A DNA stretch of 64,000 nucleotides from the NCBI GenBank assembly GCA_043800755.1, contig JAZDMQ010000017.1, positions 34,297-98,296 of the forward strand, written 5' to 3'. Below the pieces are notes generated by a model that saw only the letters and a program-made list of their open reading frames with translations, did no database searches and was not told the origin of the DNA. Both the position numbers and the translations under genes were made by a program. The stretch is from a bacterium. GTDB taxonomy: Bacteria > Methylomirabilota > Methylomirabilia > CAVQYV01. The first letter of the stretch is position 1. Every line of letters starts with the position of its first letter. Positions 1 to 64,000 of the stretch are shown piece after piece.

Positions 1-2130
1 GGTGGTCGCGCAGTCGGTCGCCACGGGGTCGGATCCCGCAATGATCAGGCCCATGGCAACGGGGAAGGACCCCGGTCCACCCCAGGCACCACCCTGGTCA
101 CCCTCGCCAGCCCAAAGGGCATCCACCACCACATAGTCGATCATCATGGTGCCCTTGCCGTTCTTCTTGCGGATGGCGTTGATCTCGGTAGACATCTCCG
201 CATACTTCAAATGCGGCAGGGCCAGCTTGAAGGTCCCATAGACCTTGTGGGTCGGGAGGCCGATGGTGGTGTTCTTCAGGGACAGCGAGGTCCCGGCCAC
301 GGTGTGACACTTCATTTGAGGTACATTGATCAATACATCCACTTCCTTGGCCACCGAGGTCGGGATCGCATATTCCGCATTGCAGAGCCCGATCGTCTTC
401 ACCCAGGTGTAGGGGGCCTCCCCCACGGGCTCGATCACGACCCTCATGCCCTGGGCATTGAGCTCGTCCGCGATGGCATAGTATCCCCAGTGGGCCAGGG
501 AGGCGGAGTCGGCACCGGATCGGGTTCCCTCACCGATGATGATCTTCTTCGCCCCGGCTTCCCACGCGATCTTGCAGATCTCCCGCACGATGCGGACATC
601 GGTCACATGCGCCTGCTGCTCGGGAGAGGTAAGGGACTGCCCCTCATGCATATCTACATAGGAGTTGACCAGGTTGGGCTTGATATAGACGACATCACCC
701 TTCTTCACCGGGAAGTTGCCCGCCAGCTCGATCGCCTCTCGGGTCAGCTTGCCGATATACTCCTCAGACTCCTTGCTCCATTCTACCCGGATGATGTCCA
801 TCTTGCGGCCGGGATAGCAGGCCTGCATGAAGGTCCTGGCGGTGTTGATCTTTGTGGTATTGAGCGCCAGATCCATATTGTCGGCCTTCACGATGCCCAC
901 TCTGGCCTTGGCCGGTCCGGTGAACTCCGGGGGATCATAGGCATTGTCCCAGGCCAGGACGCCGCCGGCCGAGGACGGCCATCTCCAAGCATGCATGGGC
1001 GGGTTCAACTTCTCGCGGACCTCGGAGATCTTCCGGCCCACCACCTCGATCTTGGTCAGATCGGCAGTGCCCAGGCCATACTGCTCGGCCATACGGAACT
1101 GCCCGTAGTTCGCCGGGTTGAAGCCCATGCAGGCGGTCATCACGATATCCGGCTCTAAGGCTCCGGGGCCGGCGAGGATCAGGCCCATGTTGACCGGGAA
1201 GGTATCGGGTCCCACGGCCCCCTGCTCCGCCTCACCCACGCTCAGGGCATCAATGACGGTGTAATCCACCAGGGTGGTGCCGGTGCCGCCCTTCTTTTTG
1301 ATGGTGTTGATGTCCGTGCACCACTCCGCGTATTTCAGGTGGGGCGCTGCCAGCTTGAAGGTCCCATACACCTGGGCGGGCATCAAGCCCACGGTGCAGA
1401 GCTTCAGGCTGCAGGTGACGCCCGCCACCGTGTGGCACTTGGGGTTAGGCACATTGATGATGACATCCGCCTCTTCCGCTGCGATCTGGGGGATCGCGTA
1501 CTCGGAATTGCAGAGGCCCAGGGTCTTCACCCATACCACCGGGGAGGCCGCGGGGTCATCGAAGTCCAACAACTCCACATTGATTCCCTCTGAAGCCAGA
1601 TCTTCCACCATGTGGTTATATCCGTACCCCTGCATGGCGGCTAAGGCATGTCCGGCGTTAGAGGCCTCACCGATGACGATCCGGCTGGCCCCCGCTTCAT
1701 GAGCCATCTTGCACAGCTCGCGGACGACGCGGGCGTCGGTGGTCTGACATAGCATCTTGACGGGATCCTTCGACGCCTGAGGCTGATAACCCCACATCTT
1801 CCAGAAATCGGTGAAGGAAATGACGGTGTTGATCTTCAGCAGTACCACATCGCCCTGCTTCACCGGCCAGTCGCCCGCCAGCTCCACCGCCTCTCGGGTC
1901 AGCTTGCCGATGTATTCTTCCGATTCCTTGGTCCACTCGGCGCAGATCACATCCATCTTGTGCCCGGGGACGGCCGCCTGCATGAAGGTCCGGTCGGTAT
2001 TCATCTTCCAAGTCTTCAGGCAAAGGTCAATATTGTCGGCCTTGACGATGGAGACCTTGGCCAGCGCCGTTCCGACCATCAAACTCATGGCCATTACGGC
2101 TAAAACCGATATGAACAATGCTTTTCTCAT
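1..2130 (-). CDS. Exported protein with two tandem DUF362 domains (3' end runs off window start)
   Basis: Minus-strand frame open from ATG at 2130 to position 1; it is absent from the ORF track only because it is unterminated. N-terminus MRKALFISVLAVMAMSLMVGTALA is a signal peptide. Two successive domains each align with the neighbouring DUF362 protein (EWTKESEEYIGKLTREAVELAGDWPVKQGDVV...; KLAAPHLKYAEW...; second copy EWSKESEEYIGKLTREAIELAGNFPVKKGDVVYIKPNLV). Plus-strand ORFs 211..1158 and 1339..1593 are its mutually similar antisense shadows. Confidence 0.7.
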   Translation of the reverse strand, partial: MRKALFISVLAVMAMSLMVGTALAKVSIVKADNIDLCLKTWKMNTDRTFMQAAVPGHKMDVICAEWTKESEEYIGKLTREAVELAGDWPVKQGDVVLLKINTVISFTDFWKMWGYQPQASKDPVKMLCQTTDARVVRELCKMAHEAGASRIVIGEASNAGHALAAMQGYGYNHMVEDLASEGINVELLDFDDPAASPVVWVKTLGLCNSEYAIPQIAAEEADVIINVPNPKCHTVAGVTCSLKLCTVGLMPAQVYGTFKLAAPHLKYAEWCTDINTIKKKGGTGTTLVDYTVIDALSVGEAEQGAVGPDTFPVNMGLILAGPGALEPDIVMTACMGFNPANYGQFRMAEQYGLGTADLTKIEVVGRKISEVREKLNPPMHAWRWPSSAGGVLAWDNAYDPPEFTGPAKARVGIVKADNMDLALNTTKINTARTFMQACYPGRKMDIIRVEWSKESEEYIGKLTREAIELAGNFPVKKGDVVYIKPNLVNSYVDMHEGQSLTSPEQQAHVTDVRIVREICKIAWEAGAKKIIIGEGTRSGADSASLAHWGYYAIADELNAQGMRVVIEPVGEAPYTWVKTIGLCNAEYAIPTSVAKEVDVLINVPQMKCHTVAGTSLSLKNTTIGLPTHKVYGTFKLALPHLKYAEMSTEINAIRKKNGKGTMMIDYVVVDALWAGEGDQGGAWGGPGSFPVAMGLIIAGSDPVATDCATT

Positions 2131-2391
2131 GGACACTCCTCAGATTATTTGCTTACCAGCAATTGATGGCACAGAAATACCTCAACCTTGGCAAGAAATC
2201 CTCTCCTTTCACCTCCCTTCTTTTGGATAATGACTTCATCTCCCCGCCTTTCTCACCTCCTTCCGATGCGAACCCCAGAGATAGATAGAGAGTCTACTCC
2301 AGGGATTGCAAGAAAAAGGCGATTGTGCTTCGTGAGATAGGCGAGATGTTAGCGAGAGCAAGACCGTCCGCACAGAACTCGGAAACGATCT

Positions 2392-2419
2392 TTTGCTGGC
2401 CTATTATCACCCTTTGGAT
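2392..2419 (-). promoter_or_regulatory. Sigma70-like promoter for the tandem-DUF362 gene
   Basis: On the minus strand: TTGACA, 16-nt spacer, GATAAT (TG just upstream). Lies ~250 nt upstream of the ATG at 2130, implying a long leader. Confidence 0.4.
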
Positions 2420-2508
2420 TTTTTTGTCAACAGTTTTTTGGGCGAAAGAACCAGGACGAGATCAGTACCCCGTTTCCCCTCAATTCCTCGATTCAAGCCA
2501 ATTTCTGA

Positions 2509-3678
2509 TCACTTGCCAGGGGCGCCGTACCTCTCGTCCCAGTTCTTCACCCCTCCATATTCAGAAGGCCAGCGGTTCTCCTCCGGGACGACCTTGAATT
2601 TCTTGGCCACATTCGCGATGCTCTCGCCTTCCACCGCGATCTGGGCCAGGTCGTCTACCCCCAGGCCATTCTGGGCTGCCATGGTGATGTGGCCGATATT
2701 CTTGGGATTGAAGCCCATGATGGCGGTACAGACTGAATCTACAGCCACCGGATCGGCTCCGGCGATGATCAGATCCATATTGATGGGAGTTCCATTCAAA
2801 GGACCATTGCCCTCCATCCCCCATATCCCATCCACTACCGTGTAGTTGATCTTGAAGATCGAGGCCATATCGGTGATCCACTCCGGGATCTTCTGGTGGG
2901 GGGCCCCATATTTGAAAAACCCATAAACGCGCCCGGCCATCAATCCGACGGCCACATTCTTGAGGCCCACGGTCACCCCGGTCATGGAATGGGTCTTGAG
3001 CGCGGGGACACTGATGATACAGGTCGCCTCGGTCACCACCTTGGGCACCGCATACTCCGGATTGGCAAGGCCTTTGGACTTCACCCAAACCACAGGCTCA
3101 CTGGTGAAATCCACCAATTCAACCTTGATCCCCTCCTTCTCCAGCTCTTCCACCATGGCTACATAGCCGCTCTGCATATAACCAGCCCAGCCGTCTCCCG
3201 CTGCCGGCCCTTCGCCGATGATGATCCTGCTGGCCCCGGACTCTTTCGCCATGACCGCCAAGGCCCTCACGATACGGGGATCGGTCAGACATGCCTGATA
3301 ATCCTCCTCGGTCAGCTTTCCGCTGTACCAGAGGAAGAACATGGAGGCAACCAGGTTGGGCTTGATAAGGACTACATCGCCCGCCTTGACCGGCCATCCT
3401 CCTGCAAGCTCCACGGCATCCCGCACCATCCCCTCGATGGCCTTGTCGCTTTCCTTCGGCCATTCGGCCCGCAAGTAGTCGAATTTCCGAGTCGTGTTGA
3501 CTCCCTGGGAGATGCTCCTCTCCCAGTTCATCCTCCAGCTCTCGGCAACCAGTTCATGTTTTGCGGCCTTCACAATCGCTACTACCGGCTTTTCTCCGGC
3601 CCAGGCGCTCACGAGCCCAGCCCCAAATAGGAGCAGGAGCCCGATGACCAGGCCAGGCAATAGTTTCCTGCTTTTCAT
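2509..3678 (-). CDS. Exported DUF362 family protein
   Basis: 389 aa. Signal peptide MKSRKLLPGLVIGLLLLFGAGLVSAWA. DUF362 hallmarks (KPNLV, GxxxxGDG, TCIISVPALKTH, VDGIWGMEGNGP). Paralog of the tandem protein upstream. Confidence 0.75.
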   Translation of the reverse strand: MKSRKLLPGLVIGLLLLFGAGLVSAWAGEKPVVAIVKAAKHELVAESWRMNWERSISQGVNTTRKFDYLRAEWPKESDKAIEGMVRDAVELAGGWPVKAGDVVLIKPNLVASMFFLWYSGKLTEEDYQACLTDPRIVRALAVMAKESGASRIIIGEGPAAGDGWAGYMQSGYVAMVEELEKEGIKVELVDFTSEPVVWVKSKGLANPEYAVPKVVTEATCIISVPALKTHSMTGVTVGLKNVAVGLMAGRVYGFFKYGAPHQKIPEWITDMASIFKINYTVVDGIWGMEGNGPLNGTPINMDLIIAGADPVAVDSVCTAIMGFNPKNIGHITMAAQNGLGVDDLAQIAVEGESIANVAKKFKVVPEENRWPSEYGGVKNWDERYGAPGK

Positions 3679-3733
3679 TGTTTGCCTCCCTCTGGCGAAA
3701 CAGCATTCATCTCAGCAGCCAGATCCCGATGTC

Positions 3734-4582
3734 TTAGGTTTGGGTAGGTGTCCACCCCTTGGCCTTTGCCTTATCCACATGGGATGAGAATCGAATGTAT
3801 TCGGGGCTTGACTCATAGCCATTTATCTTTTGGAAGGCCTCTCTGGCGCGGTCGAACCATTGAACGGATTCCTGACGCTTGTTGGCAATATGATTAGCCC
3901 ATCCTAAGAAATCCATGAACTCCGGGTCATTCGGCTCTTGCTCGTTTGCTGCCTGAATGAGTCGTTGGGCCTCCTCGAGCTTCACCTTTTTCTCCAGATA
4001 GACATAACCCAAATAGCCAGATACCTTGGGATCCTTGGGGTCAAGGGAATAGGCCTTATTGATTGCCTCTTCTGCCGAATCGAGGTTTTCCATACGAGTG
4101 TAAAGATCGCTCAGATACCTTAGGTAACGGGCCTCTGAGGCAACCCAAGGGGTCAGGGAAAAATCACGCACCCGATAACCGGCACTCATCTTGAGGCAAC
4201 CGATGCCGAGCGCCCTAATCTTCTCATTCCCCTCATCCCTCATCAGCTTCACGATCACCGAAACGATACTCCCTTTTTCCAGAACTTGAATGGTCTCCCA
4301 GGACTTGGTGCCCGAAAAGATGGTCGAGATCTCGGGAGACTTTAAAAACTCGTCCGCAGTTTTCCCTCGTTTCAGACCCGAGGAGGAAAGCTCAAAAGCC
4401 TTGCCCGAATCCCCCTGAACAACTGCCTGGAGGAACTGGTTCGCCACTGCCGCCGGATCCGAACCCTGTTCAGCCCGCGATGCCTGCAACCCAAAGAGGC
4501 CCATCAAAATTGCCAGGAGCAGCAATCCGGCCCCCGCCCATCTGAAGGTTCTTCTTCCCATCCTTACATTCTCCTTTCCCAA
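3734..4582 (-). CDS. TPR-repeat lipoprotein/secreted protein
   Basis: 282 aa. N-terminal hydrophobic signal (LLLLAILMGLFGLQASRA). C-terminal half has repeated TPR-like A/Y/L spacing (AINKAYSLDPKDPKVSGYLGYVYLEKKV...). Confidence 0.6.
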   Translation of the reverse strand: MGKENVRMGRRTFRWAGAGLLLLAILMGLFGLQASRAEQGSDPAAVANQFLQAVVQGDSGKAFELSSSGLKRGKTADEFLKSPEISTIFSGTKSWETIQVLEKGSIVSVIVKLMRDEGNEKIRALGIGCLKMSAGYRVRDFSLTPWVASEARYLRYLSDLYTRMENLDSAEEAINKAYSLDPKDPKVSGYLGYVYLEKKVKLEEAQRLIQAANEQEPNDPEFMDFLGWANHIANKRQESVQWFDRAREAFQKINGYESSPEYIRFSSHVDKAKAKGWTPTQT

Positions 4583-4809
4583 TCCTAACGGTTACATGTG
4601 TTATCTCCACAATCGGCAGACCCTATGTCCCCCCTCTCCAACCCTCAGGAAATGATTGAATTCCCTCCGTCTCCAATCCAAGGTTCCCTCTTAGCCGCGA
4701 GTCAACAACCGGCAACGAGGATCTCGTCGGCTCCACGCTCCTCCGGGAGACTGAATCATTACCAAAAACTGCAATCCCCCGCAAGTGCTTTTCGAGCTGC
4801 CCTCACTCC

Positions 4810-5235
4810 TCATTTCGCCTCCTTGAACAGCAGGAATTCTGAGGGGACCGCGTACAATAGCAGGGTCGCGGTCTCATCGCTCTCCCAAGTCTTTGACCAC
4901 TCTTCGATCATGGACCGCAGGCCATCAGCGAGCACACAATTAACCCTCTCCCCGGTTCGAGTACTGGTGAAGGAAACACGGATTCTGGGGGAAGAGATGA
5001 ACAAAATATTGCGATTTCCAAAGGTGCAACCGGTGGAAAGCTGAAGACCGTCGACCAGAAAACAGCAGGGGGCCTTTCTGACGCACTCCATCTGAATCAC
5101 CATCCCGGTATATCTTTCGCAGCCCAGCTTCTTGAGCGCCCTTTCTCCCATCCGCAATCCGACTGTCAGATAGGGGCCGACATGGCCACTGAATTCCTTG
5201 GCCCTCTCTAATTGACCCGCGGGGCCAAACAGCAT
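4810..5235 (-). CDS. FmdE-like domain protein
   Basis: 141 aa. FSGHVGPYLTVGLRMGERAL matches the FmdE HGHxCPxxxxGxRxG block, but with Gly in place of Cys. CCFLVDGLQLSTGCTFGNRNI matches the FmdE C..DG.Q..TGCT.GK.N block. Confidence 0.55.
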   Translation of the reverse strand: MLFGPAGQLERAKEFSGHVGPYLTVGLRMGERALKKLGCERYTGMVIQMECVRKAPCCFLVDGLQLSTGCTFGNRNILFISSPRIRVSFTSTRTGERVNCVLADGLRSMIEEWSKTWESDETATLLLYAVPSEFLLFKEAK

Positions 5236-5377
5236 CTCGGCCTCGGCCTCCGGGGATCAACTCCCAATCAGAGAGAGAACGATGGCCAAGGCCGATAACA
5301 GGATACCTTTCTCTCGATAAGCGCTCCGGCGCCACATAAGACCTTCCCCTGAAGGCTGGATGCAGTGAGATACCCAA

Positions 5378-6190
5378 TCAGTGTTGATCGCGACGGGGGC
5401 GGATAGGACGGGCTTTGAATTCTTTCACCAGTTCAACCATTCGCTCAATGACCTTTTTGAAGATCGCCTCCCCCTTCTCCTCGGTGGCTACCGTGGGGTC
5501 TCCTAAAACCCCGGTCTGAGAAAAAGTACTCCACCACTCCATCATGGCGACCGGTGAGCTGCTACCCAGATCATGCCAGATGAATTGGGAAGGGAGCATA
5601 CCGATCTCTTTCTTCGCCAAGGACATGTTTGCCCTCTCCTTCTCCAGGTGAAGGGTCAGAGAGGTCTCCAGCTCATCGGCATGCGCCATTCCTCCAGGAA
5701 AGGAGGATTCCCTTACCTCCTTGAGGAAATCTCCCACCAGGGAGGTATAAATGAAGGAGGCACAAAGGGCCTCGGTCTCCATGACGGTGCGACGGGCCAC
5801 GATGTCGAGGAAGGGGACATTGGAGCCATGACCGTCCACGATGAGAATCTTCCTAAACCCATGATAGGCGACGCTTTTGGTAATATCCAGACAATAATCA
5901 ATGAAATGCTCCGCGGCAATCCCGATGGTTCCTGGAAAGTCGATGTGATGCCAGTTGAAGCCGTATGGCACCAGAGGCATTATCAGCACTTCCTCCGGGA
6001 TGCGCTCGGCCGTCGCCCGGCAAACATTGGTTACCAGGAAATTATCCGTCTCCAGGAAGAGATGGTGCCCATGATTCTCAATGGTTCCCACGGGCAGGAG
6101 GATCACCCGTTGCTGGGCGATAGCCTCTTTCATCTCCAGCCAGGTGAGTTCCCCGTACATATACTTCTTCCCCTTCGCTTGATGGATCAT
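5378..6190 (-). CDS. Creatininase-family amidohydrolase
   Basis: GELTWLEMKE...LLPVGTIENHGHHLFLETD...VDGHGSN motifs typical of creatinine amidohydrolase / ArfB / MftE family. Start set at MIHQAKG (ATGA overlap with upstream PHP stop at 6187-6190); the ORF track extends to 6238. Confidence 0.7.
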   Translation of the reverse strand: MIHQAKGKKYMYGELTWLEMKEAIAQQRVILLPVGTIENHGHHLFLETDNFLVTNVCRATAERIPEEVLIMPLVPYGFNWHHIDFPGTIGIAAEHFIDYCLDITKSVAYHGFRKILIVDGHGSNVPFLDIVARRTVMETEALCASFIYTSLVGDFLKEVRESSFPGGMAHADELETSLTLHLEKERANMSLAKKEIGMLPSQFIWHDLGSSSPVAMMEWWSTFSQTGVLGDPTVATEEKGEAIFKKVIERMVELVKEFKARPIRPRRDQH

Positions 6191-7045
6191 CTCCGACTCT
6201 CCCTTCTCCCGTGGTTGGCGTAGAGACCCTCTACCCACTGATACCCATTATTCTCCACCCTTTCCAATTCTACATCCGGCTTGATTCTCTTCCCGCGGAA
6301 GTCAGACCCGGCCGTAATCAAGAGGCCCTTCTCCTCGGCATAGGCCTCTAGTCTCCGAGTCTCATCAGGGTTGTACTGAGACGAATAAGCCTTCACCCCC
6401 AGGAAGCCCAAGGGAAGAAGGCGGTCGAGGACCTCGGGCGCCACCCTTCCCGGGTGGGCCAGGATGGGCACCCCCCCCTAATTCGCGAACCAGCTCGATT
6501 CCTTCCCCTGTTCCGCAGGTTTTCAGGGGGACATAGGCAGACTCCCCCTCCAAGAAATAATTCCAACAAAAAGTTGAGAATGGGAGATCCCGACCTTTCC
6601 CCCCCCAATGCAAGGCTGGAGTCGGGGGGCCGGCTCGATTTTCAGAATGCGCGATCAAGCTATTCAGCACGGCAGCGGTGGTGGGGCCCTCCCCTTGCCT
6701 CCATCCAGAACCTACTCCAAGGTCAAAGGGAACCTCAATCCTCGCAGGATCTGAACCCCTTTGCAGCCAGGATCTCATCGAGCGTTTTGATCTCCATTCG
6801 ATGAGGTAGCATAAAAGATGGAGATCGAATCTTTCGAATCTGGTGCTGAGTTCCAGGGAGGGAATAAACTCCACTCCCGTTACCGAGCCCAGGATCTCCC
6901 CTTGGGCCAAGCTCGCCACGGAATCATGGTCCGCGAAGGAAATAGCCTTCAGACCCAGGGAGGCAGCCACTCCGAAGATCTCCCCCGGGGTCCATCCCCC
7001 ATCCTCACTGGCAATCGTATGAATGTGCAGATCGACTCTTCCTAA
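6187..7045 (-). CDS. PHP-domain metal-dependent phosphoesterase, reading frame broken at a C8 homopolymer
   Basis: N-terminal part VDLHIHTIASEDGGW...ISFADHDSVAS...LHLLCY and C-terminal part VPILAHPGRV...GFLGVKAY are in two frames (ORFs 6365..7195 and 6187..6471). The junction is at the C8 run 6471-6478; removing one C restores ELGGVPILAHPGRV. Start approximate. Confidence 0.6.
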
Positions 7046-7230
7046 CAAGCCCTTCCGCCCCTCGGTCTTTATAGACCAACCCTGCCCTCTCGTCAAGAGG
7101 ATTGGTGGGAGGAGGAGGAGGAGAGGTCTCCCGCAGGTTTTCTCGCAATGTGCTCGTGTTAGACCACCCTGGACAAGCCGCCCGGAAATAACCAAGCGAA
7201 GGGCCCGATCGAATTGCCCCTGTTTTTGGC

Positions 7231-7258
7231 TTGACAGCGAAGCAGGTTTCCGTATAAT
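7231..7258 (+). promoter_or_regulatory. Consensus sigma70 promoter of tRNA operon
   Basis: TTGACA (7231-7236), 16-nt spacer, TATAAT (7253-7258), ~35 nt upstream of tRNA-Val. Confidence 0.6.
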
Positions 7259-7293
7259 AGATTCACCTCGGAAACACCAGTCTTACAATTTTC

Positions 7294-7369
7294 GGGCGAA
7301 TAGCTCAGGTGGGAGAGCGCTTGCCTTACAAGCAAGAGGTCACGGGTTCAAATCCTGTTTCGCCCACCA
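7294..7369 (+). tRNA. tRNA-Val (anticodon TAC)
   Basis: Cloverleaf: acceptor GGGCGAA/TTCGCCC; D-arm GCTC-AGGTGGGA-GAGC; anticodon stem CTTGC, loop CTTACAA; T-arm ACGGG-TTCAAAT-CCTGT; discriminator A and encoded CCA. Confidence 0.85.
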
Positions 7370-7392
7370 GTGAGTATGACTTTCCGATCCGC

Positions 7393-7469
<77 letters not shown>

Positions 7470-7475
7470 ATAAAT

Positions 7476-7512
7476 CAAGGGCTTGGAGTAAAATCCAAGC
7501 CCTTTTCTTTTT
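7476..7512 (+). terminator. Rho-independent terminator after the tRNA pair
   Basis: Hairpin CAAGGGCTTGG-AGTAAAAT-CCAAGCCCTTT followed by TCTTTTT. Confidence 0.65.
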
Positions 7513-7606
7513 GTCCAGTAGATGATCAAAACATCCATTGCCAAGAAACCCCCTATCTCTTTAGAATAGGCCCCTCACTTTCTCTTCACAGAAAAGGAGC
7601 ATACCT

Positions 7607-9055
7607 ATGGATCCTGAGACCTTTCGTCGCTTTGGCCACGAGGCGGTCGATTGGGTAGCCGATTACCTCCAGGGGGTGGAGCGCTACCCGGTCCTCTCCC
7701 CGCTCTCTCCTGGAGAGGTGCGTGGGAAAATTCCCGCGAACTTTCCCCAGACCGGAGAGTCGATGGAGGCCATCCTCAAGGACTTCCGGGAGATCATCCT
7801 CCCCGGGATCACCCATTGGAATCATCCCCGCTTTTTCGCCTATTTCCCGGCTAACAACAGCGGCCCCTCGATCCTGGCCGAACTCCTCTCCGCAGGTCTG
7901 GGCGTGAACGCGATGCTCTGGCAGACTTCGCCCGCTGCCACCGAGCTGGAGGAGGCGGTCATGGACTGGATCCGCCAGATGCTGGGGCTGCCCGAAGGCT
8001 TCCGTGGGGTCATTCAGGATACCGCCTCCACCGCCACTCTCTGCGCCCTGCTCTGCGCCCGGGAGCAACTCTCCCAATTCCAGATCAACGCCGAAGGTCT
8101 CTCCTCCTGGTGCGAAAGGGGCGCGCTGCGGGTCTATGCCTCACAGGAGGCCCATTCCTCTGTAGAGAAGGGGGTGAAGATCGCGGGCTTAGGGGCCCGG
8201 AATCTGGTCCCGATCTCGGTGGATGACGCCTACGGCTTAGACCCAGAGGATTTGGAGAGGCGGGTCCGGGAAGATCGCGAGCGCGGCTTCCTTCCCTGCT
8301 GTGTCGTCGCCACGGTAGGGACCACTTCCTCGACGGCCCTGGATCCCTTGCAGCCGATCGGCGAGATCGCCCGGCGGCATGGCCTCTGGTTCCATGTGGA
8401 TGCCGCCCTGGCCGGGAGCGCGGCCATCTTGCCCGAGATGCGTTGGATCCTGGAGGGGATTGAGCAGGCCGACTCTTTGGTCTTCAACCCTCACAAGTGG
8501 CTTTTTACCAACTTCGATTGCTCTGCCTTCTTCTGCCGCCATCCCCAGACCTTGACCGCAACCTTCTCCATCCTCCCCGAATACCTCAAGACCGACCTGG
8601 ATTGCCAAGTGACCAACTTCCGCGACTGGGGGATCCAGTTGGGCCGGCGTTTTCGCGCCCTGAAACTCTGGTTTGTTCTCCGCTATTACGGGTTGGATGG
8701 CCTGCAGGAACGGCTCCGGGAGCACCTGTCCCTGGCCCAAGAGTTCAAGGGATGGATAGAGGAAAGCGCCGACTTTGAGGCCCTGGCGCCGGTTCCTCTG
8801 AACACCATTTGCTTCCGCTTTAACCCGAGGAAGGGGGCGAGTCAGGCCGCCCTCTCCCCGGAGGATCTGGAAGGGCTCAACAAGGCCATCCTGGATGAGG
8901 TCAACCGCTCGGGGAGGATCTTCATCACCCATACCCGGCTGAAGGGCACCTTTTGCCTTCGCCTCTGTATCGGCCAGACCCAGACGCGACGGGAGCATGT
9001 GTTGCAGGCATGGGAGGCGCTGCGGGGAAGTCGGGTGGTTCAGGAATGGCGTTAG
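7607..9055 (+). CDS. PLP-dependent group II decarboxylase (aromatic-L-amino-acid / diaminobutyrate decarboxylase family)
   Basis: 482 aa. THWNHPRFFAYFPANNS and NPHKWLFTNFDCSAFF are signature blocks of the DDC/GAD group II decarboxylases. RBS AAAGGAG upstream. Confidence 0.8.
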   Translation: MDPETFRRFGHEAVDWVADYLQGVERYPVLSPLSPGEVRGKIPANFPQTGESMEAILKDFREIILPGITHWNHPRFFAYFPANNSGPSILAELLSAGLGVNAMLWQTSPAATELEEAVMDWIRQMLGLPEGFRGVIQDTASTATLCALLCAREQLSQFQINAEGLSSWCERGALRVYASQEAHSSVEKGVKIAGLGARNLVPISVDDAYGLDPEDLERRVREDRERGFLPCCVVATVGTTSSTALDPLQPIGEIARRHGLWFHVDAALAGSAAILPEMRWILEGIEQADSLVFNPHKWLFTNFDCSAFFCRHPQTLTATFSILPEYLKTDLDCQVTNFRDWGIQLGRRFRALKLWFVLRYYGLDGLQERLREHLSLAQEFKGWIEESADFEALAPVPLNTICFRFNPRKGASQAALSPEDLEGLNKAILDEVNRSGRIFITHTRLKGTFCLRLCIGQTQTRREHVLQAWEALRGSRVVQEWR

Positions 9056-9062
9056 TTGCCCC

Positions 9063-10301
9063 TCAGGCATAGAAGGCCATGCTGGCGAAGGTTACGGTTC
9101 CCTGGGGATCAGGCCATTGCCCATATTTGAGAAGCCTTCCCTTCCCTGCCGCAATGATGCTCAGCAAGGCGTAGATGGCAGAGACCCCGCAGACCTTCCT
9201 TCGGTTCCTCTCCCTCTGAATCTCCCGGTAAAAGCCCTCCCCGTCCATCTTTTCTATATGCCGGATCAACTCTTGATCCTGGTAGGCGGTCAAACTCCAA
9301 TCCGAGCCTCCCAGGGGATATCGGTCCCCAAACCGGGGTCCCAGGTGGGCCAGATCCACACTGGCCAGGACGCAGATCCGCTCTCCCGCCTGCGATACGG
9401 CCTTCCTCAAAGAATCCAGGAAGGAAGCGATATGGGGATCCTCGAGGGGCGATAGGTCTTTTTCGATGAGTTCGTGGAAAGAGGAACAGAGGATGGGAAT
9501 TACTTTAATGGGTCGGAGACCTTTGAAGATGTAGCGCAGAAAGACCATCTGCAACTCCAGGGAGTGCTCGGCCCGATGGGAAATCTCCTCCGCGAAGAGA
9601 TCATAAGGGCATTCCTTTTCCAAGGAGGCGATGAGGTCCTGATCCGTTTCGAGATCTCCCAGAGGGGTGGAAAATGCCTTCTTGGTGAGGATGAAGGGGC
9701 CCTTTGCCTCTGCGTGTAAGGTCCCTAAGATCGCAAAGGTATCGGCATTCGAGGACTTTGCAATCTCGTTATATGCCCAAGCATAGCAATATCCACCCCG
9801 GGTAAAATCGATGTGAGGGATGATCGCCCCCTTCAGCGATTTAGAGATGGTCCCCCTGTCTGCTGCGATCTCTGGCAGTTTCCCTGGTCCCTCGGGACTC
9901 AAGAAATAAGAACAGAGTTGCCCGGCGAGCTTTTCTGGATCGGCCTCGTAGCTCTTGCCCGCCAGCGTACACACTCGGATCGGGGAATTGGCGAATTCCT
10001 CCTCCACCTCCCTCTTATGCTGGGCAAATCTTTCATTGTCTAAGAGCAAATGATCGTCCAATTGCTGGGCGATGTCGTTGATCTTTTCTTGAAAGAGAAG
10101 ATCTCCATAGCGGCGCATATATTCCGCCTGGATGTCCAGGAGGGAGTGGTTTCCATCAAATAGGCTGATCACGAAGAAGGTGGGCTCGGGAACCAAGAGG
10201 GTCTGCTCCGTGTACAGGAGGGGATCGCGGAGGCAGATCATCCGCCGTCCGGAAATCTCAGCCGGAAACGCCTCGATATTGCGAATCTTTGGATGTGCCA
10301 C
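9063..10301 (-). CDS. Memo-family (AmmeMemoRadiSam system protein B-like) protein with ~105-aa N-terminal extension
   Basis: Residues ~105-412 align with MEMO1 (RVCTLAGKSY...AIIPHIDFTRGGYCYAWAY vs IIAPHAGYTYCG; SVDLAHLGPRFGD). The N-terminal 105 aa have no obvious family. Confidence 0.7.
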   Translation of the reverse strand: MAHPKIRNIEAFPAEISGRRMICLRDPLLYTEQTLLVPEPTFFVISLFDGNHSLLDIQAEYMRRYGDLLFQEKINDIAQQLDDHLLLDNERFAQHKREVEEEFANSPIRVCTLAGKSYEADPEKLAGQLCSYFLSPEGPGKLPEIAADRGTISKSLKGAIIPHIDFTRGGYCYAWAYNEIAKSSNADTFAILGTLHAEAKGPFILTKKAFSTPLGDLETDQDLIASLEKECPYDLFAEEISHRAEHSLELQMVFLRYIFKGLRPIKVIPILCSSFHELIEKDLSPLEDPHIASFLDSLRKAVSQAGERICVLASVDLAHLGPRFGDRYPLGGSDWSLTAYQDQELIRHIEKMDGEGFYREIQRERNRRKVCGVSAIYALLSIIAAGKGRLLKYGQWPDPQGTVTFASMAFYA

Positions 10302-10412
10302 AGAATCTTCTCCTTCTCCTGGTTATCCTGATACAAAACCGGAGCCTCCTTTTTCTACAGGCACACTTCTCTTTCGTCAAGACCCTATCTGGTCCCTCCT
10401 GCCCAAACCTTC

Positions 10413-10441
10413 TTGACCGGAGGTGGTCAGCATGGTATAAG
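10413..10441 (+). promoter_or_regulatory. Sigma70-like promoter upstream of rubredoxin-like ORF / pfk
   Basis: TTGACC, 17-nt spacer, TATAAG. Confidence 0.4.
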
Positions 10442-10512
10442 GGCCTCGATTAGGGATTCTTCCCAAATGATCCATGGCATCTTGTCCATCCTGCCCAGAA
10501 GGAGGTTCGGAG

Positions 10513-10623
10513 ATGAAAAAATGGCGCTGCACAGTGTGCGGTTATATCCATCAGGGGCCGGAGCCGCCTGCGACCTGTCCCGTGTGCGGGGCCTCCAAAG
10601 ACAAATTCGTCTTAGTGGGATAA
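10513..10623 (+). CDS. 36-aa rubredoxin-like zinc/iron-ribbon protein (rubrerythrin C-terminal domain type)
   Basis: [36 protein letters not shown]: two CxxCG knuckles with rubredoxin spacing. GGAGG RBS 8 nt upstream. Too short for the ORF track. Confidence 0.6.
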
Positions 10624-10635
10624 GGAGAGCGATCG

Positions 10636-11736
10636 ATGACTGAAGCCCAGATCAAGAGGATCGCGGTATTGACCGGAGGGGGCGACTGTCCTGGCCTGAA
10701 TGCGGTAATTCGAGCGGTAGTGCGCACCGCGATCGGCAATTATGGCCTGGCGGTCACCGGCATTGAGGATGGCTACGAGGGCCTGATTGTACCGGGAAAG
10801 ACCCGGGACCTCACCCTAAACGATATTCGAGGAATCCTCCCTCGGGGAGGCACCATTCTGGGCACCACCAACCGGGCGAATCCCTTCGCCTGGAGGGTGG
10901 AGAAGGAGGGAAAGGTGGAGTTTGAAGATGTCTCCGCCAAGGTGGTCTCCCATATTGAGTTTCTGGGCCTCGATGCCTTAGTGGTGATCGGAGGGGATGG
11001 CTCCCTCAAGATCGCCCAAAGGCTATTTCAGATGGGGGTGCCCCTGGTGGGGATCCCCAAGACCATCGATAATGATATCTCTGCCACGGATGTTACTTTC
11101 GGTTTCAACACGGCGGTCACTACCGCCACCGAGGCCCTGGATAAATTGCATACCACCGCGGAGAGCCATCATCGGGTGATCATATTGGAGGTAATGGGCC
11201 GGTATGTCGGATGGATCGCCCTGGAGGCGGGGATGGCTGGAGGGGCCGATGTCATCCTGATTCCCGAGATCCCTTTTGATCTGAATCGGGTCTGCGAGAA
11301 GATCTACCAGCGGAAAGAGAGGGGATCCCGATTCAGCATCGTGGTGGTCGCCGAAGGGGCCCATGCCATCGGCGAAGAGGTCGTGGTTAGGGAGTCCGCG
11401 GTGGGGGCCAAATACACGGAGAGGTTGGGAGGTATCGGTGAGAAGGTGGGAGATTCCATCGCCAAATGCACCGGCATGGAGGTCAGGGTGACCGTCCTGG
11501 GACACATCCAGAGGGGTGGGTCCCCCACCTGGTTCGACCGCAATTTGGGGTCGCGCTACGGCGCCGCCGCGGTGAAAGCCGTGATGGAGGGAGAATTCGG
11601 CAAGATGGTCTGCCTGCGGACCCCCCACATTCAGCTGGCTACCCTGGAGGAAGGGGTGGGGGTGATGAAGTCCGTGGACCCGGAGGGGGAATTGGTGTGC
11701 ACTGCAGAGACCCTGGGCATCATGATGGGGCGTTAG
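10636..11736 (+). CDS. pfk: 6-phosphofructokinase
   Basis: 366 aa. GGGDCPGLNAVIR, VVIGGDGS, PKTIDNDI and MGR motifs of the PFK family. Confidence 0.9.
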   Translation: MTEAQIKRIAVLTGGGDCPGLNAVIRAVVRTAIGNYGLAVTGIEDGYEGLIVPGKTRDLTLNDIRGILPRGGTILGTTNRANPFAWRVEKEGKVEFEDVSAKVVSHIEFLGLDALVVIGGDGSLKIAQRLFQMGVPLVGIPKTIDNDISATDVTFGFNTAVTTATEALDKLHTTAESHHRVIILEVMGRYVGWIALEAGMAGGADVILIPEIPFDLNRVCEKIYQRKERGSRFSIVVVAEGAHAIGEEVVVRESAVGAKYTERLGGIGEKVGDSIAKCTGMEVRVTVLGHIQRGGSPTWFDRNLGSRYGAAAVKAVMEGEFGKMVCLRTPHIQLATLEEGVGVMKSVDPEGELVCTAETLGIMMGR

Positions 11737-11743
11737 GGAAGGA

Positions 11744-12994
11744 ATGGAGATGAAGGTCGATTTCGATCGGGTGAGGAAAAGGATCGAGGGGTATCGGGAC
11801 GAGATGATTTCCCTGCAGGCGGACCTGACGGCCATTCCCGCCCTGGGGCCGGAAAACGGCGGGGAGGGGGAAAGGGAAAAGGCCGAGCGCCTCCGACATT
11901 ATCTACAGGGCCTGAGGGGCATTGAGATGCAGGAGGTTCAGGCCCCGGATGCCAGGGTTCCCTGTGGCTTCAGGCCCAATTTGATCGCTCGAAAAAGAGG
12001 GAGGACCCCCCGCCCCGCCATTTGGGTGCTGACCCATATGGATATCGTGCCAGCCGGGGAAGGCAGCCTCTGGACCAAGGATCCTTTCTGCCTTTGGATC
12101 GAAGACGGAAAGATCTATGGGCGCGGCGTGGAAGACAACCAACAGGGAATGGTTGCCTCCCTCTTCGCCCTGAAGGCCTTGTGCGAGGAGGGGGCCGGAC
12201 TATCCCAAGACATCGGTTTGGCCCTCGTGGCCGACGAGGAGACCGGCAGCCGTTTTGGCCTCCAGTACCTTTTGCAAGAGCATGCAGGCCTTTTCGATCC
12301 TCGGGATCTCATCCTGGTGCCGGATTTTGGGGATCCGGAGGCGAGGCAGATCGAGATCGCCGAGAAAAGCATCCTCTGGTTAAGGATTCAGATCGTCGGA
12401 AAGCAGTGTCATGCGTCCAGGCCCCAAGATGGCATCAACACCCTGCGCGCCGCTTCCTATCTGGTGGTGAAGCTGGATGCCCTCTCCCGTCTGTTCCCGG
12501 CAGCCGATCCCCTCTTCGACCCGCCCAGCTCCACCTTTGAGCCCACCAAGAAGGAGGCCAATGTTCCCAACATCAACACCATCCCGGGGGAAGATGTCCT
12601 ATACATCGATTGCCGCATCCTTCCTGAGTATCGATTGGAGGAGGTGGAGGAGATGATCGAAGGGATAGCAAGAGAGATCGAGGGGGAATTTGGGGTGAAA
12701 ATCCACCTCAGCCTGGTGCAAAGGGATCAGGCGGCTCCTCCCACTCCTGCCGAGGCTCCGGTGGTGAGAATGGCAGGGCAGGCCATTCGAGAGGTTTATC
12801 AGAAAGAAGCCGAAATGGTAGGGATTGGAGGAGGGACCGTGGCTGCCTTCTTTCGCCGGGCAGGCTATCACGCCGTCGCCTTCTCCAAGATCGATCGGAC
12901 CGCCCACCAGCCTAACGAGTATTGTCGAATCGAAAATATGCTGGGTGATTGCCAGGTCTTTGCTCATTGTTTCCTGCAATCCGGCCAGGCATGA
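11744..12994 (+). CDS. M20-family metallopeptidase/deacylase (ArgE/DapE-like)
   Basis: 416 aa. THMDIVP...GRGVEDNQQGM...ADEETGS metal-binding blocks of peptidase family M20. Confidence 0.75.
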   Translation: MEMKVDFDRVRKRIEGYRDEMISLQADLTAIPALGPENGGEGEREKAERLRHYLQGLRGIEMQEVQAPDARVPCGFRPNLIARKRGRTPRPAIWVLTHMDIVPAGEGSLWTKDPFCLWIEDGKIYGRGVEDNQQGMVASLFALKALCEEGAGLSQDIGLALVADEETGSRFGLQYLLQEHAGLFDPRDLILVPDFGDPEARQIEIAEKSILWLRIQIVGKQCHASRPQDGINTLRAASYLVVKLDALSRLFPAADPLFDPPSSTFEPTKKEANVPNINTIPGEDVLYIDCRILPEYRLEEVEEMIEGIAREIEGEFGVKIHLSLVQRDQAAPPTPAEAPVVRMAGQAIREVYQKEAEMVGIGGGTVAAFFRRAGYHAVAFSKIDRTAHQPNEYCRIENMLGDCQVFAHCFLQSGQA

Positions 12995-13039
12995 GACCGG
13001 ACAACTTACTGGTATCGGCTACAGGGAAGGAGGGAAAGG

Positions 13040-14394
13040 ATGGATTGGGAACGCATCGGAATCATCACCCTGTTATTCGCCTTGGGCTTCCTTGTCAGCG
13101 TGGTGTTGGCCGGACCCCCTTCCGGCAAGCTGGCTGATCCGCAGGACCCCTTCTTCCCCTCCCGCCTCTCGGCTGCGGGGGGCAAGGCGATCAAGGCCTC
13201 GGATTTCGAACCTCCAGAGGACTGCGGCGAGTGTCACGACCAGATCTACAGCCAATGGGAAGGTGGAATGCACGCTAATGCCTGGAAGGACCCTGCCTAT
13301 ACGGCCCTCCATGCCCTAGCCAGCAAGGAGACCCGTGGCCTCGCAGACCGCTATTGCATCGCCTGCCATGCGCCGGTCGCCGTCTTGTCTGGAGAGGTCC
13401 AGCCGGGAAAGGAGTTCAATGTGGGGGAGCTCTCCCAGAAGGGGGTGCAGTGCGATTTCTGCCATACCGTTTCCGGAAGCTTGGGAATCGGCAATCTGCC
13501 GGCGGTCTCCTCTCCCGGTCCGATCAAACGTGGTCCCTTCAAGGACAGCCAATCTCCTGCCCACGAGGTGGCCTTCTCCCCCTTCCATACCTCCGCCGAA
13601 TTCTGCGGGATGTGTCACGATGTCTACCATCCGGCCAACGGCCTCCCCTTGGAGAAGACCTACACGGAATGGTCTGAGGGACCCTATCCGAGCCGGGGGG
13701 TAAAATGCCAGGATTGCCACATGACCCCCGGGATCATTAAATTTCAGCCAAACCCCGGGGCTGCGGCCACCATGGGGCCCGCGCGGGAGCATATCTGGAC
13801 TCATAATATCGTGGGGGCCAACGCCGCCATGGCCTCCCACCTCGGGTTCAGGGGCCATAGCGAAATGGCTTTGAAGCGGCTAAAGTCGGCAGCGAGCCTG
13901 GAGATCCTCAGTCCAACGCAGGCCAGGGCCGGAGAGGTCGCCACGGTTAAAGTCAAGGTGGCCAATGTGGGCGCTGGCCATTTCCTGCCGACTGGATTGA
14001 CGGAGAGCCGGGAGATGTGGCTGGAGGTCACGGTAACGGGGCCGGGGGGAGCAAGGCTCTTCGTCTCCGGAAAGACCGACGAAAAGGGGGAGATCGATCC
14101 GGATGCCGTGCTCTACCAAACGGTCTTCGCCAATACCCAAGGAGACCCAGTGGGGGCTCGGGTCTGGGAGGCCGATCATTTGCTCTGGGATCACCGCATC
14201 CCCCCCTCGGCCATTCCCTGGAGCGGTTCAGCTTCCCGATCCCAGCGGGGATGAAGGGCAAGTGCCAGGTGGAGGCCAGGCTGCTCTATCGATCCTTCTC
14301 GCAGGGCGTGGTCAATCTGCTTCTGGGAGAAAAGGCCCCCGCCTGGCCCATCTATGAGATGACCCAGGCAGCGGGCTCCTTTGAGATTGACTGA
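13040..14394 (+). CDS. Membrane-anchored pentaheme c-type cytochrome (frame switch at a C7 run)
   Basis: N-terminal TM anchor. Five CxxCH sites (CGECH, CIACH, CDFCH, CGMCH, CQDCH). ORF 13040..14254 and its continuation 14017..14394 join if one C is added to the C7 run at 14200-14206 (...WDHRIPPLGHSLERF...). Confidence 0.7.
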
Positions 14395-14428
14395 TGGCTG
14401 GGAAAATGAGAATGGAGGGTGAACCTAA

Positions 14429-15340
14429 ATGCAACCTCGCGTGGGATTCATTGGCCTGGGAGAGATGGGGAAGTGGATGGCCCTCAATGTGGCCAAGGCC
14501 GGCTTCCCGTTGACGGTCTACGACCTCCGGCCGGAGCCGGTAAGGGAATTAACCAAGCAGGGCGCGGCGGCGGCGGCCAGCCTAAGGGAGGTGGCGGAGA
14601 AGTCCGATTGCCTCCTGTTGAGCCTGCCCGATACCGAGGTGGTGGAGCCGCTCCTCCTCGGGGAAAAAGGGCTGATCAAAGACTTGTCCTCCGGGCGTAT
14701 TGTGGTGGACACCAGCACCATCCATTATCACGCCACCTTGAGGATCGAGAAGGCGTTGCGGATCAAGGGGATCACCTTTATCGATGCCCCAGTCTCCGGG
14801 ATGGAGGCCCGGGCGAAGGAGGGAACCCTGACCCTGATGGTGGGAGGAGACCCTGAGGCGTTGGAGAAGGTGCGGCCCATCTTGAATGCCGTCGGAAACA
14901 ACATCGTCTACATGGGAAAGAGTGGCAATGGGCAGCTCACCAAGCTGATCAATCAGCTCTTCCTCAATATCTCCGCCGCGGCCACGGCAGAGATCCTACC
15001 CATGGCAACCAAATTGGGTTTAGATCCCGAGGCAGTCTATAAGGTCGTCTCCACTGGCACGGGCCGCACCTTCGCCTTCGAATTCTTTACTCCTAATATC
15101 CTCGAAAACGATTTCACCCACGGATACCCGATGATCAAGGCCTACAAGGATATGATCTGCGCGGCGGAGATCAGCGCGAGAGAGAAGATCCCGCTGCCAG
15201 TGTTTGCCGGGGCCATGCAGACCTATCAGCTGGCATTGGCCCAAGGATTGGGCCACGAGAACAAAGGGGCCATGATCAAGGTGTGGGAGAAGGCACTGGG
15301 AGTGGAGGTGAGGAAGAAGAAGCCGGGAGAAAGCCGATAA
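14429..15340 (+). CDS. NAD(P)-dependent 3-hydroxyisobutyrate dehydrogenase / 2-hydroxy-3-oxopropionate reductase family oxidoreductase
   Basis: 303 aa. GFIGLGEMG Rossmann start and the 6-PGDH-like C-terminal domain typical of the HIBADH family. Confidence 0.8.
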   Translation: MQPRVGFIGLGEMGKWMALNVAKAGFPLTVYDLRPEPVRELTKQGAAAAASLREVAEKSDCLLLSLPDTEVVEPLLLGEKGLIKDLSSGRIVVDTSTIHYHATLRIEKALRIKGITFIDAPVSGMEARAKEGTLTLMVGGDPEALEKVRPILNAVGNNIVYMGKSGNGQLTKLINQLFLNISAAATAEILPMATKLGLDPEAVYKVVSTGTGRTFAFEFFTPNILENDFTHGYPMIKAYKDMICAAEISAREKIPLPVFAGAMQTYQLALAQGLGHENKGAMIKVWEKALGVEVRKKKPGESR

Positions 15341-15348
15341 TCAATCTC

Positions 15349-17199
15349 TCAAGGCAACAGGGACCCCTCCCAGGACCGCAGGAGGTCCTGGGCCTGGAAT
15401 CCCCAGGGCCAGAGCAAGGTTTCGGCAGCCTTGGCCAGATATTCCAGATATTTGGAAAGGCCGTACCCCACTTCCTCCTTCCATGGAGGGACCTTCACCC
15501 TCCGCCCTTTCTCCTTTGCCTCCACCTCCGCGAGCAGGAATTGAACCTCCTCTCCGGGATGTAGCCTCACCCCCTGCCGTTCTAATTCTTGGCTCGCCAA
15601 GGCGGTCCAGTTGTCCTGGAGATAATCCTCCGGCCTGTGGGAGAGGGTGCGGCAAATCAGTAATTCCTCCCGATCCACCTCCCCCCGCTTGAGCCTCTCG
15701 GCATATCCTTCCGCGAGGGCCAATATCCAGGGAATCCTTTCCTCCAGTTCGCTGCCACCTTTGGCCGAGGCCATCACCTGGAGCATCTCCAATTGGGCCC
15801 TTTGGACGAAAAGAGGGATATCTCCTCGCCGCAGTTCGATGCCCCTCGCCTTGATCTCGCCCGAGGCAAAGACCCCAAAGTAGCGATTCGCCACAGAACG
15901 GGAGTTGTCCAGGCGCGAGGAGGGAAAGGCGATCCAACGATAGATGCCCTCCAGACTCAAGGGGATACCGGTGACCTCCCCGATCCGGCGGCAGAGCTGC
16001 AGAAGATTCGCCTCCCTCATCCCCTCCTTCTGCACCCACAGGGAATCCACCAGGGCATGGAGCACCCGAAACCCCGCGGCCTCCGCGATCTCTTTGGCTT
16101 GGAGGAGCTTCTCGCGTCCAAAGGCGGTTACCACCTCGTGGGCCTCGATCCTTCCGAATCGGGCATTGCGGTATCCCAGATAGCCGAAGCAGGTGACCAG
16201 GATCCATTTGAGGGCCACCTGCCTTCGATCATAGACCCCCCCTTCCTCCCCCTGAGCCTCCTTCATCCGCTCCTTATATCTCCTTCGCTTCTCCAAGATG
16301 GGCTCCAGGGTTTTCGGCACCAATCCCCTCCGCCTCTGGCAGAGCACATATCCCACCTCCGGGACCCTCTCCCCTTGCCCCCCTCGACAGCAGGCGCAAT
16401 CCACCGTCTCCGGGGAAATATTATGCCTCACCATGATGGCCGGATACATGGAAGAGAAATCGATTTCTCCCACTCCCTGGTGCAGGCCGAGGACAGGTTG
16501 ATAGACCAGGCCTCCCTTGTCGGCCACCAAGAGCTGCGAGGCGCTTTTGAACCTCTCTGGCTCCCCCTTATTCCAGGGGATGAGGATGCCGTCCTGAAGG
16601 GCTCGATCCATTTGCATGGAGGTGATGCCGGTGCCCGGGGAACGCCGGGCCATCCTTTGCAGGGAGATCTTGGTGAGGCGCGAGAGCTCGATCAACCCTT
16701 CCAGGCCAGTCGCTTCCCAGAGGAAAGAGTTGCGGCGATCTATATGCCAACGCCCGAACAGGGGATAGGAGGGGGCCTGAGAAAGGATCCGACCGTAAGA
16801 GAAATAGGAGCGCCTCCTCCCAGGTAATGGCCCTCCTCACTCGCTCCCGGTCCAGCTTCAAAGGGATGCCCAGGCGCTGAGCCAGAGAGAACAGAGAGGG
16901 AAGGAGGTGGGAATCCCCCCAGCTACTCAGGATCAGGTCAGGATCGTAGTGGCTGATCAAACCCGCCCCTCCCTTGATCAGCTTCTCCCCATCTCCTCCC
17001 TTCCACATCCAGCATTCTCCCCCTACCTTGACCTGGATAGAAGGAAGCCTCCCCGGAGGCAGATGGCGAATCTCCTCCGCCGGCTCGACCTCCATCTGGC
17101 GCCGAAGATGACCCCCCCCTCCTCGATGAGCCAGAGGACGATCGTGTTAGCAGAGGGATAGAGGTCGAAGATCCAGCCCCTACCTCTTTTCCTTCCCAT
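15349..17199 (-). CDS. Divergent family-B DNA polymerase (E. coli Pol II-like) homolog with degenerate catalytic motifs; reading frame broken twice
   Basis: Three minus-strand frame segments align colinearly with E. coli PolB. (1) ~17199-17110: WIFDLYPS at the Exo I position (DIET becomes DLY). (2) 17095..16568: ISHYDPDLILSSWGDSHLLPSL...LGIPLKLDRE vs NYDPDVIIGWNVVQFDL...RLPLRLGRD (Exo II). (3) 16695..15349: motif A IDFSSMYPAIM; motif B KWILVTCFGYLG (vs KIIMNAFYGVLG); motif C HALVDS (vs YGDTDS); KKRY becomes ANRY. Frame breaks at the C8 run 17112-17119 and near 16700. Confidence 0.6.
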
Positions 17200-17497
17200 C
17201 CTCCTTCTCCTCCAGCCCTTGTACCCTCAGGCTGAGTTCTTGGAGGGAGTGCTGATGTTCCAGAAGAATGGACATCAGAATGGCCTCCAGGGGGACGGCC
17301 CGGGAGGAGTAGCTGCATTCGGCCACATGAAATCGGGCAGCGTTGAAGAGGGCATCAAAACTCCGCTGATATTCACGGGGCAAGGCCCTACGAAATTTCT
17401 TCCAGGCCTCATATTCCCCCTCGATGACCCGGCTAAAAGGCAACACGGTTCTTCCCATGGCGATCCTTACCCTTTCCTTCAGAAGAATACCTAACAT
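17180..17497 (-). CDS. Hypothetical 105-aa charged helical protein immediately upstream of the polB-like gene
   Basis: Coding-like composition. Its stop overlaps the polB-like start region. A 1-nt change in an A4 run would fuse it in-frame to the polB-like N-terminus (...EKEDGKERGRGWIFDLY). Confidence 0.4.
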   Translation of the reverse strand: MLGILLKERVRIAMGRTVLPFSRVIEGEYEAWKKFRRALPREYQRSFDALFNAARFHVAECSYSSRAVPLEAILMSILLEHQHSLQELSLRVQGLEEKEDGKEKR

Positions 17498-17719
17498 ATA
17501 TTAGGGTTTCAAGGGGAAAAATGGGTTCCTCCTCTGGGCACTGGCTCGAAAAAAGTTTTGCAACGGAGTCAATTATGATATAGTCGGCCGGCCCATCCCG
17601 GCCGGCCAGATAGGACCTTCCACGCAAATCCCCCACCGGACAGGGGAAGAAGATGCATTGCACATCAATCCTCGCAGCCAGCTTTAAGGTCAGCGAGAGA
17701 ATATAAGAGGAAAATCCTC

Positions 17720-18469
17720 ATGAGGCTTCAGAATAGGGTGGCCCTCATCGTTGGGGCAGCCAGGGGAATCGGACGGGCAACCGCCCAACTATTTTCCCGC
17801 GAGGGGGCCGATCTGGTTCTGGCGGATATTCAGGAAGGGGAGGTCCGTGCCTTAGCCGATGCCCTCCGGGACCAGGGCAGAAAGGCCTTGCCCATCCAGG
17901 TTGATGTGTGCCTCAGCCAAGAGGTAGGGGCCCTGGTGGATTACGCCATCAAAGAGAGGGGACGGATCGACATCCTAGTCAATAGTGCGGGGGGCGGCAA
18001 ATACGTCCCGATGGTGGAAATGACGGAAAAAGACTGGGATGAGATGATGGATTTCAACCTGAAAAGCGTATTCTTATGCTGCCGTTCGGTCTTCCCCCAC
18101 ATGATCTTGCAACGGTACGGGCGGATTATCAACATTGCCTCGTTGGCGGGGAGAGGGACCAGCGAGACCGGAGGGGTTCACTACACGGCGGCGAAGGCGG
18201 GCGTCTTGGGGTTCACGCGCCACCTCGCCCGAGAGGCCGGCCCCTATGGGATCACGGTCAATGCCGTGGCCCCTGGCCCCACCCTCACCGAGAGGATTCG
18301 GGCTAAGCTCTCTCCGGAGCGCGAGGCGGCCATCGCAGAGCGCGCGCCCCTCGGGCGCCTGGGAAAGCCGGAAGATCCGGCCTGGGCGACCCTCTTTTTA
18401 GCCTCGGACGAGGCGAGTTTCATCACCGGTGCCACCATCGATGTCAATGGCGGATTGTTGATGATGTGA
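17720..18469 (+). CDS. SDR-family oxidoreductase (3-oxoacyl-ACP reductase-like)
   Basis: 249 aa. TGAARGIGRA glycine motif, NSAG, and the YxxxK catalytic pair (YTAAK). Confidence 0.85.
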   Translation: MRLQNRVALIVGAARGIGRATAQLFSREGADLVLADIQEGEVRALADALRDQGRKALPIQVDVCLSQEVGALVDYAIKERGRIDILVNSAGGGKYVPMVEMTEKDWDEMMDFNLKSVFLCCRSVFPHMILQRYGRIINIASLAGRGTSETGGVHYTAAKAGVLGFTRHLAREAGPYGITVNAVAPGPTLTERIRAKLSPEREAAIAERAPLGRLGKPEDPAWATLFLASDEASFITGATIDVNGGLLMM

Positions 18470-19023
18470 ATGAAAAAGAGGTGGAAAAAAACCAGAGGAA
18501 AGGAAGAGCTGAGATGACAGACGAGAGATTCGAGGGCAATTCGACGGTGGAAAGCATGGACAGCGGCAAGGTAGAGAAGGTGGTGGTGGCCAAGATCAAG
18601 ATGGGGGTCAGCCTTCTCCGGGCGCTGGAGGAGATTGCCCTTCGCGAAGGTATTCAGGCAGGCCTCATCCTTTCCGGGGTGGGGGCCCTGAAAGCGGCCG
18701 TCTTTCGCAACCTTAAAGAATTCCCTCAAGAGTTCCCGGTATCCCCCCAGAACCGCCTCTATTTCAAGCGCGAGCAACCCCTGGAGATCCTTTCTCTCAC
18801 CGGCCACATCTCCCGTACCTCAGAGGGAAAACCGGAGATCCATGCCCACTTTTCGGCCTCGGCCGTGGACGGGGACAAGATCGTCGCCTTCGGGGGCCAT
18901 CTGACCGAAGAGGCCATCACCTATGTGAAGGTGGTGGTGGCGATTGCCGCCCTCTCCGGTATCTCCATGGTCACCCAAGTCGATCCCGCTACCAAATCAC
19001 CTGACTTAGTGGTGGGAGGCTGA
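18466..19023 (+). CDS. PPC-domain (DUF296) DNA-binding protein
   Basis: 185 aa. Central LRALEEIALREGIQAGLILSGVGALKAAVFRN...IHAHFSASAVDGDKIVAFGGHL matches the PPC/DUF296 fold signature. Likely real start at the internal MTDERF. Confidence 0.6.
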   Translation: MNEKEVEKNQRKGRAEMTDERFEGNSTVESMDSGKVEKVVVAKIKMGVSLLRALEEIALREGIQAGLILSGVGALKAAVFRNLKEFPQEFPVSPQNRLYFKREQPLEILSLTGHISRTSEGKPEIHAHFSASAVDGDKIVAFGGHLTEEAITYVKVVVAIAALSGISMVTQVDPATKSPDLVVGG

Positions 19024-19094
19024 TGGAAGCAAGGGGGCATTCCAGATATGAGGCCGAGCACCACCTTGCCTGAGATAAGTTTCAAAATCTGATT

Positions 19095-22000
19095 TTGACT
19101 GTCTCCAGTAGCCTGGCCCTGAGCGAGGTCATCCAGCGTCTGGCCGACGGCGTGGTCAAGGACCTGGCCTATCCTGTCTGTTATGCCAACCTCTATCATC
19201 CGGAAGAAAACAATCTCTCTATCGTAGGCTTCGCCCCGCGAGGAAAGCTTCTGGCGATGGCAGAGAAGATGCTGAATCTGCGGGGTCGATGAGATCCGTT
19301 TCCCCTTTAAGGCAGCAGTACCCGCCTATGCGCGCATCTTCCGGGGAGAGGAGTTCGTCATCAAGGACTATGGGGAATTGGTGAGTCCCTACCTCCCTTC
19401 CTCCGTGGCCCACGCCTCACAAAAGGTCTTCGGGGTCAAGAGAGCATCCTGGTGGTCCCCCTGCGCAGCAAGGAAGAGCTCCTGGGGGTCTTCCTGGTGG
19501 GCAACACCAACGACGATTTCTCCCCCGAGGAACGGGAGACCATGCGGATCGTGGCCCGACATGCGGCCATCGCCATGGAGAAGGCCTTGTTCTACGAGGC
19601 ACTGGAGCGGGAGAAGAAAGAGGCGGAGGCGATGGCGGAGATCGCCAAAGACCTCTCCACCTCCCTGGATCTCCGCCGCACCCTCCGCACCATCGTGAGA
19701 TATGCCCGAACCCTCTGTCAGTGCGACCTTTCGGCGGTCGCCCTCTATCACAAGGAATTGGGCTGTGCAATGATCACCGAGTACGAGGGCGCCCGGACCG
19801 ATGTTCTAAAAGACCTGAAGATCTATCCGGGAAAGGGGCCGGGAGGAAAGGTCCTGGAGACTGGACGAGTGTGGATCACCGATGATTTCCTCCATGATCC
19901 CCGCCTCACCCGCGACTACGACCGTGAAGCAAAGACCGAGGGCCTCCGCACCAATTTGGCTGTTCCCATCTTCTTCCAGCAGGAAATCGCCGGAATCCTG
20001 TAGGTAGTGAATCGTTCGCCCTCCTCCTTCACGCCCTACCATCAGAGGATTCTACAAAAGCCATCGAACCAGGCGGGGATTGCCATACTCAACGCCCAGC
20101 TCTATGAGGGTTCCAAGCAGGCATTGCAGAGACAGAGGTCACTGGTGGAGATCGTGGCGGCCATCAACGCCTCACGGGATCACAAAGAGATCCTGATGAT
20201 CATCGCCCAATTTGCCACGGAGTTCTGCCATGGAGACGCAGCCGCGGTTTATGGCTTGAATGAGGAGGGATACCTGATCCTGCAGGCGGGCCATAACCTC
20301 TCTCCCCTCTTCGCCAAGGCCGTTGAGGAGGCAAAGATCCTTCCGGCAGAGGCGGCGATCAACAAGACCATCATCTCCGGTTTTCCGGTCGAGGTCTTCG
20401 ATCCCTGCACTGAGCCGGACTTTCCTCCCAAGCTGATCGCCCTCCTGAAAAAGGATGGCCTAAGAAGTCTTATCACCATGGCCCTTACCAGGGGGGGGGA
20501 GGGAGATCGGGGCCCTGACGGTCTTTCGCCGTCAGCTTCAGCACTTCAGCTCCGAGGAGCTCAACCTCCTGAACATCCTGACCCAGCATATCGCCGTCTC
20601 CCTGGAAAAGAATCTCCTCTACCGCGAAATGGAGGACCGCAGCACTCGACTCGCGGTGCTGAGCGAAATCGCCAAGGCCATCAGCACCTCTTTGGACTCG
20701 GAGCAGATCTTCCACGCCATGCTGGCGGAGATCGACCGCATCATCCCCTGCCAAAGGGCGGCCCTTTATCTCTTCCAACCAGAACGAGATGTCTTCATCC
20801 TCCAATTCCTCTACGAAAAACACCCCGATCCCGAGCACCTGAACCACAAGGAGAGGCCCGCTTCCGAAACCCCGGCCAGCATCTCCTTTTTCGCCAAAAA
20901 ACCCTTTTATGTCAAGAATACACGGGAATCCGATCTGGCTGTCGTCCAGGAGTTGAAGGCCCTGAACTCGATGGGAATCCTCTCCGTGCTTTACATCCCT
21001 ATCCTGGGAGATGATACCTGCCTCGGGGTCTTGAGCCTGGGGAGTTCTGAACTCGCGGGGTTCCGTGAGGACCAGATCCGCCTCCTCAGCGAGCTCTCCC
21101 CCACCTGGCCCTGGCCCTGAAGAATGCCCGGCTCTATGCGGAGCTCAGGCAGACCCTCTCTGCGCTGGAAAGGACGCAGGAACGAGTCCTGCAGGCGGAG
21201 AAACTCAAGGCCCTGGGGGAAATGGCCTCGGGAATCGCCCACGATTTCAATAACCTGCTCGCCACGATCCTGGTGCGGGCGGAACTCCTGGAGCGCAGGA
21301 TCACTGATCCTGAAGTTCAAGAGTGGGCGCGAGTCATCCAGAGGACAGTCTTGGATGGAGCGGAAACCGTGAGAAGGCTGCGCTCCTTCTATAAGGGGGA
21401 GCCCGGTCTGGAGAAAGGCCCTCAGGATCTCGATCAAATCCTCGAGGAGGTCATCCGTCGGACCGAACCCAGATGGAAGGATCAGGCCCAAGTGAAGGGA
21501 ATTACTATCGAGCTGGAAATGGACCTGCAGCCGGTGCGCCCCATACTTGGCAATGCCTCCGAGCTCCGGGAGGTCTTCACCAACCTCATCTTTAACGCCA
21601 CTGACGCCCTCCCCCACGGAGGAAAGATATCCATCTCCACCCGACTGCGGGATGCCGGTTTGCCCGGGGAAATGGTTGAGGTTTCCGTGTCTGATAACGG
21701 GATCGGCATGTCGGAGGAGGTATTAGAACGGGCCTTCGATCCCTTCTTTACCACCAAGGGGGCCCGCGGCTCGGGTCTGGGCCTCTCGGTCTCCTACGGC
21801 ATCATCAAGCGCTACCGGGGGAAGATCTCTATCCGCTCCCGCTTGAACCATGGCACTTCCATCCTGATCCAATTTCCTTCCACGCTGGGAATGCCCGAAC
21901 AAAGCATTTTCCCTCCCATGAATTTGACCTCCCCCCGCTGAGGATTCTGGTGATAGAGGATGAAAAGGAGCTCGCGGAGGGCCTCCAACAGATGCTCTCT

Positions 22001-22300
22001 CTCTTTGGCCACCAAGTGGACCTGGCCTTTGGGGGAAGGGAGGGCCTCCATCAATTTGCGGAGGGCACCTACGACCTGGTCTTCACGGACCTGGGGATGC
22101 CCAATCTATCTGGCCTGGATGTGGCGGAGGCCATCAAGACCCAAACCCCTTCCATTCCCATCTTGCTGATCACCGGCTCCGGGGATCATGTCGATCTCTC
22201 CGAGGTGAAAGGCCTCGGCATCGATGGGGTTGTGGCGAAGCCGTTCCGCATTGGAGAGATCGTGCAGGCCATGCGCCAAATCACCTCCCCTTCCCACTGA
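19095..22300 (+). CDS. Multi-GAF hybrid sensor histidine kinase (HisKA-HATPase-REC), reading frame interrupted several times
   Basis: GAF-like blocks (…SILVVPLRSKEELLGVFLVGN…, …LSVLYIPILGDDTCLGVLSLG…). HisKA H-box MASGIAHDFNNLL. HATPase (VSDNGIGM, GSGLGLSV). C-terminal receiver (LRILVIEDE...VFTDLGMP...AKPF). Frame breaks: ~19290 and ~19441 (compensating pair); in-frame TAG at 20001; G9 run 20491-20499; C5 run 21098-21102; C6 run 21931-21936 (HK-REC junction). Confidence 0.65.
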
Positions 22301-22486
22301 CCTTCCCCACTCCCCCGACCAACCCACAGACGAAGGCAGCGGCGCGAGAGAAACCACGAAGTCGCGAGGAGCCCCCTGTCGAATGGGAACTTCAAGGACC
22401 TGAAGGCGATTCCTTCAGCGGAAGCGGGTTAAACAGGGAGGGGTGGGGCCCCGCACACAGGGCGGGGCTTGCGGGGAACGTCCCGG

Positions 22487-23797
22487 TCAAAAGGTAAGCT
22501 GCTCACAGAGACAGGCCCCAAAGAGTTCCTTGGGGCGGTTAAAATAGCCAATCTCCAAGGCTGGAAACTCCCCCCGCAGGAGCCGCAGCATGTCCCTTAT
22601 CCCAAGGCATCGATCGGTGGAGGGAGGGAGGGCTTTCAGGTAAAGATCCGGATCGATGGAGAGGTTGCGCATCTGAATCATGTCCAATCGGGTCTTCTCC
22701 ACCAGCCTGCATAATCCTTCTACCTCCCAGCTCTGGTCGGTCACCCCGGGAAAGACCAGTAGGTTGATGGCCGTGAAGGCCCCCCTGGCCTTTGCCCGGA
22801 GGACGGATTCCACCACCTCATCAAGCCTGTACCCGCGGGGCCGAAAGTAGGCATCGTAGAGGGAGGCATTGGTGGAGTTGAGGCTGACGCGGATGGAATT
22901 CAGGCCTGCCCGGCAAAGCCGCTCCACGGCGAGGGGATCACTCCCGTTGGTGTTGAGATGGATCGTCCCCCGGTCCGTTTCGCGCCTCATCCCCTGGATG
23001 GACTGCTCCAACAGGCCCGCCTGCAGCAAGGGTTCCCCCTCGCAGCCTTGGCCGAAACTGACGATCCCCTGCTCGGTCGCCCCCAGATGAAAAACCGCCA
23101 CTTCTACCACTTCCTCCACGGAGGGCACAAACTGGATGCGCTCCTGCGAGGCCGGGCAGCAGTCGGAGGGTTGAAGGGAGATACACCCTAAGCATTGAGA
23201 ATTGCAGGAGGGAGAGGTAGGAAGCGGGGCCTCCCAACGATTGAGAAAAAGGTTCTTTGCGGCAAAACAATGATATTCGGTGGCGCAACGGGCCAGTTGG
23301 TGCAGGAGGCGGTTTTGCGGGGACTTCTGCAGGCGAGTTTCTATCCCCGCCAGCACTACCCGATCGTCATAGTGGGCCACCTCGGAGTGATCGATCGGAT
23401 CGGTCCTCACCGCGGCCGCCACAAATCCACCTTCAGCCCAGCCCACCGCGGTATAGGACCACAACGGCAGGATCTTTTCCCCTCCCCCAGGGCCTACGGC
23501 CGGCAACAGGATTCGAGTGTAGGCCGGGGGAAGGAAGGCGGAAACCGCCAGGCCATGCCACCGCCGGTCCCCCAGGGAGGCCGTCCGGGTGCCCTCGAAG
23601 TCTCCTGTGTGGAAATCCCAGCCCAGGGCTTCCTTTCCCGGGAGGAGAAAGAGGCGGGAGCCTTCGGGGAGGGGGATGAGGTCTTCCTCTCTCACCCTCA
23701 CTATTCTGCCCCCGGACCTGCCCGCCATTTCCAGGTGAGGATGATCATAGATGCGGCCGGCCTTGTCGGCGAAGACTGCAGAGATCATTGCTGACAA
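22487..23797 (-). CDS. Radical SAM enzyme (MoaA/NifB/PqqE-like core) with ~190-aa uncharacterized N-terminal domain
   Basis: 436 aa. CNSQCLGC (CxxxCxxC), GQGCEGEPLL and HLNTNGS are radical SAM core motifs. The N-terminal 190 aa have no obvious family. Confidence 0.7.
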   Translation of the reverse strand: MSAMISAVFADKAGRIYDHPHLEMAGRSGGRIVRVREEDLIPLPEGSRLFLLPGKEALGWDFHTGDFEGTRTASLGDRRWHGLAVSAFLPPAYTRILLPAVGPGGGEKILPLWSYTAVGWAEGGFVAAAVRTDPIDHSEVAHYDDRVVLAGIETRLQKSPQNRLLHQLARCATEYHCFAAKNLFLNRWEAPLPTSPSCNSQCLGCISLQPSDCCPASQERIQFVPSVEEVVEVAVFHLGATEQGIVSFGQGCEGEPLLQAGLLEQSIQGMRRETDRGTIHLNTNGSDPLAVERLCRAGLNSIRVSLNSTNASLYDAYFRPRGYRLDEVVESVLRAKARGAFTAINLLVFPGVTDQSWEVEGLCRLVEKTRLDMIQMRNLSIDPDLYLKALPPSTDRCLGIRDMLRLLRGEFPALEIGYFNRPKELFGACLCEQLTF

Positions 23798-23815
23798 ATT
23801 GAATCCTTTATCCTG

Positions 23816-24743
23816 CTAACTCCCGCCCTTCCCCTGCCTGCTTTCCAGGCCCAAGTCTTCCTTTACCTTCAGGATCTGATCCCAGGTGAAAGGGTCAATC
23901 AAAACCCCTTCCTGGATACGCTGCCTTTCAGTTCTCCATTCCAGCTCCCCCGGGAGGAGGATCTCCTGACACCCTGGCCGCAGGCGGGAGGTCTTGAGGT
24001 GTCTTCCTAACTCTGCCACCTGAGAAGTGAATAGCTCTCGGGCCACGAAATCCTCCACCCTGATGGCAAACAAGAAGAGGCCCTGTAGGTCAGGACTCGT
24101 CTCTCTGCGGCTGTAGCCCGCCCCGGTCAAAATCCCGGCCAGGGCCTCCACCATCACTGCCAGGCCGTAGCCCTTGTATCCAGCCATGGGAAGGAGCGTT
24201 GCCGGAGGGGAGGCCTCCAGGGCAAGAGGATCAGAGATCGGGTTCCCCGCCGCATCCTGAAGCCAACCCAGGGGCAGATCCTCCCCTCGATTCCGCCTCA
24301 CCGCCACCTTGCCCATGGCCACCACTGAGGTTGCAATGTCCAGGCAGAGGGGGAAAGGCCCCGCCGGAATGGCAACCGCCAAGGGATTAGTGGAGAATCG
24401 CCCCTCCAGGCCTCCGAAGGGTGCCACCACTCCTTAATGCCTTGGCCACGGCGATCTCCGCCGCAAAGCGGCCGGTCACCTGCCCGAAGGCCTTGTGACC
24501 ATTGACCTGGGCAGTGGTAGCTCCTTCCGTCGCCACTTCTGGCCGGGCCCTTGGCTGGATCTGTCCCCGTTTGCAGGCCTCGAAATACTGGGGGATGCGA
24601 ATGACCCCGTGGGAGTCGTGCCCCCGCAGGTTGGAGCACACCAGAAGATGTGCTATCCAGGCTGCATCGTCGAAAGATGCCCCCATGGCCCCTACGATGC
24701 TGGCGACCTCCAATTCCAGTTCCCTCTTCGAAAAGGTAGGCAA
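23816..24743 (-). pseudogene. Ldh_2 family (malate/L-lactate/sulfolactate dehydrogenase type 2) gene with internal loss of ~40 codons and frame change
   Basis: N-terminal part (HGVIRIPQY...GQVTGRFAAEIAVAKA) and C-terminal part (VAPFGGLEGRFSTNPLAVAIP...GYKGYGLAVMVE) are in different frames. The ~40 residues between them, conserved in the family (e.g. E. coli AllD), are absent. Confidence 0.5.
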
Positions 24744-24839
24744 GTCTCCTCCATCTTAGAAATGCAGAGAGATGGAAGGGCGGGGTGTTTTGGGTTCAGC
24801 GATCGGCGGCTGGAAAAGCACGAGAGGGTGGATCTCCCT

Positions 24840-25439
24840 TCAGCGGGCGAGGTCTTGACCCAGGGTGTAGGCTTCTTCCATCTCTTTTGCCTTCTTCCAG
24901 ATCTCTCCCTTGGCCCCTACCCCCGGGACGATCAAACGATGTCGCAGGCGCCATTTCAGATACTCGAAGGAACGTTGAAACATCTCCAGGGTAGCATTCG
25001 CGGCCTGAGGATCCTCCTCCTCGAAGACCACCACCAAGGCTGCCTCCCGGCCCTCGATCTTGCCTCGCTGTTCTCCCCCACAGTAATAATACAGGCGATC
25101 CCAGAAGGCCTTCATTAACGCCGTGGGGCCATACCAGTAAAGCGGGGTCCCAAAGACGAAGCAATCGAAGTCGGGGAGGCGGGAATAGAGCCCTTCCATA
25201 TCATCGCCCTGCGGGCAGACGCCGCTCTTCCAGCAAACGTTGCACCCATCGCATTCCGCGATCTTCAAATCGGAAAGGAGGATCTCCTCACAGTAGGCGC
25301 CCGCCTCCCTCGCTCCCTCCAAGATCTTGGAGATCAGGACATGGGTATTCCCATTCCTTCGAGGACTGCCCATAATGCCCAGGATCCTTTTCACTCGCCC
25401 GCCTCCTTCTGGTCTATCAATCGGATGTGGAAGGGACAT
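24840..25439 (-). CDS. NADPH-dependent FMN reductase-like iron-sulfur flavoprotein
   Basis: ILGIMGSPRRNGNT flavodoxin-like start. Cys cluster CDGCNVCWKSGVCP as in Isf-type iron-sulfur flavoproteins. Confidence 0.7.
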   Translation of the reverse strand: MSLPHPIDRPEGGGRVKRILGIMGSPRRNGNTHVLISKILEGAREAGAYCEEILLSDLKIAECDGCNVCWKSGVCPQGDDMEGLYSRLPDFDCFVFGTPLYWYGPTALMKAFWDRLYYYCGGEQRGKIEGREAALVVVFEEEDPQAANATLEMFQRSFEYLKWRLRHRLIVPGVGAKGEIWKKAKEMEEAYTLGQDLAR

Positions 25440-26055
25440 CCGCCTCTTGCGCCTGCTTGAGCTTCAGCTTCTTCACCAGCTCCGGATAGGAGGAGGACAA
25501 GAGGATCTTGTTGAACTGCACCCGATAGTTGTTCACCAGGCTCACCCCTTCGATGCTGACATCGTAGATGAGCCAATCGGACCCCTTCTTGCGCAGCCGA
25601 TAGTCGATGGAAACCTCCACCTCTCGTTGGGTGATGACCTTGGACTCCACTGTCGCGTAGTCACCCTCGATGCTCTCCTTGACATAGAGGATCTTCTCAT
25701 TTTTGTAGCCTTCGATCTTCCCCATGTAGGATCGATCGAGGAGGTCGCTGAAGATACTCACAAATTCCCTCTTCTCCTCCGGTGTCCGCTCAGCCCAGTG
25801 CAGAGCCAGAGACCGTTTTGCCAACTCCTCCCAATCGAAGCGGTCATCGGCTATCTTCCGGAGGAGCCTTCGTCTCTCCGCCGTCTTGGATTTGGACTTT
25901 AGCTTCGGATCCTTCAGGGTCTCCAGGATCTTATCCGTGCTCTGCTTGAGCAAGTTGGTTGGCTCCCCTGCCCGGGCAAATGGGCTATACCACAACAGGA
26001 GAGTCAGAGGCAGCAGTGCCCCCAGGAAATACCTGATGGTCCGGTATCGTTTCAC
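25417..26055 (-). CDS. mlaC: MlaC/Ttg2D-family phospholipid-binding periplasmic protein
   Basis: 212 aa, signal peptide, Tgt2/MlaC-like sequence. Lies in an operon with mlaDEF. Confidence 0.75.
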   Translation of the reverse strand: MKRYRTIRYFLGALLPLTLLLWYSPFARAGEPTNLLKQSTDKILETLKDPKLKSKSKTAERRRLLRKIADDRFDWEELAKRSLALHWAERTPEEKREFVSIFSDLLDRSYMGKIEGYKNEKILYVKESIEGDYATVESKVITQREVEVSIDYRLRKKGSDWLIYDVSIEGVSLVNNYRVQFNKILLSSSYPELVKKLKLKQAQEADVPSTSD

Positions 26056-26103
26056 TTCTGTCCTCCCTTAGCAAGCTGGGTTGAGGGTGCACATCCAGGC
26101 GCC

Positions 26104-27477
26104 TCAGGGCGTCTTGAGGTATCCTCCCGTCGCCTGCGTGAGATTGGCCCAACCCATCTTTTCGTTGTAGATTGAACGATAGTAATCCGCCTTCATCGTT
26201 CCATAGGCCACCACCGCATCTGCTAAGTCTTTGGCCTCTCCAATCCCCAGGTCGTAATTGGCCGAGGCGGCCACCATCCACTTGCGGGCATTTTGGTAGG
26301 CCCCTTCCAGGGATTTTATATTCTTCCTCGCCTCCGCCAACTCCTGATAGGCCTTGCTGACCTGCACTGGGATCCCCATCTCTGCCTGATCTTTGAGGGC
26401 CTGCACCTTGCGATATTCTGCCCTCGCCTCATTCACCCTTCCCGAGGTGATCCCGAAATTGATGCCCAGTCTCACCCCTATGACCACCCCGCCCCACTCA
26501 TGGTAGAGGGGATCATAGACGAAGGGATTCTTGACCCAGGATCGATTGGAGGCGGCGGCCCAGGAATAAAACCCTGCGAGGAAGAGTTGGGGAAAAAGGT
26601 CCGCATAAGCGGAGTCTACCAGTTCCTTTTTGGACAGCAGGCCCTCCCTCGCCTGTGCGAATTCGGGGCGGAGGCCCCTTGCCTTGGCGATGTAGGCCTC
26701 CAGGGGTTCCAGAGGGAGATCCTCGAAGACCAGCCTCTTTTCCGCAGGCTCCAGATTGACGCCCCACTCATAGCCCAGGGTCGCCTTCAAGGCATCCTGG
26801 GCCAGGGCAATCCCCTTCTCCGTCTCGTGCAGGTATTTATCCACCTGGCCCAGGTAGGCCCTCATTTTGAAGAGATCCACCTCATCGACTCCCGAGGTCC
26901 CCGCATCAAGCTTCTCTTGCAGGCTCCGCTCGGCCCCCCCCAGCATGTCTTTGAGCTCCAGGATATGATTGCGCACCGTCTTGGCCAAGAGAAGGCCGTA
27001 ATAGAGCTCCTTCGTCCTGAGAATAATGTCCCCCTTCTTCTGGTCCACCTTGGCCTCCGCATAATTGATTCCATGATGGGCAGCCCTGCGGAGGCTCGAG
27101 ATCTTGCCAAAGGTATAAAGGGGCTGGATGAGATTGACATCTGCCCGACCAAAGACCCCGTCGATATGGAGATCTGTCTGTTTGTCCGGGGAATAGACCT
27201 GGTTGCCCCGGGCCCGATTGGACGGTCCACCCATGCCTAAAAGCTCGATCTGGGGCCACAAGGCCGCATCAGCCTGCTCTTTCTTGCTCTGGAAGATCTC
27301 GATGTCATACTGGGTCTCCCGGATCTCCGGGCTAAACTCCAGGGCCCGTTGGATCGCCTGATCCAGGCTCAGGATCAACTGCTCTTCAGAGGCGGCCCCG
27401 GAGGGCAAGAAAAGGGTAATCGCCAGGGCGGCCAATCCCCAGAACAGGAAAAGGGGCCTTCTCCTTCTATCCTCCAT
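26104..27477 (-). CDS. TolC-family outer-membrane efflux protein
   Basis: 457 aa. Signal peptide. Two repeat halves with the OEP pattern (LSLDQAIQRALEFSPEIR...). Confidence 0.8.
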   Translation of the reverse strand: MEDRRRRPLFLFWGLAALAITLFLPSGAASEEQLILSLDQAIQRALEFSPEIRETQYDIEIFQSKKEQADAALWPQIELLGMGGPSNRARGNQVYSPDKQTDLHIDGVFGRADVNLIQPLYTFGKISSLRRAAHHGINYAEAKVDQKKGDIILRTKELYYGLLLAKTVRNHILELKDMLGGAERSLQEKLDAGTSGVDEVDLFKMRAYLGQVDKYLHETEKGIALAQDALKATLGYEWGVNLEPAEKRLVFEDLPLEPLEAYIAKARGLRPEFAQAREGLLSKKELVDSAYADLFPQLFLAGFYSWAAASNRSWVKNPFVYDPLYHEWGGVVIGVRLGINFGITSGRVNEARAEYRKVQALKDQAEMGIPVQVSKAYQELAEARKNIKSLEGAYQNARKWMVAASANYDLGIGEAKDLADAVVAYGTMKADYYRSIYNEKMGWANLTQATGGYLKTP

Positions 27478-27531
27478 GATTCCCTCCCGTATCGCGGAGA
27501 CTCGTAATCTTCGCCCAGGATTAAAGCTCGA

Positions 27532-27993
27532 TTAAACCTTTCCGTGAATGTACTTGGACAAAAGCTCCTCCAAGTCAATGGGGGCCTCGGTCTCTCGCAC
27601 CCATTCTCCAGGGGCCAGTAGCTTTTCCGACCCTCCCGGAGAGATGGAGAGGTATTTCTCGCCCATCAGGCCCTTGGTCTTTACGGAGAGGATGGCGTCC
27701 TCCTGGATTTGAATCCCAGGTTGCAGGCGCAGCACCAACTTGGCCTGATATTGATCCAGACTGATCTCCTTTACCCGGCCCACCTGCACCCCCGCAATCT
27801 CAATCACCGATCCTTTTTTCAGGCCTCCGGTATTGGATAGCTTGGTATAAAGGTCATATCCTTGATTTCCCACGATTTCCATCTTCCCCAAGCGGATGGA
27901 GAGGTAGGCCAGGGAGACTAACCCGAGGAGCACGAAGATCCCCACCGTTAGCTCCAGGTCAAATTTTTTCATGCGACCCTCCTTCACTGGCAT
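27532..27993 (-). CDS. mlaD: MlaD (MCE-domain) protein
   Basis: N-terminal TM anchor followed by an MCE domain (GYDLYTKLSNTGGLKKGSVIEIAGVQVGRV). Probable start at MKKFDLE (27972). Confidence 0.8.
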   Translation of the reverse strand: MPVKEGRMKKFDLELTVGIFVLLGLVSLAYLSIRLGKMEIVGNQGYDLYTKLSNTGGLKKGSVIEIAGVQVGRVKEISLDQYQAKLVLRLQPGIQIQEDAILSVKTKGLMGEKYLSISPGGSEKLLAPGEWVRETEAPIDLEELLSKYIHGKV

Positions 27994-28730
27994 TCTATTG
28001 GCCCCTCCGTGGCCCCTGAAATGAATTGAACCACCTCGGGATGAGTTGAGGCCTGGATCTGGGCGGGTGTTCCCACTTCCACGATTACCCCCTGGTTAAG
28101 GAGTGCCACGCGGTCCACTATCTCAAAGATCCTGGGGATTTCGTGGCTGACGATGATCCCCGTGAATTTGAGCCGCTCATGGCAACGGTAGATCAAGCGG
28201 TGGATCAGGCTGGCAGTGATGGGATCCAGGCCGGTGGTCGGCTCGTCGAAGAGCATGATCTCCGGCTCCATGATCAATGCCCTCGCCAAGGCAGCCCTTT
28301 TTTTCATCCCCCCGCTCAACTCTGCGGGGTACTTATCCACCGCTCCGGTCATGGCCACCTGTTCCAATTCGAAAAGGACCCTCTCTCTGATCTCTGCTTC
28401 CTTCTTCTTGGTCTTCTCCCGCAGGGGGAAGGCCACATTCTCAAAAACGGTGAGGGAGTCAAACAGGGCCCCCCCCTGAAAGAGGAAGCCGAATCGGGTC
28501 CGCATCCGCTCCAACGCCCTTCCCCGCAGCTGAAAGATATCCTGATCCCCGATGAGCACCTGACCTCGATCTGGCCTCATCAGGCCTATTACATGCTTCA
28601 GGAGCACGCTCTTGCCAAATCCACTCATCCCGATCAGGGCAAGAACCTCCCCCTCCTCCACCTGCAGGGAGACGCCCTGGAGCACCTGGTGTCCATCGAA
28701 GGACTTGCAAAGCCCGTGGATCTTGATCAT
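27984..28730 (-). CDS. mlaF: ABC transporter ATP-binding protein MlaF
   Basis: Walker A GMSGFGKS, signature LSGGMKKR, Walker B MLFDEPT. Confidence 0.85.
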   Translation of the reverse strand: MIKIHGLCKSFDGHQVLQGVSLQVEEGEVLALIGMSGFGKSVLLKHVIGLMRPDRGQVLIGDQDIFQLRGRALERMRTRFGFLFQGGALFDSLTVFENVAFPLREKTKKKEAEIRERVLFELEQVAMTGAVDKYPAELSGGMKKRAALARALIMEPEIMLFDEPTTGLDPITASLIHRLIYRCHERLKFTGIIVSHEIPRIFEIVDRVALLNQGVIVEVGTPAQIQASTHPEVVQFISGATEGPIECQ

Positions 28731-28737
28731 TCCCGCC

Positions 28738-29511
28738 TCAGAACATGAGGGAAGTGAGGAAATAGTCCCAAGCCAGGATCAGGACCGAGGATAGGACCAC
28801 ACCCTCGGTGGTCGCCCGGCTTACCCCCTCTGCCCCGTACCCGGTGAAAAACCCCTTGTAGCTGCATATCCAGGTCACAATGACCCCAAAGGATACTGAT
28901 TTATAAAGCCCGTCCAAAATGTCCTTCATATCCACCAAATTCTGCATCTCCCCCCAATAAACACCAGGGCCTAACCCCAGCATCTTCACCCCGACCAGAT
29001 ACCCCCCATAGATCCCCACCACATTGAAGATGGAGGCCATCAAGGGAAAGGCAATAATCCCGGCAATGAGGTTGGGAACGACGAGGTAGCGATAGGGATT
29101 CAATGCCATCGCCTCCAGGGCGTCTATCTGTTCGCTGAGCCGCATAATTCCAATCTCCGCAGCCAGGGCTGAGCCTGCCCTTCCGGTCACCATGAGGGCC
29201 GAAAGGACGGGCCCCAATTCCCTCAGCAGCGAGAGGGCGATGGCTGGACCCAACATGCTCTCTGCCCCAAACCTCCTCAGGGTGTGAAAGAGCTGCAGGC
29301 CCAACGCCATTCCGGTAAAGGCCCCGGTGAGGACAATGATCAGGGTCGATTTCACCCCGATGAACCGGATGCGATTGACGATCTGCCTGAACCGAAAAGG
29401 AGGTATAACGGCCCAAAAGAGCGTGGTCCACAGAAAGGTGACCGTGCGCCCCATCCTCTCCAGAAGCTGCAGGAATAATGCCCCTAACCGTCTTATCCAG
29501 GCGATGATCAT
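28738..29511 (-). CDS. mlaE: ABC transporter permease MlaE
   Basis: 257 aa polytopic. MlaE/Ttg2B family pattern (RQIVNRIRFIGVKSTLIIV...). Confidence 0.85.
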   Translation of the reverse strand: MIIAWIRRLGALFLQLLERMGRTVTFLWTTLFWAVIPPFRFRQIVNRIRFIGVKSTLIIVLTGAFTGMALGLQLFHTLRRFGAESMLGPAIALSLLRELGPVLSALMVTGRAGSALAAEIGIMRLSEQIDALEAMALNPYRYLVVPNLIAGIIAFPLMASIFNVVGIYGGYLVGVKMLGLGPGVYWGEMQNLVDMKDILDGLYKSVSFGVIVTWICSYKGFFTGYGAEGVSRATTEGVVLSSVLILAWDYFLTSLMF

Positions 29512-29524
29512 TCAGACCCTGCCC

Positions 29525-30475
29525 TTACGCCATTATCCTGGCGCCTTCCGCATCGATTCCGGTAATCAATTGGTGGGACTCCAGTCCCTTCCCTCGAAAT
29601 GCCTCTGTCATCGCCTCTCCAATCGCCCTGGCCTTCTCCTGGTCCTCGGTGATGGAAAAGAGGGTGGGACCAGCGCCGGAGAGGGAACAGCCCTTGGCAC
29701 CCGCATTGAGGGCCGCGGCCTTGACCTCGTAAAATCCCGGGATCAACTTAGCCCTCTTCGGTTCGATCACGCAGTCATCGATGGATCGTGCCAAAAGATC
29801 CAGGTCCTGCCGATAAAAGGCAGCTACGATGGCACAGCTATTGGCCATATTAGAGACGAAACCCGTGAGGGGGACCTTCTGGGGGAGGATGGCGCGCGCC
29901 CTCCTGGTGAGCACCTTTAGACAAGGACGCACCAGAACGATGACTGCCCGGGGAATGGTCCCCAAGGAGATGACCTCCAAGGGGTCGTTGCACCGGGTCA
30001 AGGTAGCCCCTCCCAATAAGGAAGTTGCGGTATTGTCCGCAAAAAAACCCCCGCTCACCCTGGCCTCGGCGACGGTGGCGACCTGGATCAAGTCCAAGAT
30101 GCTCAGCTGGGAGCCAAAGAGATGGTTGACAGCGAAGGCGGAAGCCACTGCACTGGCAGCGCTGCTTCCCATACCGGAGCCCGGCGGGATTTGTTTATGC
30201 AGGAAGAGTTCCACTCCCTCATTTCGAATCCCCAGCAAATCCATCGCCTCCAAGGCTGAAATGCCGGCGGTGTTCTTCTGCACGTCCCGGCTCAGGCGGT
30301 TGGTGGAGCCGGTAATCTTCGTGATGGTCACCCCGCGCTCCCTTTTCCTCCTCGCCTCAACGATATCCCCTACCCCTTGCAGGGCAAGGCCCAGCACATC
30401 AAAGCCTGGTCCCAAGTTCCCGATGCTGCCCGGTGCAAACGCCCTCACCATCTCCACCAAGGATATCCTTCCCAT
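29525..30475 (-). CDS. thrB: Homoserine kinase
   Basis: GHMP kinase motifs: PGSIGNLGPGFDVLG and PPGSGMGSSAA. Confidence 0.85.
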   Translation of the reverse strand: MGRISLVEMVRAFAPGSIGNLGPGFDVLGLALQGVGDIVEARRKRERGVTITKITGSTNRLSRDVQKNTAGISALEAMDLLGIRNEGVELFLHKQIPPGSGMGSSAASAVASAFAVNHLFGSQLSILDLIQVATVAEARVSGGFFADNTATSLLGGATLTRCNDPLEVISLGTIPRAVIVLVRPCLKVLTRRARAILPQKVPLTGFVSNMANSCAIVAAFYRQDLDLLARSIDDCVIEPKRAKLIPGFYEVKAAALNAGAKGCSLSGAGPTLFSITEDQEKARAIGEAMTEAFRGKGLESHQLITGIDAEGARIMA

Positions 30476-30663
30476 GGCCCATGTCGGACCAAGTCTGTGC
30501 CATTTAATTAAATAGAAACCTTTTACCCAACTCCACCCAGAAAGTCAACTACCACTCTAAGAGGAAATGATCCTCCCTGGCCAGGTCTTCCCCTCTGCTG
30601 GCCGGCATCCTCCCCCATAACGGACCTGCTCGCTTCATCTCGCCCCCAGAACAGCACACCCCA

Positions 30664-32223
30664 CTAAGGCCGATCCTGCCCAGCTTGGCTCTTCCATAGT
30701 TGATGGTGCTGGACAAAGACGGATTCGAGGGAGGAACAAAGGTGATTGAATAACCCTTGAATCCTGCAATATTGCTCATGGAGGGAAGGGTCAGGCTCGC
30801 AGCGGTCCTCTGTCTTCTCTCTGACCATCCCGGCCACAGCCCCCGAGAGGTCTTTATAACAATCGAGCCCTATGGCCGCCATGATGGCTGCACCCAGCGC
30901 TGAGGCCTCCTCCACGGCCGTTTTAAGCACCGGACGACCCAGGATGTGGGCGATGATTTGTCTCCAGGCCGGCGACCGAGACCCGCCTCCGCCTAATACG
31001 ATTTCCTCCACCGGAATCCCCAGGGAGCGCATTCGATCTCCCACATTCTTATAGATCAGGCCCACCGCCTCCATGATCGCACGGATCACATGCGAGGGGG
31101 TGTGGGGGTAGTCGAGGCCAAAGATGACCCCGGAGGCACCCGGCCCTTTCAGGACGGTGGAGCTGGCCAGGGTGAAATAAGGGAGGAAGAGCAGACCTTC
31201 GCAGCCCGGGGGGGATTGCTCGGCCATCTCCGTCAGCGGATCATTACTTTCCGCGTCCCGCCGGGCCCCCTTCCTTCCTGCCATCTGGCAGAAGCCGTCA
31301 CTCCACCATTTGAGCACCCTTCCTGCATCTGCGGTGATGCCGGTCTGCACAAATCCATAGGGCAGCAGGCACTTGCAGTCTAAGGTCTTGGTCGGGTCCA
31401 GGACATAGCGGGGGGTGAAGGCCCGCATGGCGGCCCCAGTTCCGATGTTGGCGCCGATCCTGCCGGGAGAGACGGCCCCCAAGCCGACTTGACTCATGCA
31501 TCCATCATCACCCCCGATGACCACCGCAGTTCCTTCCGCCAGTCCCAGGGGCGAGGCCACGCTCCCTGAGAGCCTCCCGACGATCTCGGTATCATCAACT
31601 AGGGTGGCCATCTGGCTCCTCCGGATCCCCCCCAGTGACAGAAGCTCCTCGTCCCAGTCCAGCTTCTCCAGCGAGAAGAGCATCGAGGTCTGACCCAAGG
31701 ATTTGTCGATCACAAAACTCCCTAGAAGCCGATGGAGCAAATAATCCTTCTGTGAGACCATCACCTTTCGGGCCTTGCCCAGCACCTCCGGCCGATGTTT
31801 GGCAAACCACATCAGCTTGGGAAGGGTATCCCCTGACGCGGGGACACCAGTGCGGGCATACAGGTCCAATCCCGACTCTCGATAGAGCTCATTGGCCCGT
31901 TCGTCCCTCCAGGTCATCAGAGGGGTGAGTGGGCGATCCTTCTCGTCTAACAAGAGCAAGCAGCCCTTGGTGGCACTGAATCCAATCGCCCGGATATCTC
32001 GCGCCGAGGGGGCCGAGGAAGCGCATTGGCGGATTACGGCCTGGGTGCAGGCCCAAATCTCCTCGGGATCCATCTCGCTATGACCGACCCTGGGGGAGTA
32101 ATTGGGGATGGGTTGATTGGATTGGCTCACCATCCTGCCCTCCAGGTCGAAGAGGGCCGCCTTGATGTTGGTGGTCCCGGTGTCTACTCCCATGAGATAG
32201 GTCCTGCGGGCCGCGATTCCCAT
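30664..32223 (-). CDS. FGGY-family carbohydrate kinase
   Basis: 519 aa. N-terminal LMGVDTGTTNIKAALFD and FGGY C-terminal domain. Confidence 0.8.
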   Translation of the reverse strand: MGIAARRTYLMGVDTGTTNIKAALFDLEGRMVSQSNQPIPNYSPRVGHSEMDPEEIWACTQAVIRQCASSAPSARDIRAIGFSATKGCLLLLDEKDRPLTPLMTWRDERANELYRESGLDLYARTGVPASGDTLPKLMWFAKHRPEVLGKARKVMVSQKDYLLHRLLGSFVIDKSLGQTSMLFSLEKLDWDEELLSLGGIRRSQMATLVDDTEIVGRLSGSVASPLGLAEGTAVVIGGDDGCMSQVGLGAVSPGRIGANIGTGAAMRAFTPRYVLDPTKTLDCKCLLPYGFVQTGITADAGRVLKWWSDGFCQMAGRKGARRDAESNDPLTEMAEQSPPGCEGLLFLPYFTLASSTVLKGPGASGVIFGLDYPHTPSHVIRAIMEAVGLIYKNVGDRMRSLGIPVEEIVLGGGGSRSPAWRQIIAHILGRPVLKTAVEEASALGAAIMAAIGLDCYKDLSGAVAGMVREKTEDRCEPDPSLHEQYCRIQGLFNHLCSSLESVFVQHHQLWKSQAGQDRP

Positions 32224-32226
32224 CTC

Positions 32227-33207
32227 TTAAGTTCTCATCCTCTCCCATGCCTCGGGATTGACCAGAAACTTCGGCCTCCGGCCCTCCAGGGCATCCAGGA
32301 CATTCTGCGCGGCGACCTGGCCCATCTGGGCCAGGGCCTCGTGGGTGTGCGCCCCCATGTGCATGGTGGTCACCAAGCCCTCCAGGGCGAGAAGGGGGCT
32401 GTCCACCGGCGGCTCCGCTGAATAAACGTCCGTAGCCGCCCCGGCGATCCATCCTTCTTCCAGTGCCCTCTTAAGGGCCGCCTCATCCACTACCCTCCCC
32501 CGGGAGACATTAATCAGGTGGGCCGTCTTTTTCATCTTCCGAAGGCGGGGCTCGTCGATGAGATTCTCTGTCTGGGGCGTCAGCGGGCAATTGAGGGTGA
32601 TGAAGTCAGATCGTCCAAGGAGCTCCTCCAAAGAGAGGGGCTCGATCCCCTCCCTCTTCAAAAAATCCTGTTCCGGGAAGATGTCAAAGGCAAGCACCCG
32701 CATGTCCAGGGCTTTCGCCTTCCGGGCCAACGATTGTCCAATCCTCCCCAACCCCACGATCCCCAATACCTTGCCTGCCAACTCGCTCCCCAGGCACTGA
32801 CCCCATTGGCCAGACTTGACCTGCCGGTCCGCAAAGGGGATATGCCGGGCGGAGGCCAGCATTAACCCTAGGGCCAACTCTGCTACCGCATTGGTATTTG
32901 CCCCCGGGGCGTTGCAGACCAAAACTCCCCGCTCAGAGGCCGTCTTCAAGTCGATGTTGTCCACCCCCACCCCATGGACCGAGATCGCCCGAAGCTCGGA
33001 TCCGGCCCCGATGGCCGAGGCGGTAACTTTCTCGCCCCCCACAATCAGCCCTGAGACCCCCTGGATCAGGACCTTATATTCTTCTTCCGTCGGCGGCCGG
33101 CCGTGGGGATTCCAGACCAGCTCATAGGCAGACGGGGAGAACATCCCCAATGGCTCCTTCGCATGCTTGCCAAAGGTCCTGGCAGTGATCAGTATCTTCT
33201 TCTTCAA
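32227..33207 (-). CDS. D-isomer-specific 2-hydroxyacid dehydrogenase (glycerate/hydroxypyruvate/phosphoglycerate DH family)
   Basis: NAD-binding GIVGLGRIGQ and catalytic R/E/H arrangement. Start set at TTG giving MKKKILITA, with a GGAGGAGGAGGG RBS just upstream; the ORF track extends to 33339. Confidence 0.8.
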   Translation of the reverse strand: MKKKILITARTFGKHAKEPLGMFSPSAYELVWNPHGRPPTEEEYKVLIQGVSGLIVGGEKVTASAIGAGSELRAISVHGVGVDNIDLKTASERGVLVCNAPGANTNAVAELALGLMLASARHIPFADRQVKSGQWGQCLGSELAGKVLGIVGLGRIGQSLARKAKALDMRVLAFDIFPEQDFLKREGIEPLSLEELLGRSDFITLNCPLTPQTENLIDEPRLRKMKKTAHLINVSRGRVVDEAALKRALEEGWIAGAATDVYSAEPPVDSPLLALEGLVTTMHMGAHTHEALAQMGQVAAQNVLDALEGRRPKFLVNPEAWERMRT

Positions 33208-33220
33208 GAGTCCCTCCTCC

Positions 33221-34744
33221 TCATTCCCCCAACTCGTCCTCCCTGATTCCCTTGAGCGCCTTCCAGTCTGCCAGCGAATGCTCATAGAGATCAGCAAAGA
33301 GCCCGTACCCTCTCCGGTAGCGCTGATGGGAGTCCCCATCGGGGTGAAGCACTTTTTCTATCGCTACCCGTTCCGTAACCTTACAGAGATCGGAAACGAT
33401 CCCCATTCCCAGTGCCGCCATGGCGGAAGCCCCCAAGGCAGAGGCCTCTCCCACAGCAGGAACCAAGGCCCTCCGACCAAGAATGTCACACATCATCTGA
33501 CCCCAGAGAGGAGAGCGGGTAAACCCCCCGGTAAAACGGATCTCCTTGACTCCCCCACTGATCTCTTCCATGGCCTGAAAGACCCTGAACATCTGGTATC
33601 CCAACCCTTCCATCACCGCCCGCGAGAAATGTGCCCGCTGGTGATGGGAACCGATCCCGAAAAAAGCCCCTCGCGCCTCGGTCCGCCAGTTTGGCGACCT
33701 TTCCCCGGTAAGATATGGCAAGAAAATGAGGCCTTCGCAGCCCCGAGGAACCGACGCGGCCCATTCATCCAGCAGCGCGAAACGATCTTTCCCCCGCTTA
33801 CCCCCTGGAGGGGATTTTCCCCAAAAGCTCTCCCAGAACCACTGCAGGACCATGCCTCCGTTGTTGACTCCCCCCAAGATCCAGAGGTCCTCTTTGAGCA
33901 AATAGCACCAGGTCCGCTGGGCAGGACAAAGCCTTGGCCGGTCCAGGATCATGCGCAGGATCCCCCCGCTTCCGATGCTCAGGTTCAGCTGCCCTGGTTC
34001 AATCACGCCGGCCCCGATATTAGAAAGGGGCCCATCCCCACCTCCCGCATAAACCGGAGTCCCCTCCAGGAGTCCGGTTCTCCTGGCTACCTCTCCTCGA
34101 ATCCTTCCCAGACAAGATTGGGGAGGAACGGCCTGGGGAAGGTAGCTGCCGGGCAAATCCAGGAGGCTCAAGACATCCTGATCCCATCGCTGCTGGTGGA
34201 TGTTGAAAAGGCCACTGGCCGAGGCAACGATGTAGTCGGTGATGAAGTCCCCTCCAGTCAGATAATGGGCCACATAGTCCTTGATGGAGATTAACTTGTG
34301 GACCCGGGCGTAAAGGGAGGGAAGCTCCTCCTTGAACCAGAGAATCTTCGCCAAGAGGTACATGGCGTTATTGCGGCACCCGGTCTTTCGATAGAGGTCA
34401 CCTTCCCGGAAGGCCTCCTCCAGCCGGGAGGACTGTGCTTCTGCCCGATTGTCGGACCACTGAATGGGGGGATGTAGCGGTTGGCCCCGGGCATCGACCG
34501 CCAGCAGGCTGTAAAGGACCCCGCTCAATCCTATGCCCAGGATTTCTCGGGGGGATATTTCGGTCTTTCGCAGACAGGCCCGAATAGCACGGAGCACACC
34601 TGTCAGGACCTGATCGGCGTCCTGTTCCGCCCACTGAGGATGGGGGACCTGGAGCGAAAGACTGACCGCCTCCTTTCCTCTTACCGCAAAGCCGAGGTCG
34701 AAGATCACCGCCCGACAGGCACTGGTCCCAATGTCGATTCCCAA
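33221..34744 (-). CDS. FGGY-family carbohydrate kinase (second copy)
   Basis: 507 aa. MGIDIGTSACRAVIFD N-terminus and FGGY fold. Confidence 0.8.
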   Translation of the reverse strand: MGIDIGTSACRAVIFDLGFAVRGKEAVSLSLQVPHPQWAEQDADQVLTGVLRAIRACLRKTEISPREILGIGLSGVLYSLLAVDARGQPLHPPIQWSDNRAEAQSSRLEEAFREGDLYRKTGCRNNAMYLLAKILWFKEELPSLYARVHKLISIKDYVAHYLTGGDFITDYIVASASGLFNIHQQRWDQDVLSLLDLPGSYLPQAVPPQSCLGRIRGEVARRTGLLEGTPVYAGGGDGPLSNIGAGVIEPGQLNLSIGSGGILRMILDRPRLCPAQRTWCYLLKEDLWILGGVNNGGMVLQWFWESFWGKSPPGGKRGKDRFALLDEWAASVPRGCEGLIFLPYLTGERSPNWRTEARGAFFGIGSHHQRAHFSRAVMEGLGYQMFRVFQAMEEISGGVKEIRFTGGFTRSPLWGQMMCDILGRRALVPAVGEASALGASAMAALGMGIVSDLCKVTERVAIEKVLHPDGDSHQRYRRGYGLFADLYEHSLADWKALKGIREDELGE

Positions 34745-34807
34745 AAGGTAGCTGATTGCCCCCGCCCTCCTATTACTCCCGCAGCCCCCACCAGCATCGG
34801 CGGTAAT

Positions 34808-35695
34808 CTACAACATTCCCTCCTCCTGCAAGCGGGCCTTCATCTTTTGAGACACCTCAGGGGTCAGGGGAAGAATTGGTGCCCGGGGGATTCCCGCATC
34901 GATGCCGCGCATTTGAAGAATGGCGTGGATTCCAGAGATGGCAATCGGGGCCAGATGCATGATCTCTCGCACCACCAGGGTCTTCTGTTGCAACACCGCA
35001 GCCGCCTCAAGGTCTTTAGACCTGCAGGCCCTATAGAGGTCCACCACCAGCTCCGGCAGGGCATTTGCCAAGCCCGCGACGCACGCGGAGCCTCCCACCA
35101 CCAATGCCGGAAGCGCCAGGGCCTCAGTGCCAATGATGAAGGTGAAGTCCGGCTTCTTGACCATGCGCAGATAGGCATAGTAAACCAGGATGTCGAAACT
35201 GCTATCCTTGATCCCGGCCAGCCCCTGCTCGGCCAGCTTCGCCAAGAGCCCGGGGGAGATGCTATTCCGCGACAGCTTCGGGTTATTATAGGCGAAGACT
35301 GGGATGGAGACCGCACCCATCAGCTGCTGGAAGTGGTACTCGATGGCCCGGTCGTTATGCTCATAATAGAAGGGGGCGATGGAGGCAACGGCATCGGCCC
35401 CGATCTTCTCCGCATGGCGCGCCAAGGCGACAGTGCTCTTGGTATCCACACAGCCCACATGCATGATCACCGGGATGCGGTGGGCGACCTGTTCCACGAT
35501 GATCTCGGCAGCCCTTTGTCTTTCAGAGAAGCTCATGCCCGGGCCAGTGCCATAAGTGCCTACAGGGTAAAGGGCCTGCACCCTCTCCGCCAAAAAATCG
35601 ATCAGCCGGCGAAGGCCTTTTTCATAGAGGTTCCCCTCGTCATCGAACGGGGTAATCATGGGAGGGATGACCCCCTCCACCTGGAACTTCGGCAT
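34808..35695 (-). CDS. DapA-family class I aldolase/lyase (dihydrodipicolinate synthase / N-acetylneuraminate lyase family)
   Basis: 295 aa. GTYGTGPGMSFSERQRAAE...IPVIMHVG and the Schiff-base lysine region typical of the DHDPS family. Its context (kinases, dehydrogenase) suggests a sugar-acid role rather than lysine biosynthesis. Confidence 0.75.
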   Translation of the reverse strand: MPKFQVEGVIPPMITPFDDEGNLYEKGLRRLIDFLAERVQALYPVGTYGTGPGMSFSERQRAAEIIVEQVAHRIPVIMHVGCVDTKSTVALARHAEKIGADAVASIAPFYYEHNDRAIEYHFQQLMGAVSIPVFAYNNPKLSRNSISPGLLAKLAEQGLAGIKDSSFDILVYYAYLRMVKKPDFTFIIGTEALALPALVVGGSACVAGLANALPELVVDLYRACRSKDLEAAAVLQQKTLVVREIMHLAPIAISGIHAILQMRGIDAGIPRAPILPLTPEVSQKMKARLQEEGML

Positions 35696-35737
35696 CCTAA
35701 ACTCCTTTCGCCTTGTGATATGTTTGCTATGCCCGCC

Positions 35738-37156
35738 CTAAAGCCCCATGATGAGCCTGGCAAAGGAAAAATAGGCGTAAACCAGTACCGCTGCGACGAT
35801 CCCTAGGGTGACGATGATCCCTGGGCGGAAGACCTTCCGCACCTCGGGGGAGACGAGTTTGGGGAGGACATAGTAAAGCCCCAGGAGCACAAAGATCCCT
35901 TGGATGGGGATCAAGAAAGCCCCCTCGATCGTAGCCGCAATCTGCACCAAGAAAACCGGCCGCCAGTGGAAGGTGTAGACCAGGATCATGTTGGTAAAGG
36001 CGAAGAAGATGATCCAGGCCCGGTACTGCTTGTGCCAGGGTACCTTCTCCAGCTTGGGGAAGAGCACCCGAGCACAGTCGCAGAGCAAGCGGGGCCAGCC
36101 GGTAAAGGCGGCGATCTCCGTGCTGAACAAGGCGGCAAAGGCCCCCAAGAGAAAGAGGTAGTGCCCTGCCTTTCCAAACATGGAACTGAAAATCTCTGCG
36201 CAGTTTAAGGCCACTGCGGCCCCGGCCGGGAGGATCTCCTTGGGGTGGAGCACCCCGGCCCCCGAGGCGACAAAGCCGATGATTACCACCACCCCGATGA
36301 GGCTGGCCATCAGGGTATCGGCCCTCACCATGCGGAGCCAACCCTTCACCTTCTGGGCATCCTTCACCGACATCTGCTTCAAAAGGGACTCCGGGGCACT
36401 TTTCCCCTGTTGGCCCAAACGGGCCATCCCATATCCGGCCCCCAAGGTCCAGTAGGTATACCAGCACTGACTCGCGAAGCCTCCTCCAGCCCAGCCCAGG
36501 ATTGGGATCATCTCGCGGAGGGAATTGGTCACCTTGTATTTCTCCATTGCCCAAGTCGGGACCTCAGGGATCTTCATCACGAAGATGCCGCTGATCAATG
36601 AGCCGAAGCCGGGAATGAGCCGGTAGCCGGTGTATAGGACCCCCAACACCATCATGGCCACCAGGACCGTCATGATCACCTTGAGTCGATCCACGGATCC
36701 GGACCAGATGAGGTAGATGATGACCGCGGAAAGGATCCACCCCCAGAGTATTGGTGGGATGAAAGGTACTAAGGCGTTGGCAAAGGCCGTTCCCGCGGTG
36801 ATCAGGGCCCCGATGGAGATGGCACCGGCCAGGAGTTCCACGATGCCCACCACCCATACCCCCCATTTTCCGGGAGGGATGCGGCCGATCATGTCGATCA
36901 TCCCTTCCCCGGTAAAGGTGGTGTAGCACGCCCCTCCATAGCCGATGAAGGCCTTCAAAACAATGGCCCATACGGCAAGCCAAACGATGCTAAAGCCGAA
37001 CAGGGCACCCAGGCGGGTGGAGAGGATAACCTCTCCTGAGCCAATGTATTCGGCTGCCCAGATGTAAGCCGGACCCAGCATCCCCAAAATCGTCAACCAT
37101 CGCCGGGGGGCCTCCTGGATCTCCTTCATTTTTGATTCCTTCCCCTTCTCTTCCAC
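35738..37156 (-). CDS. NRAMP-fold (APC superfamily) transporter lacking the canonical DPGN metal-binding motif
   Basis: 472 aa, ~11-12 TM. N-terminal block LGMLGPAYIWAAEYIGSGEVILSTRLGALFGFSIVWLAVWAIVL aligns with the MntH block [35 protein letters not shown], but DPGN is replaced by EYIGSG. Confidence 0.6.
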   Translation of the reverse strand: MEEKGKESKMKEIQEAPRRWLTILGMLGPAYIWAAEYIGSGEVILSTRLGALFGFSIVWLAVWAIVLKAFIGYGGACYTTFTGEGMIDMIGRIPPGKWGVWVVGIVELLAGAISIGALITAGTAFANALVPFIPPILWGWILSAVIIYLIWSGSVDRLKVIMTVLVAMMVLGVLYTGYRLIPGFGSLISGIFVMKIPEVPTWAMEKYKVTNSLREMIPILGWAGGGFASQCWYTYWTLGAGYGMARLGQQGKSAPESLLKQMSVKDAQKVKGWLRMVRADTLMASLIGVVVIIGFVASGAGVLHPKEILPAGAAVALNCAEIFSSMFGKAGHYLFLLGAFAALFSTEIAAFTGWPRLLCDCARVLFPKLEKVPWHKQYRAWIIFFAFTNMILVYTFHWRPVFLVQIAATIEGAFLIPIQGIFVLLGLYYVLPKLVSPEVRKVFRPGIIVTLGIVAAVLVYAYFSFARLIMGL

Positions 37157-37427
37157 GGCTTACTCTCCTCCTTTCTTCATGGCCTGTCCGCGACTCTCAC
37201 TCGATTAAACCGCCTCCCTCTTGAGACCAAAACGCAAAAAAATAGGCGATCATCGCCTCTCTCCAAAGGCCCTGGCCCCTCCAAGGTTCTTCTATTATCT
37301 CATTTGACAGGAAAAATCAAGCGGAACAACTCCCAATTCTCGCTAAAAGCCCGGGGCCAGAAGGTCGCCGCGAACTATTCCCCTTCTGAGACGCAAACCG
37401 GCATAGAGGCGCCCAGCACAAAAGTGC

Positions 37428-37455
37428 TTGACACGAGAGTCCTTTCTCTATAAAT
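37428..37455 (+). promoter_or_regulatory. Sigma70-like promoter upstream of small TM ORF / galT
   Basis: TTGACA, 16-nt spacer, ATAAAT (TATAAAT). Confidence 0.4.
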
Positions 37456-37630
37456 TCTCAACGGTTATGATTTTTTGAGATGCAGCGATTTTCTCCTCGG
37501 GTCATATTTTTCTCGATGCGGACCCATCCCGGGCTTGAGATCTCACCAAAAGCCAAATCCCCAGACGGGGCCAAAGTAAAGGGCAACCCGGCCTTGGCCT
37601 CCGGGGGAGGCTTTTAGGAAGGAGGGGGAG

Positions 37631-37753
37631 ATGAACTTCACCATCGGCTGGGTGTTGGGAATCATCGCCATCCTGCTGGCAATCATTGCCCTGATCGCAT
37701 GGGCCAATGATGCCCGCTCCCGACGCCAGAAGGCTTCAGCGGAAAAAGGCTAA
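37631..37753 (+). CDS. 40-aa single-TM small protein
   Basis: MNFTIGWVLGIIAILLAIIALIAWANDARSRRQKASAEKG. GGAGGGGGAG RBS directly upstream. Confidence 0.4.
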   Translation: MNFTIGWVLGIIAILLAIIALIAWANDARSRRQKASAEKG

Positions 37754-38019
37754 AGACAAAAAACTCCGCATCCTGCAACCGATCGCGATCGCTCTGGCCC
37801 CACACCCCGGCCATAGCAAGATGGACAAGGCAAGCCCGGGCTCATGCTTTGCCGTCCCCGTTCCAGGGAAGTGGTCTGGGCAACGAATGCCGGGGCAAGG
37901 GACGGTGGGGTGTGCCCCTTTTTGGCCCCAGCCCTGGGGGGTTCTGCGCTTCGCCTTGAATTGTGCCGGAGTGGGAAAGTTCAGGATTCTCTCCCTATCC
38001 CACGAAAGGAAGATGCCTT

Positions 38020-39045
38020 ATGCCCGAGCTGCGAAAAGATCTGGTTACCCGTGAATGGGTCATTCTGGCAAAGGAGCGGGCAAAACGCCCATCTGATTTC
38101 TTGGCCGGGGAAAACCTACCCCCCTCTGGGCCCGAACGCGACCCCCAATGTCCATTCTGCGAAGGGAACGAAGGCCTGACTCCTCCGGAAATCCTCGCCT
38201 ATCGTCCGCGCCACCTGCCCCCCAATAGCCCGGGATGGCGGGTTCGAGTGACGCCCAATAAATTCGCCGCCCTGCAGAGCGAAGGGGAGCCCGACCGGCA
38301 GGAGGTTGGCATCTACGATGTGATGGAGGGGATTGGTGCCCATGAAGTGGTGGTGGAGAGTCCGCAGCACAACCGATCATTAGGACAGATGGAGGAGAGT
38401 CAGGTGGAGAGGGTCATCTGGGCCTATATCGATCGTTTCAATGTCCTGCGCGAGGACCCCCGCCTCCGCTATATCTTGATCTTCCGGAACCATGGCAAGA
38501 TTGCAGGCTCCTCTCTGACGCACCCCCATTCCCAGATCGTGGCGACTCCGGTCATCCCGCAGAAGGTTTGGGCCAAGATCAAAGGGGTGGAGCAATACAG
38601 AGAGTACCGGGAGAAATGCCCTTACTGCGACATCCTGGAATATGAGATTCGCGCCCAGGAAAGGATCATCTGCGAAAACGATAGCTTCGTCGCCCTCACG
38701 CCTTATGCCTCCCGTTCACCCTTCGAATCGAGGATTATGCCCCGGAGTCATCAAGCCTGTTTTGCGAATATGAGCCGCATTGAAGTGCGGGAATTCGCCC
38801 AGATCCTGAGGGAGCTGCTGGGACGCCTTGGCTCCTGCCTCCAGGATCCCCCTTACAACTTCACCCTTCTCAATATCCCCTGCACGCCGGATAAGATCTA
38901 TGACTTCCACTGGAACTTGGAGATTATCCCCCGCTTGACCACTCCCGCGGGCTTCGAGATGGGAACCAGTATCTACATCAATGTGACCTCGCCGGAAGAG
39001 GCGGCACGATTTCTCCGCGAGGCCTCCTGCCCCATCTCCTCTTAA
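38020..39045 (+). CDS. galT: Galactose-1-phosphate uridylyltransferase (GalT/HIT family)
   Basis: CPFCEGNE zinc site and HPHSQIV active-site HxHxQ motif. Start set at MPELRKD; the ORF track extends to 37963. Confidence 0.8.
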   Translation: MPELRKDLVTREWVILAKERAKRPSDFLAGENLPPSGPERDPQCPFCEGNEGLTPPEILAYRPRHLPPNSPGWRVRVTPNKFAALQSEGEPDRQEVGIYDVMEGIGAHEVVVESPQHNRSLGQMEESQVERVIWAYIDRFNVLREDPRLRYILIFRNHGKIAGSSLTHPHSQIVATPVIPQKVWAKIKGVEQYREYREKCPYCDILEYEIRAQERIICENDSFVALTPYASRSPFESRIMPRSHQACFANMSRIEVREFAQILRELLGRLGSCLQDPPYNFTLLNIPCTPDKIYDFHWNLEIIPRLTTPAGFEMGTSIYINVTSPEEAARFLREASCPISS

Positions 39046-39069
39046 GTGGGCCCCTGCCTATGGACCTTC

Positions 39070-40539
39070 TTATTTCTTCCAGAGATACTCGATAATATTG
39101 ATGCCCAGTTCTCGGGGAAAGACGGACCGCACGATCTGCCTTCTCTCGGCCTCCGAGGCAAGGGCGATTATCTCCCCCTCCACTCTATTGCCCTTTGCAT
39201 CGCGGAGAAGCTCCACCCGGGGAAGGTGAAGGAATTCGGGATGGGGGCTAACCTCCACCACGATGCCCACCTCGCCCGAATCAAAAAGGAGCAGCGTCCC
39301 CCGGGGATAGATCCCGATGGTGTTCACAAAGACCTTGAGCAAGAGGGGATCGTAACCCTTCCCTCCTTCATCCATCATGATCGCCAACGCCTGATCCGGG
39401 AGAAACGGGTTGGGACGATATACCCGGGCCGTGGTCATGGCATCGAAGGAATCGGCGATCCGAATGATGCGCGAGAAGAGGGTCAACTTCCTCTTCTTGG
39501 ATAGTGGTGGATAACCGGAAAGGTCATAATTGAGGTGGTGCTCAAAGGAGGCAATCATCGATTGCAGGACCAGGTCATTCAGCCCCTTGAGCCGCATCAG
39601 GGGAAGGACGCCATAATACGGGTGGAGGGCTACAATCTTGAACTCGTCCTTTTCCAAAGCGGTGGGCTTATTGATCAATTCCTCCGGAATCCGAACCTTT
39701 CCGATATCATGGAAGAAGGCCGCCATCCCCAATTTGAACAGTTGCGACTTCGTATATCCGAGGCGCGATCCCAGGGCAGTGGAGAGGATGCTGACATTGA
39801 CCGAGTGGTTGGCCGTGTAATCATCATAATTCTTAATGGAGGTGAGGCCCAGGATGAACAAATCCTCGGACAAGATGAGGTCCACTAGGGATTGCACCAC
39901 TCTCTTGCTCCCCTTCATGTCAATTCGGTCCGAGGTGGCCGCCTGATCCAATACGCTCCGGATATTGGTGATGCCCTTGAGGAAGGTGACCTTCGCCAGT
40001 TCCCGGCCTTTGGAATCAGATCCCCCGGCTGAATAACGGGGAGCAATCAACCCATCCACGGCAATGCGGGCAATCCCATTCTGGATGAGCCGTTCCTGTA
40101 AGATTTGAGAGGGATTTTCCGCCTGGGTCTCCAGACCCAGCAGCAGGGAGATGAACTGCTGGAGATCTTCCGCCTCCACCGCCTCCCGGAAAATCACCGA
40201 ACCGATCTTGCGCCCCTTGAGTTCCTCCACTAGCCTGCTGTAGCTCAGGTATCCTTCGATGTCAAACCTGAGGCGTTGGTCATTGACAAAGAGATAGGAA
40301 TCGACCAGACGCAGTGAGACCTCTCCTTCCAGGGGAAGCAAGGAATTAAGGACCTCGGCCAATTTGTGCAGGGGGCGAAGGAAGGCCTCATTGGCCAATC
40401 CATACATCTTGGCGCTCTTGAAGGAGACATAGAGGAGGCTCACTAGGCTCTTCATCTCCCGGGCAATGCGCTCATCGATCACCTCGGTGAGCTTCACCCG
40501 GGAGTCCGCTCGGTGATCCCTCACGCCGAATCCTCCCAT
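39070..40539 (-). CDS. HD-GYP domain phosphodiesterase with N-terminal DUF3391-like sensor domain
   Basis: HD domain FFHDIGKV...HH and LNYDLSGYP (HD-GYP signature). N-terminal ~300 aa resemble the domain commonly preceding HD-GYP. The track ORF extends to 40938 through low-complexity sequence overlapping the upstream gene; start set at MGGFGV. Confidence 0.7.
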   Translation of the reverse strand: MGGFGVRDHRADSRVKLTEVIDERIAREMKSLVSLLYVSFKSAKMYGLANEAFLRPLHKLAEVLNSLLPLEGEVSLRLVDSYLFVNDQRLRFDIEGYLSYSRLVEELKGRKIGSVIFREAVEAEDLQQFISLLLGLETQAENPSQILQERLIQNGIARIAVDGLIAPRYSAGGSDSKGRELAKVTFLKGITNIRSVLDQAATSDRIDMKGSKRVVQSLVDLILSEDLFILGLTSIKNYDDYTANHSVNVSILSTALGSRLGYTKSQLFKLGMAAFFHDIGKVRIPEELINKPTALEKDEFKIVALHPYYGVLPLMRLKGLNDLVLQSMIASFEHHLNYDLSGYPPLSKKRKLTLFSRIIRIADSFDAMTTARVYRPNPFLPDQALAIMMDEGGKGYDPLLLKVFVNTIGIYPRGTLLLFDSGEVGIVVEVSPHPEFLHLPRVELLRDAKGNRVEGEIIALASEAERRQIVRSVFPRELGINIIEYLWKK

Positions 40540-42350
40540 GTACTTTGCGCCGAGAGCCGAGAAACCCGCGACAGGGCTGCCCGACATACCTGGCTGATCG
40601 CCTTGTCGGCTCCTCTCGCTCCTTCCCGCAACATCCCTTTGGCCGCGGGGGTTCCAATTAAGGCCATGGCGATGGCCGCTCCCTCCCTCATCTCCTCTAT
40701 CCTTCCCCGGTGGAACACGCTCTTTTTGAACAGGATCTCTCTCAGCAAGGGGAGGACCTGATCGGAGCCCAACTGACCGACTGCCTCCAAAATCTCCCTC
40801 TTTTCCTCCTGGCTCCGGTTTCGGAAATCCCTGTCCTCTACCATCTTCAAGAGAGGAGAAAGGGCCCTTTTTTCTCCCAGGCTCGCCAGGGCCCGCGCCG
40901 CTGCAACCTGCAGGGGGGCTGGGGAAGACTGGAGGCAAACGAGGAGATAGTCGCGTGAAGCGAGGTCTCCAATGGCCCCCAGGGCACGAATGGCCTCCTT
41001 CCAGACCCGAGACTCCCCGTCCTTCACTAGCTCCTTCAGATACCTCACCCCCTGGGGATCCCGCATCAAACCCAAGATGTAGGCCACATTCCGGGCCACA
41101 AACCAGCGCGAATCTTTGACCGCCGGTCCGAGAAGCTCGACATGACCTTGCGCCAATTGGGCGATGGAATCACAGAGAATGCGCCGTGCCTTCATCTGTT
41201 CAAGCTCCCCCAGAACCTCGCACAGGGGGAGAATTGCCTGGTGGTCAAGGAGCGAGACATAGGACTGAAAAGAGCGAAGTCCCCCCTCATCCGCACGGTT
41301 TAAGACCTTGGGTAGCCTCCTCAATCTCTCTGAACTCCCCATGCGCTTGACCGCTTCCCGGATCAGGCCTCGGCGCTCTTCAGACAGATTCAAGGGGAGG
41401 TCCATCAGTTGCCGCAGGTCCCTCAAAATCTGGTATGCCTTGAGGAAATTTCCTTGTAGGCAATAGGACTCGGCGATCCGCTCCACGATGGCCAAGATCT
41501 CCTTTGATCCCTCAATATCTTCCTTGGCCGATAGTATCTCCAACAACAGGGCTATGAACTCCTCGCCCAGATCCTTGTCCTTTTCCATCCCCATCTCCGA
41601 CTTGACCCTTTCCACCTCTTCCTCCGCGAGAGAGAAGATGGGAATCCTTCCTGCCGGGGCCGGAGGAATCAAGTCGGTGTAAGTCGGGAGGGAGTCGGCC
41701 GCGCCGGCCTGGGCCCCGGGGGATTGGGTATTCAAGGGGGCCTCCAGCTCAGCCTTTCCATGATCCAACAAACCTTGGGAGAGCGAGGAAAAGTCAATTT
41801 CCTTCTCCTCCTCCGCCATCACATCCACCACCATATAATCGATGTTAGGGAAATCCTTCTCCCAGAAAAGAGTAGCCAGATCATCATCTGCATCCGGCTC
41901 ATAAATGCTGGATTTGAGGACTTCCAAGAAGGTCTGGATCTCTGAAGGCTCAACCCCTTCGAAGAATCGGAGCCGGCGCAGGCCATCCTTATGCAGGTGA
42001 AAGGCCAAACTCTCCCCAGGGTCTCGATTTTCGTAGACGGTTTGCCCCTCGTAGTCGATCCGGAATTGCCCAATATTCCAGGTCATCACCGGCTGGGCCG
42101 TCAGGAAAGAGGCGAGGCTGTTGGCCAAATCCTGGAAGAGCTTCTGATAGGCGGGATTATCCGGATGGTAAACCCGGCTGGCCTTTAGGGCCTTGCTCAG
42201 GGAGAGCAGGACATCTCGTGCTGCCTTAAGCTCCAGGGCATCAGGCCCTGGAGCCCCTCCCTGGCTCATAGCCCCCTTTTCCTGCTGCGGCAGATGCGAG
42301 AGTCCGCTGTCCGGGGGGTTCGATGTGGCGTCGTTTGGGTTCATCCGCAA
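40521..42350 (-). CDS. HEAT/PBS-lyase-repeat protein with N-terminal domain homologous to the HD-GYP protein N-terminus
   Basis: 609 aa. C-terminal half has repeated HEAT-like units (VRYLKELVKDGESRVWKEAIRALGAIGD..., LQVAAARALASLGEKRALSPLLKMV...). N-terminal ~150 aa (SKALKASRVYHPDNPAYQKLF...FFEGVEPSEIQTFLEVLK) parallel the HD-GYP N-terminus (FKSAKMYGLANEAFLRPLH...IFREAVEAEDLQQFISLL). Confidence 0.6.
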   Translation of the reverse strand: MRMNPNDATSNPPDSGLSHLPQQEKGAMSQGGAPGPDALELKAARDVLLSLSKALKASRVYHPDNPAYQKLFQDLANSLASFLTAQPVMTWNIGQFRIDYEGQTVYENRDPGESLAFHLHKDGLRRLRFFEGVEPSEIQTFLEVLKSSIYEPDADDDLATLFWEKDFPNIDYMVVDVMAEEEKEIDFSSLSQGLLDHGKAELEAPLNTQSPGAQAGAADSLPTYTDLIPPAPAGRIPIFSLAEEEVERVKSEMGMEKDKDLGEEFIALLLEILSAKEDIEGSKEILAIVERIAESYCLQGNFLKAYQILRDLRQLMDLPLNLSEERRGLIREAVKRMGSSERLRRLPKVLNRADEGGLRSFQSYVSLLDHQAILPLCEVLGELEQMKARRILCDSIAQLAQGHVELLGPAVKDSRWFVARNVAYILGLMRDPQGVRYLKELVKDGESRVWKEAIRALGAIGDLASRDYLLVCLQSSPAPLQVAAARALASLGEKRALSPLLKMVEDRDFRNRSQEEKREILEAVGQLGSDQVLPLLREILFKKSVFHRGRIEEMREGAAIAMALIGTPAAKGMLREGARGADKAISQVCRAALSRVSRLSAQSTWEDSA

Positions 42351-42507
42351 TAGCCATCCTGACCCGGGGTCTGATTTGTTACTCAGGACCCATTATAATA
42401 GATGGTCAAGGAAGACCTGTCAAACTAAAAGGACATTATCCTCCCCCTGGGAGGGTAATGGGCTGTAACATCCGCCCAGGCCTTGCCAAGCCTTGGTTCC
42501 TGCCTTT

Positions 42508-43476
42508 TCAGATCCTGAGGCTTTGAACCCGATCCTTGCTCAGGCGAGGGGGCCGAATCCTGCCCTCATGGGCCCCTTCCACCCATATCTCCGGGATCTC
42601 GCCCGTGGCTGGAACATCAGCGAAAGCCGCGCAGATCCCCGCGGCCTGAAGCAAGGCCTCCTCCGGCGCCCCACCGCACACCAGGGCGACTGGCCCGGGG
42701 ACATGCTCGGCCGAAAGCAGGATATCTCCTTTCCTCGCCATTCCCTTGATCTGGTGATTCTCCTCCCTATCCCTTCCCAAAATGACTTTGATGCCCCCTA
42801 TGCGGAAGTGGCGACCTACCCTCAGGAGCTTCAGGTCCCGGAGATCGAAATCCCCCCTCCCCAACAACTCTCTCAATTTCATGGAGTACCCTCGATCGGT
42901 GAGGAGACAGCCACCGGCGGGCGTGCCGAATGCTGTCAGGCCATAGCCCTCGGCCAGGGCGAGCTGCCTCTTCCGGGACCGACCTTGAAGGTCGAGCAGC
43001 CCTTCCCGGTCGACCATCCCCTCCCTCTCTGCCCTGGTTTCAGGCAGAAGCCTGGCGCTCAAAGGACGGAGGAGGAGGTCTGCATAACCAGATAACTTCG
43101 CCACCAACGACAGGGATTGCCGGTTTTGCGACATGGGCCGTTCATTAAGGACCTCCCCGGTGAAAACAAAATCATAGCCTTCCGCTTCCATCATCTCCCC
43201 CGCCTTGCGAACCATCAGGGCATGACAATCGATGCAAGGATTCATGGCGGCGCCATATCCGTGGGGGGGATACATCACGATCTTAAGGTGCTCCTCGGTG
43301 ATGTCCAGGACTACCAAAGAAATTCCCAGCTGACCCGCTGACTGCCTGGCTTCCGCCGGTCCAAAGAAGGGCGTTTCAAAGGAAAGCCCGAGGAGCTCGA
43401 TCTTTTGATCCAGCAAGATCCTGGCTGCCAGGATGCTGTCCAATCCACCCGAGATCAGGCCAATCGCCTTCGGCAT
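42508..43476 (-). CDS. ThiI-like PP-loop ATP pyrophosphatase (tRNA sulfurtransferase family) with CxxC motif
   Basis: PP-loop GLISGGLDS. ThiI-like block NPCIDCHALMVRKAGEMMEAEGYDFVFTGEVLNERPMSQ (cf. ThiI LMRRMMxRIAExxGAxALVTGESLGQVASQT). Start set at MPKAIG with a GGAGGAG RBS; the track ORF extends to 43716. Confidence 0.6.
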   Translation of the reverse strand: MPKAIGLISGGLDSILAARILLDQKIELLGLSFETPFFGPAEARQSAGQLGISLVVLDITEEHLKIVMYPPHGYGAAMNPCIDCHALMVRKAGEMMEAEGYDFVFTGEVLNERPMSQNRQSLSLVAKLSGYADLLLRPLSARLLPETRAEREGMVDREGLLDLQGRSRKRQLALAEGYGLTAFGTPAGGCLLTDRGYSMKLRELLGRGDFDLRDLKLLRVGRHFRIGGIKVILGRDREENHQIKGMARKGDILLSAEHVPGPVALVCGGAPEEALLQAAGICAAFADVPATGEIPEIWVEGAHEGRIRPPRLSKDRVQSLRI

Positions 43477-43730
43477 AGTGTAGTCATCTCCTCCAGGAAG
43501 GGGCTTTTGGAGGGCTTCCCTAACTCCCCGCCCCTCCGTCCTGTTAATCATACCATAGAACGAGAAGGAATGCCGATGGATTTTGCTGGCCGCCGCTCTG
43601 GTGGACCTTGCCATCCGCCCCTCCAACCCCGCACCAGATAAGGGTCTGCAAAAACATTCGTTTTTTCCTTGACAAACCAACCCCAGATGTGGCAAAAACC
43701 GATCTCGTTTGCTCAAGAAAAGGAGGCCCC

Positions 43731-44036
43731 ATGTTTGCCTGGCTCTTCCATCGCATCAGTGGTCTGTTCCTAATCTTCCTCTTTGGCATTAAGATCTTCA
43801 GCGGGTTTTTCCTCTTTACCAAAGACAAGAAGCCTGATTGGGCCCTCCTTCTTCACCGACAGCCGATCGTGGATCTCCTGATCCTGATCCTCTTCAGTTT
43901 CCATGTCTTCTATGGGATCAAGACCATCCTCTATGATCTGGGAATCCGCCGGGAGAAAATCCTGTTCTGGGCCTCTACCCTCTTGGGAGGTATAGTCTCC
44001 ATCCTCCTGATCGCAACCTACTTTAAGGTCACCTAA
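43731..44036 (+). CDS. sdhC: Succinate dehydrogenase/fumarate reductase membrane anchor (cytochrome b-type) subunit
   Basis: 101 aa, 3 TM helices with conserved His (HRISG, FHVFYG). AAAGGAGG RBS. Immediately precedes the flavoprotein gene. Confidence 0.6.
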   Translation: MFAWLFHRISGLFLIFLFGIKIFSGFFLFTKDKKPDWALLLHRQPIVDLLILILFSFHVFYGIKTILYDLGIRREKILFWASTLLGGIVSILLIATYFKVT

Positions 44037-44039
44037 TCC

Positions 44040-45749
44040 ATGACTGAGATCTTTCGTCACCAGGTAATCATTGTAGGAGGAGGTTTGGCCGGGCTGCGTG
44101 CCGCAGTGGGCCTGGCTGACTCTTGCGATGTGGCGGTGGTGTCGCGGGTTCACCCCCTCCGATCCCACTCGGTAGCGGCCCAAGGCGGGATCAACGCCGC
44201 CCTGGCAAACCATCCGGACGGGCGAGACGACAGTCTGGACCGCCATGCCTTCGACACCATAAAGGGGAGCGATTACCAGGCCGATCAGCCGGCCGTGGAG
44301 CTGATGTGCCAGGAGGCCGGCCCTGTCGTTTATGAGATGGAACACTGGGGGGTTCCCTTCTCTCGCTTCCCTGACGGAAGGATTGCCCAACGCCCCTTTG
44401 GCGGCGGGGCCTTCCCCCGGACCTGCTACGCTGCAGATCGGACCGGCCATGTCCTCCTTCATACCCTCTACGAGCAGGCCGTCAGAAAGAGAGTGAAGAT
44501 CTACGACGATTGCCATGTGCTGCGCTTGGTGGCCTCTGATGGACGCGTATCCGGGTTGGGTGCCCTGCACATGCCGACGGGAAAGCTGGTCGGGTTTTCC
44601 GCCAAGGCGGTTATTATGGCCACTGGAGGCTATGGGAGGGTTTATCTCCGGTCGACCAATGCCCTGATCAACACCGGTGCGGGCATCGCCCTGGCCTATC
44701 GGGCCGGGGTCCCAATCAAGGACCTGGAATTCGTTCAGTTCCATCCCACTTCCCTTTACGGGACCAATATCCTCATGACCGAGGGGGCCCGGGGGGAAGG
44801 CGGGTACCTAATCAACAGAGCCGGGGAACGGTTCATGGAGCGCTACGCACCGGGCGCCATGGAATTGGCCCCCCGGGACATTGTGGCACGCTCCATCCAG
44901 ACAGAAATCAACGAGGGACGGGGATTCCAGGACGAGTATGTGTTGCTCGATCTGCGACATCTGGGCGCGGAAAAGATCAAGAGCCGCCTTCCCGGAATCC
45001 GGGAGATCTGCATTGATTTCTCCGGGGTGGACCCCATCGAGGCCCCGATCCCCATTCAGCCCGCGCAACACTATTCCATGGGGGGAATTGATGTGGATCA
45101 GGATTGCCGCTCTCCGGTGCCGGGCCTCTATGCGGCCGGGGAGTGCGCCTGCATCTCGGTTCACGGGGCAAATCGCCTGGGCGGAAATTCCCTGCTGGAG
45201 ACAATTGTCTTCGGAAAGGTGGCCTCAGAGAAGCTGCCCCCGGATCTGGAGACGTTGCCAACAGCAGAGCCGGAGGCGGTCGAAGCCGCAGTGAAGGAGA
45301 TAGAACAGGATCTTGCGTGCCTCTCTGATTCCCGGAGGGACGGAATTCCCTATACCACCATCCGCGACCGGCTGCGGGAGGTCATGTCGGAAAAGGCTGG
45401 CCTTTTCCGCACCCGTGAGGGCCTGGAGCAAGCAGTGGCCATCCTGAAAGGATTGAAGGAGGGGGTCAAGAGGGTGGTCGTGCCGGGGGGCGCCCCGAAC
45501 CGGCGATTCCACCAGGGCCTGATCAATGCCTTTGAGGTGGGATTGATGGTCGATCTCGGGGAGATCATTGTCGCGGGAGCGCTAAGGCGCGAAGAGAGCA
45601 GAGGTTCTCACTTCCGGACGGACTTCCCCCACCGGGACGATGCTCGCTGGCTCCATCACACCATGGCCAGCTGGACGCCGGACGGGCCTTCCTTTTCTAC
45701 CAAGCCAGTGGTAATTACCAAGTACCAGCCCCAGGCGAGGACCTACTGA
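44040..45749 (+). CDS. sdhA: Succinate dehydrogenase/fumarate reductase flavoprotein subunit
   Basis: 569 aa. FAD-binding VGGGLAGLRAA, the covalent-FAD His region (SHSVAAQGG) and HYSMGG. Confidence 0.9.
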   Translation: MTEIFRHQVIIVGGGLAGLRAAVGLADSCDVAVVSRVHPLRSHSVAAQGGINAALANHPDGRDDSLDRHAFDTIKGSDYQADQPAVELMCQEAGPVVYEMEHWGVPFSRFPDGRIAQRPFGGGAFPRTCYAADRTGHVLLHTLYEQAVRKRVKIYDDCHVLRLVASDGRVSGLGALHMPTGKLVGFSAKAVIMATGGYGRVYLRSTNALINTGAGIALAYRAGVPIKDLEFVQFHPTSLYGTNILMTEGARGEGGYLINRAGERFMERYAPGAMELAPRDIVARSIQTEINEGRGFQDEYVLLDLRHLGAEKIKSRLPGIREICIDFSGVDPIEAPIPIQPAQHYSMGGIDVDQDCRSPVPGLYAAGECACISVHGANRLGGNSLLETIVFGKVASEKLPPDLETLPTAEPEAVEAAVKEIEQDLACLSDSRRDGIPYTTIRDRLREVMSEKAGLFRTREGLEQAVAILKGLKEGVKRVVVPGGAPNRRFHQGLINAFEVGLMVDLGEIIVAGALRREESRGSHFRTDFPHRDDARWLHHTMASWTPDGPSFSTKPVVITKYQPQARTY

Positions 45750-46471
45750 TGGGGAGCCAAGAATACACCTTCCTGGTCTTTCGCTTCGATCCGGAAAGAG
45801 ATAGGGAGCCTCGATTCGATTCCTATACCCTGCAACTGGACGAATGGCAGAGCGTCCTCGGAGCCTTGATGGAAATACAGGATCGCCTGGATCCCTCCCT
45901 CTCTTTCCGTTACTCCTGTCGGGGGGCGGTGTGCGGCTCCTGCAGCCTATCCATTAACGGCTCCTTAGCCCTGGCATGCAAGACCCTCCTCTTTCGCCTC
46001 CCCGGGGGAACGATCACGGTGGAGCCCCTCCCCAACCTGGAGATTCAAAAAGATCTTGCCGTCAACCTGCAGCCTTTCTGGAAGGCCTATCAGGAAATCC
46101 AACCCTGGCTTCACACCGCAGGAGTCCTTCCCGAAAAGGAGTACCAGGTGTCGGAAAGGGAGAGGTCCCGAATTGACCAGTTTGTCAACTGCATCCTCTG
46201 CGCCTGCTGTTATGGGGCATGCCCGGCGATCGGACGAGACTCGGACTACCTGGGCCCTGCGGCCCTGGCCAAACTCTTCCGCTTCGTGGGAGATGTCCGC
46301 GATCGCAGGGAGGAGAGCCTCCTGCGAACGCTGGATGACCAGCACGGGGTCTGGGGCTGTGACACCGTCTTTCGCTGCATTGATGCCTGCCCCAAGGAGG
46401 TGCGTCCCACCGATGGCATCGCTGCCCTCCGTCGCAGTTTGATTGCGAGCAGGTTCGGGAGGAGGAGATGA
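45749..46471 (+). CDS. sdhB: Succinate dehydrogenase/fumarate reductase iron-sulfur subunit
   Basis: 2Fe-2S CRGAVCGSC and two Cys clusters CILCACCYGACP / CIDACP. ATGA-type overlap with sdhA. Confidence 0.9.
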   Translation: MGSQEYTFLVFRFDPERDREPRFDSYTLQLDEWQSVLGALMEIQDRLDPSLSFRYSCRGAVCGSCSLSINGSLALACKTLLFRLPGGTITVEPLPNLEIQKDLAVNLQPFWKAYQEIQPWLHTAGVLPEKEYQVSERERSRIDQFVNCILCACCYGACPAIGRDSDYLGPAALAKLFRFVGDVRDRREESLLRTLDDQHGVWGCDTVFRCIDACPKEVRPTDGIAALRRSLIASRFGRRR

Positions 46472-46941
46472 GGCTGAAAGAATCGTATATTTCCCGGCGG
46501 GCCTTTCTCTCCCGCCTCCTCGGAGGTTGGCTGGCAGCCCTGGCAGGCCTGGTGGTCTACCCGGTGGCGAAGTACCTGGCCCCGGCAGAGGCCCCCGATC
46601 CCCCCTTTATCTTGCTTCCGGCCAGCGACTATCTTTCCATCCCTGCCAACTCCACCAAGACCTTCCCCTGGGGGCACAAGATGGGGATCTTCATGAAGGC
46701 CACTGACCAGAGCCTGCGGGCCTTCAAGGGAACCTGCAGCCACCTCGACTGCAATGTCGCCTACAAGCCGGCTGAGCGGCGTTTCTTCTGTCCCTGTCAC
46801 GACGGCTGGTACGATGAGCAGGGACAAAACATTGCCGGCCCTCCACCCCGGCCCCTGGACCGGCTGGAGGTCCGAGTGCAGGGGGAGAAATTGATCGTCC
46901 ACCAGCCCGGGGTGACCCTTCCGCCGGAGGTGCTCGCATGA
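46468..46941 (+). CDS. Rieske [2Fe-2S] protein with Tat signal
   Basis: RRAFLSRLLGG twin-arginine motif. Rieske boxes CSHLDC and CPCHDG. 4-nt overlap with sdhB. Confidence 0.85.
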   Translation: MRLKESYISRRAFLSRLLGGWLAALAGLVVYPVAKYLAPAEAPDPPFILLPASDYLSIPANSTKTFPWGHKMGIFMKATDQSLRAFKGTCSHLDCNVAYKPAERRFFCPCHDGWYDEQGQNIAGPPPRPLDRLEVRVQGEKLIVHQPGVTLPPEVLA

Positions 46942-47999
46942 CGAGGCTGAGGGCCTGGCTGGGCGCGCGAATCGATCTGGAGAGGATAGAGACCTACATG
47001 CGGTCCAAGACCGTGCCCCACCACCGGCACAGTTATCTCTACTACTCCGGGGGGGTGCTCCTCTTCCTCTTGGCCATCCAGGTAATCACCGGCACCCTCT
47101 TGCTCGCCCACTATCGCCCAGGCGAGGACAGTGCCTTCGAGAGCATTGTCCATCTCGTGTCCAAGGTCCCCATGGGGGTCTACATCCGCTCGGTCCACTC
47201 CTGGGGGGCGAACCTGATGGTCTTCTTCCTGTTCTTCCATCTCTTTTCCATCCTCCTGTATCAGGGGTATCGTCAGCCCCGGGAGCTCACCTGGATCGGG
47301 GGATTTCTGCTCCTCATCCTCACCCTGGCCTTCGGTTTTTCCGGCTATCTGCTCCCCTGGAACCAACTGGCCCTGACCGCCACCAAGGTGGGAACCGACG
47401 CCCCCCGGGCCCTGGGCCCGCTCGGGTTGTGGTTCAGCCTCCTGTTGCGCGGGGGAGAGGACATCACCGGAGTCACCCTGAGCCGTTTCTTCGCCCTCCA
47501 TGTGTGGGGACTTCCCCTGCTCTTCTTTCCCCTTCTCGGACTGCATCTCTTCCTCATCCAACTACAGGGGGTGGCGGTCCCGCCCGGAATCGAGAGGAAG
47601 GAGGAATACAGCGAATTGCCCTTCTTTCCCAACTTCCTTTATCGGGACCTCTCTCTGTGGTTGGTGGTGTTCGGCCTAGTGGTGAGCCTGGCGGTGCTCT
47701 TTCCCTGGCCGGTGGGGGAAAAGGCGGATTTTCTGGCCCCGACCCCTGAACACATCAAACCGGAGTGGTATTTTCTTTTTCTCTTCCAGCCCCTCAAGCT
47801 CTTTCCGGGAAATATCCTCGGGGTCTCCGGTGAGACGGTGGCCATGATCCTGATCATTCTGGTCGGGCTGGCCGCCTTCCTTTACCCCCTGATCGATCGC
47901 GGGGCTCACCAGGGAAAAACGCCCTTCTGGCTCCGTCTGCTTCCCTATCTGGCCATCATCTATTTTTGTGCAATGACCCTCTGGGGGTTCCTCTCATGA
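46938..47999 (+). CDS. Cytochrome b (fused b6 + subunit IV type) of a Rieske/cytb complex
   Basis: 353 aa. Haem-ligand His in predicted TM helices (SVHSWGANLMVFFLFFHLF; FFALHVWGLPLL). PEW-like region (PEWYFL). Overlaps the Rieske gene by 4 nt. Confidence 0.85.
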   Translation: MTRLRAWLGARIDLERIETYMRSKTVPHHRHSYLYYSGGVLLFLLAIQVITGTLLLAHYRPGEDSAFESIVHLVSKVPMGVYIRSVHSWGANLMVFFLFFHLFSILLYQGYRQPRELTWIGGFLLLILTLAFGFSGYLLPWNQLALTATKVGTDAPRALGPLGLWFSLLLRGGEDITGVTLSRFFALHVWGLPLLFFPLLGLHLFLIQLQGVAVPPGIERKEEYSELPFFPNFLYRDLSLWLVVFGLVVSLAVLFPWPVGEKADFLAPTPEHIKPEWYFLFLFQPLKLFPGNILGVSGETVAMILIILVGLAAFLYPLIDRGAHQGKTPFWLRLLPYLAIIYFCAMTLWGFLS

Positions 48000-48283
48000 G
48001 CGTCTGGGCCTGGTTCCTCTCCCTGATGACACCTGCGGTGACCTTTGCCGCCACCCCAGAGGCGCCCCTTCCTCTTCTCCTCGACCCCCTCCCTGACCGC
48101 CTCCTCTTCCTGGTCATCCTCTGGGTGTTCATCATCGCGTTGGTAATCGTTCTCCGCTGGAAGGTCTCCCTGGCCGACGCCCTATTCCGCATGATGCCCC
48201 TGAACCAGAGAGGCTCACGGAAGAAGGTTAAGGTCGGGGAGTCGAATCGAGATTCCATCCCCGGGCCACCGGGGAGAGATTGA
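47998..48283 (+). CDS. Small membrane protein co-transcribed with Rieske/cytb (no haem-binding motif)
   Basis: 95 aa, N-terminal signal-like segment plus one TM. Start overlaps the cytb stop. Confidence 0.4.
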
Positions 48284-48493
48284 GCAGCCCCACAGCCCGC
48301 GCGGCTCCACTATTCTCCTTCCATCTTCTCCACTCGCCTATCTGCCCAGGGTATCCCAACCCAGCAAGATCCATAGCGAGGGCCTCCGCAAAAAAGAAGC
48401 CCCGCTGCCTCCCTTGATAATTCGGGGCAGGGGGCTCAAGAGGGTTGGCTATATCGCTATATCTATCACTCGTGGGAAGGCGAAAGGGGCCTA

Positions 48494-49732
48494 TTACCCT
48501 TCGAACCGCTTCAGGATCAATGAGGCATTGGTGCCACCGAAGCCGAAGGAATTGCTCAGGGCATATCGCACCTCAGCCTTTCGTGCTCGATTCGGGACAT
48601 AATCCAGGTCGCACCCCGGGTCGGGGAACTCATAATTGATGGTGGGGGGGAGGATGCCATCCTTGATGGTCAGGGCCGTGGCTGCTGCCTCAACCGCCCC
48701 CGCCGCCCCCAGCAGGTGGCCAATCATGGATTTAATCGAAGAGACGGGCAACCTGTAGGCATGGTCGCCGAAGACGGCCTTGATGGCCTGGGTCTCGGCC
48801 AGATCATTATAACCGGTGGAGGTGCCGTGGGCATTAATATAGTCGACCTCCTCCGGCCCCACCCCCGCGTCCTCCAAAGCAGAGCGCATGCAACGCACGG
48901 CCCCCTCTCCCCCCGGGGGGGTCGCGGTGATGTGATAAGCATCCCCGGACATCCCATAGCCAGAGACCTCGGCGTAAATGGGGACGCCCCGGGAGAGGGC
49001 ATGGTTCAGCTCTTCCAGAATCAGGATTCCTGCCCCCTCCCCCATCACGAATCCATCCCGCTGGGCATCGAAGGGCCTGCTTGCCATCGGGGGGTCGTCG
49101 TTGCGAGCGGAGAGGGCCCTCATGGCGGAAAATCCGGCGAGCGCCAGCGGGGTGATCGCCGATTCACAACCCCCTGCAATCATGACATCAGCAGCCCCCC
49201 GCTGGATGATCTTGAAGGAATCACCAATGGCGTGGGTGCCCGTGGCACAGGCGGTCGCCACACAGGAATTCGGGCCCTTTGCCCCCAGCCGAATGGAGAT
49301 CTGTCCGGCGGCCAGGTTGGTGATTAAGGAGGGGATGAAGTGGGGACTAATGCGACTAGGGCCGCGACTCATGAGGATCTTGTGTTGCTCCTCGATGGCC
49401 CACAGGCCTCCGATTCCGGCTCCTACCAGGACCCCTATGCGATGGCTGTTCTCGGGGGTAACCTGGAGCCTGGCGTCCTCAGCGGACATGAGACCCGCAG
49501 CCAAGCCATATTGAATGAATAGGTCCATCTTCTTGAGATCCTTCTTCTCCATGTACTGGAGGGGGTCGAATCCCTTTACCTCAGCTGCGATCCGAACGGG
49601 ATAGGAAGAGGCGTCGAAGCGGGTGATCGCTCCCACGCCAGAGATCCCTTCGCAAAGCGATTTCCAGAACTCCCGTGGGCCGATTCCCACCGGGGACACC
49701 ACTCCCACTCCAGTCACCACCACTCGCCTCAT
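48494..49732 (-). CDS. fabF: 3-oxoacyl-ACP synthase II
   Basis: 412 aa. Active-site Cys (ATACATG) and His-His pair in thiolase-fold KAS II. Confidence 0.9.
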
Positions 49733-49783
49733 TCCCTTCGCGCTCCTTTCCCTTTCTCCTCGCTATCTTTTCTCCATTCGCGA

Positions 49784-50017
49784 TTAGGTATGATCCTTGA
49801 TGTAATCGATGGCATCCTTGACGGTCGCAATCTTCTCGGCATTCTCGTCAGGGATCTCAATACCAAACTCCTCCTCCAAAGCCATCACCAACTCCACGGT
49901 ATCCAAGGAATCGGCTCCCAGATCCTCGACGAACTTGGCCTGGGGTGTTACCTCGTCTCCATCCACTCCCAACTGGTCGATTATGATCTGCTTCACCTTC
50001 TCCTCTAACTCTGCCAT
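49784..50017 (-). CDS. acpP: Acyl carrier protein
   Basis: 77 aa. [21 protein letters not shown] phosphopantetheine site. Confidence 0.95.
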
Positions 50018-50119
50018 AACCTACACCTCCTTGATTGATAATGATGCCGCCTCGCTCTCACTGCAACAGGAAACTTCCGCCTTCTCCTTGAAGGGACAAG
50101 GGCCACCGGATCGGGCACT

Positions 50120-50860
50120 TCACATGTACATCCCCCCGTTGATGTGGATCACCTGGCCGGTGATGTAGCTCGAGGCGTCCGAGGCGAGAAAACTCACTAC
50201 CGCGGCCACATCTCGGGGTAATCCAAATCGGCCCAGGGGGATCTGCTGCCGCATCGCATGACGGATCTGCTCCGAAAGCTTGCCGGTCATCTCGGTCTCG
50301 ATGAATCCAGGGGCTACGGCATTCACCGTAATTCCCCGAGACGCAACCTCTCGCGCTGTCGCCTTGGTTAGGCCAATCAAACCGGCCTTGGAAGCCACAT
50401 AGTTTGCCTGGCCGACATTGCCCATCGCCCCCACCACCGAGGCCATATTGATGATGCGACCGGAACGCTGCTTCATCATGGGCCGCAGCACCTCACGGGT
50501 GCAATAGAAGGCCCCCCTCAAATTCACATTCAGGACCCGATCCCAATCCTCGTCCTTCATGCGAAGCACGAGTGAATCCCTCGCAATGCCTGCATTGTTG
50601 ACCAGGATATCGACCTGACCCCATGCCCCCAACACCTCTTTGACCATTCCCTCGACCTCTGAGGACGAAGCAACATCAGCCCGGAGGGCAAGGGTCTTCC
50701 CCCCCTGGCCCGACATCTCCTGGGCTGCACCCTGGACGCCTGGCCCGCTGATATCGCATAGCGCCAGATCCGCCCCTGCAGCCGCCAGCGATTCGCAGAT
50801 CGCCTTTCCAATTCCCTGGGCCGCGCCGGTTACAATCGCCACTCTTCCCTTCAAGCTCAT
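50120..50860 (-). CDS. fabG: 3-oxoacyl-ACP reductase
   Basis: SDR motifs TGAAQGIGKA, NNAG and YVASKAG. Position between fabD and acpP. Confidence 0.9.
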   Translation of the reverse strand: MSLKGRVAIVTGAAQGIGKAICESLAAAGADLALCDISGPGVQGAAQEMSGQGGKTLALRADVASSSEVEGMVKEVLGAWGQVDILVNNAGIARDSLVLRMKDEDWDRVLNVNLRGAFYCTREVLRPMMKQRSGRIINMASVVGAMGNVGQANYVASKAGLIGLTKATAREVASRGITVNAVAPGFIETEMTGKLSEQIRHAMRQQIPLGRFGLPRDVAAVVSFLASDASSYITGQVIHINGGMYM

Positions 50861-51807
50861 CTCTGCCTTCCCCCGAGGGCCTCTATGGTCGACCTCAGGC
50901 TCTGCTCATCCTCCACATTCCGGAGGGTAGCTTCCTTCGCTATCCTCTTGATCAGGCCCGAGAGGACCGTTCCTGGGCCGACTTCCACAAAGGTATCGAC
51001 ACCTTGGTCTTGAAGGGTCCCTATCGAATCCTCCCAGAGCACCGGGGAGCTTGCCTGGCGCAGCAAGGCAGAGCGAATGGTAGCCGTCGAGGAGGTCAAC
51101 TGGGCATCCACATTGGTGACCAGGGGGATCTTGGGATCGGCGACCTCCGTTTGGGCCAGGATCTCCCCCAGCCTTTCCCCGGCAGGCTTCATCAACCGGC
51201 AGTGAAACGGGGCGCTCACCGGCAATGAGACCGCCCTTCTGGCGCCATGTTGCTTCGCCGCCTTCACCGCCCGCTCCACCGCCTCGGCCTCCCCGGAGAT
51301 GACGATCTGACCGGGGGAATTGAGATTGGCAATCTCCACCACCTGCCCCTCCTGAGCCTCTTCGCAAATCCTCGCCACGGCCTCCCTCTCCATCCCCAGA
51401 ATGGCCGCCATCGCGCCCCTGCCGAGAGGAACTGCCTCCTGCATGAACTCTCCCCGCTTCCGGACCAGATGGAGAGCATCGGCAAAACGAAGGGATCCGC
51501 CGGCCACCAAGGCGGAATACTCGCCCAGGCTGTGCCCGGCCACGAAATCGGGCCTTATTCCACTCTCCTCCAACAGGCGAAAGGCAATCACGCTGCAAAG
51601 GAGGAGGGCAGGCTGTGTATTGGCAGTCATCTTCAGCGCCTCTTCCGGACCATAAAGGCAAAGCTGGCGCATATCAATCCCCAGGGCCTCTTCCGCTTCG
51701 CGGAAATGATCTTTCGCCAAGGGGTATCTCTCCTCGAACTCCTTGCCCATGCCCACATACTGCGATCCTTGGCCGGGAAAGACAAAGGCGATTCTCTTCA
51801 TGGTCAA
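50857..51807 (-). CDS. fabD: Malonyl-CoA:ACP transacylase
   Basis: GHSLGEYSALV active-site block; 316 aa. Confidence 0.9.
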   Translation of the reverse strand: MTMKRIAFVFPGQGSQYVGMGKEFEERYPLAKDHFREAEEALGIDMRQLCLYGPEEALKMTANTQPALLLCSVIAFRLLEESGIRPDFVAGHSLGEYSALVAGGSLRFADALHLVRKRGEFMQEAVPLGRGAMAAILGMEREAVARICEEAQEGQVVEIANLNSPGQIVISGEAEAVERAVKAAKQHGARRAVSLPVSAPFHCRLMKPAGERLGEILAQTEVADPKIPLVTNVDAQLTSSTATIRSALLRQASSPVLWEDSIGTLQDQGVDTFVEVGPGTVLSGLIKRIAKEATLRNVEDEQSLRSTIEALGGRQR

Positions 51808-52961
51808 CGGGACCCCGCCGCCTCTTTAATGAGCTGCAAAGCGATCACATTCCGCTGGATCTGATTGGTACCCTCATAGATCTGGGTGATCTTGGCGTCC
51901 CGCATCATCTTCTCTACGGGATAATCCCGCATATATCCATACCCACCCAGGATCTGCACCGCATCGGTGCAGACTTTCATCGCCATATCCGAGGCAAATA
52001 GCTTGGCCATGGAGGACTCTTTGGAGATATTCTTCGGCCCGGAATCAACATAGCGGGCCACGGCATAGACCAAGGCCCTCGCCGCCTCCACCTGAGTGGC
52101 CATGTCGGCCAACATGTGCTGGATCGCCTGGAAGGAGACAATGGCCTGGTTAAACTGTACCCGCTGTCGCGCATAAGCGATCGCCTCGTCCAGCGCGCCC
52201 TGCGCAATCCCCACCGCCTGCGCGCCGATTCCCGTCCTCGAATTATCCACGGTCTTCATCGCCACGATGAAGCCCAGCCCCTCCTTCCCCAGGAGTTGTC
52301 CCTTGGGGATCCGGCAGTCCTCAAAAATCAACTCGCGGGTGGCAGAAGCCCGGATTCCTAACTTCTTCTCCTTCTTACCAAAGGAGAATCCCGGGGTCCC
52401 TTTCTCTACAATGAACGCGGAGGCCCCTCTTGTGCCTTTAGACCTGTCGGTCATGGCAATGATGGTATAGATATGGGCCTCTCCTCCATTGGTGATCCAC
52501 TGCTTCGTCCCGTTCAAGACATACTCATGGCCATTCCATTGGGCCGTGGTCTGGATTCCGCCGGCGTCCGATCCTGCATTCGGCTCGGTCAGGCCAAAAG
52601 CAGCCAGCTTCTCGCCGCTGGCGATCTCGGGAATGAATCTCTTCTTCTGTTCCTCGCTGCCGAAGAGCAAAATGGGATAGCAGCCGAGCGCGCTTGCCGC
52701 ATAGGAGACGGCCACGCCGCTGCAGACACGGCTAAGCTCTTCGGTCACCAGGCAGAGCTCCAGGACGCCTCCCCCCAGTCCGCCATACTCCTCTGGCACA
52801 TAGACCCCGAAGAGGCCTACCTCGGCCAAGACCTTGAGGATCTCCGTGGGGAATTCCTCTTTCTCGTCCAGGTCAGCCCTTGCCGGTAGGACCTTCTCCC
52901 GGGCAATCTTCTCGGTCAGTACCCGAATTTCTCTCTGAGTATCGCTCAAAAAGTAATCCAT
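51804..52961 (-). CDS. Acyl-CoA dehydrogenase
   Basis: 385 aa. ACAD N-terminal, middle and C-terminal domains (catalytic Glu region YEGTNQIQRNVIA). Confidence 0.85.
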   Translation of the reverse strand: MDYFLSDTQREIRVLTEKIAREKVLPARADLDEKEEFPTEILKVLAEVGLFGVYVPEEYGGLGGGVLELCLVTEELSRVCSGVAVSYAASALGCYPILLFGSEEQKKRFIPEIASGEKLAAFGLTEPNAGSDAGGIQTTAQWNGHEYVLNGTKQWITNGGEAHIYTIIAMTDRSKGTRGASAFIVEKGTPGFSFGKKEKKLGIRASATRELIFEDCRIPKGQLLGKEGLGFIVAMKTVDNSRTGIGAQAVGIAQGALDEAIAYARQRVQFNQAIVSFQAIQHMLADMATQVEAARALVYAVARYVDSGPKNISKESSMAKLFASDMAMKVCTDAVQILGGYGYMRDYPVEKMMRDAKITQIYEGTNQIQRNVIALQLIKEAAGSR

Positions 52962-53102
52962 TCCTCTTCCTCTTTTCCACGCCTCAAGGGCTCAGTTGCC
53001 CTGCGCTGAACTCCAATTGAAGCAGCACCGGGGCAAAAAATACTTGACTTCACTGGACGACTTCCGGCAAGGGAAAGGAATCACCTCGGACCCTCCCGCG
53101 CC

Positions 53103-54083
53103 CTACCATCGAATCACTGCAGAGGCCCAGGTCATCCCTCCTCCGAAAGAGGAGAGGAGGAGCAGATCCTTTGCCTTCACGCGGCCGCTCATCACCGCCT
53201 CGTCCAAGGCCAGCGGGATCGAGGCCGCAGAGGTATTTCCATGTCTTTCCAGGGTAAGGTAAACCCTCTCCAGGGGGAAATCCAGGCGAGAGGCCACCGC
53301 CTGGATAATGCGATAATTGGCCTGATGGGGGATGAAGAGATCGATCTGGGAGGCATCCAATCCGTTATGGGAGAGGGCCTCCCGACAGGCTTGCTCCAAA
53401 GACCGCACCGCCACCTTGAAGGTCTCATTTCCGTTCATCTTGATGAAGTGCAGCCCCTGGCGAAGGGACCTCTCGCTGGTCGGGTTGCGGGATCCGCCAC
53501 CCGGAAGGTTCAAGAGTGCCGAGAGACTCCCATCTGAAAAGAGATGGGTGGAAAGAAGCCCGGCCTCTCCCTCCTCCCTCCTCAACACCACTGCCCCTGC
53601 CCCATCTCCAAAGAGGACACAGGTATTTCGGTCCTTCCAATCTGTCACCTTGGTCAGGGTCTCCGCTCCGATCAACAGGATATGCTTAAAGGCCCCGGAC
53701 CGAAGGTAGGAGTCCGCAATGGAAAGCCCGAAAATGAAGCCAGAACAGGCCGCCGCGATGTCGAAGGCCGCAGCGTGCTCTGCCCCTATCTTGTCCTGAA
53801 TGAAACAGGCCGTGGACGGGAAAAACATGTCGGGGGTAATGGTGGCCACCAGGATCAGATCGATCTCCTCGGGCTTCAGACCTGCTCGCTTTAGGGCCTC
53901 CTGGGCGGCCGCAGCCCCCAGATCAGAGGAGGCCTCCGATTCCGAGGAAATGTGGCGCTCCGCGATGCCGGTGCGGCTGCGGATCCACTCATCGCTCGTA
54001 TCGACCATCTTCTCCAAATCGAAATTACTCAAGACCCTTTCGGGCACATAGGATCCGGTCGCGATGATCTTGGTCTGATACAT
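53103..54083 (-). CDS. fabH: 3-oxoacyl-ACP synthase III
   Basis: 326 aa. Cys-His-Asn triad context (AAACSGF; HQAN; SFGGG). Confidence 0.9.
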   Translation of the reverse strand: MYQTKIIATGSYVPERVLSNFDLEKMVDTSDEWIRSRTGIAERHISSESEASSDLGAAAAQEALKRAGLKPEEIDLILVATITPDMFFPSTACFIQDKIGAEHAAAFDIAAACSGFIFGLSIADSYLRSGAFKHILLIGAETLTKVTDWKDRNTCVLFGDGAGAVVLRREEGEAGLLSTHLFSDGSLSALLNLPGGGSRNPTSERSLRQGLHFIKMNGNETFKVAVRSLEQACREALSHNGLDASQIDLFIPHQANYRIIQAVASRLDFPLERVYLTLERHGNTSAASIPLALDEAVMSGRVKAKDLLLLSSFGGGMTWASAVIRW

Positions 54084-54103
54084 GTAAAGTGAATTGCCCC
54101 TCT

Positions 54104-55180
54104 TTAGCCGTTAGCCGATGGCTTCATCTTTAGGCTACGGTGAACTCCCTCCCGGATATGGGCCAGGAGATGATTTTCCGCGGACTCGCCCGCCACCCGC
54201 AAGGCGTTCTTGATTGCCTTGGCCGTAGACCTTCCGTGGCTGATGATGCACACCCCATTAACCCCCAGTAGGGGGGCCCCTCCGTACTCCGAGTAATCCA
54301 CCCTTCTCTTGAATCGTTTAAAGGCTGAGCGCGTCAACAAATAGCCCAATTTGCTGGTCAGGGTCTTGGAGAGCTCTTCCTGCAATAAAGCCCCGATCAT
54401 CTCCGCCAGGCTCTCGCTGAACTTGAGGGCCACATTGCCGGTGAAGCCGTCGCATACCACCACATCCACATTTCCACTGAACAGATCCCTGCCTTCAACC
54501 ATCCCCACAAAAATGAGGGAAGTCTCCTCCTCTAAGGCCTTGAAGGCCTCTTTGGTCAATTCATTCCCTTTGGTCTCCTCTTCGCCAATGCTCAACAAGC
54601 CCACCCGCGGCTTCTTCTTGCCCAGGATATCCTTCGCATAAATGTTGCCCATGATGGCGAACTGCAAGAGCTGCCTGGACTTGCAGTCCACGGTAGCGCC
54701 CACATCCAGCAAGACACAGTTGTCCTGCAGGGTGGGCATGACAGCGGCGATCGCCGGCCTCTCCACCTCAGGGAGGTTTCCCAGGATTACCATGGCCGTC
54801 GCCATGACCGCCCCGGTGTTTCCGGCGCTGACGAAGGCCACTGCCTCCCCTCGCTTCACCAGCTCAATTCCCACTCGGATGGAGGAATCCTTTTTCCGGC
54901 GCAGCGCGACTGAGGCGGACTCCTCCATCTCTACCACCTCCGAGGCCTCCTGAATCCTGAGACGGAGAGAAGGAGAGGCCTTGTGCCGGTAAAGCTCCTC
55001 TTCAACCTTCTCCTTTCTCCCCACCAGGATGACCGAGTCTCTATATTCCTGGAGAAAGGATAGGGCCCCTTCAACTACCGGCGCACAGCCTCTATCCCCT
55101 CCCATGGCGTCAACTGCGATTGTTGGCATCTCTTTCTGATCCAAACCGGAAGGGAAATCAATTAGGGCTCCCTGCCGCAT
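54104..55180 (-). CDS. plsX: Phosphate acyltransferase
   Basis: 358 aa. IAVDAMGGD start typical of PlsX. Confidence 0.9.
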   Translation of the reverse strand: MRQGALIDFPSGLDQKEMPTIAVDAMGGDRGCAPVVEGALSFLQEYRDSVILVGRKEKVEEELYRHKASPSLRLRIQEASEVVEMEESASVALRRKKDSSIRVGIELVKRGEAVAFVSAGNTGAVMATAMVILGNLPEVERPAIAAVMPTLQDNCVLLDVGATVDCKSRQLLQFAIMGNIYAKDILGKKKPRVGLLSIGEEETKGNELTKEAFKALEEETSLIFVGMVEGRDLFSGNVDVVVCDGFTGNVALKFSESLAEMIGALLQEELSKTLTSKLGYLLTRSAFKRFKRRVDYSEYGGAPLLGVNGVCIISHGRSTAKAIKNALRVAGESAENHLLAHIREGVHRSLKMKPSANG

Positions 55181-55366
55181 CTATTCCTTGCTCTTGCTCT
55201 TGACGACCTGGCGTCCACGGTAGTACCCGCAATGAGGGCAAGCGCGGTGAGGGAGCTTCGGTTCATGACATTGAGGGCAGGCCGAGGCATTGGGGATGGT
55301 GAGGGCATCGTGTGCCCTTCTTTTTCCCGAGCGGGAATTCGAATGTCGGCGTTTTGGCAGTGGCAT
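55181..55366 (-). CDS. rpmF: 50S ribosomal protein L32
   Basis: MPLPKRRHSNSRSGKRRAHDAL..CPQCHEPKLPHRACPHCGYY. Confidence 0.9.
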   Translation of the reverse strand: MPLPKRRHSNSRSGKRRAHDALTIPNASACPQCHEPKLPHRACPHCGYYRGRQVVKSKSKE

Positions 55367-55405
55367 CTCTTTCTCTTTCCTTTCCTTACCTAAAGAATCA
55401 GAGGA

Positions 55406-55984
55406 TCATTTCTCCTTGGAGGGCATCTTTTGGCGAAGGACCTCCAAGGGTTGAAATCGGGATTCAACCTGGACCCTGGAACAGGCGCAGGTGCCCTCGT
55501 TGAGGTCCCTCCCGCAACAGGGGCATAAGCCCTTGCAGGTCTCCGAGCAGAGGGGTTGCATGGGGAGGGAGAGGTAGAGGTTCTCCCGGATGATCTCATC
55601 CAGATCGATCTCATCCCCCTGCAGAAAGGTGACCTCCAACTCCTCGGGCGAAACCTCCATCTTTTCAGGGAATTTCAAGCCCGGGGAGGGAAGGCCCAGG
55701 AAATCGAAACTCTCCTTCACCGGGAGGGAGAAGGCCTTGAAGCAGCGGCTGCAATGGATACCCATCCTGGCAGAGACCTCACCCGTAATGTGGAGTTTTC
55801 TCTCTTCCCACTCCAGGTGGAGACTGGCCCGCACCTGTTGCAGCGGGATGGATTCCCCTGCCTCCTCCAGCACCAAGTCTGGCCTTTCGAGATCGAAATC
55901 AAGGCCATCCTCGGTAATTTGATGGATATTGACCAGCATCCCGATCCCCTTTAAAGATGCGGCATTATACTTGCCAACCCCCAC
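55406..55984 (-). CDS. yceD: YceD/DUF177 family protein (23S rRNA accumulation)
   Basis: 192 aa. C-terminal CxxC...CxxC pairs. Conserved position upstream of rpmF. Confidence 0.75.
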   Translation of the reverse strand: MGVGKYNAASLKGIGMLVNIHQITEDGLDFDLERPDLVLEEAGESIPLQQVRASLHLEWEERKLHITGEVSARMGIHCSRCFKAFSLPVKESFDFLGLPSPGLKFPEKMEVSPEELEVTFLQGDEIDLDEIIRENLYLSLPMQPLCSETCKGLCPCCGRDLNEGTCACSRVQVESRFQPLEVLRQKMPSKEK

Positions 55985-55998
55985 CTTGTCAAGGGAAA

Positions 55999-56448
55999 TT
56001 ACCCCCCAGCCCCTTCGCCCTGCGATGCGGGGACGATCTCCAATTCGTTGAAAAAAAAGGCGATTTCTATGGCTGCCGAGGGGGCAGAATCGGAACCATG
56101 AACGGCATTTCTCCCGACATTGGTCCCCATGTGGTGGCGAATGGTGCCCTCCTCGGCCTGGAGCGGATCAGTGGCCCCTATCAGTCTCCTGACCCGGGAG
56201 ACGGCCTCCTTCCCCTCCAAGGCCATGGCCACAATGGGTCCGGAGGCGATGAAATCAATCAGATCCTGATAGAAGGGTTTACCTTCGTGCACCCGGTAAA
56301 ACCTGGCGCCCTCAGACCGGCTCAAGGCAACCATCTTCAAACCTACTACCATTAGGCCTCCGTCCTCGAAACGGCGAATCACCTCCCCGATCTGGTTGCG
56401 CCCCACCGCATCTGGCTTGATTAACACCAGTGTCCTCTCCATACTCAT
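55999..56448 (-). CDS. ndk: Nucleoside diphosphate kinase
   Basis: ERTLVLIKPDAV...NAVHGSD. Confidence 0.95.
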   Translation of the reverse strand: MSMERTLVLIKPDAVGRNQIGEVIRRFEDGGLMVVGLKMVALSRSEGARFYRVHEGKPFYQDLIDFIASGPIVAMALEGKEAVSRVRRLIGATDPLQAEEGTIRHHMGTNVGRNAVHGSDSAPSAAIEIAFFFNELEIVPASQGEGAGG

Positions 56449-56467
56449 TCCTCACCCCCGGGATTGC

Positions 56468-57268
56468 TCAATGGTCCCAGCCCTCGATCAGAGAGAGGAC
56501 CGAATCCGCCATCTGGATATGCCCGTAGCCGAGCCTCTTCCTCTGATCGAAGATCAGGAAAAGCCTCTCCTTCAGCTCGGGGAGGCAAGAAAACCCCTCG
56601 GCTTTTTTCCGAATATACTTCCAGAACTTCGGATTCTCCTTCTCTTGTTCAAAGAGAATGAAGACATGCCGCACATCGTAGCTCAGGTCATTGGAAGAGA
56701 GGAGGTCGGCTTCCAGCCGAGGGGAGAGGACTTTCTCGATGAACATGTCCCAGGGATGGGCAACCGGAAGTTCGATGTGGATCTCCCTTCCCTCATAGCT
56801 GACCTTCTCCTCAAAATTCCCCTCTCGATCGACGGTGGTCTTATGGAAGAAGTACCACTTGGCCCGGGAGAAGTAGTCGACATTGATCCATCGCGCATTG
56901 AAGCCCCAAGCGGTATGGAAACTGATGATGGTCTCGGAGTCGCAGAACTCCTCCTCCATGGAAACCACATCCAGGACCGGACTTTTGGGCAAGGCCATGA
57001 ATTTGTAGATGGAGAACTTGTCCTTAAAGAGGAGATCGATATCCCACAAAACCCGATGCTGCAGCCTCCCCCGCATCAATAGGGATAGGCCCCCCACCAG
57101 GACGAAGGTATCCTGCAGGAGGCGCAACCGGGAAAGCTCCTCCAGGACCAGGAGCATGTTGAGGCGATACTTGGCATGGACAAAGAGATACCAAGGCTTC
57201 TCGGCTTCAGGCGGCATGACGTAGGCAGCTGGTGCCCATAGGCACGGATGAAGTGAGAGGCAAATCAA
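56468..57268 (-). CDS. Hypothetical protein with minimal nucleotidyltransferase-like motif
   Basis: 266 aa. FVLVGGLSLLMRGRLQHRVLWDIDLLF fits the hG[GS]...[DE]h[DE]h NTase signature. 4-nt overlap with korG upstream and close to ndk downstream. Confidence 0.4.
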   Translation of the reverse strand: MICLSLHPCLWAPAAYVMPPEAEKPWYLFVHAKYRLNMLLVLEELSRLRLLQDTFVLVGGLSLLMRGRLQHRVLWDIDLLFKDKFSIYKFMALPKSPVLDVVSMEEEFCDSETIISFHTAWGFNARWINVDYFSRAKWYFFHKTTVDREGNFEEKVSYEGREIHIELPVAHPWDMFIEKVLSPRLEADLLSSNDLSYDVRHVFILFEQEKENPKFWKYIRKKAEGFSCLPELKERLFLIFDQRKRLGYGHIQMADSVLSLIEGWDH

Positions 57269-57915
57269 GCATTCTCCGCTCCCTTGGCCCTGGCGGCCAT
57301 CTCGAAACCAGCGGCCAAGGCCCGAAGATTGAGATCCTCTGTCCCCTTAGGAACCCGGGCCATGAGGGCCTTTTCCATTGCCTCTTTCGACACGACCCCG
57401 GAGAGACCGATGATCGCCCCCAGGGCTATGATGTTCGCCACAATCACCTTGCCGATCTGATCCCTTGCGGTCTCAATGATGGGCAAACGGAAGACCTGGA
57501 ATTCTTTCTTCGGGACCTTCTCGACCGCGAAGGAATCGACAACCAGGGTGCCCCCCTTCTTCAGCTCGCCCGCGTATCTGTCGCAGGCCTCCTGGGTGAG
57601 GGCCAACAACAGATCAATCTCTGTCGCCTTGGGATAGTCGATCTCCTCATCGCTGATGATAACCTCCGACTTGCAGGCCCCTCCCCTTGCCTCGGGCCCA
57701 TAGGACTGGGTTTGAATGGCATTCTTGTCATCATAGATCGCCGCCGCCTCGGCCAGGACCACCCCGGCCAGGATCAGCCCCTGGCCCCCCTCGCCGCTCA
57801 GCCTGACTTCATATCGCTTCCCCATACCTTCCTCCGACCTCTTCCGAAATGTGCTCAGGAAGGGGTACTCGTCATCCCCTGGGCCCGAGCCATGATCTTT
57901 TCGTATTCCTGGCAA
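57265..57915 (-). CDS. 2-oxoacid:ferredoxin oxidoreductase gamma subunit
   Basis: 216 aa. POR/KOR gamma family (GQGLILAGVVLAEAA). Confidence 0.85.
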   Translation of the reverse strand: MPGIRKDHGSGPGDDEYPFLSTFRKRSEEGMGKRYEVRLSGEGGQGLILAGVVLAEAAAIYDDKNAIQTQSYGPEARGGACKSEVIISDEEIDYPKATEIDLLLALTQEACDRYAGELKKGGTLVVDSFAVEKVPKKEFQVFRLPIIETARDQIGKVIVANIIALGAIIGLSGVVSKEAMEKALMARVPKGTEDLNLRALAAGFEMAARAKGAENA

Positions 57916-58682
57916 TACTCCGGCCTCTCCCGAGAGAACAGGACCCCGGTGACTAACTTTCCTGCCAGCTCCTCCGGGCTCAGTTTTTCTGCTGCCTTGA
58001 CCCCTATGGCATTATCCCTCTGCCACTTCAGCATGGAGACCGGATCCCCCGATCGATTCCTCCGGCCATAGACGGTGGGACATTGGACCAGGACCTCGAC
58101 CAGAGAAAAGCCCGGGTTCCGCATCCCCTGTTCGATGAGCTTGTCCAGCTGGGTGGCGTGATAGGCAGTCCCCCGGGCCACAAAGCTGGCACCGCTCGCC
58201 TCTGCTAACTTACAGATATCAAAGGGCGTCTCGATATTGCCGTAGGGTGCGGTGCTGGCGAACTGCCCTCGGGGCGTGGTAGGCGAGTACTGGCCCCCAG
58301 TCATCCCATAAATGAGATTGTTGAAGAGGATGCAGGTCAGATCGATATTCCGGCGGGCCGCATGAATGAAGTGATTGCCGCCGATCGCCAGGGCATCCCC
58401 ATCCCCACTGATGACGATCACCGTCATCTTCGGCCTGGCCAGCTTCACCCCGGTGGCAAAGGCCAGGGCACGGCCATGAGTGGTATGCAGGGTATTGAAA
58501 TCCACATAGCCGGGGAGGCGGCTGGAGCAGCCGATCCCGGAGATCATGCAGAGGTCGTCTTTAGGAAGCTGAAGCCGGTCAATTGCCCGCAGCAAAGCCT
58601 TGAGCACCATGCCGTCGCCGCAGCCGGCGCACCAGATATTGGGAAACATGGGCAGGCGAAGATACTTATGATAAATGCTCAT
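57855..58682 (-). CDS. 2-oxoacid:ferredoxin oxidoreductase beta subunit (TPP-binding)
   Basis: CxGCG N-terminal Cys and GDG..N TPP motif (ISGDGDALAIGGNHF). Start set at MSIYHKY (ATGA overlap with alpha); the track ORF extends to 58835. Confidence 0.85.
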   Translation of the reverse strand: MSIYHKYLRLPMFPNIWCAGCGDGMVLKALLRAIDRLQLPKDDLCMISGIGCSSRLPGYVDFNTLHTTHGRALAFATGVKLARPKMTVIVISGDGDALAIGGNHFIHAARRNIDLTCILFNNLIYGMTGGQYSPTTPRGQFASTAPYGNIETPFDICKLAEASGASFVARGTAYHATQLDKLIEQGMRNPGFSLVEVLVQCPTVYGRRNRSGDPVSMLKWQRDNAIGVKAAEKLSPEELAGKLVTGVLFSRERPEYCQEYEKIMARAQGMTSTPS

Positions 58683-59824
58683 CGGCTCACCTCCAGTATC
58701 CTCTCTAAGATCTGATCCGGGGTGATCAGTTCCCCGTCGGCTCGATTGATCTGGCCAATCGGGGCCCGACCGTGGGATGCGCGTTCCACCTCGTAGACCA
58801 TCTGCCCCAGATTCATCTCGGCCACCAGGATGCATCTGGCCCTGGAGGCCAATTCCTCTATCTCCTCTCCGGGAAAGGGCCAGAGGGTCAGGGGCCGAAA
58901 CAGGCCGGCCCGGATTCCCTTCTCGCGGGCCTGCCGGACGGCCAGCTTCGCCGAGCGGGCGGTGGAGCCAAAGGCGAAGACCGCGATCTCCGCGTCCTCC
59001 AGACTGACCCCCTCATAGCGGAGGATCTCCTTCTTGTACCTCTCGACCTTGCGCACCAGCCTGGCCTCCTGGGCCGCCACCACCGGGGCCTTCATGGTGG
59101 GATACCCTCGCTCGTCGTGGTTGAGGCCGGTCACATGGTAACGATATCCCTCCCCAAAATTGGCCATGGGGGGGATGTCAGAAGGATGATTCTCATAGGG
59201 TAGGTAGTCCTCCGGAGGCACCGAAGGCTTGATCCGATCGAAGATCTCGATCTGGGAAGGATCCGGGATCTCGATCTTCTCCCGCATATGACCCACAATC
59301 TCGTCCAGCAGCAGGATCACCGGCATCCGAAAGCGCTCGGCGAAGTTAAAGGAGAGCACGGTGGCCTCGAAGACCTCCCGGACCGAGGCCGGCGCCAGGG
59401 CGATGGTGGGATGATCCCCGTGGGTCCCCCAGCGGGCCTGCATCACATCGGCCTGTCCGGGGGAGGTGGGAAGCCCGGTGCTGGGACCTCCCCGCATCAC
59501 ATTGACCACCACACACGGGACCTCGGTCATGCAGGCAAACCCGATATTCTCCGCCTTCAGGGAGAAGCCGGGACCCGAGGTGGCGGTGATCGACTTCAGC
59601 CCGGCCAAAGAGGCGCCGATCACAGCGGCCATGGCCCCGATTTCGTCCTCCATCTGAATGAACTTCCCGCCCACCTTCGGCAGCCTCAGGGCCAAGCCCT
59701 CGGCGATCTCCGAGGAAGGTGTAATGGGATACCCTGCAAAGAAACGCGCCCCGGCTGCAATCGCCCCCTCGACGCAGGCCTCATTGCCCTGGAGCAGCTT
59801 CACCACCCTCGTCTTTTTCTCCAA
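58679..59824 (-). CDS. 2-oxoacid:ferredoxin oxidoreductase alpha subunit
   Basis: 381 aa. POR/KOR alpha family. Confidence 0.85.
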   Translation of the reverse strand: MEKKTRVVKLLQGNEACVEGAIAAGARFFAGYPITPSSEIAEGLALRLPKVGGKFIQMEDEIGAMAAVIGASLAGLKSITATSGPGFSLKAENIGFACMTEVPCVVVNVMRGGPSTGLPTSPGQADVMQARWGTHGDHPTIALAPASVREVFEATVLSFNFAERFRMPVILLLDEIVGHMREKIEIPDPSQIEIFDRIKPSVPPEDYLPYENHPSDIPPMANFGEGYRYHVTGLNHDERGYPTMKAPVVAAQEARLVRKVERYKKEILRYEGVSLEDAEIAVFAFGSTARSAKLAVRQAREKGIRAGLFRPLTLWPFPGEEIEELASRARCILVAEMNLGQMVYEVERASHGRAPIGQINRADGELITPDQILERILEVSR

Positions 59825-59827
59825 ACC

Positions 59828-60094
59828 CTATCCCCTCCCTTTTTTGGCCTCGATCTCCGCGTCCTCCTCAGAGGACTCCACGGTAATGGCAAAATCCGGA
59901 CAGCGGAGGTCGCACAGCTGGCACCTGGTGCAGGCCTCCAGATCCACCACCTCGGGCTTCCCCCTGCGATTCATGGCCAGCACCTTCTTGGGGCAAAATT
60001 CCACGCAGATGGAGCAGCCCTTGCACCACTCCTCGTTGATCTCAATGCTCACCTTGTCGTTGGCATACCGATGGATGCGTCCCTCTTCCTCCAT
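59828..60094 (-). CDS. 2-oxoacid:ferredoxin oxidoreductase delta subunit (2x[4Fe-4S] ferredoxin)
   Basis: Two CxxCxxCxxxCP motifs (CKGCSICVEFCP, CTRCQLCDLRCP). Confidence 0.85.
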   Translation of the reverse strand: MEEEGRIHRYANDKVSIEINEEWCKGCSICVEFCPKKVLAMNRRGKPEVVDLEACTRCQLCDLRCPDFAITVESSEEDAEIEAKKGRG

Positions 60095-60110
60095 GAACTC
60101 GCTTGACCTC

Positions 60111-60995
60111 CTATCTTCGCTTCCGCTTTCTTAGAACTTGCTCCACCGTCGCCCCGATCTCTGCCGGGCTCTGGCATACCGTAATCCCTGCCTCCTCCCA
60201 GGCGACGATCTTTTCCGCCGCGGTCCCCTTTCCGCCGGAGATGATGGCCCCTGCATGGCCCATCCTCCGCCCGGGCGGTGCGGTCCTTCCTGCCACAAAG
60301 CCAATCACCGGCTTTTTGATCTCCTCCCTCACCAAGGACGCGGCCTGCTCCTCTGCGGTCCCCCCGATCTCCCCGATCAGCACCACCGCCTCGGTCTCCA
60401 GATCGGCCTCAAAGAGCTTCAGGCAATCGATGAAGTGGGTGCCGACGATGGGATCCCCTCCGATGCCGATGCAGGTCGATTGACCAATCTCTCTCTGAGA
60501 GAGCTGGAAGACCACCTCATAGGTGAGGGTGCCACTGCGGGAGATGACCCCCACCGAACCCCGCCTATGGATGCGTCCGGGCATGATCCCGATCTTGGAC
60601 TTCCCGGGGGAAATGATCCCGGGACAATTGGGGCCAATCAGCCGGGACCCCCTGGCCTTGAGGAAGGGGATGATTCGCACCATATCGAGGGTGGGGATGC
60701 CCTCGCTGATGCAGACGATGAGGGGAATGCCGGCATCGGCCGCCTCCATGATGGCGTCCGCGGCGAAGGGTGGGGGGACGAAGATCACCGAGGCATTCAC
60801 CCCTTCTCTGCGGGCTGCCTCCGCCACCGTATTGTAAACCGGAATCCCGTCCACCTGAGCCCCGCCCTTCCCCGGCGTCATCCCGGCCACCACCTTGGTG
60901 CCATATTCTACGGCCTGGCGGGTGTGGAAGGCCCCTTCCTTGCCGGTGATCCCCTGAACGAGCAATCTGGTATTTTCGTCAATAATGATAGACAT
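60111..60995 (-). CDS. sucD: Succinyl-CoA synthetase alpha subunit
   Basis: CoA-binding QGITGKEG and phosphohistidine region (SRSGTLTYE). Confidence 0.9.
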
Positions 60996-61027
60996 TTATT
61001 ATTACTTCCTTAATAATTTAAGTTACA

Positions 61028-62185
61028 CTATTGCGCCAGTTTGACTGCCTTTTCTGCTGCATCCTTCATTTCCGAGGCGACAGTGAAGTTGAGGCCCGAT
61101 CCTCGCAAGAGCTCCTGCCCCTTCTCCACATTGGTCCCTTCCAACCTCACCACGATGGGCACCTCCACCTTCAGCTTGGAGGCGGCCTCGATCATCCCCT
61201 GGGCGACCACATCACAGCGCATGATCCCCCCGAAGATGTTGATCAGGACCGCCCTCACATTTCGATCTGAGAGCAGGATGCGGAAGGCATTCTCCACCTG
61301 CTCCGCGCTGGCGCCCCCACCCACATCTAAGAAGTTGGCCGGCTCCCCGCCGCAGAGCTTGATCAGGTCCATGGTGGCCATCGCCAGGCCCGCCCCATTT
61401 ACCATGCAGCCGATGGTTCCGTCCAGCCTGATGTAATTGATCTGATAGCGCGAGGCCTCCGTCTCCAGGGGATCCTCCTCCTGGGTGTCTCTCAGCTCCC
61501 TCGTCTCCGGGTGGCGGAAAAGGGCGTTGTCATCGAGGTTCATCTTGGCATCTAAGGCCAGGAGGCGCCCATCCCCGGTCCAGACCAGGGGGTTGATCTC
61601 TGCCAAGGAGCAGTCCTTCGCCCAGAAGGCACGGTAGAGAGAACAGATGAGCTGGCTCGCCTGAAGGCTCGCCTCGGGCGGCAATCCCAGACTGAAGGCA
61701 ATCTCCCGGGCATGGAAGGGCCAAATCCCTGATCCCGTATCCACATGCGCCTTGAGGATCCTCTCCGGAGAGGCAGCCGCCACCTGCTCGATCTCCATCC
61801 CCCCACTCTCGCTGGCCATGATCACGGCCCTCGCAGCGTCCCGGTCGATGGTCACCCCCAGGTAAAGCTCCTTCTTGATCTCCATCGCCTCTTCCACCAG
61901 GACCCTTCGCACTTTAACGCCCTGGGGCGAGGTCTGGTGGGTCACCAATTGCATGCCCAGGATAGAGGAGGCAGTTCGCTCCGCCTCCTCGGGCGTCTGC
62001 GCCAGCTTCACCCCTCCTCCCTTTCCTCGGCCGCCAGCATGGATCTGGGCCTTGATGACCACCGGCCGGCCCAGCCGGGCAGAGATTTCCCTGGCCTCCG
62101 CCGCGGTCTCCGCCACCCCTCCCTCCGGGATCGGGACCCCGAAAGCGAAGAGGATCTGTTTCGCCTGATATTCGTGGATCTTCAT
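61028..62185 (-). CDS. sucC: Succinyl-CoA synthetase beta subunit
   Basis: MKIHEYQAKQIL ATP-grasp N-terminus; 385 aa. Confidence 0.9.
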   Translation of the reverse strand: MKIHEYQAKQILFAFGVPIPEGGVAETAAEAREISARLGRPVVIKAQIHAGGRGKGGGVKLAQTPEEAERTASSILGMQLVTHQTSPQGVKVRRVLVEEAMEIKKELYLGVTIDRDAARAVIMASESGGMEIEQVAAASPERILKAHVDTGSGIWPFHAREIAFSLGLPPEASLQASQLICSLYRAFWAKDCSLAEINPLVWTGDGRLLALDAKMNLDDNALFRHPETRELRDTQEEDPLETEASRYQINYIRLDGTIGCMVNGAGLAMATMDLIKLCGGEPANFLDVGGGASAEQVENAFRILLSDRNVRAVLINIFGGIMRCDVVAQGMIEAASKLKVEVPIVVRLEGTNVEKGQELLRGSGLNFTVASEMKDAAEKAVKLAQ

Positions 62186-62211
62186 CCTGCCTCTTTTCTA
62201 TAGAAAAACCG

Positions 62212-62781
62212 CTATCTCGACCCGATCTCCTGCCGATAGACCCGGACCCCTTCGGCATAGAGGTCATTGCCCTGCACATCATTGACCACAATCGCAGGAA
62301 AGTCCTCTAACCTCAGCCTGCGGATGGCTTCCGGGCCAAGGTCCTCATAGACAACCATCTCTGCCTCTTTGATACACCGCGAAAGCAAGGCAGCGGCCCC
62401 ACCGACTGCCCCGAAGTAGACCGCCTTGTGCTCCACCATGGCCCGGATGACCTGGGCCGATCGCGCCCCCTTGCCAATCATCCCTTTCAGCCCCTTGACA
62501 ATCAGGGCGGGCGCATAGGCGTCCATGCGCGAGGCGGTGGTAGGCCCGGCAGAGCCAATCACCCGGCCAGGCTTCGCCGGACTGGGCCCCACATAGTAGA
62601 TCACCTGGCCCTTTATGTCAAAGGGCAGCTCCTTCCTCTGGCGCAGGAGATCGTCCATCCGCTTGTGCGCCGCATCCCGCGCGGTATAAACCCAACCGGA
62701 GATCAACACCCGATCCCCGGACCGAAGTGAAACAATCTCCTCGGTGCGCAAAGGCGTACTAATCCTCTTCACCTCTCCCAT
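62212..62781 (-). CDS. Class I (Fe-S) fumarate hydratase beta subunit
   Basis: TtdB/FumB-like C-terminal domain. Start set at MGEVKRI; the track ORF extends to 62907. Confidence 0.8.
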   Translation of the reverse strand: MGEVKRISTPLRTEEIVSLRSGDRVLISGWVYTARDAAHKRMDDLLRQRKELPFDIKGQVIYYVGPSPAKPGRVIGSAGPTTASRMDAYAPALIVKGLKGMIGKGARSAQVIRAMVEHKAVYFGAVGGAAALLSRCIKEAEMVVYEDLGPEAIRRLRLEDFPAIVVNDVQGNDLYAEGVRVYRQEIGSR

Positions 62782-62831
62782 TCCCTGCCTGCTCCTTTTC
62801 TCTCTCAGGATGTCCGATTGACCCTGCTCGC

Positions 62832-63674
62832 CTAAAGGATTCTCTCTTGGTGGCGATGGGCATGACAGTTGATGCTGACGGCCACCGGGAGGCTGACGAG
62901 GTGACAAGCAAAGACCTCTGCATGAACGGCCAGGGCCGTCACCCTCCCTCCGAACCCGAGGGGGCCAATTCCCAGGGCGTTCACCGCCTCCAGCAGATCC
63001 TTCTCCAGGGCCGCGATGTCCGGATCGGGATGAGGCGTCCCAATCTTGCGAAACAAGGCCTTTTTGGAGATCAGGGCTGCCTTCTCGAAGGTCCCTCCGA
63101 TCCCCACCCCCAGGATGATCGGCGGGCAGGGATTGGGCCCGGCCTTTGCCACCGTCTCCAGGACCAGCCGCTTAATCCCCTCCACGCCATCCGAGGGCTT
63201 GAGCATCCTCATCTGAATCATATTCTCCGCCCCCCCACCCTTGGGGGCCACGATCAACTTCAACCGGTCTCCGGTCGCCATCTCCAGGTGGATCACCGCC
63301 GGGGTGTTGTCCTTGGTATTGACCCGATGGATCGGGTCATTGAGGATGGATTTCCGCAGATAGCCATCCTGGTAGCCCTGGCGCACCCCTTCATTGATCG
63401 CATCCAAGAAGTAACCCCCGGCAATGTGCACATCCTGGCCAATCTCGGCAAAGACCATGGCCACCCCACAGTCCTGACACATGGGGACCCGCTCCTGGCG
63501 GGCGATGTTGGCATTTTCGATCAGCTGCCGGAGCACCTCCTGGCCGATGGGGGATTCCTCCCTCTCCAGGGCCTGCCCGAAGGCCCGCATCATGTCCGGC
63601 CCCAGGTCATAGTTGGCCTCTAAACACATCTCCTTGACCGCCTGGACGATCTGGCCGGTGTCGATCTCTCTCAT
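62832..63674 (-). CDS. Class I (Fe-S) fumarate hydratase alpha subunit
   Basis: 280 aa. Fe-S hydro-lyase alpha family with a Cys cluster (CQDCG...C). Confidence 0.8.
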   Translation of the reverse strand: MREIDTGQIVQAVKEMCLEANYDLGPDMMRAFGQALEREESPIGQEVLRQLIENANIARQERVPMCQDCGVAMVFAEIGQDVHIAGGYFLDAINEGVRQGYQDGYLRKSILNDPIHRVNTKDNTPAVIHLEMATGDRLKLIVAPKGGGAENMIQMRMLKPSDGVEGIKRLVLETVAKAGPNPCPPIILGVGIGGTFEKAALISKKALFRKIGTPHPDPDIAALEKDLLEAVNALGIGPLGFGGRVTALAVHAEVFACHLVSLPVAVSINCHAHRHQERIL

Positions 63675-63716
63675 ACCCCCCTCGCTCTCCCTTGCCTCTA
63701 TCCCTTCATTTTCCTG

Positions 63717-64000
63717 CTAATTGGCGTATTGCAGGACCCAGATCTCCGTCTCCTGGGGCAGGGACTCCGGGGTGATCTCCACCTCCGAGGATGTCAGGAA
63801 TTTCACCCGCTTCTGATTCTTGGTGAACTCCTCCACCTTGGCCACGGGAAGTCCCAGCACCTCGGTCTTGAAGTGCATGGGGAACACCAGGGCGGGCCTC
63901 AACTGCTTCACAATGGCCCCGGCCTCGGCCGCATCGATGGTGAAAAACCCTCCCACCGGGATCAGGAGCAGATCCACCTTGCCCATTTCCGTCACCTGGG
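63717..64000 (-). CDS. MBL-fold metallo-hydrolase (C-terminal part; gene continues past window end)
   Basis: Open minus-strand frame to the window edge. ...LLIPVGGFFTIDAAEA... resembles the C-terminus of beta-lactamase-fold hydrolases. Confidence 0.5.
   Translation of the reverse strand, partial: QVTEMGKVDLLLIPVGGFFTIDAAEAGAIVKQLRPALVFPMHFKTEVLGLPVAKVEEFTKNQKRVKFLTSSEVEITPESLPQETEIWVLQYAN

Follow-up and report, generated by a model that had tools for sequence, protein, structure and literature searches.

Predicted exported DUF362 proteins with a LarA-like fold form a conserved three-gene module with a TPR protein

Sequence comparison identifies a conserved three-gene module, TPR-DUF362-(DUF362)x2, at the left end of the 64,000-nucleotide (64-kb) stretch of bacterial DNA analysed here (the window), and its three products are most likely all exported by the Sec pathway to the periplasm of an uncultured Gram-negative host, as predicted from their signal peptides. 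According to a structural model, DUF362 is a LarA-fold domain, a cousin of lactate racemase. The most informative point, missed by an earlier interpretation made from the DNA alone (the sequence-only reading), is that this predicted fold combines the counterparts of the LarA tethering lysine and catalytic histidine with lar genes in related clusters. In our preferred reading, to which we assign a probability of roughly 40%, the module would encode periplasmic LarA-fold proteins with a nickel-pincer nucleotide (NPN)-type cofactor and hydride-transfer chemistry, one of them a tandem pseudo-dimer, together with a TPR partner.

All three genes (TPR, B and A) lie on the minus strand (Table 1). A six-frame profile scan of the whole window returned exactly three DUF362 domains, and both DUF362 genes score far above the Pfam gathering threshold of 24 bits for PF04015 (gene A, E=3e-46, 158.4 bits, in two stretches; gene B, E=3.4e-45, 155 bits, covering profile positions 1-199 of 200). 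The two modules of gene A are 57% identical to each other, and gene B is 45% identical to the N-terminal and 43% to the C-terminal module. Pfam searches of the A, B and TPR proteins gave zero Fer4 matches. The sequence-only reading, which is partly supported as a whole, had thus correctly described three DUF362 domains in two genes, with one coding for a tandem polypeptide, the lack of a ferredoxin module, and an exported TPR partner encoded upstream on the same strand. An identical gene B protein is present on 10 contigs; among named genomes, the closest relatives are MAGs with the labels NC10 and Desulfobacteraceae.

Table 1 Features of the module in the window, with predicted elements as called by the method given.
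Feature	Position	Strand	Basis	Remarks
TPR gene	4582..3734	minus	ORF	282 aa from TTG 4582, 275 aa from ATG 4561 (start called elsewhere)
TPR protein	3734..4582	minus		Predicted Sec signal peptide, ~100-aa N-terminal domain, TPR at ~residues 150-250, highly conserved C-terminus
Gene B, single-domain DUF362	3678..2509	minus	ORF	389 aa
Gene B signal peptide	3678..3598	minus	Inspection	
Gene B key codons	Asn108 3355-3357; Lys228 2995-2997; His230 2989-2991; Lys240 2959-2961; His261 2896-2898	minus	Invariant residues / LarA mapping	
Terminator-like hairpin, T-rich tail	2456..2473	minus	Consensus scan	36 nt past gene B stop codon
Gene A promoter and long 5' leader	2131..2430	minus	Promoter scan	
Gene A, tandem double-DUF362	2130..1	minus	Translation	ATG 2130; continues past left window edge
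Gene A signal peptide	2130..2059	minus	Inspection	
Gene A N-terminal DUF362 module	2058..916	minus	Pfam	
Gene A C-terminal DUF362 module	915..1	minus	Pfam	

Inspection of the N-termini, combined with a hydropathy rule applied over 120 homologues, gave predicted Sec signal peptides with a positively charged n-region, a 12-18-residue h-region and an A-x-A site. The n-, h- and c-regions are recognisable by inspection in gene A (MRKALFISVLAVMAMSLMVGTALA, followed by KV), gene B (MKSRKLLPGLVIGLLLLFGAGLVSAWA, followed by GE) and the TPR protein (ending in LLLLAILMGLFGLQASRA, followed by EQ). Orthologues likewise have hydrophobic N-termini whose sequence is not conserved, and the conserved mature part begins directly after them; since the A-x-A site is followed at once by conserved mature sequence, the DUF362 domain is placed outside the cytoplasm. 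This bears out the earlier call of Sec-type signal peptides for A and B. The Tat motif S/T-R-R-x-F-L-K is absent from A and B, which have RK or SRK only, and is present in the sister paralogues P0053, P0054, P0056 and P0059 and in a 481-aa protein of locus L011, implying folded, cofactor-loaded export in that sister group. Export had been regarded as exceptional for DUF362, a view that does not hold: signal peptides are present in almost every one of the ~75 closest homologue clusters, to which the Tat-bearing group is sister, and DUF362-CBM9-dockerin proteins had already been noted in 2017 (PMC5742341).

The relationship to LarA is visible only by fold search and profile-profile comparison. 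An AF2 model of gene B (pLDDT 92.2, pTM 0.90, with a low-confidence N-terminal helix) was compared with the PDB using Foldseek, and the top 18 matches are all LarA or LarA-like NPN enzymes; the modelled fold is that of the LarA N-domain. DUF362 and Lar_N share a Pfam clan, and genuine lactate racemases reach about 26 bits on the DUF362 HMM (threshold 24) over LarA residues 82-245. Alignment of 145 DUF362 with 8 LarA sequences in hhalign gave a probability of 79% (E=1.6e-5), a value reached only with these more diverse alignments, as comparisons with 3 LarA and then 123 near-identical LarA sequences were not significant (2-3%). Sequence searches of the PDB with gene B and the DUF362 profile returned only weak isocitrate dehydrogenase and ribosomal matches, and gene B matched PF04015 only, with no hit to Pfam Lar_N (PF09861) or LarA_C (PF21113) even at E≤10. 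The function had been described as uncharacterised, in agreement with our literature search, which found no biochemically characterised DUF362 protein.

LarA uses His174 as general base and tethers NPN through Lys184. Three independent alignments (HMMER and two hhalign runs) place gene B His230 on His174 and Lys240 on Lys184, with the same spacing of 10 residues, and the strand-loop ...IISxxxxK-T-H-x9-K-N aligns with LarA ...LISEGFIESH174-x9-K184-S. Lys240 is invariant in the gene B homologue alignment, and K-x-H-x9-K is present in 230 of the 238 unique DUF362 sequences, in each case with a His after it at +13 to +26. Gene B has all family-wide motifs (KPN, K-x-H-x9-K-N, the downstream His and DPVAxD), and every paralogue, both tandem modules included, strictly conserves K228, H230, K240, H261, D133, R135 and D270. 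A search for conserved ligands across the copies, proposed earlier, accordingly finds K-x-H-x9-K and the downstream His in all three domains of the window; in gene A the motif reads K-C-H-x9-K in both modules. The C-terminal module of A retains the full motif set, whereas the N-terminal module has KIN, LKL and GALEPD where other copies have KPN, LKN and DPVAxD.

Other parts of the LarA active site, in which His108 is the second catalytic histidine, Arg75 binds phosphate and His200, 16 residues past the lysine, is a nickel ligand, are less well matched or less clearly placed. His108 is not conserved, being aligned to a variable Ala/Pro position in an IGEGPAAGD segment, and neither is Arg75, whose SDxTRP segment aligns with IKPNLV and places Leu/Phe at that position. 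A conserved arginine, Arg135, lies at another place in the protein. The candidate counterpart of His200 is His261 of gene B, but the profile alignment puts His200 within an insertion specific to LarA; the conserved downstream His stands at +21 from the lysine in the exported clade, at +15/16 in cytoplasmic DUF362 and at +16 in LarA. Some genuine LarA homologues are reported to have a single catalytic His.

Surveying other genomes for co-occurrence of DUF362 and TPR genes, as had been suggested, shows the trio in nine or more independent loci from metagenomes or MAGs, with changing contexts, and the TPR orthologue lies directly upstream of the B orthologue in window/L001, L007, L009, L013-L018, L098 and L099. 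The FmdE and creatininase genes that lie upstream, like the Fe-ADH and SDR genes downstream, were considered as module parts and rejected, being syntenic only in the closest relatives. In L097, a gene B orthologue (80% identical) is followed by a 783-aa tandem gene, and a divergent same-strand string reads PBP-DUF362(402 aa)-PEGA-LarE-LarB-LarC, with LarE, LarB and LarC all above NCBIfam curated cut-offs and no other LarA-like candidate in the 21 kb examined. The larB gene of L097 is an exact 859-bp repeat; an assembly chimera was rejected for larE-PEGA-DUF362-PBP-B-A, which forms a unique path between both repeat copies, and the AFOR-larB junction was seen independently in L017. In L011, five DUF362 genes, one of them a 789-aa tandem, are clustered, and inside this cluster a LarE (337 bits, cut-off 150) begins 12 nt past a Tat-signal DUF362. 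A fragment of larB lies 3.5 kb away from the tandem gene of L017, and in L102 a genuine LarA homologue lies 3 kb from a DUF362 paralogue (P0421 context).

Such neighbourhoods are a minority. With LarE, LarB and LarC seeds, phmmer searches covering ~100 loci as well as the window detected lar genes in L011/L012, L097 and L017 only. Of ~18 loci with usable flanks, just 2-3 have lar genes nearby, and there they lie closest to the 402-aa or Tat-type paralogues rather than to B/A. There are none in the 64-kb window, none within ~10 kb of the module in L001, L007, L009, L013, L014, L016, L098 and L099, and none within ~10 kb of the 402-aa paralogue in L100 and L101. Six further contexts (P0032, P0027, P0054, P0052, P0413 and P0410) contained no lar biosynthesis genes, and Tat-type paralogues have genes for AFOR, OYE-type reductase, SDR and SnoaL as neighbours, lar genes being absent there too. 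In many loci, the genes next to exported DUF362 include one for an ArsP_1-family permease resembling Cu/Zn efflux transporters.

NPN is made in the cytoplasm and is, to our knowledge, among the rarest organometallic cofactors, known until 2026 only in LarA-type racemases. In our preferred reading, the exported DUF362 proteins would bind a nickel-pincer-type pyridinium nucleotide, or a close relative, at the Lys/His site, and would act in the periplasm on a small hydroxylated molecule by hydride transfer, in a racemisation, an epimerisation or a redox-neutral isomerisation. The two modules of the gene A product would form a fused pseudo-dimer, the N-terminal one having diverged at secondary motifs, and the TPR protein may be a partner or chaperone outside the cytoplasm. 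Since export is of the Sec type, cofactor supply would have to follow export, and the ArsP_1-family permease is one candidate route for it. This suggests that a rare nickel cofactor may be used outside the cytoplasm too.

Sec export, the absence of lar genes near the module in most loci and the lack of conservation of His108 and Arg75 argue against an NPN enzyme. Sec signal peptides without RR imply that B and A cross the membrane unfolded, which argues against cofactor loading in the cytoplasm, and we know of no extracytoplasmic NPN loading. All three points also fit an alternative that we hold to be almost as probable, in which the Lys/His pocket binds a metal ion, a nucleotide-like or phosphorylated ligand or a solute, or carries out catalysis without a cofactor, and nearby lar genes are coincidental or serve other proteins, such as a Tat-exported paralogue or a LarA elsewhere. 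Sec-type export suits a cofactor-free or metal-only protein, and the frequently adjacent ArsP_1-family permeases, like the Nramp metal transporters near the L011 cluster, are in keeping with a role for metal. What such a pocket leaves unaccounted for is the coincidence of family-conserved residues with the cofactor-tethering Lys and catalytic His of LarA, the 12-nt distance between DUF362 and larE in L011, and the one-strand order of larE-larB-larC after DUF362-PEGA in L097, where the 21 kb examined contain no other LarA-like candidate.

The module was compared with its closest known systems. The LarA superfamily (Lar_N PF09861 plus LarA_C PF21113; PDB 5HUQ, 7S91, 9EIA and 9Q3J) comprises NPN-dependent 2-hydroxyacid racemases and epimerases, and shares with the proteins described here the strand-loop motif, a further His beyond the Lys and lar biosynthesis genes, which here adjoin related clusters. 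Unlike cytoplasmic LarA, these proteins are predicted to be Sec-exported, have a C-terminal half of the form VVDG...EG...AGxDPVAVD, include a tandem fusion, and lack the Lar_N/LarA_C match as well as His108 and Arg75. With cytoplasmic DUF362 (PF04015) they share the invariant K-x-H-x9-K-N...H, KPN and DPVAVD, and differ from it in their signal peptides, an extra N-terminal segment of ~40 residues (gene B residues 38-75) and the position of the downstream His (+21, not +15/16); the 4Fe-4S ferredoxin modules or Cys-rich C-terminal extension often found in cytoplasmic members are absent. DUF362-CBM9-dockerin proteins from lignocellulose-degrading metagenomes (PMC5742341) likewise place DUF362 outside the cytoplasm, but as carbohydrate-binding and cellulosome fusions in Firmicutes-type systems, whereas here DUF362 is free-standing or tandem, with a TPR partner, in a diderm organism. 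A non-LarA family of NPN enzymes, the NphT type, was found in 2026 through the same neighbourhood logic that we propose here, from lar genes nearby and a His/Lys pair (Nat Chem 2026, PMC13524815); those enzymes have an aldo-keto-reductase TIM-barrel fold, are cytoplasmic and biochemically proven, whereas DUF362 is LarA-like and known from sequence and model.

About 15% of surveyed genomes encode larBCE without larA, so that further NPN users are to be expected. A broader proposal, which we consider unlikely, is that DUF362 forms a second large branch of NPN enzymes and is one of the users in larBCE+/larA- genomes, with the exported clade active outside the cytoplasm, its Tat-type members pre-loaded and its Sec-type members (A and B) loaded after export by a new route of NPN export and attachment. 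The ArsP_1-family permease and the exported TPR protein would then be candidate components of that route, which would resemble the way haem or flavin is attached in the periplasm. If DUF362 proteins do use NPN, thousands of unannotated members of a large family without a function would gain a cofactor, and if this holds for the exported clade, nickel-pincer chemistry, and possibly a cofactor-export pathway, would extend to the periplasm. If they do not, the locus is still a well-defined, conserved but rare module without an assigned function.

The TPR protein scores above gathering for Pfam TPR_14, TPR_19 and TPR_2, and reaches 28 bits against PF23914 (TPR_CcmH_CycH), under the cut-off of 42. 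It had been taken for a lipoprotein, which is not borne out: an L-x-x-C lipobox was sought in nine orthologues, none of which has a Cys in or after the signal peptide, and a protein lacking the lipobox Cys is not a lipoprotein. Its RR pair is not conserved among orthologues. CcmI/CycH-type periplasmic TPR chaperones, which serve cytochrome c maturation, are likewise exported, and an analogous task here would be to hold an apo-protein while its cofactor is attached outside the cytoplasm; they differ in that the PF23914 score here is under cut-off and the module has no Ccm genes. Weak NCBIfam matches to PEP-CTERM, pilus and exopolysaccharide TPR proteins, the recurrence of TPR and PEGA partners and the loss of several secondary motifs in the tandem N-terminal module would suit an envelope role in surface-layer or exopolymer assembly, with DUF362 as a non-enzymatic scaffold. 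We consider such a role quite improbable, as the strict conservation of K228, H230, K240, H261, D133, R135 and D270 is typical of an active or ligand-binding site and every one of these TPR matches is far under its family cut-off.

In the window, gene A comprises 710 of 783 codons, the last 73 lying past the left edge. Extension of the contig leftward, which the sequence-only reading had recommended, was achieved through other contigs that carry the identical neighbouring gene (L001, L002 and L003), where the full-length protein has 783 aa and consists of two DUF362 modules and nothing further. A tandem ORF of 783-789 aa is also found in L007, L009, L011, L013, L016, L017, L097 and L098, and the tandem form is rare overall, carried by one cluster at 50% identity out of 1.84 billion representatives. 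An artefact, be it two genes fused by a frameshift or misassembly or an N-terminal membrane anchor on cytoplasmic domains, is largely refuted and hardly credible, for although the tandem gene is split in two long-read assemblies (L014, 469 + 348 aa; L099, 561 + 219 aa), these are exceptions to an ORF that runs uninterrupted in eight or more independent assemblies drawn from separate projects, and the n-region, h-region and A-x-A site lead at once into conserved mature sequence.

Between genes B and A, a terminator-like hairpin may separate the TPR-B transcript from gene A, although this is a pattern match only, of a kind no commoner in the region than in shuffled sequence. The sequence-only reading had proposed a strong promoter and a long, purine-rich leader for gene A; promoter and length stand, but purine content is 55% overall and high only locally. 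A riboswitch or known cis-regulatory RNA is unsupported, with no Rfam match in the leader at E≤1 and a consensus structure of just 4 pairs (-0.5 kcal/mol) in RNAalifold for seven orthologous leaders, and a 28-codon leader ORF was discarded on inspection, its frame not being kept in L014. The leader of ~265 nt contains two GGAGGTGA motifs, perfect complements of the anti-SD, and the predicted promoter, TTGACA-16-GATAAT at 2430..2403, matches at 11 of 12 positions ~265 nt upstream of the ATG. Its TTGACA is retained in seven of nine orthologous loci, 259-345 nt before the ATG of the tandem gene.

Our analysis shows that gene A, the tandem double-DUF362 gene, gene B, which carries a single DUF362 domain, and the TPR gene directly upstream of gene B form a conserved Sec-exported TPR-DUF362-tandem-DUF362 module. 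Pfam assigns two DUF362 domains to gene A (E=3e-46) and one to gene B (E=3.4e-45), and a profile built from homologues, run over the six frames of the 64-kb window, finds exactly three such domains, all in these two genes. This confirms the sequence-only reading, which had described three domains in two genes, one of them a tandem polypeptide; its statement that a ferredoxin module is missing was also borne out, with none detected by Pfam in any of the three proteins. Contigs that encode a sequence-identical gene B protein reach further left and give a full tandem protein of 783 aa, consisting of a signal peptide, two complete DUF362 modules and nothing more. Its two modules are 57% identical to one another, and each is 43-45% identical to gene B.

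Features of the module and of the intergenic region between genes B and A
Feature	Position in window	Strand	Basis or placement
Gene A (tandem DUF362)	ATG at 2130, off the left edge after 710 codons	minus	ORF and Pfam
Gene B (DUF362, 389 aa)	3678..2509	minus	ORF and Pfam
TPR gene	4582..3734	minus	ORF and TPR families above Pfam threshold
Terminator-like hairpin	2473..2456	minus	between genes B and A
Near-consensus promoter, TTGACA-16-GATAAT	2430..2403	minus	between genes B and A

Each of the three proteins opens with a basic n-region, then a hydrophobic h-region of 12-18 residues and finally an A-x-A site, and a conserved twin-arginine motif is absent from all of them, in agreement with the Sec-type signal peptides read earlier in genes A and B. 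Among orthologues, these N-terminal segments vary in sequence while keeping their character, and the conserved mature protein begins directly after them. The label of lipoprotein given to the TPR protein was wrong, because the nine orthologues compared all lack a lipobox cysteine. Across 120 homologue clusters scanned with a simple rule, Sec-type signal peptides were found in almost all of the nearest ~75, the few complete members missed by the rule still being hydrophobic at the N-terminus; four proteins of a sister group carry clear Tat motifs (TRRKFIKD and similar), and more distant DUF362 relatives are cytoplasmic with a Cys-rich C-terminal extension. Predicted export is a trait of the clade. 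Exported DUF362 had been put forward as unusual; the export is real here, but these clade-wide signals and the extracellular DUF362-CBM9-dockerin proteins published in 2017 (PMC5742341) show that it is not unprecedented.

The order TPR, B, A is repeated in nine loci, namely the window and its counterpart L001, together with L007, L009, L013, L014, L015/16, L017/18, L098 and L099 (L numbers denote homologous loci on other metagenome or MAG contigs). The flanking genes change between loci, being creatininase, FmdE and Fe-ADH in the window and desulfoferrodoxin, Zn-ADH and transketolase, or PEGA, PBP and a permease elsewhere, so that the trio, and not the wider neighbourhood, is the unit. Though conserved, the module is rare: among 1.84 billion representatives clustered at 50% identity, a single cluster matches the tandem protein end to end, and just 14 clusters reach E<1e-30. 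Among named records, the nearest come from MAGs labelled as candidate division NC10 (88% identity) and as Desulfobacteraceae (79%). At two loci the tandem gene appears as two ORFs (L014 9995-12350 and L099 5113-7463), most likely through indel errors rather than biology, since it is a single ORF in eight other assemblies; the contig names of both suggest long-read assemblies. In the window itself, two ORFs at 6365..7195 and 6187..6471 (minus) overlap and resemble a single gene with a frameshift; the longer ORF has a weak PHP-domain match, and tRNA-Val (7294-7369) and tRNA-Asp (7393-7469) follow on the plus strand just past the pair.

The strong promoter and long leader attributed earlier to the tandem gene are both present, with near-consensus hexamers and a leader of ~265 nt, and TTGACA is kept in seven of nine loci, 259-345 nt 5' of the ATG. 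Within the leader (window 2131-2396, minus), GGAGGTGA, which is exactly complementary to the 16S rRNA 3' end, occurs twice, ~90-135 nt before the true start codon, and its first copy is followed by a 28-codon ORF (MKSLSKRREVKGEDFLPRLRYFCAINCW). One or two GGAGGTGA motifs and a TTGCCAAGG motif are likewise conserved in orthologous leaders; the reading frame of the 28-codon ORF is not. The gene A leader has no match in Rfam, and no conserved structure was found in it.

Comparison with LarA, the nickel-pincer-nucleotide (NPN) lactate racemase, shows that DUF362 has the LarA fold. DUF362 and the LarA N-domain share one Pfam clan, and three nickel-dependent lactate racemases of Loigolactobacillus (P0125-P0127) score 25.7-26.1 bits on the DUF362 model (gathering threshold 24) over LarA residues 82-245, while also matching Lar_N and LarA_C. 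Gene B itself is confidently modelled by AlphaFold (pLDDT 92.2, pTM 0.90, alignment of 60 sequences). With a LarA reference sequence taken from the PDB, the HMMER profile alignment and two hhalign runs alike place gene B ...CIISVPALKTH230SMTGVTVGLK240N... against LarA ...LLISEGFIESH174FFAGFSGGRK184S...; the best hhalign run, with 145 DUF362 and 8 LarA sequences, gives a probability of 79% and E=1.6e-5. In published work on LarA, Lys184 is the cofactor tether, His200 a nickel ligand and Arg75 the phosphate-binding residue, with His108 and His174 acting as catalytic bases. Judged by these alignments, the tethering Lys184 and one catalytic His, His174, have conserved equivalents in DUF362, and His108 and Arg75 have none. 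A His after the Lys, possibly the counterpart of His200, is always present in DUF362, at +21 in the exported clade and +15/16 in cytoplasmic members, compared with +16 in LarA, but the profile alignment sets His200 inside a LarA-specific insertion. Of 238 unique DUF362 sequences, 230 contain the motif K-x-H-x9-K, as do all three domains of the locus; the N-terminal tandem module is altered at secondary motifs only (KPN->KIN, LKN->LKL, DPVAxD->GALEPD).

Genes for NPN biosynthesis (larB, larC, larE) are interleaved with the same DUF362 paralogue set in two lineages. L097 encodes a gene B orthologue (80% identical) followed by the 783-aa tandem gene and, on the divergent strand, PBP (717 aa)-52 aa-DUF362 (402 aa)-PEGA-LarE-LarB-LarC separated by 22-178 nt, the Lar proteins scoring above the NCBIfam curated cut-offs (LarE 315/150, LarB 296/175, LarC 223/90 bits); no LarA-type gene lies within its 21 kb. 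An exact 859-bp direct repeat in L097 (3276-4134 and 17358-18216) spans just larB, one copy inside larE-larB-larC and the other after an aldehyde:ferredoxin oxidoreductase gene, and could reflect either a true duplication or ambiguity in the assembly graph at strain level. Even so, the contig follows a unique path from larE through the DUF362 genes, and the second larB junction recurs independently at the end of L017, which stops inside the equivalent larB. In L011, an NCBI MAG contig, larE (337 bits) begins 12 nt past a 481-aa Tat-signal DUF362 within a cluster of five DUF362 genes, one a 789-aa tandem, alongside an ArsP_1-family permease, a 726-aa PBP, PEGA, two Nramp transporters and two PQQ alcohol dehydrogenases. 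In L102, a 402-type DUF362 lies 3 kb from a genuine LarA homologue in which all five key residues are present. Two independent lar adjacencies in ~18 loci would be unlikely by chance (p of ~0.004-0.014), a rough estimate and not proof, assuming a lar background of 0.5-1% per 20-kb locus.

Taken together, we tentatively propose (probability about 0.4) that the DUF362 pocket would hold a nickel-pincer-type cofactor and catalyse hydride transfer on a hydroxy compound in the periplasm, with the tandem protein as a fused pseudo-dimer and the TPR protein as an assembly helper. Sec export is the chief difficulty, since the cofactor would then have to be delivered outside the cytoplasm; cytoplasmic loading would fit better with the Tat-type sister proteins. 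The principal rival, which we hold only slightly less probable, is that the pocket takes another ligand and the nearby lar genes work for other paralogues. It gains from this supply problem and from the lack of lar genes in the 64-kb window and within ~10 kb at the remaining loci with usable flanks, but it is opposed by the conserved equivalents of the tethering Lys and catalytic His and by the interleaved lar genes of L097 and L011.

Undiscovered NPN users are expected by the field, and one unrelated AKR-fold family was found in 2026 through neighbourhood mining (PMC13524815); DUF362, in contrast, belongs to the LarA clan. We found no paper assigning DUF362 a function or tying it to NPN except as an outgroup, and none joining LarA, nickel-pincer and periplasmic. 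The LarA-clan DUF362 family is the known part and the exported, tandem, TPR-partnered form the new part, and the locus brings a testable hypothesis that reaches beyond it.

Other neighbours recur around related DUF362 genes. An ArsP_1-family permease (PF03773), absent from the window, lies directly beside a DUF362 gene in ~10 loci (L011, L020-L022, L024, L049, L057, L062, L064, L077), and each adjoining DUF362 protein is either equipped with a signal peptide or anchored in the membrane by its N-terminus (signal anchor); the best NCBIfam matches of the permease, to the SO_0444 Cu/Zn efflux family and to SaoE, score well under the curated cut-offs. A third paralogue type, of ~402 aa (L009, L011, L097, L100-L102), is far better conserved between lineages (63-89% identity) than the gene B type. 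Its usual downstream neighbour is a small exported PEGA-domain protein, and a Peripla_BP_6 protein of double length (~720 aa) often comes before it; this sub-module is not present in the window. In L095 and L096, a Tat-signal DUF362 sits among aldehyde:ferredoxin oxidoreductase, OYE-type FMN/FAD reductases, SDRs, SnoaL-like proteins and a nitrilase-family (CN_hydrolase) protein, an enzyme make-up that suggests a catabolic pathway for some compound. Elsewhere in the window, a multihaem cytochrome (Cytochrome_C554/MtrC-like, 13040-14254) and an Nramp-like transporter (35738-37156) are encoded, neither adjoining the module, and a 448-aa ORF (15349-16695, minus) has a match to the family-B DNA polymerase profile that is confined to roughly its first 200 positions, and is either a truncated PolB-like gene or a divergent one, here on bacterial DNA.

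Follow-up and report, generated by a model that had tools for sequence, protein, structure and literature searches.

On its minus strand, at positions 15349-17199, the window (the whole 64-kb stretch of DNA that was analysed) carries frame segments of a DNA polymerase whose catalytic motifs look altered. Does this locus hold an eroded polymerase, a derivative put to another use, or a member of a family in which such motifs are the rule? An earlier note on this DNA had proposed a family-B polymerase homolog related to E. coli Pol II. Family-B homology was borne out: the HMM search that the note had suggested gave a Pfam PF00136 match at E 2.7e-33, the NCBIfam model NF004416 (type B DNA-directed DNA polymerase) matched at E 3.6e-100, and archaeal PolB structures in the PDB were matched by the segments at E 1e-46 to 1e-41 in sequence searches. 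Archaeal PolB chains were the top PDB matches both by sequence and by fold, and an AF2 model of an intact ortholog (pLDDT 89.5) gave TM values of 0.65-0.74 against archaeal PolB structures. Among the NCBIfam models, NF004416 and NF004418 scored best, while archaeal PolB1-type models scored much lower and Pol II models were very weak. NF004416, an equivalog model, was the top-scoring model, but the sequences did not reach its curated cut-off of 516 bits: the scores were 418-449 bits for full-length relatives and 336 bits for the 448-aa ORF of the window.

The relationship to Pol II did not hold up. Matches to the Pol II models NF004420-NF004422 would fit a diverged paralog of E. coli-type Pol II (polB) whose motifs had eroded privately, but these matches are weak, at 26-62 bits (E 1e-6 to 1e-12) against cut-offs of 570-1435 bits. 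Because archaeal-type models and structures match far better, the polymerase is assigned to the archaeal type and is, judged by sequence, related to archaeal PolB1-3/PolB2 and not to E. coli Pol II. The latter has in common with the family the family-B fold and the status of an SOS-inducible accessory polymerase, but differs in its active DEDDy proofreading exonuclease, in its canonical YGDTDS and KKRY motifs, and in having no PPB2 or iRadA partners (the two proteins are described below).

The window protein is 49-57% identical to relatives in its family (~50% to listed Thermodesulfobacteriota members of the operon discussed below), and the strings running from motif B to motif C are closely alike. 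The family A1 consensus string, ALKWMLVTCFGYLGYRNARFGRIEAHEAVTAFGREKLLQAKEICEEEGFELLHAITDSLWI, recurs unchanged in supplementary file 1 of PMC11791011, under MDI7260312.1 and NWF92840.1; that supplement gives the string for Thermodesulfobacteriota PolB2, and 'HALVDS/LVD' is also among its tabulated motifs. The group is widespread: of 185,579 species-representative genomes, 589 or more encode a relative. The family thus defined appears to be the bacterial PolB2 (G2) group, transferred from archaea; the NJ tree comprised bacterial-type sequences only, plus one contig labelled Bathyarchaeia.

The motifs themselves were read from the minus-strand translation as EIDFSSMYP for motif A (16432-16467), KWILVTCFGYLGY for motif B (16171-16209), HALVDS for motif C (16042-16059), in which only the second Asp of DxD is present, and ANRY (15874-15894). 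The second of the three segments into which the gene is broken contains the Exo II equivalent GDSHLLPSL (16892-16921) and KLDRERV (16838-16858), the PolB2-specific D(K/R) loop motif that was defined for the PolB2 group in PMC7544198 and PMC11791011. The altered motifs listed in the earlier note were read as claimed for motifs A, B, C, ANRY, and Exo II, while its Exo I call, DLY, has to be withdrawn. The stretch in question, WIFDLYP at 17155-17175, is the first N-terminal strand, since positions 17-125 of the family profile align with the N-terminal domain of archaeal PolB. The strand equivalent to Exo I lies at approximately residues 141-168 of the intact ortholog, and DxE is absent from the family consensus in either alignment register (HPDPSES or MELR). 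Across the family, HL or SL stands in place of the FD of Exo II. Compared to 5mdn, ~45 fewer residues separate the D(K/R) loop from the next conserved block, a gap that is the sole sign of a putative loss of Exo III.

Conservation was counted in a 64-sequence alignment of orthologs. No variation was seen at D375 (the Asp of motif A), K459 (the Lys of motif B), H509, A510, D513 (the second Asp of motif C), or RY (567-568), while the position of the first motif C Asp is occupied by L or I; the published table of bacterial PolB2 motif C entries likewise contains 'LVD' and 'ITD' (PMC11791011). Within the D(K/R) loop, at least 90% of the sequences have D245, and all have R246. Because the substitutions are found without exception in at least 64 orthologs of many phyla, they are, on sequence grounds, a conserved PolB2 (G2) signature and not private erosion. 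The view that they are not sequencing noise was correct, and the ortholog alignment proposed as a check shows them to be conserved in 64 sequences. Invariance of the same 'eroded' motifs, taken with the low scores of the Pol II models, leaves a privately eroded Pol II paralog with a negligible probability.

Directly upstream of the polymerase, in the same orientation, lies an intact 92-aa gene, PPB2 (arCOG07300/DUF8156; 17180..17458, minus strand), whose true start is at 17458 (MGRTVLPFSR...). It is 99% identical to a gene of L001, an assembly with an intact allele of the locus, that is annotated PF26485, and 52-57% identical (E 1e-25 to 1e-27) to PPB2 of lexA-iRadA-PPB2-PolB2 operons. PPB2 proteins of operon-bearing relatives are nearly identical to the published PPB2 MGRTVLPFSQVLEQE. 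The N-terminal arm M1-G2-R3-T4 is invariant in 18 PPB2 sequences, and a low-confidence single-sequence structure model (pLDDT 61) consists of the arm and three helices. A Pfam search did not detect PF26485 in the window ORF, though precomputed annotations do give it for orthologs, and our literature search on DUF8156 found no paper. In intact orthologs, PPB2 is adjacent to polB2, on the same strand, and overlaps its start by 20 nt. Two other views of the program-listed 105-aa ORF at 17180..17497 were considered and dropped. Its fusion to the polymerase is ruled out, as intact orthologs have two separate overlapping genes. It is also not a detached polymerase N-terminal domain, as the earlier note had suggested it might be: the ORF is the separate PPB2 gene, and most of the N-terminal domain was lost through a 384-nt deletion at 17101-17103.

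The pairing of these two genes is familiar. The earlier note held that the locus is not a standard annotated system; in fact, the bacterial lexA-iRadA-arCOG07300(PPB2)-PolB2 operon was described in 2014 (Makarova, PMC4104785), bacterial PolB2 was classed as group G2 in 2020 (Kazlauskas, PMC7544198), and PolB2-PPB2-iRadA was modelled as a mutasome in 2025 (Timinskas, PMC11791011). In common with this operon, the window has a D(K/R) loop, a motif C with one Asp (LVD), an apparent lack of exonuclease catalytic residues, and a directly upstream PPB2 with the MGRT arm. The synteny check suggested earlier gave a mixed answer: PPB2 is adjacent as in the relatives, but iRadA, which together with PPB2 lies upstream in 60 of the 69 relatives whose upstream sequence spans 1.5 kb or more (30 of those 60 also have lexA), is missing from the window locus. 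The iRadA profile matches RadA/Rad51/DMC1 at E 4e-7. Neither tblastn nor an iterated HMM search found iRadA anywhere in the 64-kb window, and lexA is likewise absent from it; either gene could be elsewhere in the genome. A divergent SDR gene occupies the position upstream of PPB2 in place of iRadA. Lack of iRadA and lexA at the usual upstream site is common to a Methylomirabilis-like clade.

The region upstream of PPB2 contains, as a pattern match only, a σ70-like promoter (TTGAAA, 17-nt spacer, TATTCT; 17484..17512, minus strand); it matches the consensus at 9 of 12 positions, and the scan found two such sites where 1.0 was expected. Between the −35 and −10 elements lies a candidate operator, the palindrome CCTAATATATGTTAGG (CCTAA-N6-TTAGG; 17490..17505, minus strand); CTAAYNNNNRTTAG matches nowhere else in the 64 kb, where 0.03 matches were expected. 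In the ortholog-bearing assembly L087 (CCTAATTTTTGTTAGG), the arms are kept and the spacer is different. SOS-box-like palindromes are found in the same place upstream of the relatives' operons, but the window sequence is unlike these SOS-box types. The window thus differs from the bacterial PolB2 operon in its operator type, in lacking iRadA and lexA, and in its polymerase gene, which is broken by the 384-nt deletion and by frameshifts.

Lesions in polB2 were called against an intact 744-aa ortholog (P0002) and the L001 allele, 98% identical to the window copy; all features that follow are on the minus strand. The first segment of the pseudogene (17120..17199; tblastn of P0002 and DNA alignments) comprises codons 1 to ~27 (MGRKRGRGWIFDLYPSANTIVLWLIEE), that is, the first strands of the N-terminal domain. 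DNA alignment shows that it is followed by a G8 run (17112..17119) in place of the GGGGGGAGG of the intact allele (−1 nt), confirming the frame lesion that the earlier note had placed at this run. The run is G7 (−2 nt) in three other assemblies of the same allele, and its length in the window is unreliable, as the window differs from the related contig L002 mainly at homopolymers. The second lesion, at 17101..17103, is the junction of the 384-nt (128-codon) deletion, identified by DNA alignment, with a 2-nt GC microhomology; approximately residues 34-161 are taken out, so that little of the N-terminal domain is left and the exonuclease-like domain lacks its start. The second segment (16816..17100, tblastn) covers codons ~162-256, in a frame different from that of the other two. 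It ends at a single A inserted at 16815, at codon 257 (GGGAGG-GGCG becomes GGGAGGAGGCG in the DNA alignment), and this is where the second frame break, previously put at ~16700, is actually located. The third segment (15349..16814; tblastn and profiles) contains codons 258-744 and the stop, coding for palm, fingers, and thumb. It is identical to NCBI MFH0871127.1 (P0122), and the program-listed 448-aa ORF (15349..16695) is its 3' part. The shifted frame holds stop codons, and an intact reading frame is absent. Two long overlapping ORFs elsewhere in the window (39070-42350 and 32227-34744) were considered as further frameshifted genes and rejected; they belong to different complete domain families and have over-extended starts.

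Because the deletion takes out most of the N-terminal domain and the two small indels break the frame, the gene would yield no full-length polymerase and is therefore regarded as dead. The window polB2 is by these signs a pseudogene, its remnant presumably non-functional, and its decay appears to have proceeded by deletion and frameshifts, not by erosion of motifs. The earlier suggestion of a decaying gene is in this respect upheld for the window copy.

Could polB2 be intact in the organism, with the frame breaks and the missing segment being sequencing or assembly artefacts of a low-quality MAG? There is some ground for concern. The window differs from L002, a 99.4%-identical contig, by six indels, mostly in homopolymer runs, and the polB2 G-run is G8 in the window against G7 in other assemblies. 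One of the six indels, at 14207, leaves the cytochrome ORF next door with 404 aa instead of 451. However, the inserted A at 16815 leaves homopolymer length unchanged and breaks the frame by itself, whatever the length of the G-run. The 384-nt deletion does not look like a repeat collapse either; a repeat-mediated assembly collapse is ruled out as its source, since the junction microhomology is merely 2 nt. Moreover, the deletion and the inserted A are common to four assemblies made by different pipelines from different samples (the window, Logan SRR11719878, and ENA ERZ27247725 and ERZ27247977), while intact alleles assemble normally elsewhere. An artefact is thus very improbable.

A second way to save a function would be to suppose that the 448-aa palm-fingers-thumb ORF, perhaps together with PPB2, is a truncated or non-enzymatic derivative with a DNA-binding, regulatory, or minimal polymerase role. 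In favour of this, the ORF is open, several assemblies list it as a protein, and its motifs A and B still have their Asp and Lys and its motif C the second Asp; PPB2, too, is intact in the window. Against this, the ORF starts with TTG, and the only purine-rich stretch (GGAAGGG) abuts the start, so that there is no spaced ribosome-binding site. The ORF is also without the parts predicted to hold PPB2 and iRadA, namely the N-terminal and exonuclease-like domains and the D(K/R) loop (PMC11791011), and it has replacements at invariant family positions. Finally, sister strains inactivate polB2 in another way, by a C-terminal frameshift, and lose PPB2; different inactivation in sister strains fits loss of function and not a new function. 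We consider a functional derivative unlikely, if somewhat less so than an artefact. With these points weighed, the locus is very probably what is left of a bacterial PolB2 'mutasome' operon, with polB2 itself disrupted and dead. The intact PPB2 of the window strain may keep a residual role.

The distribution of alleles shows how the damage is shared. L002, L088, and L089 have the 384-nt deletion in common with the window; it is absent from L001, L090-L092, L087, and all 64 aligned family members. A separate GAAA duplication at codon 614 shifts the frame in three further assemblies, and PPB2 is frameshifted in L088 and L089; in the species complex, polB2 has accordingly been disrupted independently at least twice, and PPB2 once. 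Replacements in the disrupted lineage affect residues with 92-100% conservation in the family, both in the window (Y268S, L554P, A484V, D708G) and in another protein, P0126 (A328V, Y451S, A510S). Between L087 and L001, whose orthologs are 80% identical, omega is 0.19 for PolB2 and 0.16 for PPB2, which points to purifying selection in the iRadA-less clade before the disruption. Pairwise dN/dS of the window against L001 was discarded, being inflated by 5' misalignment across the deletion (codons 138-161), and branch-polarised counts were used instead; the ratio of nonsynonymous to synonymous changes was 8:5 in the disrupted lineage and 2:5 on the intact branch, a suggestive difference, but in numbers too few for significance. 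A more ambitious reading is that in the Methylomirabilis-like clade (the window, L001, L087, and L090) a PPB2-PolB2 module worked without iRadA or an adjacent lexA, under its own operator and under purifying selection, and is now being lost repeatedly in one species complex. We offer it tentatively, as rather doubtful.

The remnant reading suggests the following course of events. Intact relatives have an operon, (lexA)-iRadA-PPB2-PolB2, presumably under SOS control. PolB2 would be a family-B polymerase of archaeal origin without proofreading, keeping just the second motif C Asp of DxD; PPB2 would be its small helical partner, with the MGRT arm predicted to insert between PolB2 and iRadA, and iRadA a putative ATPase-dead RadA homolog. 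By analogy with archaeal Dpo2, the complex may extend mismatched or lesion-paired primer ends in translesion synthesis. In the Methylomirabilis-like (NC10) lineage, the adjacent iRadA and lexA would already have gone from the module; the window strain would then have lost polB2 to the 384-nt deletion and the two small indels, with PPB2 still intact.

The archaeal prototype, Dpo2, has robust polymerase activity and no exonuclease, acts as a translesion-synthesis (TLS) extender (PMC8764526), and is needed for damage-induced mutagenesis (PMC7390963). Sulfolobales PolB2/Dpo2 is the only member of the group with both biochemistry and genetics, and no experimental characterisation of a bacterial PolB2 was found in the literature searched. 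Its likeness to the window family, drawn from motif patterns and the published descriptions, lies in the replaced first DxD Asp (IID in S. islandicus, LVD in the window), a probably dead exonuclease site, the partner genes PPB2 and iRadA, and an expected damage-inducibility of both. It differs in its archaeal Orc1/Cdc6-type regulation and in the gene order PPB2-PolB2-iRadA, and the window copy cannot make the enzyme. The idea of a catalytically degenerate, non-enzymatic protein is contradicted for Dpo2, and in the family only the first DxD Asp is lost; the PolB2/G2 group is thus probably, by analogy, an active translesion polymerase and not a dead enzyme. A functional analogy was proposed in PMC11791011 with the E. 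coli Pol V mutasome (UmuD'2C-RecA), in which LexA controls an error-prone polymerase of several subunits, one of them from the RecA/RadA family; Pol V belongs to an unrelated polymerase family (family Y), and the analogy is drawn solely from in silico models.

In sum, the locus is a largely ordinary one, a known system in degraded form, and has little importance outside annotation. What is now the 448-aa 'DNA polymerase domain-containing protein' should be listed as a pseudogene fragment, and the small upstream ORF as PPB2, starting at 17458, with the 105-aa ORF call dropped. When PolB motifs in a bacterial genome look 'eroded', the PolB2/G2 group should be checked first. Repeated inactivation of the module in the iRadA-less clade is a modest evolutionary observation, and its repeated, independent nature is consistent with iRadA being needed for a useful complex. 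If the reading of an iRadA-free module is true, the clade would be a natural test of whether losing the RadA-like subunit makes a mutagenic extender polymerase dispensable or costly.

A family-B DNA polymerase is encoded by three colinear minus-strand segments, from 17199 to 15349. The 448-aa ORF at 15349..16695 matches Pfam DNA_pol_B (E 2.7e-33), and among NCBIfam models NF004416 ("type B DNA-directed DNA polymerase") fits best (E 3.6e-100), while the E. coli Pol II models reach only E 1e-6 to 1e-12. In a three-frame translation, the N-terminal piece (MGRKRGRGWIFDLYPSANTIVLWLIEEGG) is read in the same frame as the large C-terminal one, and the middle piece, of roughly 95 codons, is in a different frame. 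The motifs quoted in an earlier note, which had claimed a Pol II-like polymerase with eroded catalytic motifs, were found in the translation (EIDFSSMYP, KWILVTCFGYLGY, HALVDS, and ANRY); a D(K/R) motif, KLDRERV, lies at 16838-16858 (minus strand). The assignment of Exo I to DLY was mistaken. Since positions 17-125 of the family profile align to residues 37-140 of Pyrococcus abyssi PolB, i.e., to the N-terminal domain, FDLYP forms the first strand of that domain. The strand equivalent to Exo I is located around residues 141-168, and DxE is absent in either possible register.

A database search returned an intact 744-aa ortholog, P0002, 98% identical to the window protein, and thousands of relatives (725-785 aa, about 50-57% identity), most of them in MAGs of Thermodesulfobacteriota. 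Alignment of the window DNA to L001, the contig of P0002, defined the minus-strand lesions: a G8 run at 17112-17119 (GGGGGGAGG in L001), a 384-nt in-frame deletion at 17101-17103, whose junction has only 2 nt of microhomology, and one inserted A at 16815. Residues ~34-161 are lost through the deletion; in an AF2 model of P0002 (pLDDT 89.5, pTM 0.88), this stretch accounts for most of the N-terminal domain and reaches into the exonuclease-like domain, taking in its first strands. Because stop codons are present in the frame that the N-terminal piece runs into, a full-length product is impossible, and the polymerase gene of the window strain is disrupted.

The deletion and the inserted A recur in L002 (Logan, SRR11719878) and in two ENA assemblies, L088 and L089. 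At 90% identity, the truncated ORF falls into a cluster of 17 sequences drawn from NCBI, ENA, JGI, and Logan; the NCBI member MFH0871127.1 is identical to the window ORF. The 384-nt deletion and the A insertion are not homopolymer events; they are real lesions rather than artefacts. The G-run is G7 in L002, L088, and L089, and six indels, mostly at homopolymers, separate the window from L002, so the exact run length at 17112-17119 is uncertain. Indels relative to L002 lie near 21099, 20499, 19444, and 19285, besides one at 14207. In the neighbouring multiheme cytochrome gene (ORF 13040..14254, plus strand), the window has G7 at 14201-14207 and the 99.4%-identical L002 has G8; the ORF is 404 aa long in the window and 451 aa in L002, L088, and L090. 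The indel at 14207 is probably a homopolymer-length error causing artefactual truncation.

In an alignment of 64 orthologs (mean column identity 63%), the motif A aspartate D375, the motif B lysine K459, the motif C residues H509-A510-x-x-D513, and R567-Y568 are invariant. The "eroded" substitutions are thus conserved among orthologs and under selection; they are a family signature. Four cysteines between motif A and the fingers (C396, C398, C399, and C415; window 16387-16401, DCACC, and about 16340) are invariant in 64/64 PolB2 relatives, and may constitute a metal site or a disulfide; in Thermococcales PolB, a disulfide occurs at the corresponding site.

The gene upstream, taken earlier for a 105-aa ORF, actually encodes 92 aa from a start at 17458 (MGRTVLPFSR...), and its orthologs are annotated PF26485/DUF8156. 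The operon is conserved in relatives, in the order lexA, a 217-254-aa protein without a Pfam hit, DUF8156, and PolB. The profile of the middle protein matches RadA/Rad51/DMC1 (E 4e-7), and 5/13 members match Pfam Rad51. The window locus is a member of the bacterial PolB2 system. Operons in bacteria that combine "inactivated" PolB2 with arCOG07300, inactivated radA, and lexA were described by Makarova et al. 2014 (PMC4104785). The bacterial group G2, as defined by Kazlauskas et al. 2020 (PMC7544198), is nested within archaeal B2 and is marked by an Exo I that is not conserved, the absence of Exo III, only one Asp in motif C, and a D(K/R) motif of its own. The name PPB2 for arCOG07300 comes from Timinskas et al. 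2025 (PMC11791011), who showed its N-terminal MGRT arm to be conserved, modelled a PolB2-iRadA-3xPPB2 mutasome (iRadA is an ATPase-dead RadA homolog), and gave iRadA-PPB2-PolB2 as the sole bacterial order, with lexA enriched nearby. In their supplementary tables, there are Thermodesulfobacteriota PolB2 entries with a motif string identical to our family consensus, a PPB2 (MGRTVLPFSQVLEQE...) is nearly identical to those of relatives L005 and L006, and "HALVDS/LVD" variants occur among the entries. These descriptions refute the view that the locus is not a standard annotated system.

Synteny was surveyed at 86 loci, 69 of which, with 1.5 kb or more of sequence upstream, form the count base. Both the RadA-like and the small gene are upstream in 60/69 (lexA too in 30 of these 60), neither is in 7/69, NC10 loci among them, and the small gene occurs without the RadA-like one in two, L001 and L002, of the window's clade. 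The same is true of L087 (738 nt upstream only). Searches of the entire 64-kb window for lexA and iRadA found none. Its sole Rfam matches are two tRNA genes (7294-7366 and 7393-7466, plus strand), with no rRNA among them. PolB2 without PPB2 or iRadA detected in the flanks examined was seen at L010, L012, L029 (NC10/Methylomirabilota), L016, L046, L072, and L075. The closest other PolB2 sequences in an NJ tree are from NC10/Methylomirabilota, and the names of sequences clustering with the truncated ORF point to "Candidatus Methylomirabilis sp.". In that tree, the NC10 loci without PPB2/iRadA are sister to the clade of the window, a placement suggestive of operon break-up in this lineage. L085, labelled Candidatus Bathyarchaeia, has the bacterial-type order iRadA-PPB2-PolB2 and clusters amid bacterial sequences; this could reflect misbinning or transfer back into archaea.

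A near-perfect palindrome, CCTAATATATGTTAGG, unique in the window, lies at 17490-17505, upstream of PPB2, flanked by −35-like and −10-like hexamers. L087 (80% identical) shares its arms and has a different spacer; the palindrome is a possible operator, of the LexA type or another. Directly upstream of the operon in many relatives (0-150 nt from its first gene) there are SOS-box-like palindromes of three types: GAAC-N4-GTTC (L028, L030, L032, L034, L035, L045, L054, L056, L062, L071, and L073), ATAC-N4-GTAT type (L013, L017, L040, L041, L057, and L061), and CGACA-N4-TGTCG (L080-L083). These look like lineage-specific SOS boxes, supporting LexA control of the PolB2 operon.

Decay is still under way in the window's clade, sister strains included. 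In PPB2, L088 and L089 have also lost 1 nt of a C run (C4 to C3; about 2305, codon about 26), and in L090-L092 (P0139) the N-terminus is complete and duplication of the 4-nt GAAA at codon 614 shifts the frame of the thumb domain; these inactivating mutations are independent events. Intact 744-aa alleles are P0002, P0137, P0138, P0140, and P0142. With the intact L087 (80% identical) as outgroup, nonsynonymous versus synonymous changes number 8 versus 5 in the disrupted lineage and 2 versus 5 on the intact L001 branch, a suggestive but not significant difference. Replacements Y268S, L554P, A484V, and D708G in the disrupted lineage fall at sites 92-100% conserved in the family, and the additional A328V, Y451S, and A510S of the related protein P0126 at invariant or near-invariant ones. 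Omega between L087 and L001 (0.19 for the polymerase, 0.16 for PPB2) indicates that the module was constrained before decay. At codon 214, P0002 has Gly where Asp is invariant in 62/62 relatives (FDPD to YGPD), so nominally intact alleles may already be under relaxed constraint. The "decaying gene" option of the earlier note is supported for the window copy.

Inactivity of the family is unsupported: archaeal Dpo2, the PolB2 prototype, shows robust polymerase but no exonuclease activity and extends termini that are mismatched or paired with a lesion (PMC8764526), and damage-induced mutagenesis requires it (PMC7390963). A literature search for experimental work on a bacterial PolB2 member found none. 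Overall, the earlier observation is partly borne out, and so is its interpretation: the altered motifs are shared by the whole family and this copy is decaying, but neither an undescribed system nor family-wide inactivity is supported. In intact relatives, an SOS-induced mutasome would extend primers past lesions without proofreading; in the window strain, the polymerase would be non-functional and PPB2 a leftover still to decay. What is new is a degraded member of the known PolB2 kind, which is also without iRadA.

Follow-up and report, generated by a model that had tools for sequence, protein, structure and literature searches.

Complex II is, to our knowledge, exceptional among respiratory complexes in hardly ever being found attached to others; its membrane anchors have been sorted into six types. 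Anaerobes and syntrophs that oxidise succinate with menaquinone face a classic energetic bottleneck. Among the known enzymes, Sdh2 of M. smegmatis (type A, dihaem, PDB 6LUM) consists of SdhA, SdhB, SdhC and SdhD plus SdhF, and SdhCDAB of E. coli (type C, PDB 1NEK) depends on SdhD for its second haem ligand and its QP site. The green sulfur bacterial Rieske/cytochrome b operon lacks a cytochrome c1-type subunit. For Chlorobaculum tepidum, a reaction of the Rieske protein with the separately encoded cytochrome c-556 is reported (PMC10172866). In Sdh1 of M. smegmatis (type F, PDB 7D6V), another complex II, a Rieske-type [2Fe-2S] centre serves as the cofactor on the membrane side (PMC8054011). Finally, complex II physically adjoins complex III2 in the Tetrahymena megacomplex (I+III2+II, IV2; PMC10227065, PMC10238741).

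Results and Discussion

The window, i.e. the whole 64-kb stretch of DNA that was analysed, contains a block of six genes at positions 43731-48283, all on the + strand and spanning about 4.6 kb according to an ORF check. An AAGGAGG motif lies 6 nt upstream of the sdhC ATG. The preliminary description named the genes as sdhC, sdhA, sdhB, a Rieske protein, a cytochrome b and a small membrane protein; Pfam bears out five of these identities and gives no match for the small protein. It further claimed start/stop overlaps throughout, which holds for four of the five junctions (sdhA/sdhB, 1 nt; sdhB/Rieske, Rieske/cytochrome b and cytochrome b/small ORF, 4 nt each), but not for sdhC/sdhA, which are separated by a 3-nt spacer. 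The genes are tightly coupled, as had been stated, and no sigma-70-like promoter was found on the + strand inside the block.

The catalytic subunits are those of the complex II superfamily (SQR/QFR). The flavoprotein SdhA (44040..45749, + strand, 569 aa) comprises the Pfam domains FAD_binding_2 (1e-116) and Succ_DH_flav_C (3e-34) and the covalent-FAD motif RSH43SVAAQGG; it is cytoplasmic, being devoid of a signal peptide, and its PDB matches are SdhA/FrdA proteins, with 6lum_A on top (4e-146) and E. coli SdhA next (1e-142). The iron-sulfur subunit SdhB (45749..46471, + strand, 240 aa) combines Fer2_3 with Fer4 (Fer4_8) and holds all three cluster motifs, namely C57x4Cx2Cx11C (C57-C77) for [2Fe-2S], C148xxCxxCxxxCP (C148-C158) for [4Fe-4S] and C204x5Cx3CP (C204-C214) for [3Fe-4S].

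It is the anchor that is unusual. SdhC (43731..44036, + strand) is a membrane anchor of the Sdh_cyt fold (29.5 bits, cut-off 25.8) and, as had been noted before, unusually short for a single anchor: with 101 aa and three helices it constitutes a 'half anchor'. H58, the proximal haem ligand, is retained, and so are R8 and D69, residues of the QP type. The position of the distal haem His of dihaem relatives is occupied by an invariant Lys, K21; in an alignment with M. smegmatis Sdh2, K21 corresponds to the distal ligands His C47/D65 and H58 to the proximal ones. On the periplasmic side, D36, W37, H42, R43 and D48 form a further invariant cluster. The family is tight (298 clusters, mostly of 101-aa members), and a second Sdh_cyt gene was found in none of 46 sdh-linked loci. 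Of the known types, A (two 3-helix anchors, two haems) does not fit because SdhD is missing and K21 takes the distal ligand position, B (also two haems) would demand about 200-250 aa, five helices and four His instead of 101 aa and three helices, and C (two anchors that each give one His to a single haem) would demand an SdhD gene besides the SdhC-type His (H58), which is present. The block comprises no CCG-domain gene of the kind expected for type E (SdhE/F with CCG motifs). In contrast to the Cys-rich 6-helix SdhC of type F, the translated SdhC contains no Cys at all and therefore cannot hold the Rieske-type cluster of that type. In place of SdhD, a homodimer of SdhC would be required for a single haem of the type C kind, and SdhC probably does act as a homodimer that ligates one proximal haem through H58 and H58'.

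The Rieske protein (46468..46941, + strand, 157 aa) matches the Pfam families Rieske and TM_PetC, the TM anchor of PetC. Its N-terminus is a twin-arginine/TM anchor with the sequence SRRAFL, in line with the Tat dependence proposed earlier, and the cluster boxes CSHLDC and CPCHDGWY identify it as the Rieske subunit of a Rieske/cytochrome b complex, albeit without the Ser typical of high-potential Rieske proteins. A Trp follows the Gly of the Rieske box in the sdh-linked clade only, according to a motif census that covered 46 sdh-linked loci and about 60 others; this Trp adjoins the cluster loop. The cytochrome b (46938..47999, + strand) unites Cytochrome_B and Cytochrom_B_C in one chain of 353 aa and is hence of the fused b6/subunit-IV type, as described. 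Hydropathy indicates about seven TM helices, chains of cytochrome b6 come out on top in the PDB (1.5e-44), and both the PEWY motif (275-278) and all four haem ligands (H87, H101, H188, H203) are invariant, as expected for a Rieske/cytochrome b complex. The haem-ci motif CxGG reads YSGG, however, and with neither this Cys nor a cytochrome c1/f the module is not a bc1 or b6f complex in the strict sense.

Not a single CxxCH motif occurs in the six proteins, so the absence of a c-type haem subunit from the block was correctly described. The sole multi-CxxCH ORF of the window (13040-14254, five motifs) is located 30 kb away. This absence is a property of the entire clade: no ORF with at least two CxxCH motifs lies within 6 kb at any of 42 sdh-linked loci, whereas 51 of 59 loci of the sister clade, which lacks linked sdh genes, encode an adjacent multihaem cytochrome c of 9-11 haems directly 3' of cytochrome b. 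Green sulfur bacteria nevertheless have Rieske/cytochrome b operons without such a gene, and a missing gene is therefore no proof of a missing partner.

A fixed complex II-complex III supercomplex, in effect a 'succinate:cytochrome c-type' oxidoreductase with a periplasmic acceptor encoded elsewhere, is one conceivable explanation. SdhCAB would either reduce menaquinone at the N-side QP site or feed the Qi site or haem bH directly, and the acceptor of the Rieske centre would be a cytochrome, soluble or membrane-bound, or a cupredoxin. R8, D69 and the proximal haem ligand of SdhC are compatible with this arrangement, a normal Q cycle appears plausible from the PEWY motif, the four His and the sister-clade N-side residues of cytochrome b, and the window itself offers a 5-haem cytochrome c. 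Furthermore, the host belongs to the Methylomirabilis-like group, whose respiration uses nitrite, NO and O2. Mitchell's early scheme (PMC5600118) provides a precedent for SDH as the donor of centre N, and the Tetrahymena megacomplex illustrates complex II beside III2 (PMC10227065, PMC10238741). However, no c-type cytochrome was kept or gained in any of the 42 operons, while the sister clade almost always possesses one, and the loss of the second anchor subunit and of the distal ligand would be left unexplained. In addition, many carriers belong to lineages of anaerobic digesters and sediments, where high-potential acceptors are scarce: the named hosts of the SdhC family include Syntrophorhabdaceae MAGs, and these strict anaerobes of digesters are unlikely to encounter a high-potential periplasmic acceptor. 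We thus regard the supercomplex as unlikely.

A menaquinol-bifurcating complex is the other explanation that relies on an external acceptor. The Rieske/cytochrome b complexes of anammox bacteria (Kuenenia gene clusters) carry cytoplasmic flavoprotein subunits, for which bifurcation models have been proposed, and the block likewise joins a cytoplasmic flavoprotein module to a Rieske/cytochrome b pair. Electrons from Qo would be split between the Rieske centre, serving a periplasmic acceptor, and a low branch via haems bL and bH, SdhC, SdhB and FAD that reduces fumarate in the cytoplasm; the proximal haem ligand of SdhC is retained on the appropriate N side. Yet fumarate is a high-potential acceptor that needs no low-potential branch, the periplasmic acceptor is never encoded, and cytochrome b shows no change in its N-side residues, which makes bifurcation very improbable.

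The sixth gene (47996..48283, + strand) encodes a protein of 95 aa counted from ATG, with a signal-peptide-like N-terminus, a short periplasmic stretch, one TM helix and a charged cytoplasmic tail. HMM searches detected it at each of the 46 sdh-linked loci whose sequence continues past cytochrome b. In one locus, L009, it is fused in frame onto the C-terminus of cytochrome b (E 2.4e-13), and its similarity to the C-terminal anchors of the sister-clade multihaem cytochromes is reciprocal but statistically marginal (E 0.15-3.6). The suggestion that it is a displaced second SDH anchor is not supported, given its single helix, its lack of His and Cys, the fusion and the resemblance to multihaem anchors. 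It probably serves the cytochrome b module as an accessory (eighth) helix, and a multihaem cytochrome c that was deleted may have left it behind as a relic of its anchor.

Starting from the SdhC family, the metagenomes yielded 36 loci with at least 4.3 kb downstream, and all 36 are colinear in the order sdhC-A-B-Rieske-cytb. The order recurs in five genome loci (L001, L002, L009, L020, L034), three context loci (L081-L083) and a single-contig MAG of 5.5 Mb, and because of this recurrence the arrangement is far beyond chance. The preliminary description took a common, already characterised organisation in the source lineage as counting against it. Common the arrangement is, both there and in further lineages, yet neither a publication characterising it nor any description of the six-gene unit was found in the literature. 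Carriers span at least three groups, i.e. NC10/Methylomirabilis-like bacteria, Syntrophorhabdaceae and other Desulfobacterota, and Aminicenantes. A phylogeny of cytochrome b, part of a check proposed at the outset, places the sdh-linked sequences in a single clade (bootstrap 92/100); across 43 loci, the pairwise distances of SdhC, SdhA, SdhB, Rieske protein and cytochrome b correlate with r 0.91-0.98, and the genes flanking the unit vary between clades. By these sequence comparisons, the six genes are a conserved unit inherited intact across several anaerobe-rich bacterial phyla. That complex II and the Rieske/cytochrome b pair belong together, as first suggested, receives strong comparative support from strict linkage, a single clade, co-divergence and the mutual exclusion with a multihaem cytochrome c.

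One might object that two independent enzymes, a complex II with one haem on an SdhC2 anchor and a Rieske/cytochrome b complex free of cytochrome c, share their regulation and are merely co-transcribed without any physical or dedicated electronic link. Both modules hold all residues expected for their own function, a homodimeric SdhC could ligate one haem unaided, and co-regulation often brings respiratory complexes together in one operon. Against this stand the strict linkage (36/36), the monophyletic cytochrome b clade, the 1-4-nt overlaps across the module boundary and an SdhC family that, among the loci examined, was never seen apart from Rieske/cytochrome b genes. Moreover, the divergence is correlated across phyla despite changing flanks, stronger than usual for separable co-regulated enzymes. 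Mere co-transcription therefore seems rather improbable.

Instead, we tentatively favour a reading that is quite possible, if somewhat short of probable: the six genes encode one self-contained hybrid membrane enzyme that functions without a cytochrome c partner. Strict linkage, the single clade, co-divergence despite differing flanks and the absence of cytochrome c speak for it, as do the proximal ligand and the Lys at the distal position of SdhC, its invariant periplasmic-side residues, the clade-specific Trp of the Rieske protein, the intact haem ligands and PEWY of cytochrome b, the features of the small subunit and the occurrence in strict anaerobes. The SdhAB head would sit on a single three-helix SdhC, joined to the Rieske/cytochrome b module and the one-helix accessory subunit, and sdhCAB would have replaced the multihaem cytochrome as redox partner of the module. 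Electrons would run between quinone and succinate/fumarate without a periplasmic cytochrome, linking cytoplasmic succinate/fumarate to a periplasmic-side menaquinone site. Cytochrome b might offset the truncated anchor with its transmembrane two-haem wire and its periplasmic-side menaquinone site (Qo), and thereby the proton-motive force would be tied to turnover of either kind, succinate:menaquinone or menaquinol:fumarate, a coupling shared with the dihaem (type A/B) complex II. For the wiring to the Rieske centre, the invariant cluster on the periplasmic side of SdhC is one candidate.

Several aspects speak against a hybrid. Each module looks competent alone, so co-expression by itself is possible, and in a simple wire model the Rieske centre has no obvious role. 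SdhC lacks a canonical distal haem ligand to take up electrons at the periplasmic side. The N-side residues of cytochrome b (e.g. Q208) are the same as in the sister clade and therefore mark no docking site. Transmembrane transfer between Rieske centre and SdhC, in either direction, together with a full Q cycle amounts to 4 charges per 2 e-. By our own arithmetic, the step from menaquinol to fumarate, with about 100 mV, makes this impossible, and with electrons passing from succinate to menaquinone it would be wasteful.

One might even speculate on a seventh architectural class of complex II, with Rieske/cytochrome b as its membrane domain and complexes II and III as one machine without cytochrome c, although we consider this somewhat unlikely. 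The Rieske centre would then exchange electrons with SdhC-bound cofactor(s), and a reversed Q cycle could drive succinate oxidation by low-potential menaquinone with up to 4 H+ per 2 e-. Alternatively, SDH could feed centre N directly from the N side, which would be Mitchell's original Q cycle taken literally.

If the hybrid enzyme is real, a widespread new anchor type would exist, a single 101-aa subunit occurring only with Rieske/cytochrome b, and the menaquinone bottleneck would be solved in a new way, by borrowing the two-haem wire and the outer quinone site from cytochrome b. The locus is also a test case for the re-use of Rieske/cytochrome b modules with different partners, here with a multihaem cytochrome presumably swapped for a flavoenzyme and its membrane anchor apparently left behind as small subunit. 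As a compact 4.6-kb module present in complete MAGs and possibly cultured relatives, it is directly testable.

Comparison with Known Systems

Compared to M. smegmatis Sdh2, the locus has one anchor gene, SdhD is missing, the distal haem ligand is exchanged for an invariant Lys, and Rieske/cytochrome b genes share the operon; its small subunit goes with the cytochrome b module and is no relative of SdhF. With E. coli SdhCDAB it has in common the HRxSG motif, the haem ligand (H84 in E. coli, H58 here) followed by D-x-G, and one haem level, but no equivalent of SdhD. Sdh1 of M. smegmatis embeds its cluster in a six-helix SdhC and possesses no bc-type Rieske protein or cytochrome b, in contrast to the Cys-free SdhC found here. 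The menaquinol:cytochrome c oxidoreductase of C. tepidum has a known c-type partner and no complex II genes in its operon, whereas the Tetrahymena megacomplex is eukaryotic and loosely associated, with neither a dedicated electron path nor a shared operon.

The sister clade, an uncharacterised combination of Rieske/cytochrome b with a 9-11-haem cytochrome c, is distributed among Acidobacteriota, Bacteroidota/Ignavibacteriota, Zixibacteria, Gemmatimonadota and other MAGs. Cytochrome b identity is 45-51%, and the 353-aa fused b6/SUIV design, the Rieske type (CxCHxG, no Ser) and the order Rieske then cytochrome b are shared. In the sister clade, cytochrome b is followed by, or fused to, a multihaem cytochrome c carrying a TM anchor at its C-terminus (51/59), while the sdh-linked clade carries sdhCAB upstream and only the small anchor-like protein downstream.

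Operon structure and gene products

The six genes of the operon lie head to tail on the + strand (window positions 43731–48283): sdhC (43731–44036, +, 101 aa), sdhA (44040–45749, +, 569 aa), sdhB (45749–46471, +, 240 aa), a Rieske gene (46468–46941, +, 157 aa), cytochrome b (46938–47999, +, 353 aa) and a small ORF (47996–48283, +, 95 aa). A Shine-Dalgarno sequence (AAGGAGG) precedes sdhC, the first junction is a 3-nt spacer and the following four are overlaps of 1, 4, 4 and 4 nt, which bears out the tight coupling first described. A consensus scan of the block gave no internal promoter on the + strand; terminator-like matches within the cytochrome b gene are weak, at about twice the shuffled expectation. 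The corresponding proteins of the source MAG are MFH0871159-164 (126-kb NCBI contig), and relatives at ≥90% identity carry the label Candidatus Methylomirabilis sp.

All gene assignments are backed by Pfam except that of the small ORF product, for which no Pfam match was obtained. SdhA carries the covalent-FAD motif RSH43S and lacks a signal peptide, while all three canonical cluster motifs were found in SdhB. A twin-arginine anchor (SRRAFL) and the cluster boxes CSHLDC and CPCHDGWY are present in the Rieske protein. Cytochrome b belongs to the type in which b6 and subunit IV are fused; it has about seven helices, PEWY and the four histidines for haem ligation. Since its CxGG motif lacks the Cys, haem ci and membership of the b6f group were ruled out.

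Elsewhere in the window, two ORFs on the - strand match only part of their family models. The first (15349–16695, 448 aa), which overlaps another ORF (15341–16207), matches the model of family B DNA polymerases (453 positions) only at positions 13–202 and may represent a polB-like gene that was truncated or has decayed. The second (23816–24430, 204 aa) matches the Ldh_2 model (malate/L-lactate dehydrogenase) only in its C-terminal part, positions 141–332 of 333; either a frameshift in the gene or a wrongly assigned start accounts for this.

Conservation of the six-gene block

Scanning genome contigs with the cytochrome b family as seed gave at least 80 loci. Among the matches listed, no relative exceeded 51% identity, and sdhC-sdhA-sdhB-Rieske-cytochrome b were colinear in five: two Aminicenantes, a 'Clostridia'-labelled MAG, Candidatus Desulfaltia and a 'Proteobacteria' MAG. 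Separate look-ups found the same six genes in closer, NC10-like relatives (cytochrome b identity 63–73%), one of them with syntenic flanks and one with wholly different flanks, and a 5.5-Mb single-contig MAG (ENA ERZ21831265, ctg82165c) carries the module as well. The 101-aa SdhC itself forms a tight family of 298 clusters, nearly all exactly 101 aa long, whose named members are NC10, Syntrophorhabdaceae and 'Deltaproteobacteria' MAGs. When metagenomes were scanned with this family as seed, 80 loci came up, and every locus testable by virtue of at least 4.3 kb of downstream sequence has the full colinear gene set (36/36). The operon reported in the preliminary description is real and robust, and the same unit occurs in NC10, Syntrophorhabdaceae, Aminicenantes and others.

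A neighbour-joining tree built from 109 cytochromes b places the 46 sequences with sdhCAB upstream in one clade (the sdh-linked clade), recovered as a bipartition in 92 of 100 bootstrap replicates. SdhC, SdhA, SdhB, Rieske and cytochrome b diverge in step: over 43 loci their pairwise distances correlate with r of 0.91–0.98, three loci with faulty ORF calls, which had lowered the SdhA correlation, being left out. The modules are co-inherited; mere co-transcription is in our opinion unlikely. As a clue to a pathway, a flanking gene family common to the different clades was sought and none was found. Given the conserved block and the lack of a common flanking family, the six-gene block itself is the unit of inheritance.

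Some flanking genes recur locally. A NuoF-like protein (NADH dehydrogenase 51-kDa-type, ~884 aa) adjoins sdhC upstream, on either strand, only in one Syntrophorhabdaceae-like subgroup (comparison loci L106, L108, L111, L122, L130, L133, L139 and L142) and is not conserved in other clades. In the window, HD-domain, HEAT-repeat and ThiI-like genes lie upstream of sdhC (39070–43716, -) and a fab/acpP/plsX cluster lies downstream of the operon; this synteny is limited to an NC10-like group (L081, L084, L085, L087 and L093), of which L084 and L085 come from the JGI samples Ga0315289 and Ga0315274.

Absence of the multihaem cytochrome c

Outside the sdh-linked clade, a cytochrome c with 9–11 CxxCH motifs follows, or is fused to, cytochrome b in 51 of the 59 testable loci, while a multihaem cytochrome c follows cytochrome b in none of the 42 testable loci within it. 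Within this Rieske/cytochrome b family, sdhCAB and the multihaem cytochrome thus exclude one another as companions; in terms of gene content, sdhCAB replaces the cytochrome. No ORF with two or more CxxCH motifs was present within 6 kb at any sdh-linked locus and none of the six operon proteins contains CxxCH, so the initial statement that no c-type haem subunit is encoded stands.

In the relatives outside the sdh-linked clade, here called the sister clade, examples of this cytochrome c lie at 9055–10422 in L005, 9061–10395 in L016 and 8966–10522 in L026; in several loci (L006, L014, L025, L031, L033 and L047) cytochromes b and c form a single fusion protein. The Rieske/cytochrome b/multihaem family, a large one, appears to be uncharacterised. 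The sole multihaem cytochrome of the 64-kb window is a 404-aa protein with five CxxCH motifs (13040–14254, +), 30 kb from the operon, which has a cytochrome c554/MtrC-like domain match and comes after phosphofructokinase and M20 peptidase genes.

The small subunit

An HMM of its helix and tail detected the small subunit downstream of cytochrome b at all 46 sdh-linked loci with sequence there. Its signal-peptide-like N-terminus is followed by a short stretch in the periplasm, a single TM helix and a charged tail, and the protein contains neither His nor Cys. In L009 (7968–9230, Candidatus Desulfaltia) its mature part, without the signal peptide, extends cytochrome b in frame at the C-terminal end, giving a protein of 420 aa. 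This natural gene fusion places the small subunit in the cytochrome b module, in an orientation that has the N-terminus outside and the C-terminus inside. The preliminary interpretation holds in outline, with the exception of the small protein: its proposed role as a displaced second SDH anchor (SdhD) finds no support, given the single helix, the lack of His and Cys, the lack of a Pfam match and the L009 fusion.

A different origin is suggested by the 9–11-haem cytochromes c of the sister clade, all of which terminate in a conserved TM anchor (Y/F-R-R-x-G-L, helix, K/R-x-I/L-E) that the small subunit resembles. In reciprocal HMM searches of a 13,804-ORF database, each was the other's top non-self match, though only at E values of 0.15–3.6. 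The likeness is suggestive of an anchor that may have been left over once the haem domain of the multihaem cytochrome was deleted.

SdhC, Rieske and cytochrome b residues

The SdhC family profile matches both SdhC and SdhD of M. smegmatis Sdh2 as well as E. coli SdhC. In 6LUM, haem bP is ligated by His D107 and His C87 and haem bD by His D65 and His C47 (PMC7447783). SdhC H58 aligns with the proximal ligands of 6LUM and with E. coli H84, while at the position of the distal ligands the family has an invariant Lys (K21). A polar cluster on the periplasmic side (D36, W37, H42, R43 and D48) is likewise invariant. R8 and D69 align with QP-site positions of E. coli SdhC/SdhD. By the profile match, H58, K21 and the outer cluster, SdhC is one half of a type-A-like anchor: the proximal haem position is retained, the canonical distal one has been lost, and the outer face has come under strong constraint. 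Because SdhD is absent and neither the Rieske anchor nor the small subunit offers a conserved His, we infer an SdhC homodimer as the simplest route to ligating a haem.

After the Gly of Rieske box II, all 46 sdh-linked sequences have Trp, whereas this residue varies in the sister clade, which is compatible with a putative clade-specific docking surface. Cytochrome b of the sdh-linked clade shows few clade-specific substitutions, and its catalytic residues are kept. At cytochrome b positions 138–144 (window numbering), most Desulfobacterota-type members read SGYLLLWDE and the window and the sister clade SGYLLPWNQ, a change in the conserved cd-helix/Qo-proximal motif in part of the sdh-linked clade.

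Possible mechanism

We tentatively favour a self-contained hybrid, in which the products of the six genes would assemble into one complex working without a periplasmic cytochrome. This preference, held at somewhat less than even confidence, derives from the missing cytochrome c gene (42/42 testable operons), from host lineages typical of anoxic digesters and sediments, and from the complementarity of the SdhC and cytochrome b parts: SdhC lacks the distal half of a transmembrane wire, and cytochrome b would supply a stacked pair of haems together with a quinone site on the periplasmic side. Such an enzyme would couple succinate/menaquinone chemistry to the proton-motive force, like dihaem complex II in the concept of Schirawski and Unden that PMC3578206 and PMC7447783 cite.

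The hybrid is weakest at its Rieske centre, the wiring of which keeps our preference tentative. If Rieske and SdhC exchanged electrons across the membrane during a full Q cycle, four charges per two electrons would be moved by our own arithmetic, which excludes electron transfer from menaquinol to fumarate (~100 mV) and makes that from succinate to menaquinone costly. Without this exchange, the Rieske protein requires an external partner. Among the rival readings, we regard a supercomplex with an external acceptor as rather doubtful, and a bifurcating variant seems quite improbable.

Comparison with known systems

A 2023 review lists complex II anchor classes A–F (PMC10238741), none of which fits the system of the window. 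In type F complex II, a Rieske-type cluster sits within an unrelated six-helix SdhC (PMC8054011), whereas the Rieske protein is separate here. Complex II is missing from every structurally characterised megacomplex except that of Tetrahymena (PMC10238741). The partner module of Rieske/cytochrome b operons is known to vary, an example being the octahaem-linked operons of Nitrospina, Kuenenia and M. oxyfera (PMC3578206). Full-text literature searches, together with PMC5600118, PMC5861303, PMC3578206, PMC6349859 and PMC10238741, gave no description of this operon or of sdhCAB as such a partner; surveys in subscription journals of how diverse Rieske/cytochrome b or complex II systems are lay outside this scope, and an earlier mention of the operon there is possible. 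The system is best called an assembly of known kinds in a new combination.
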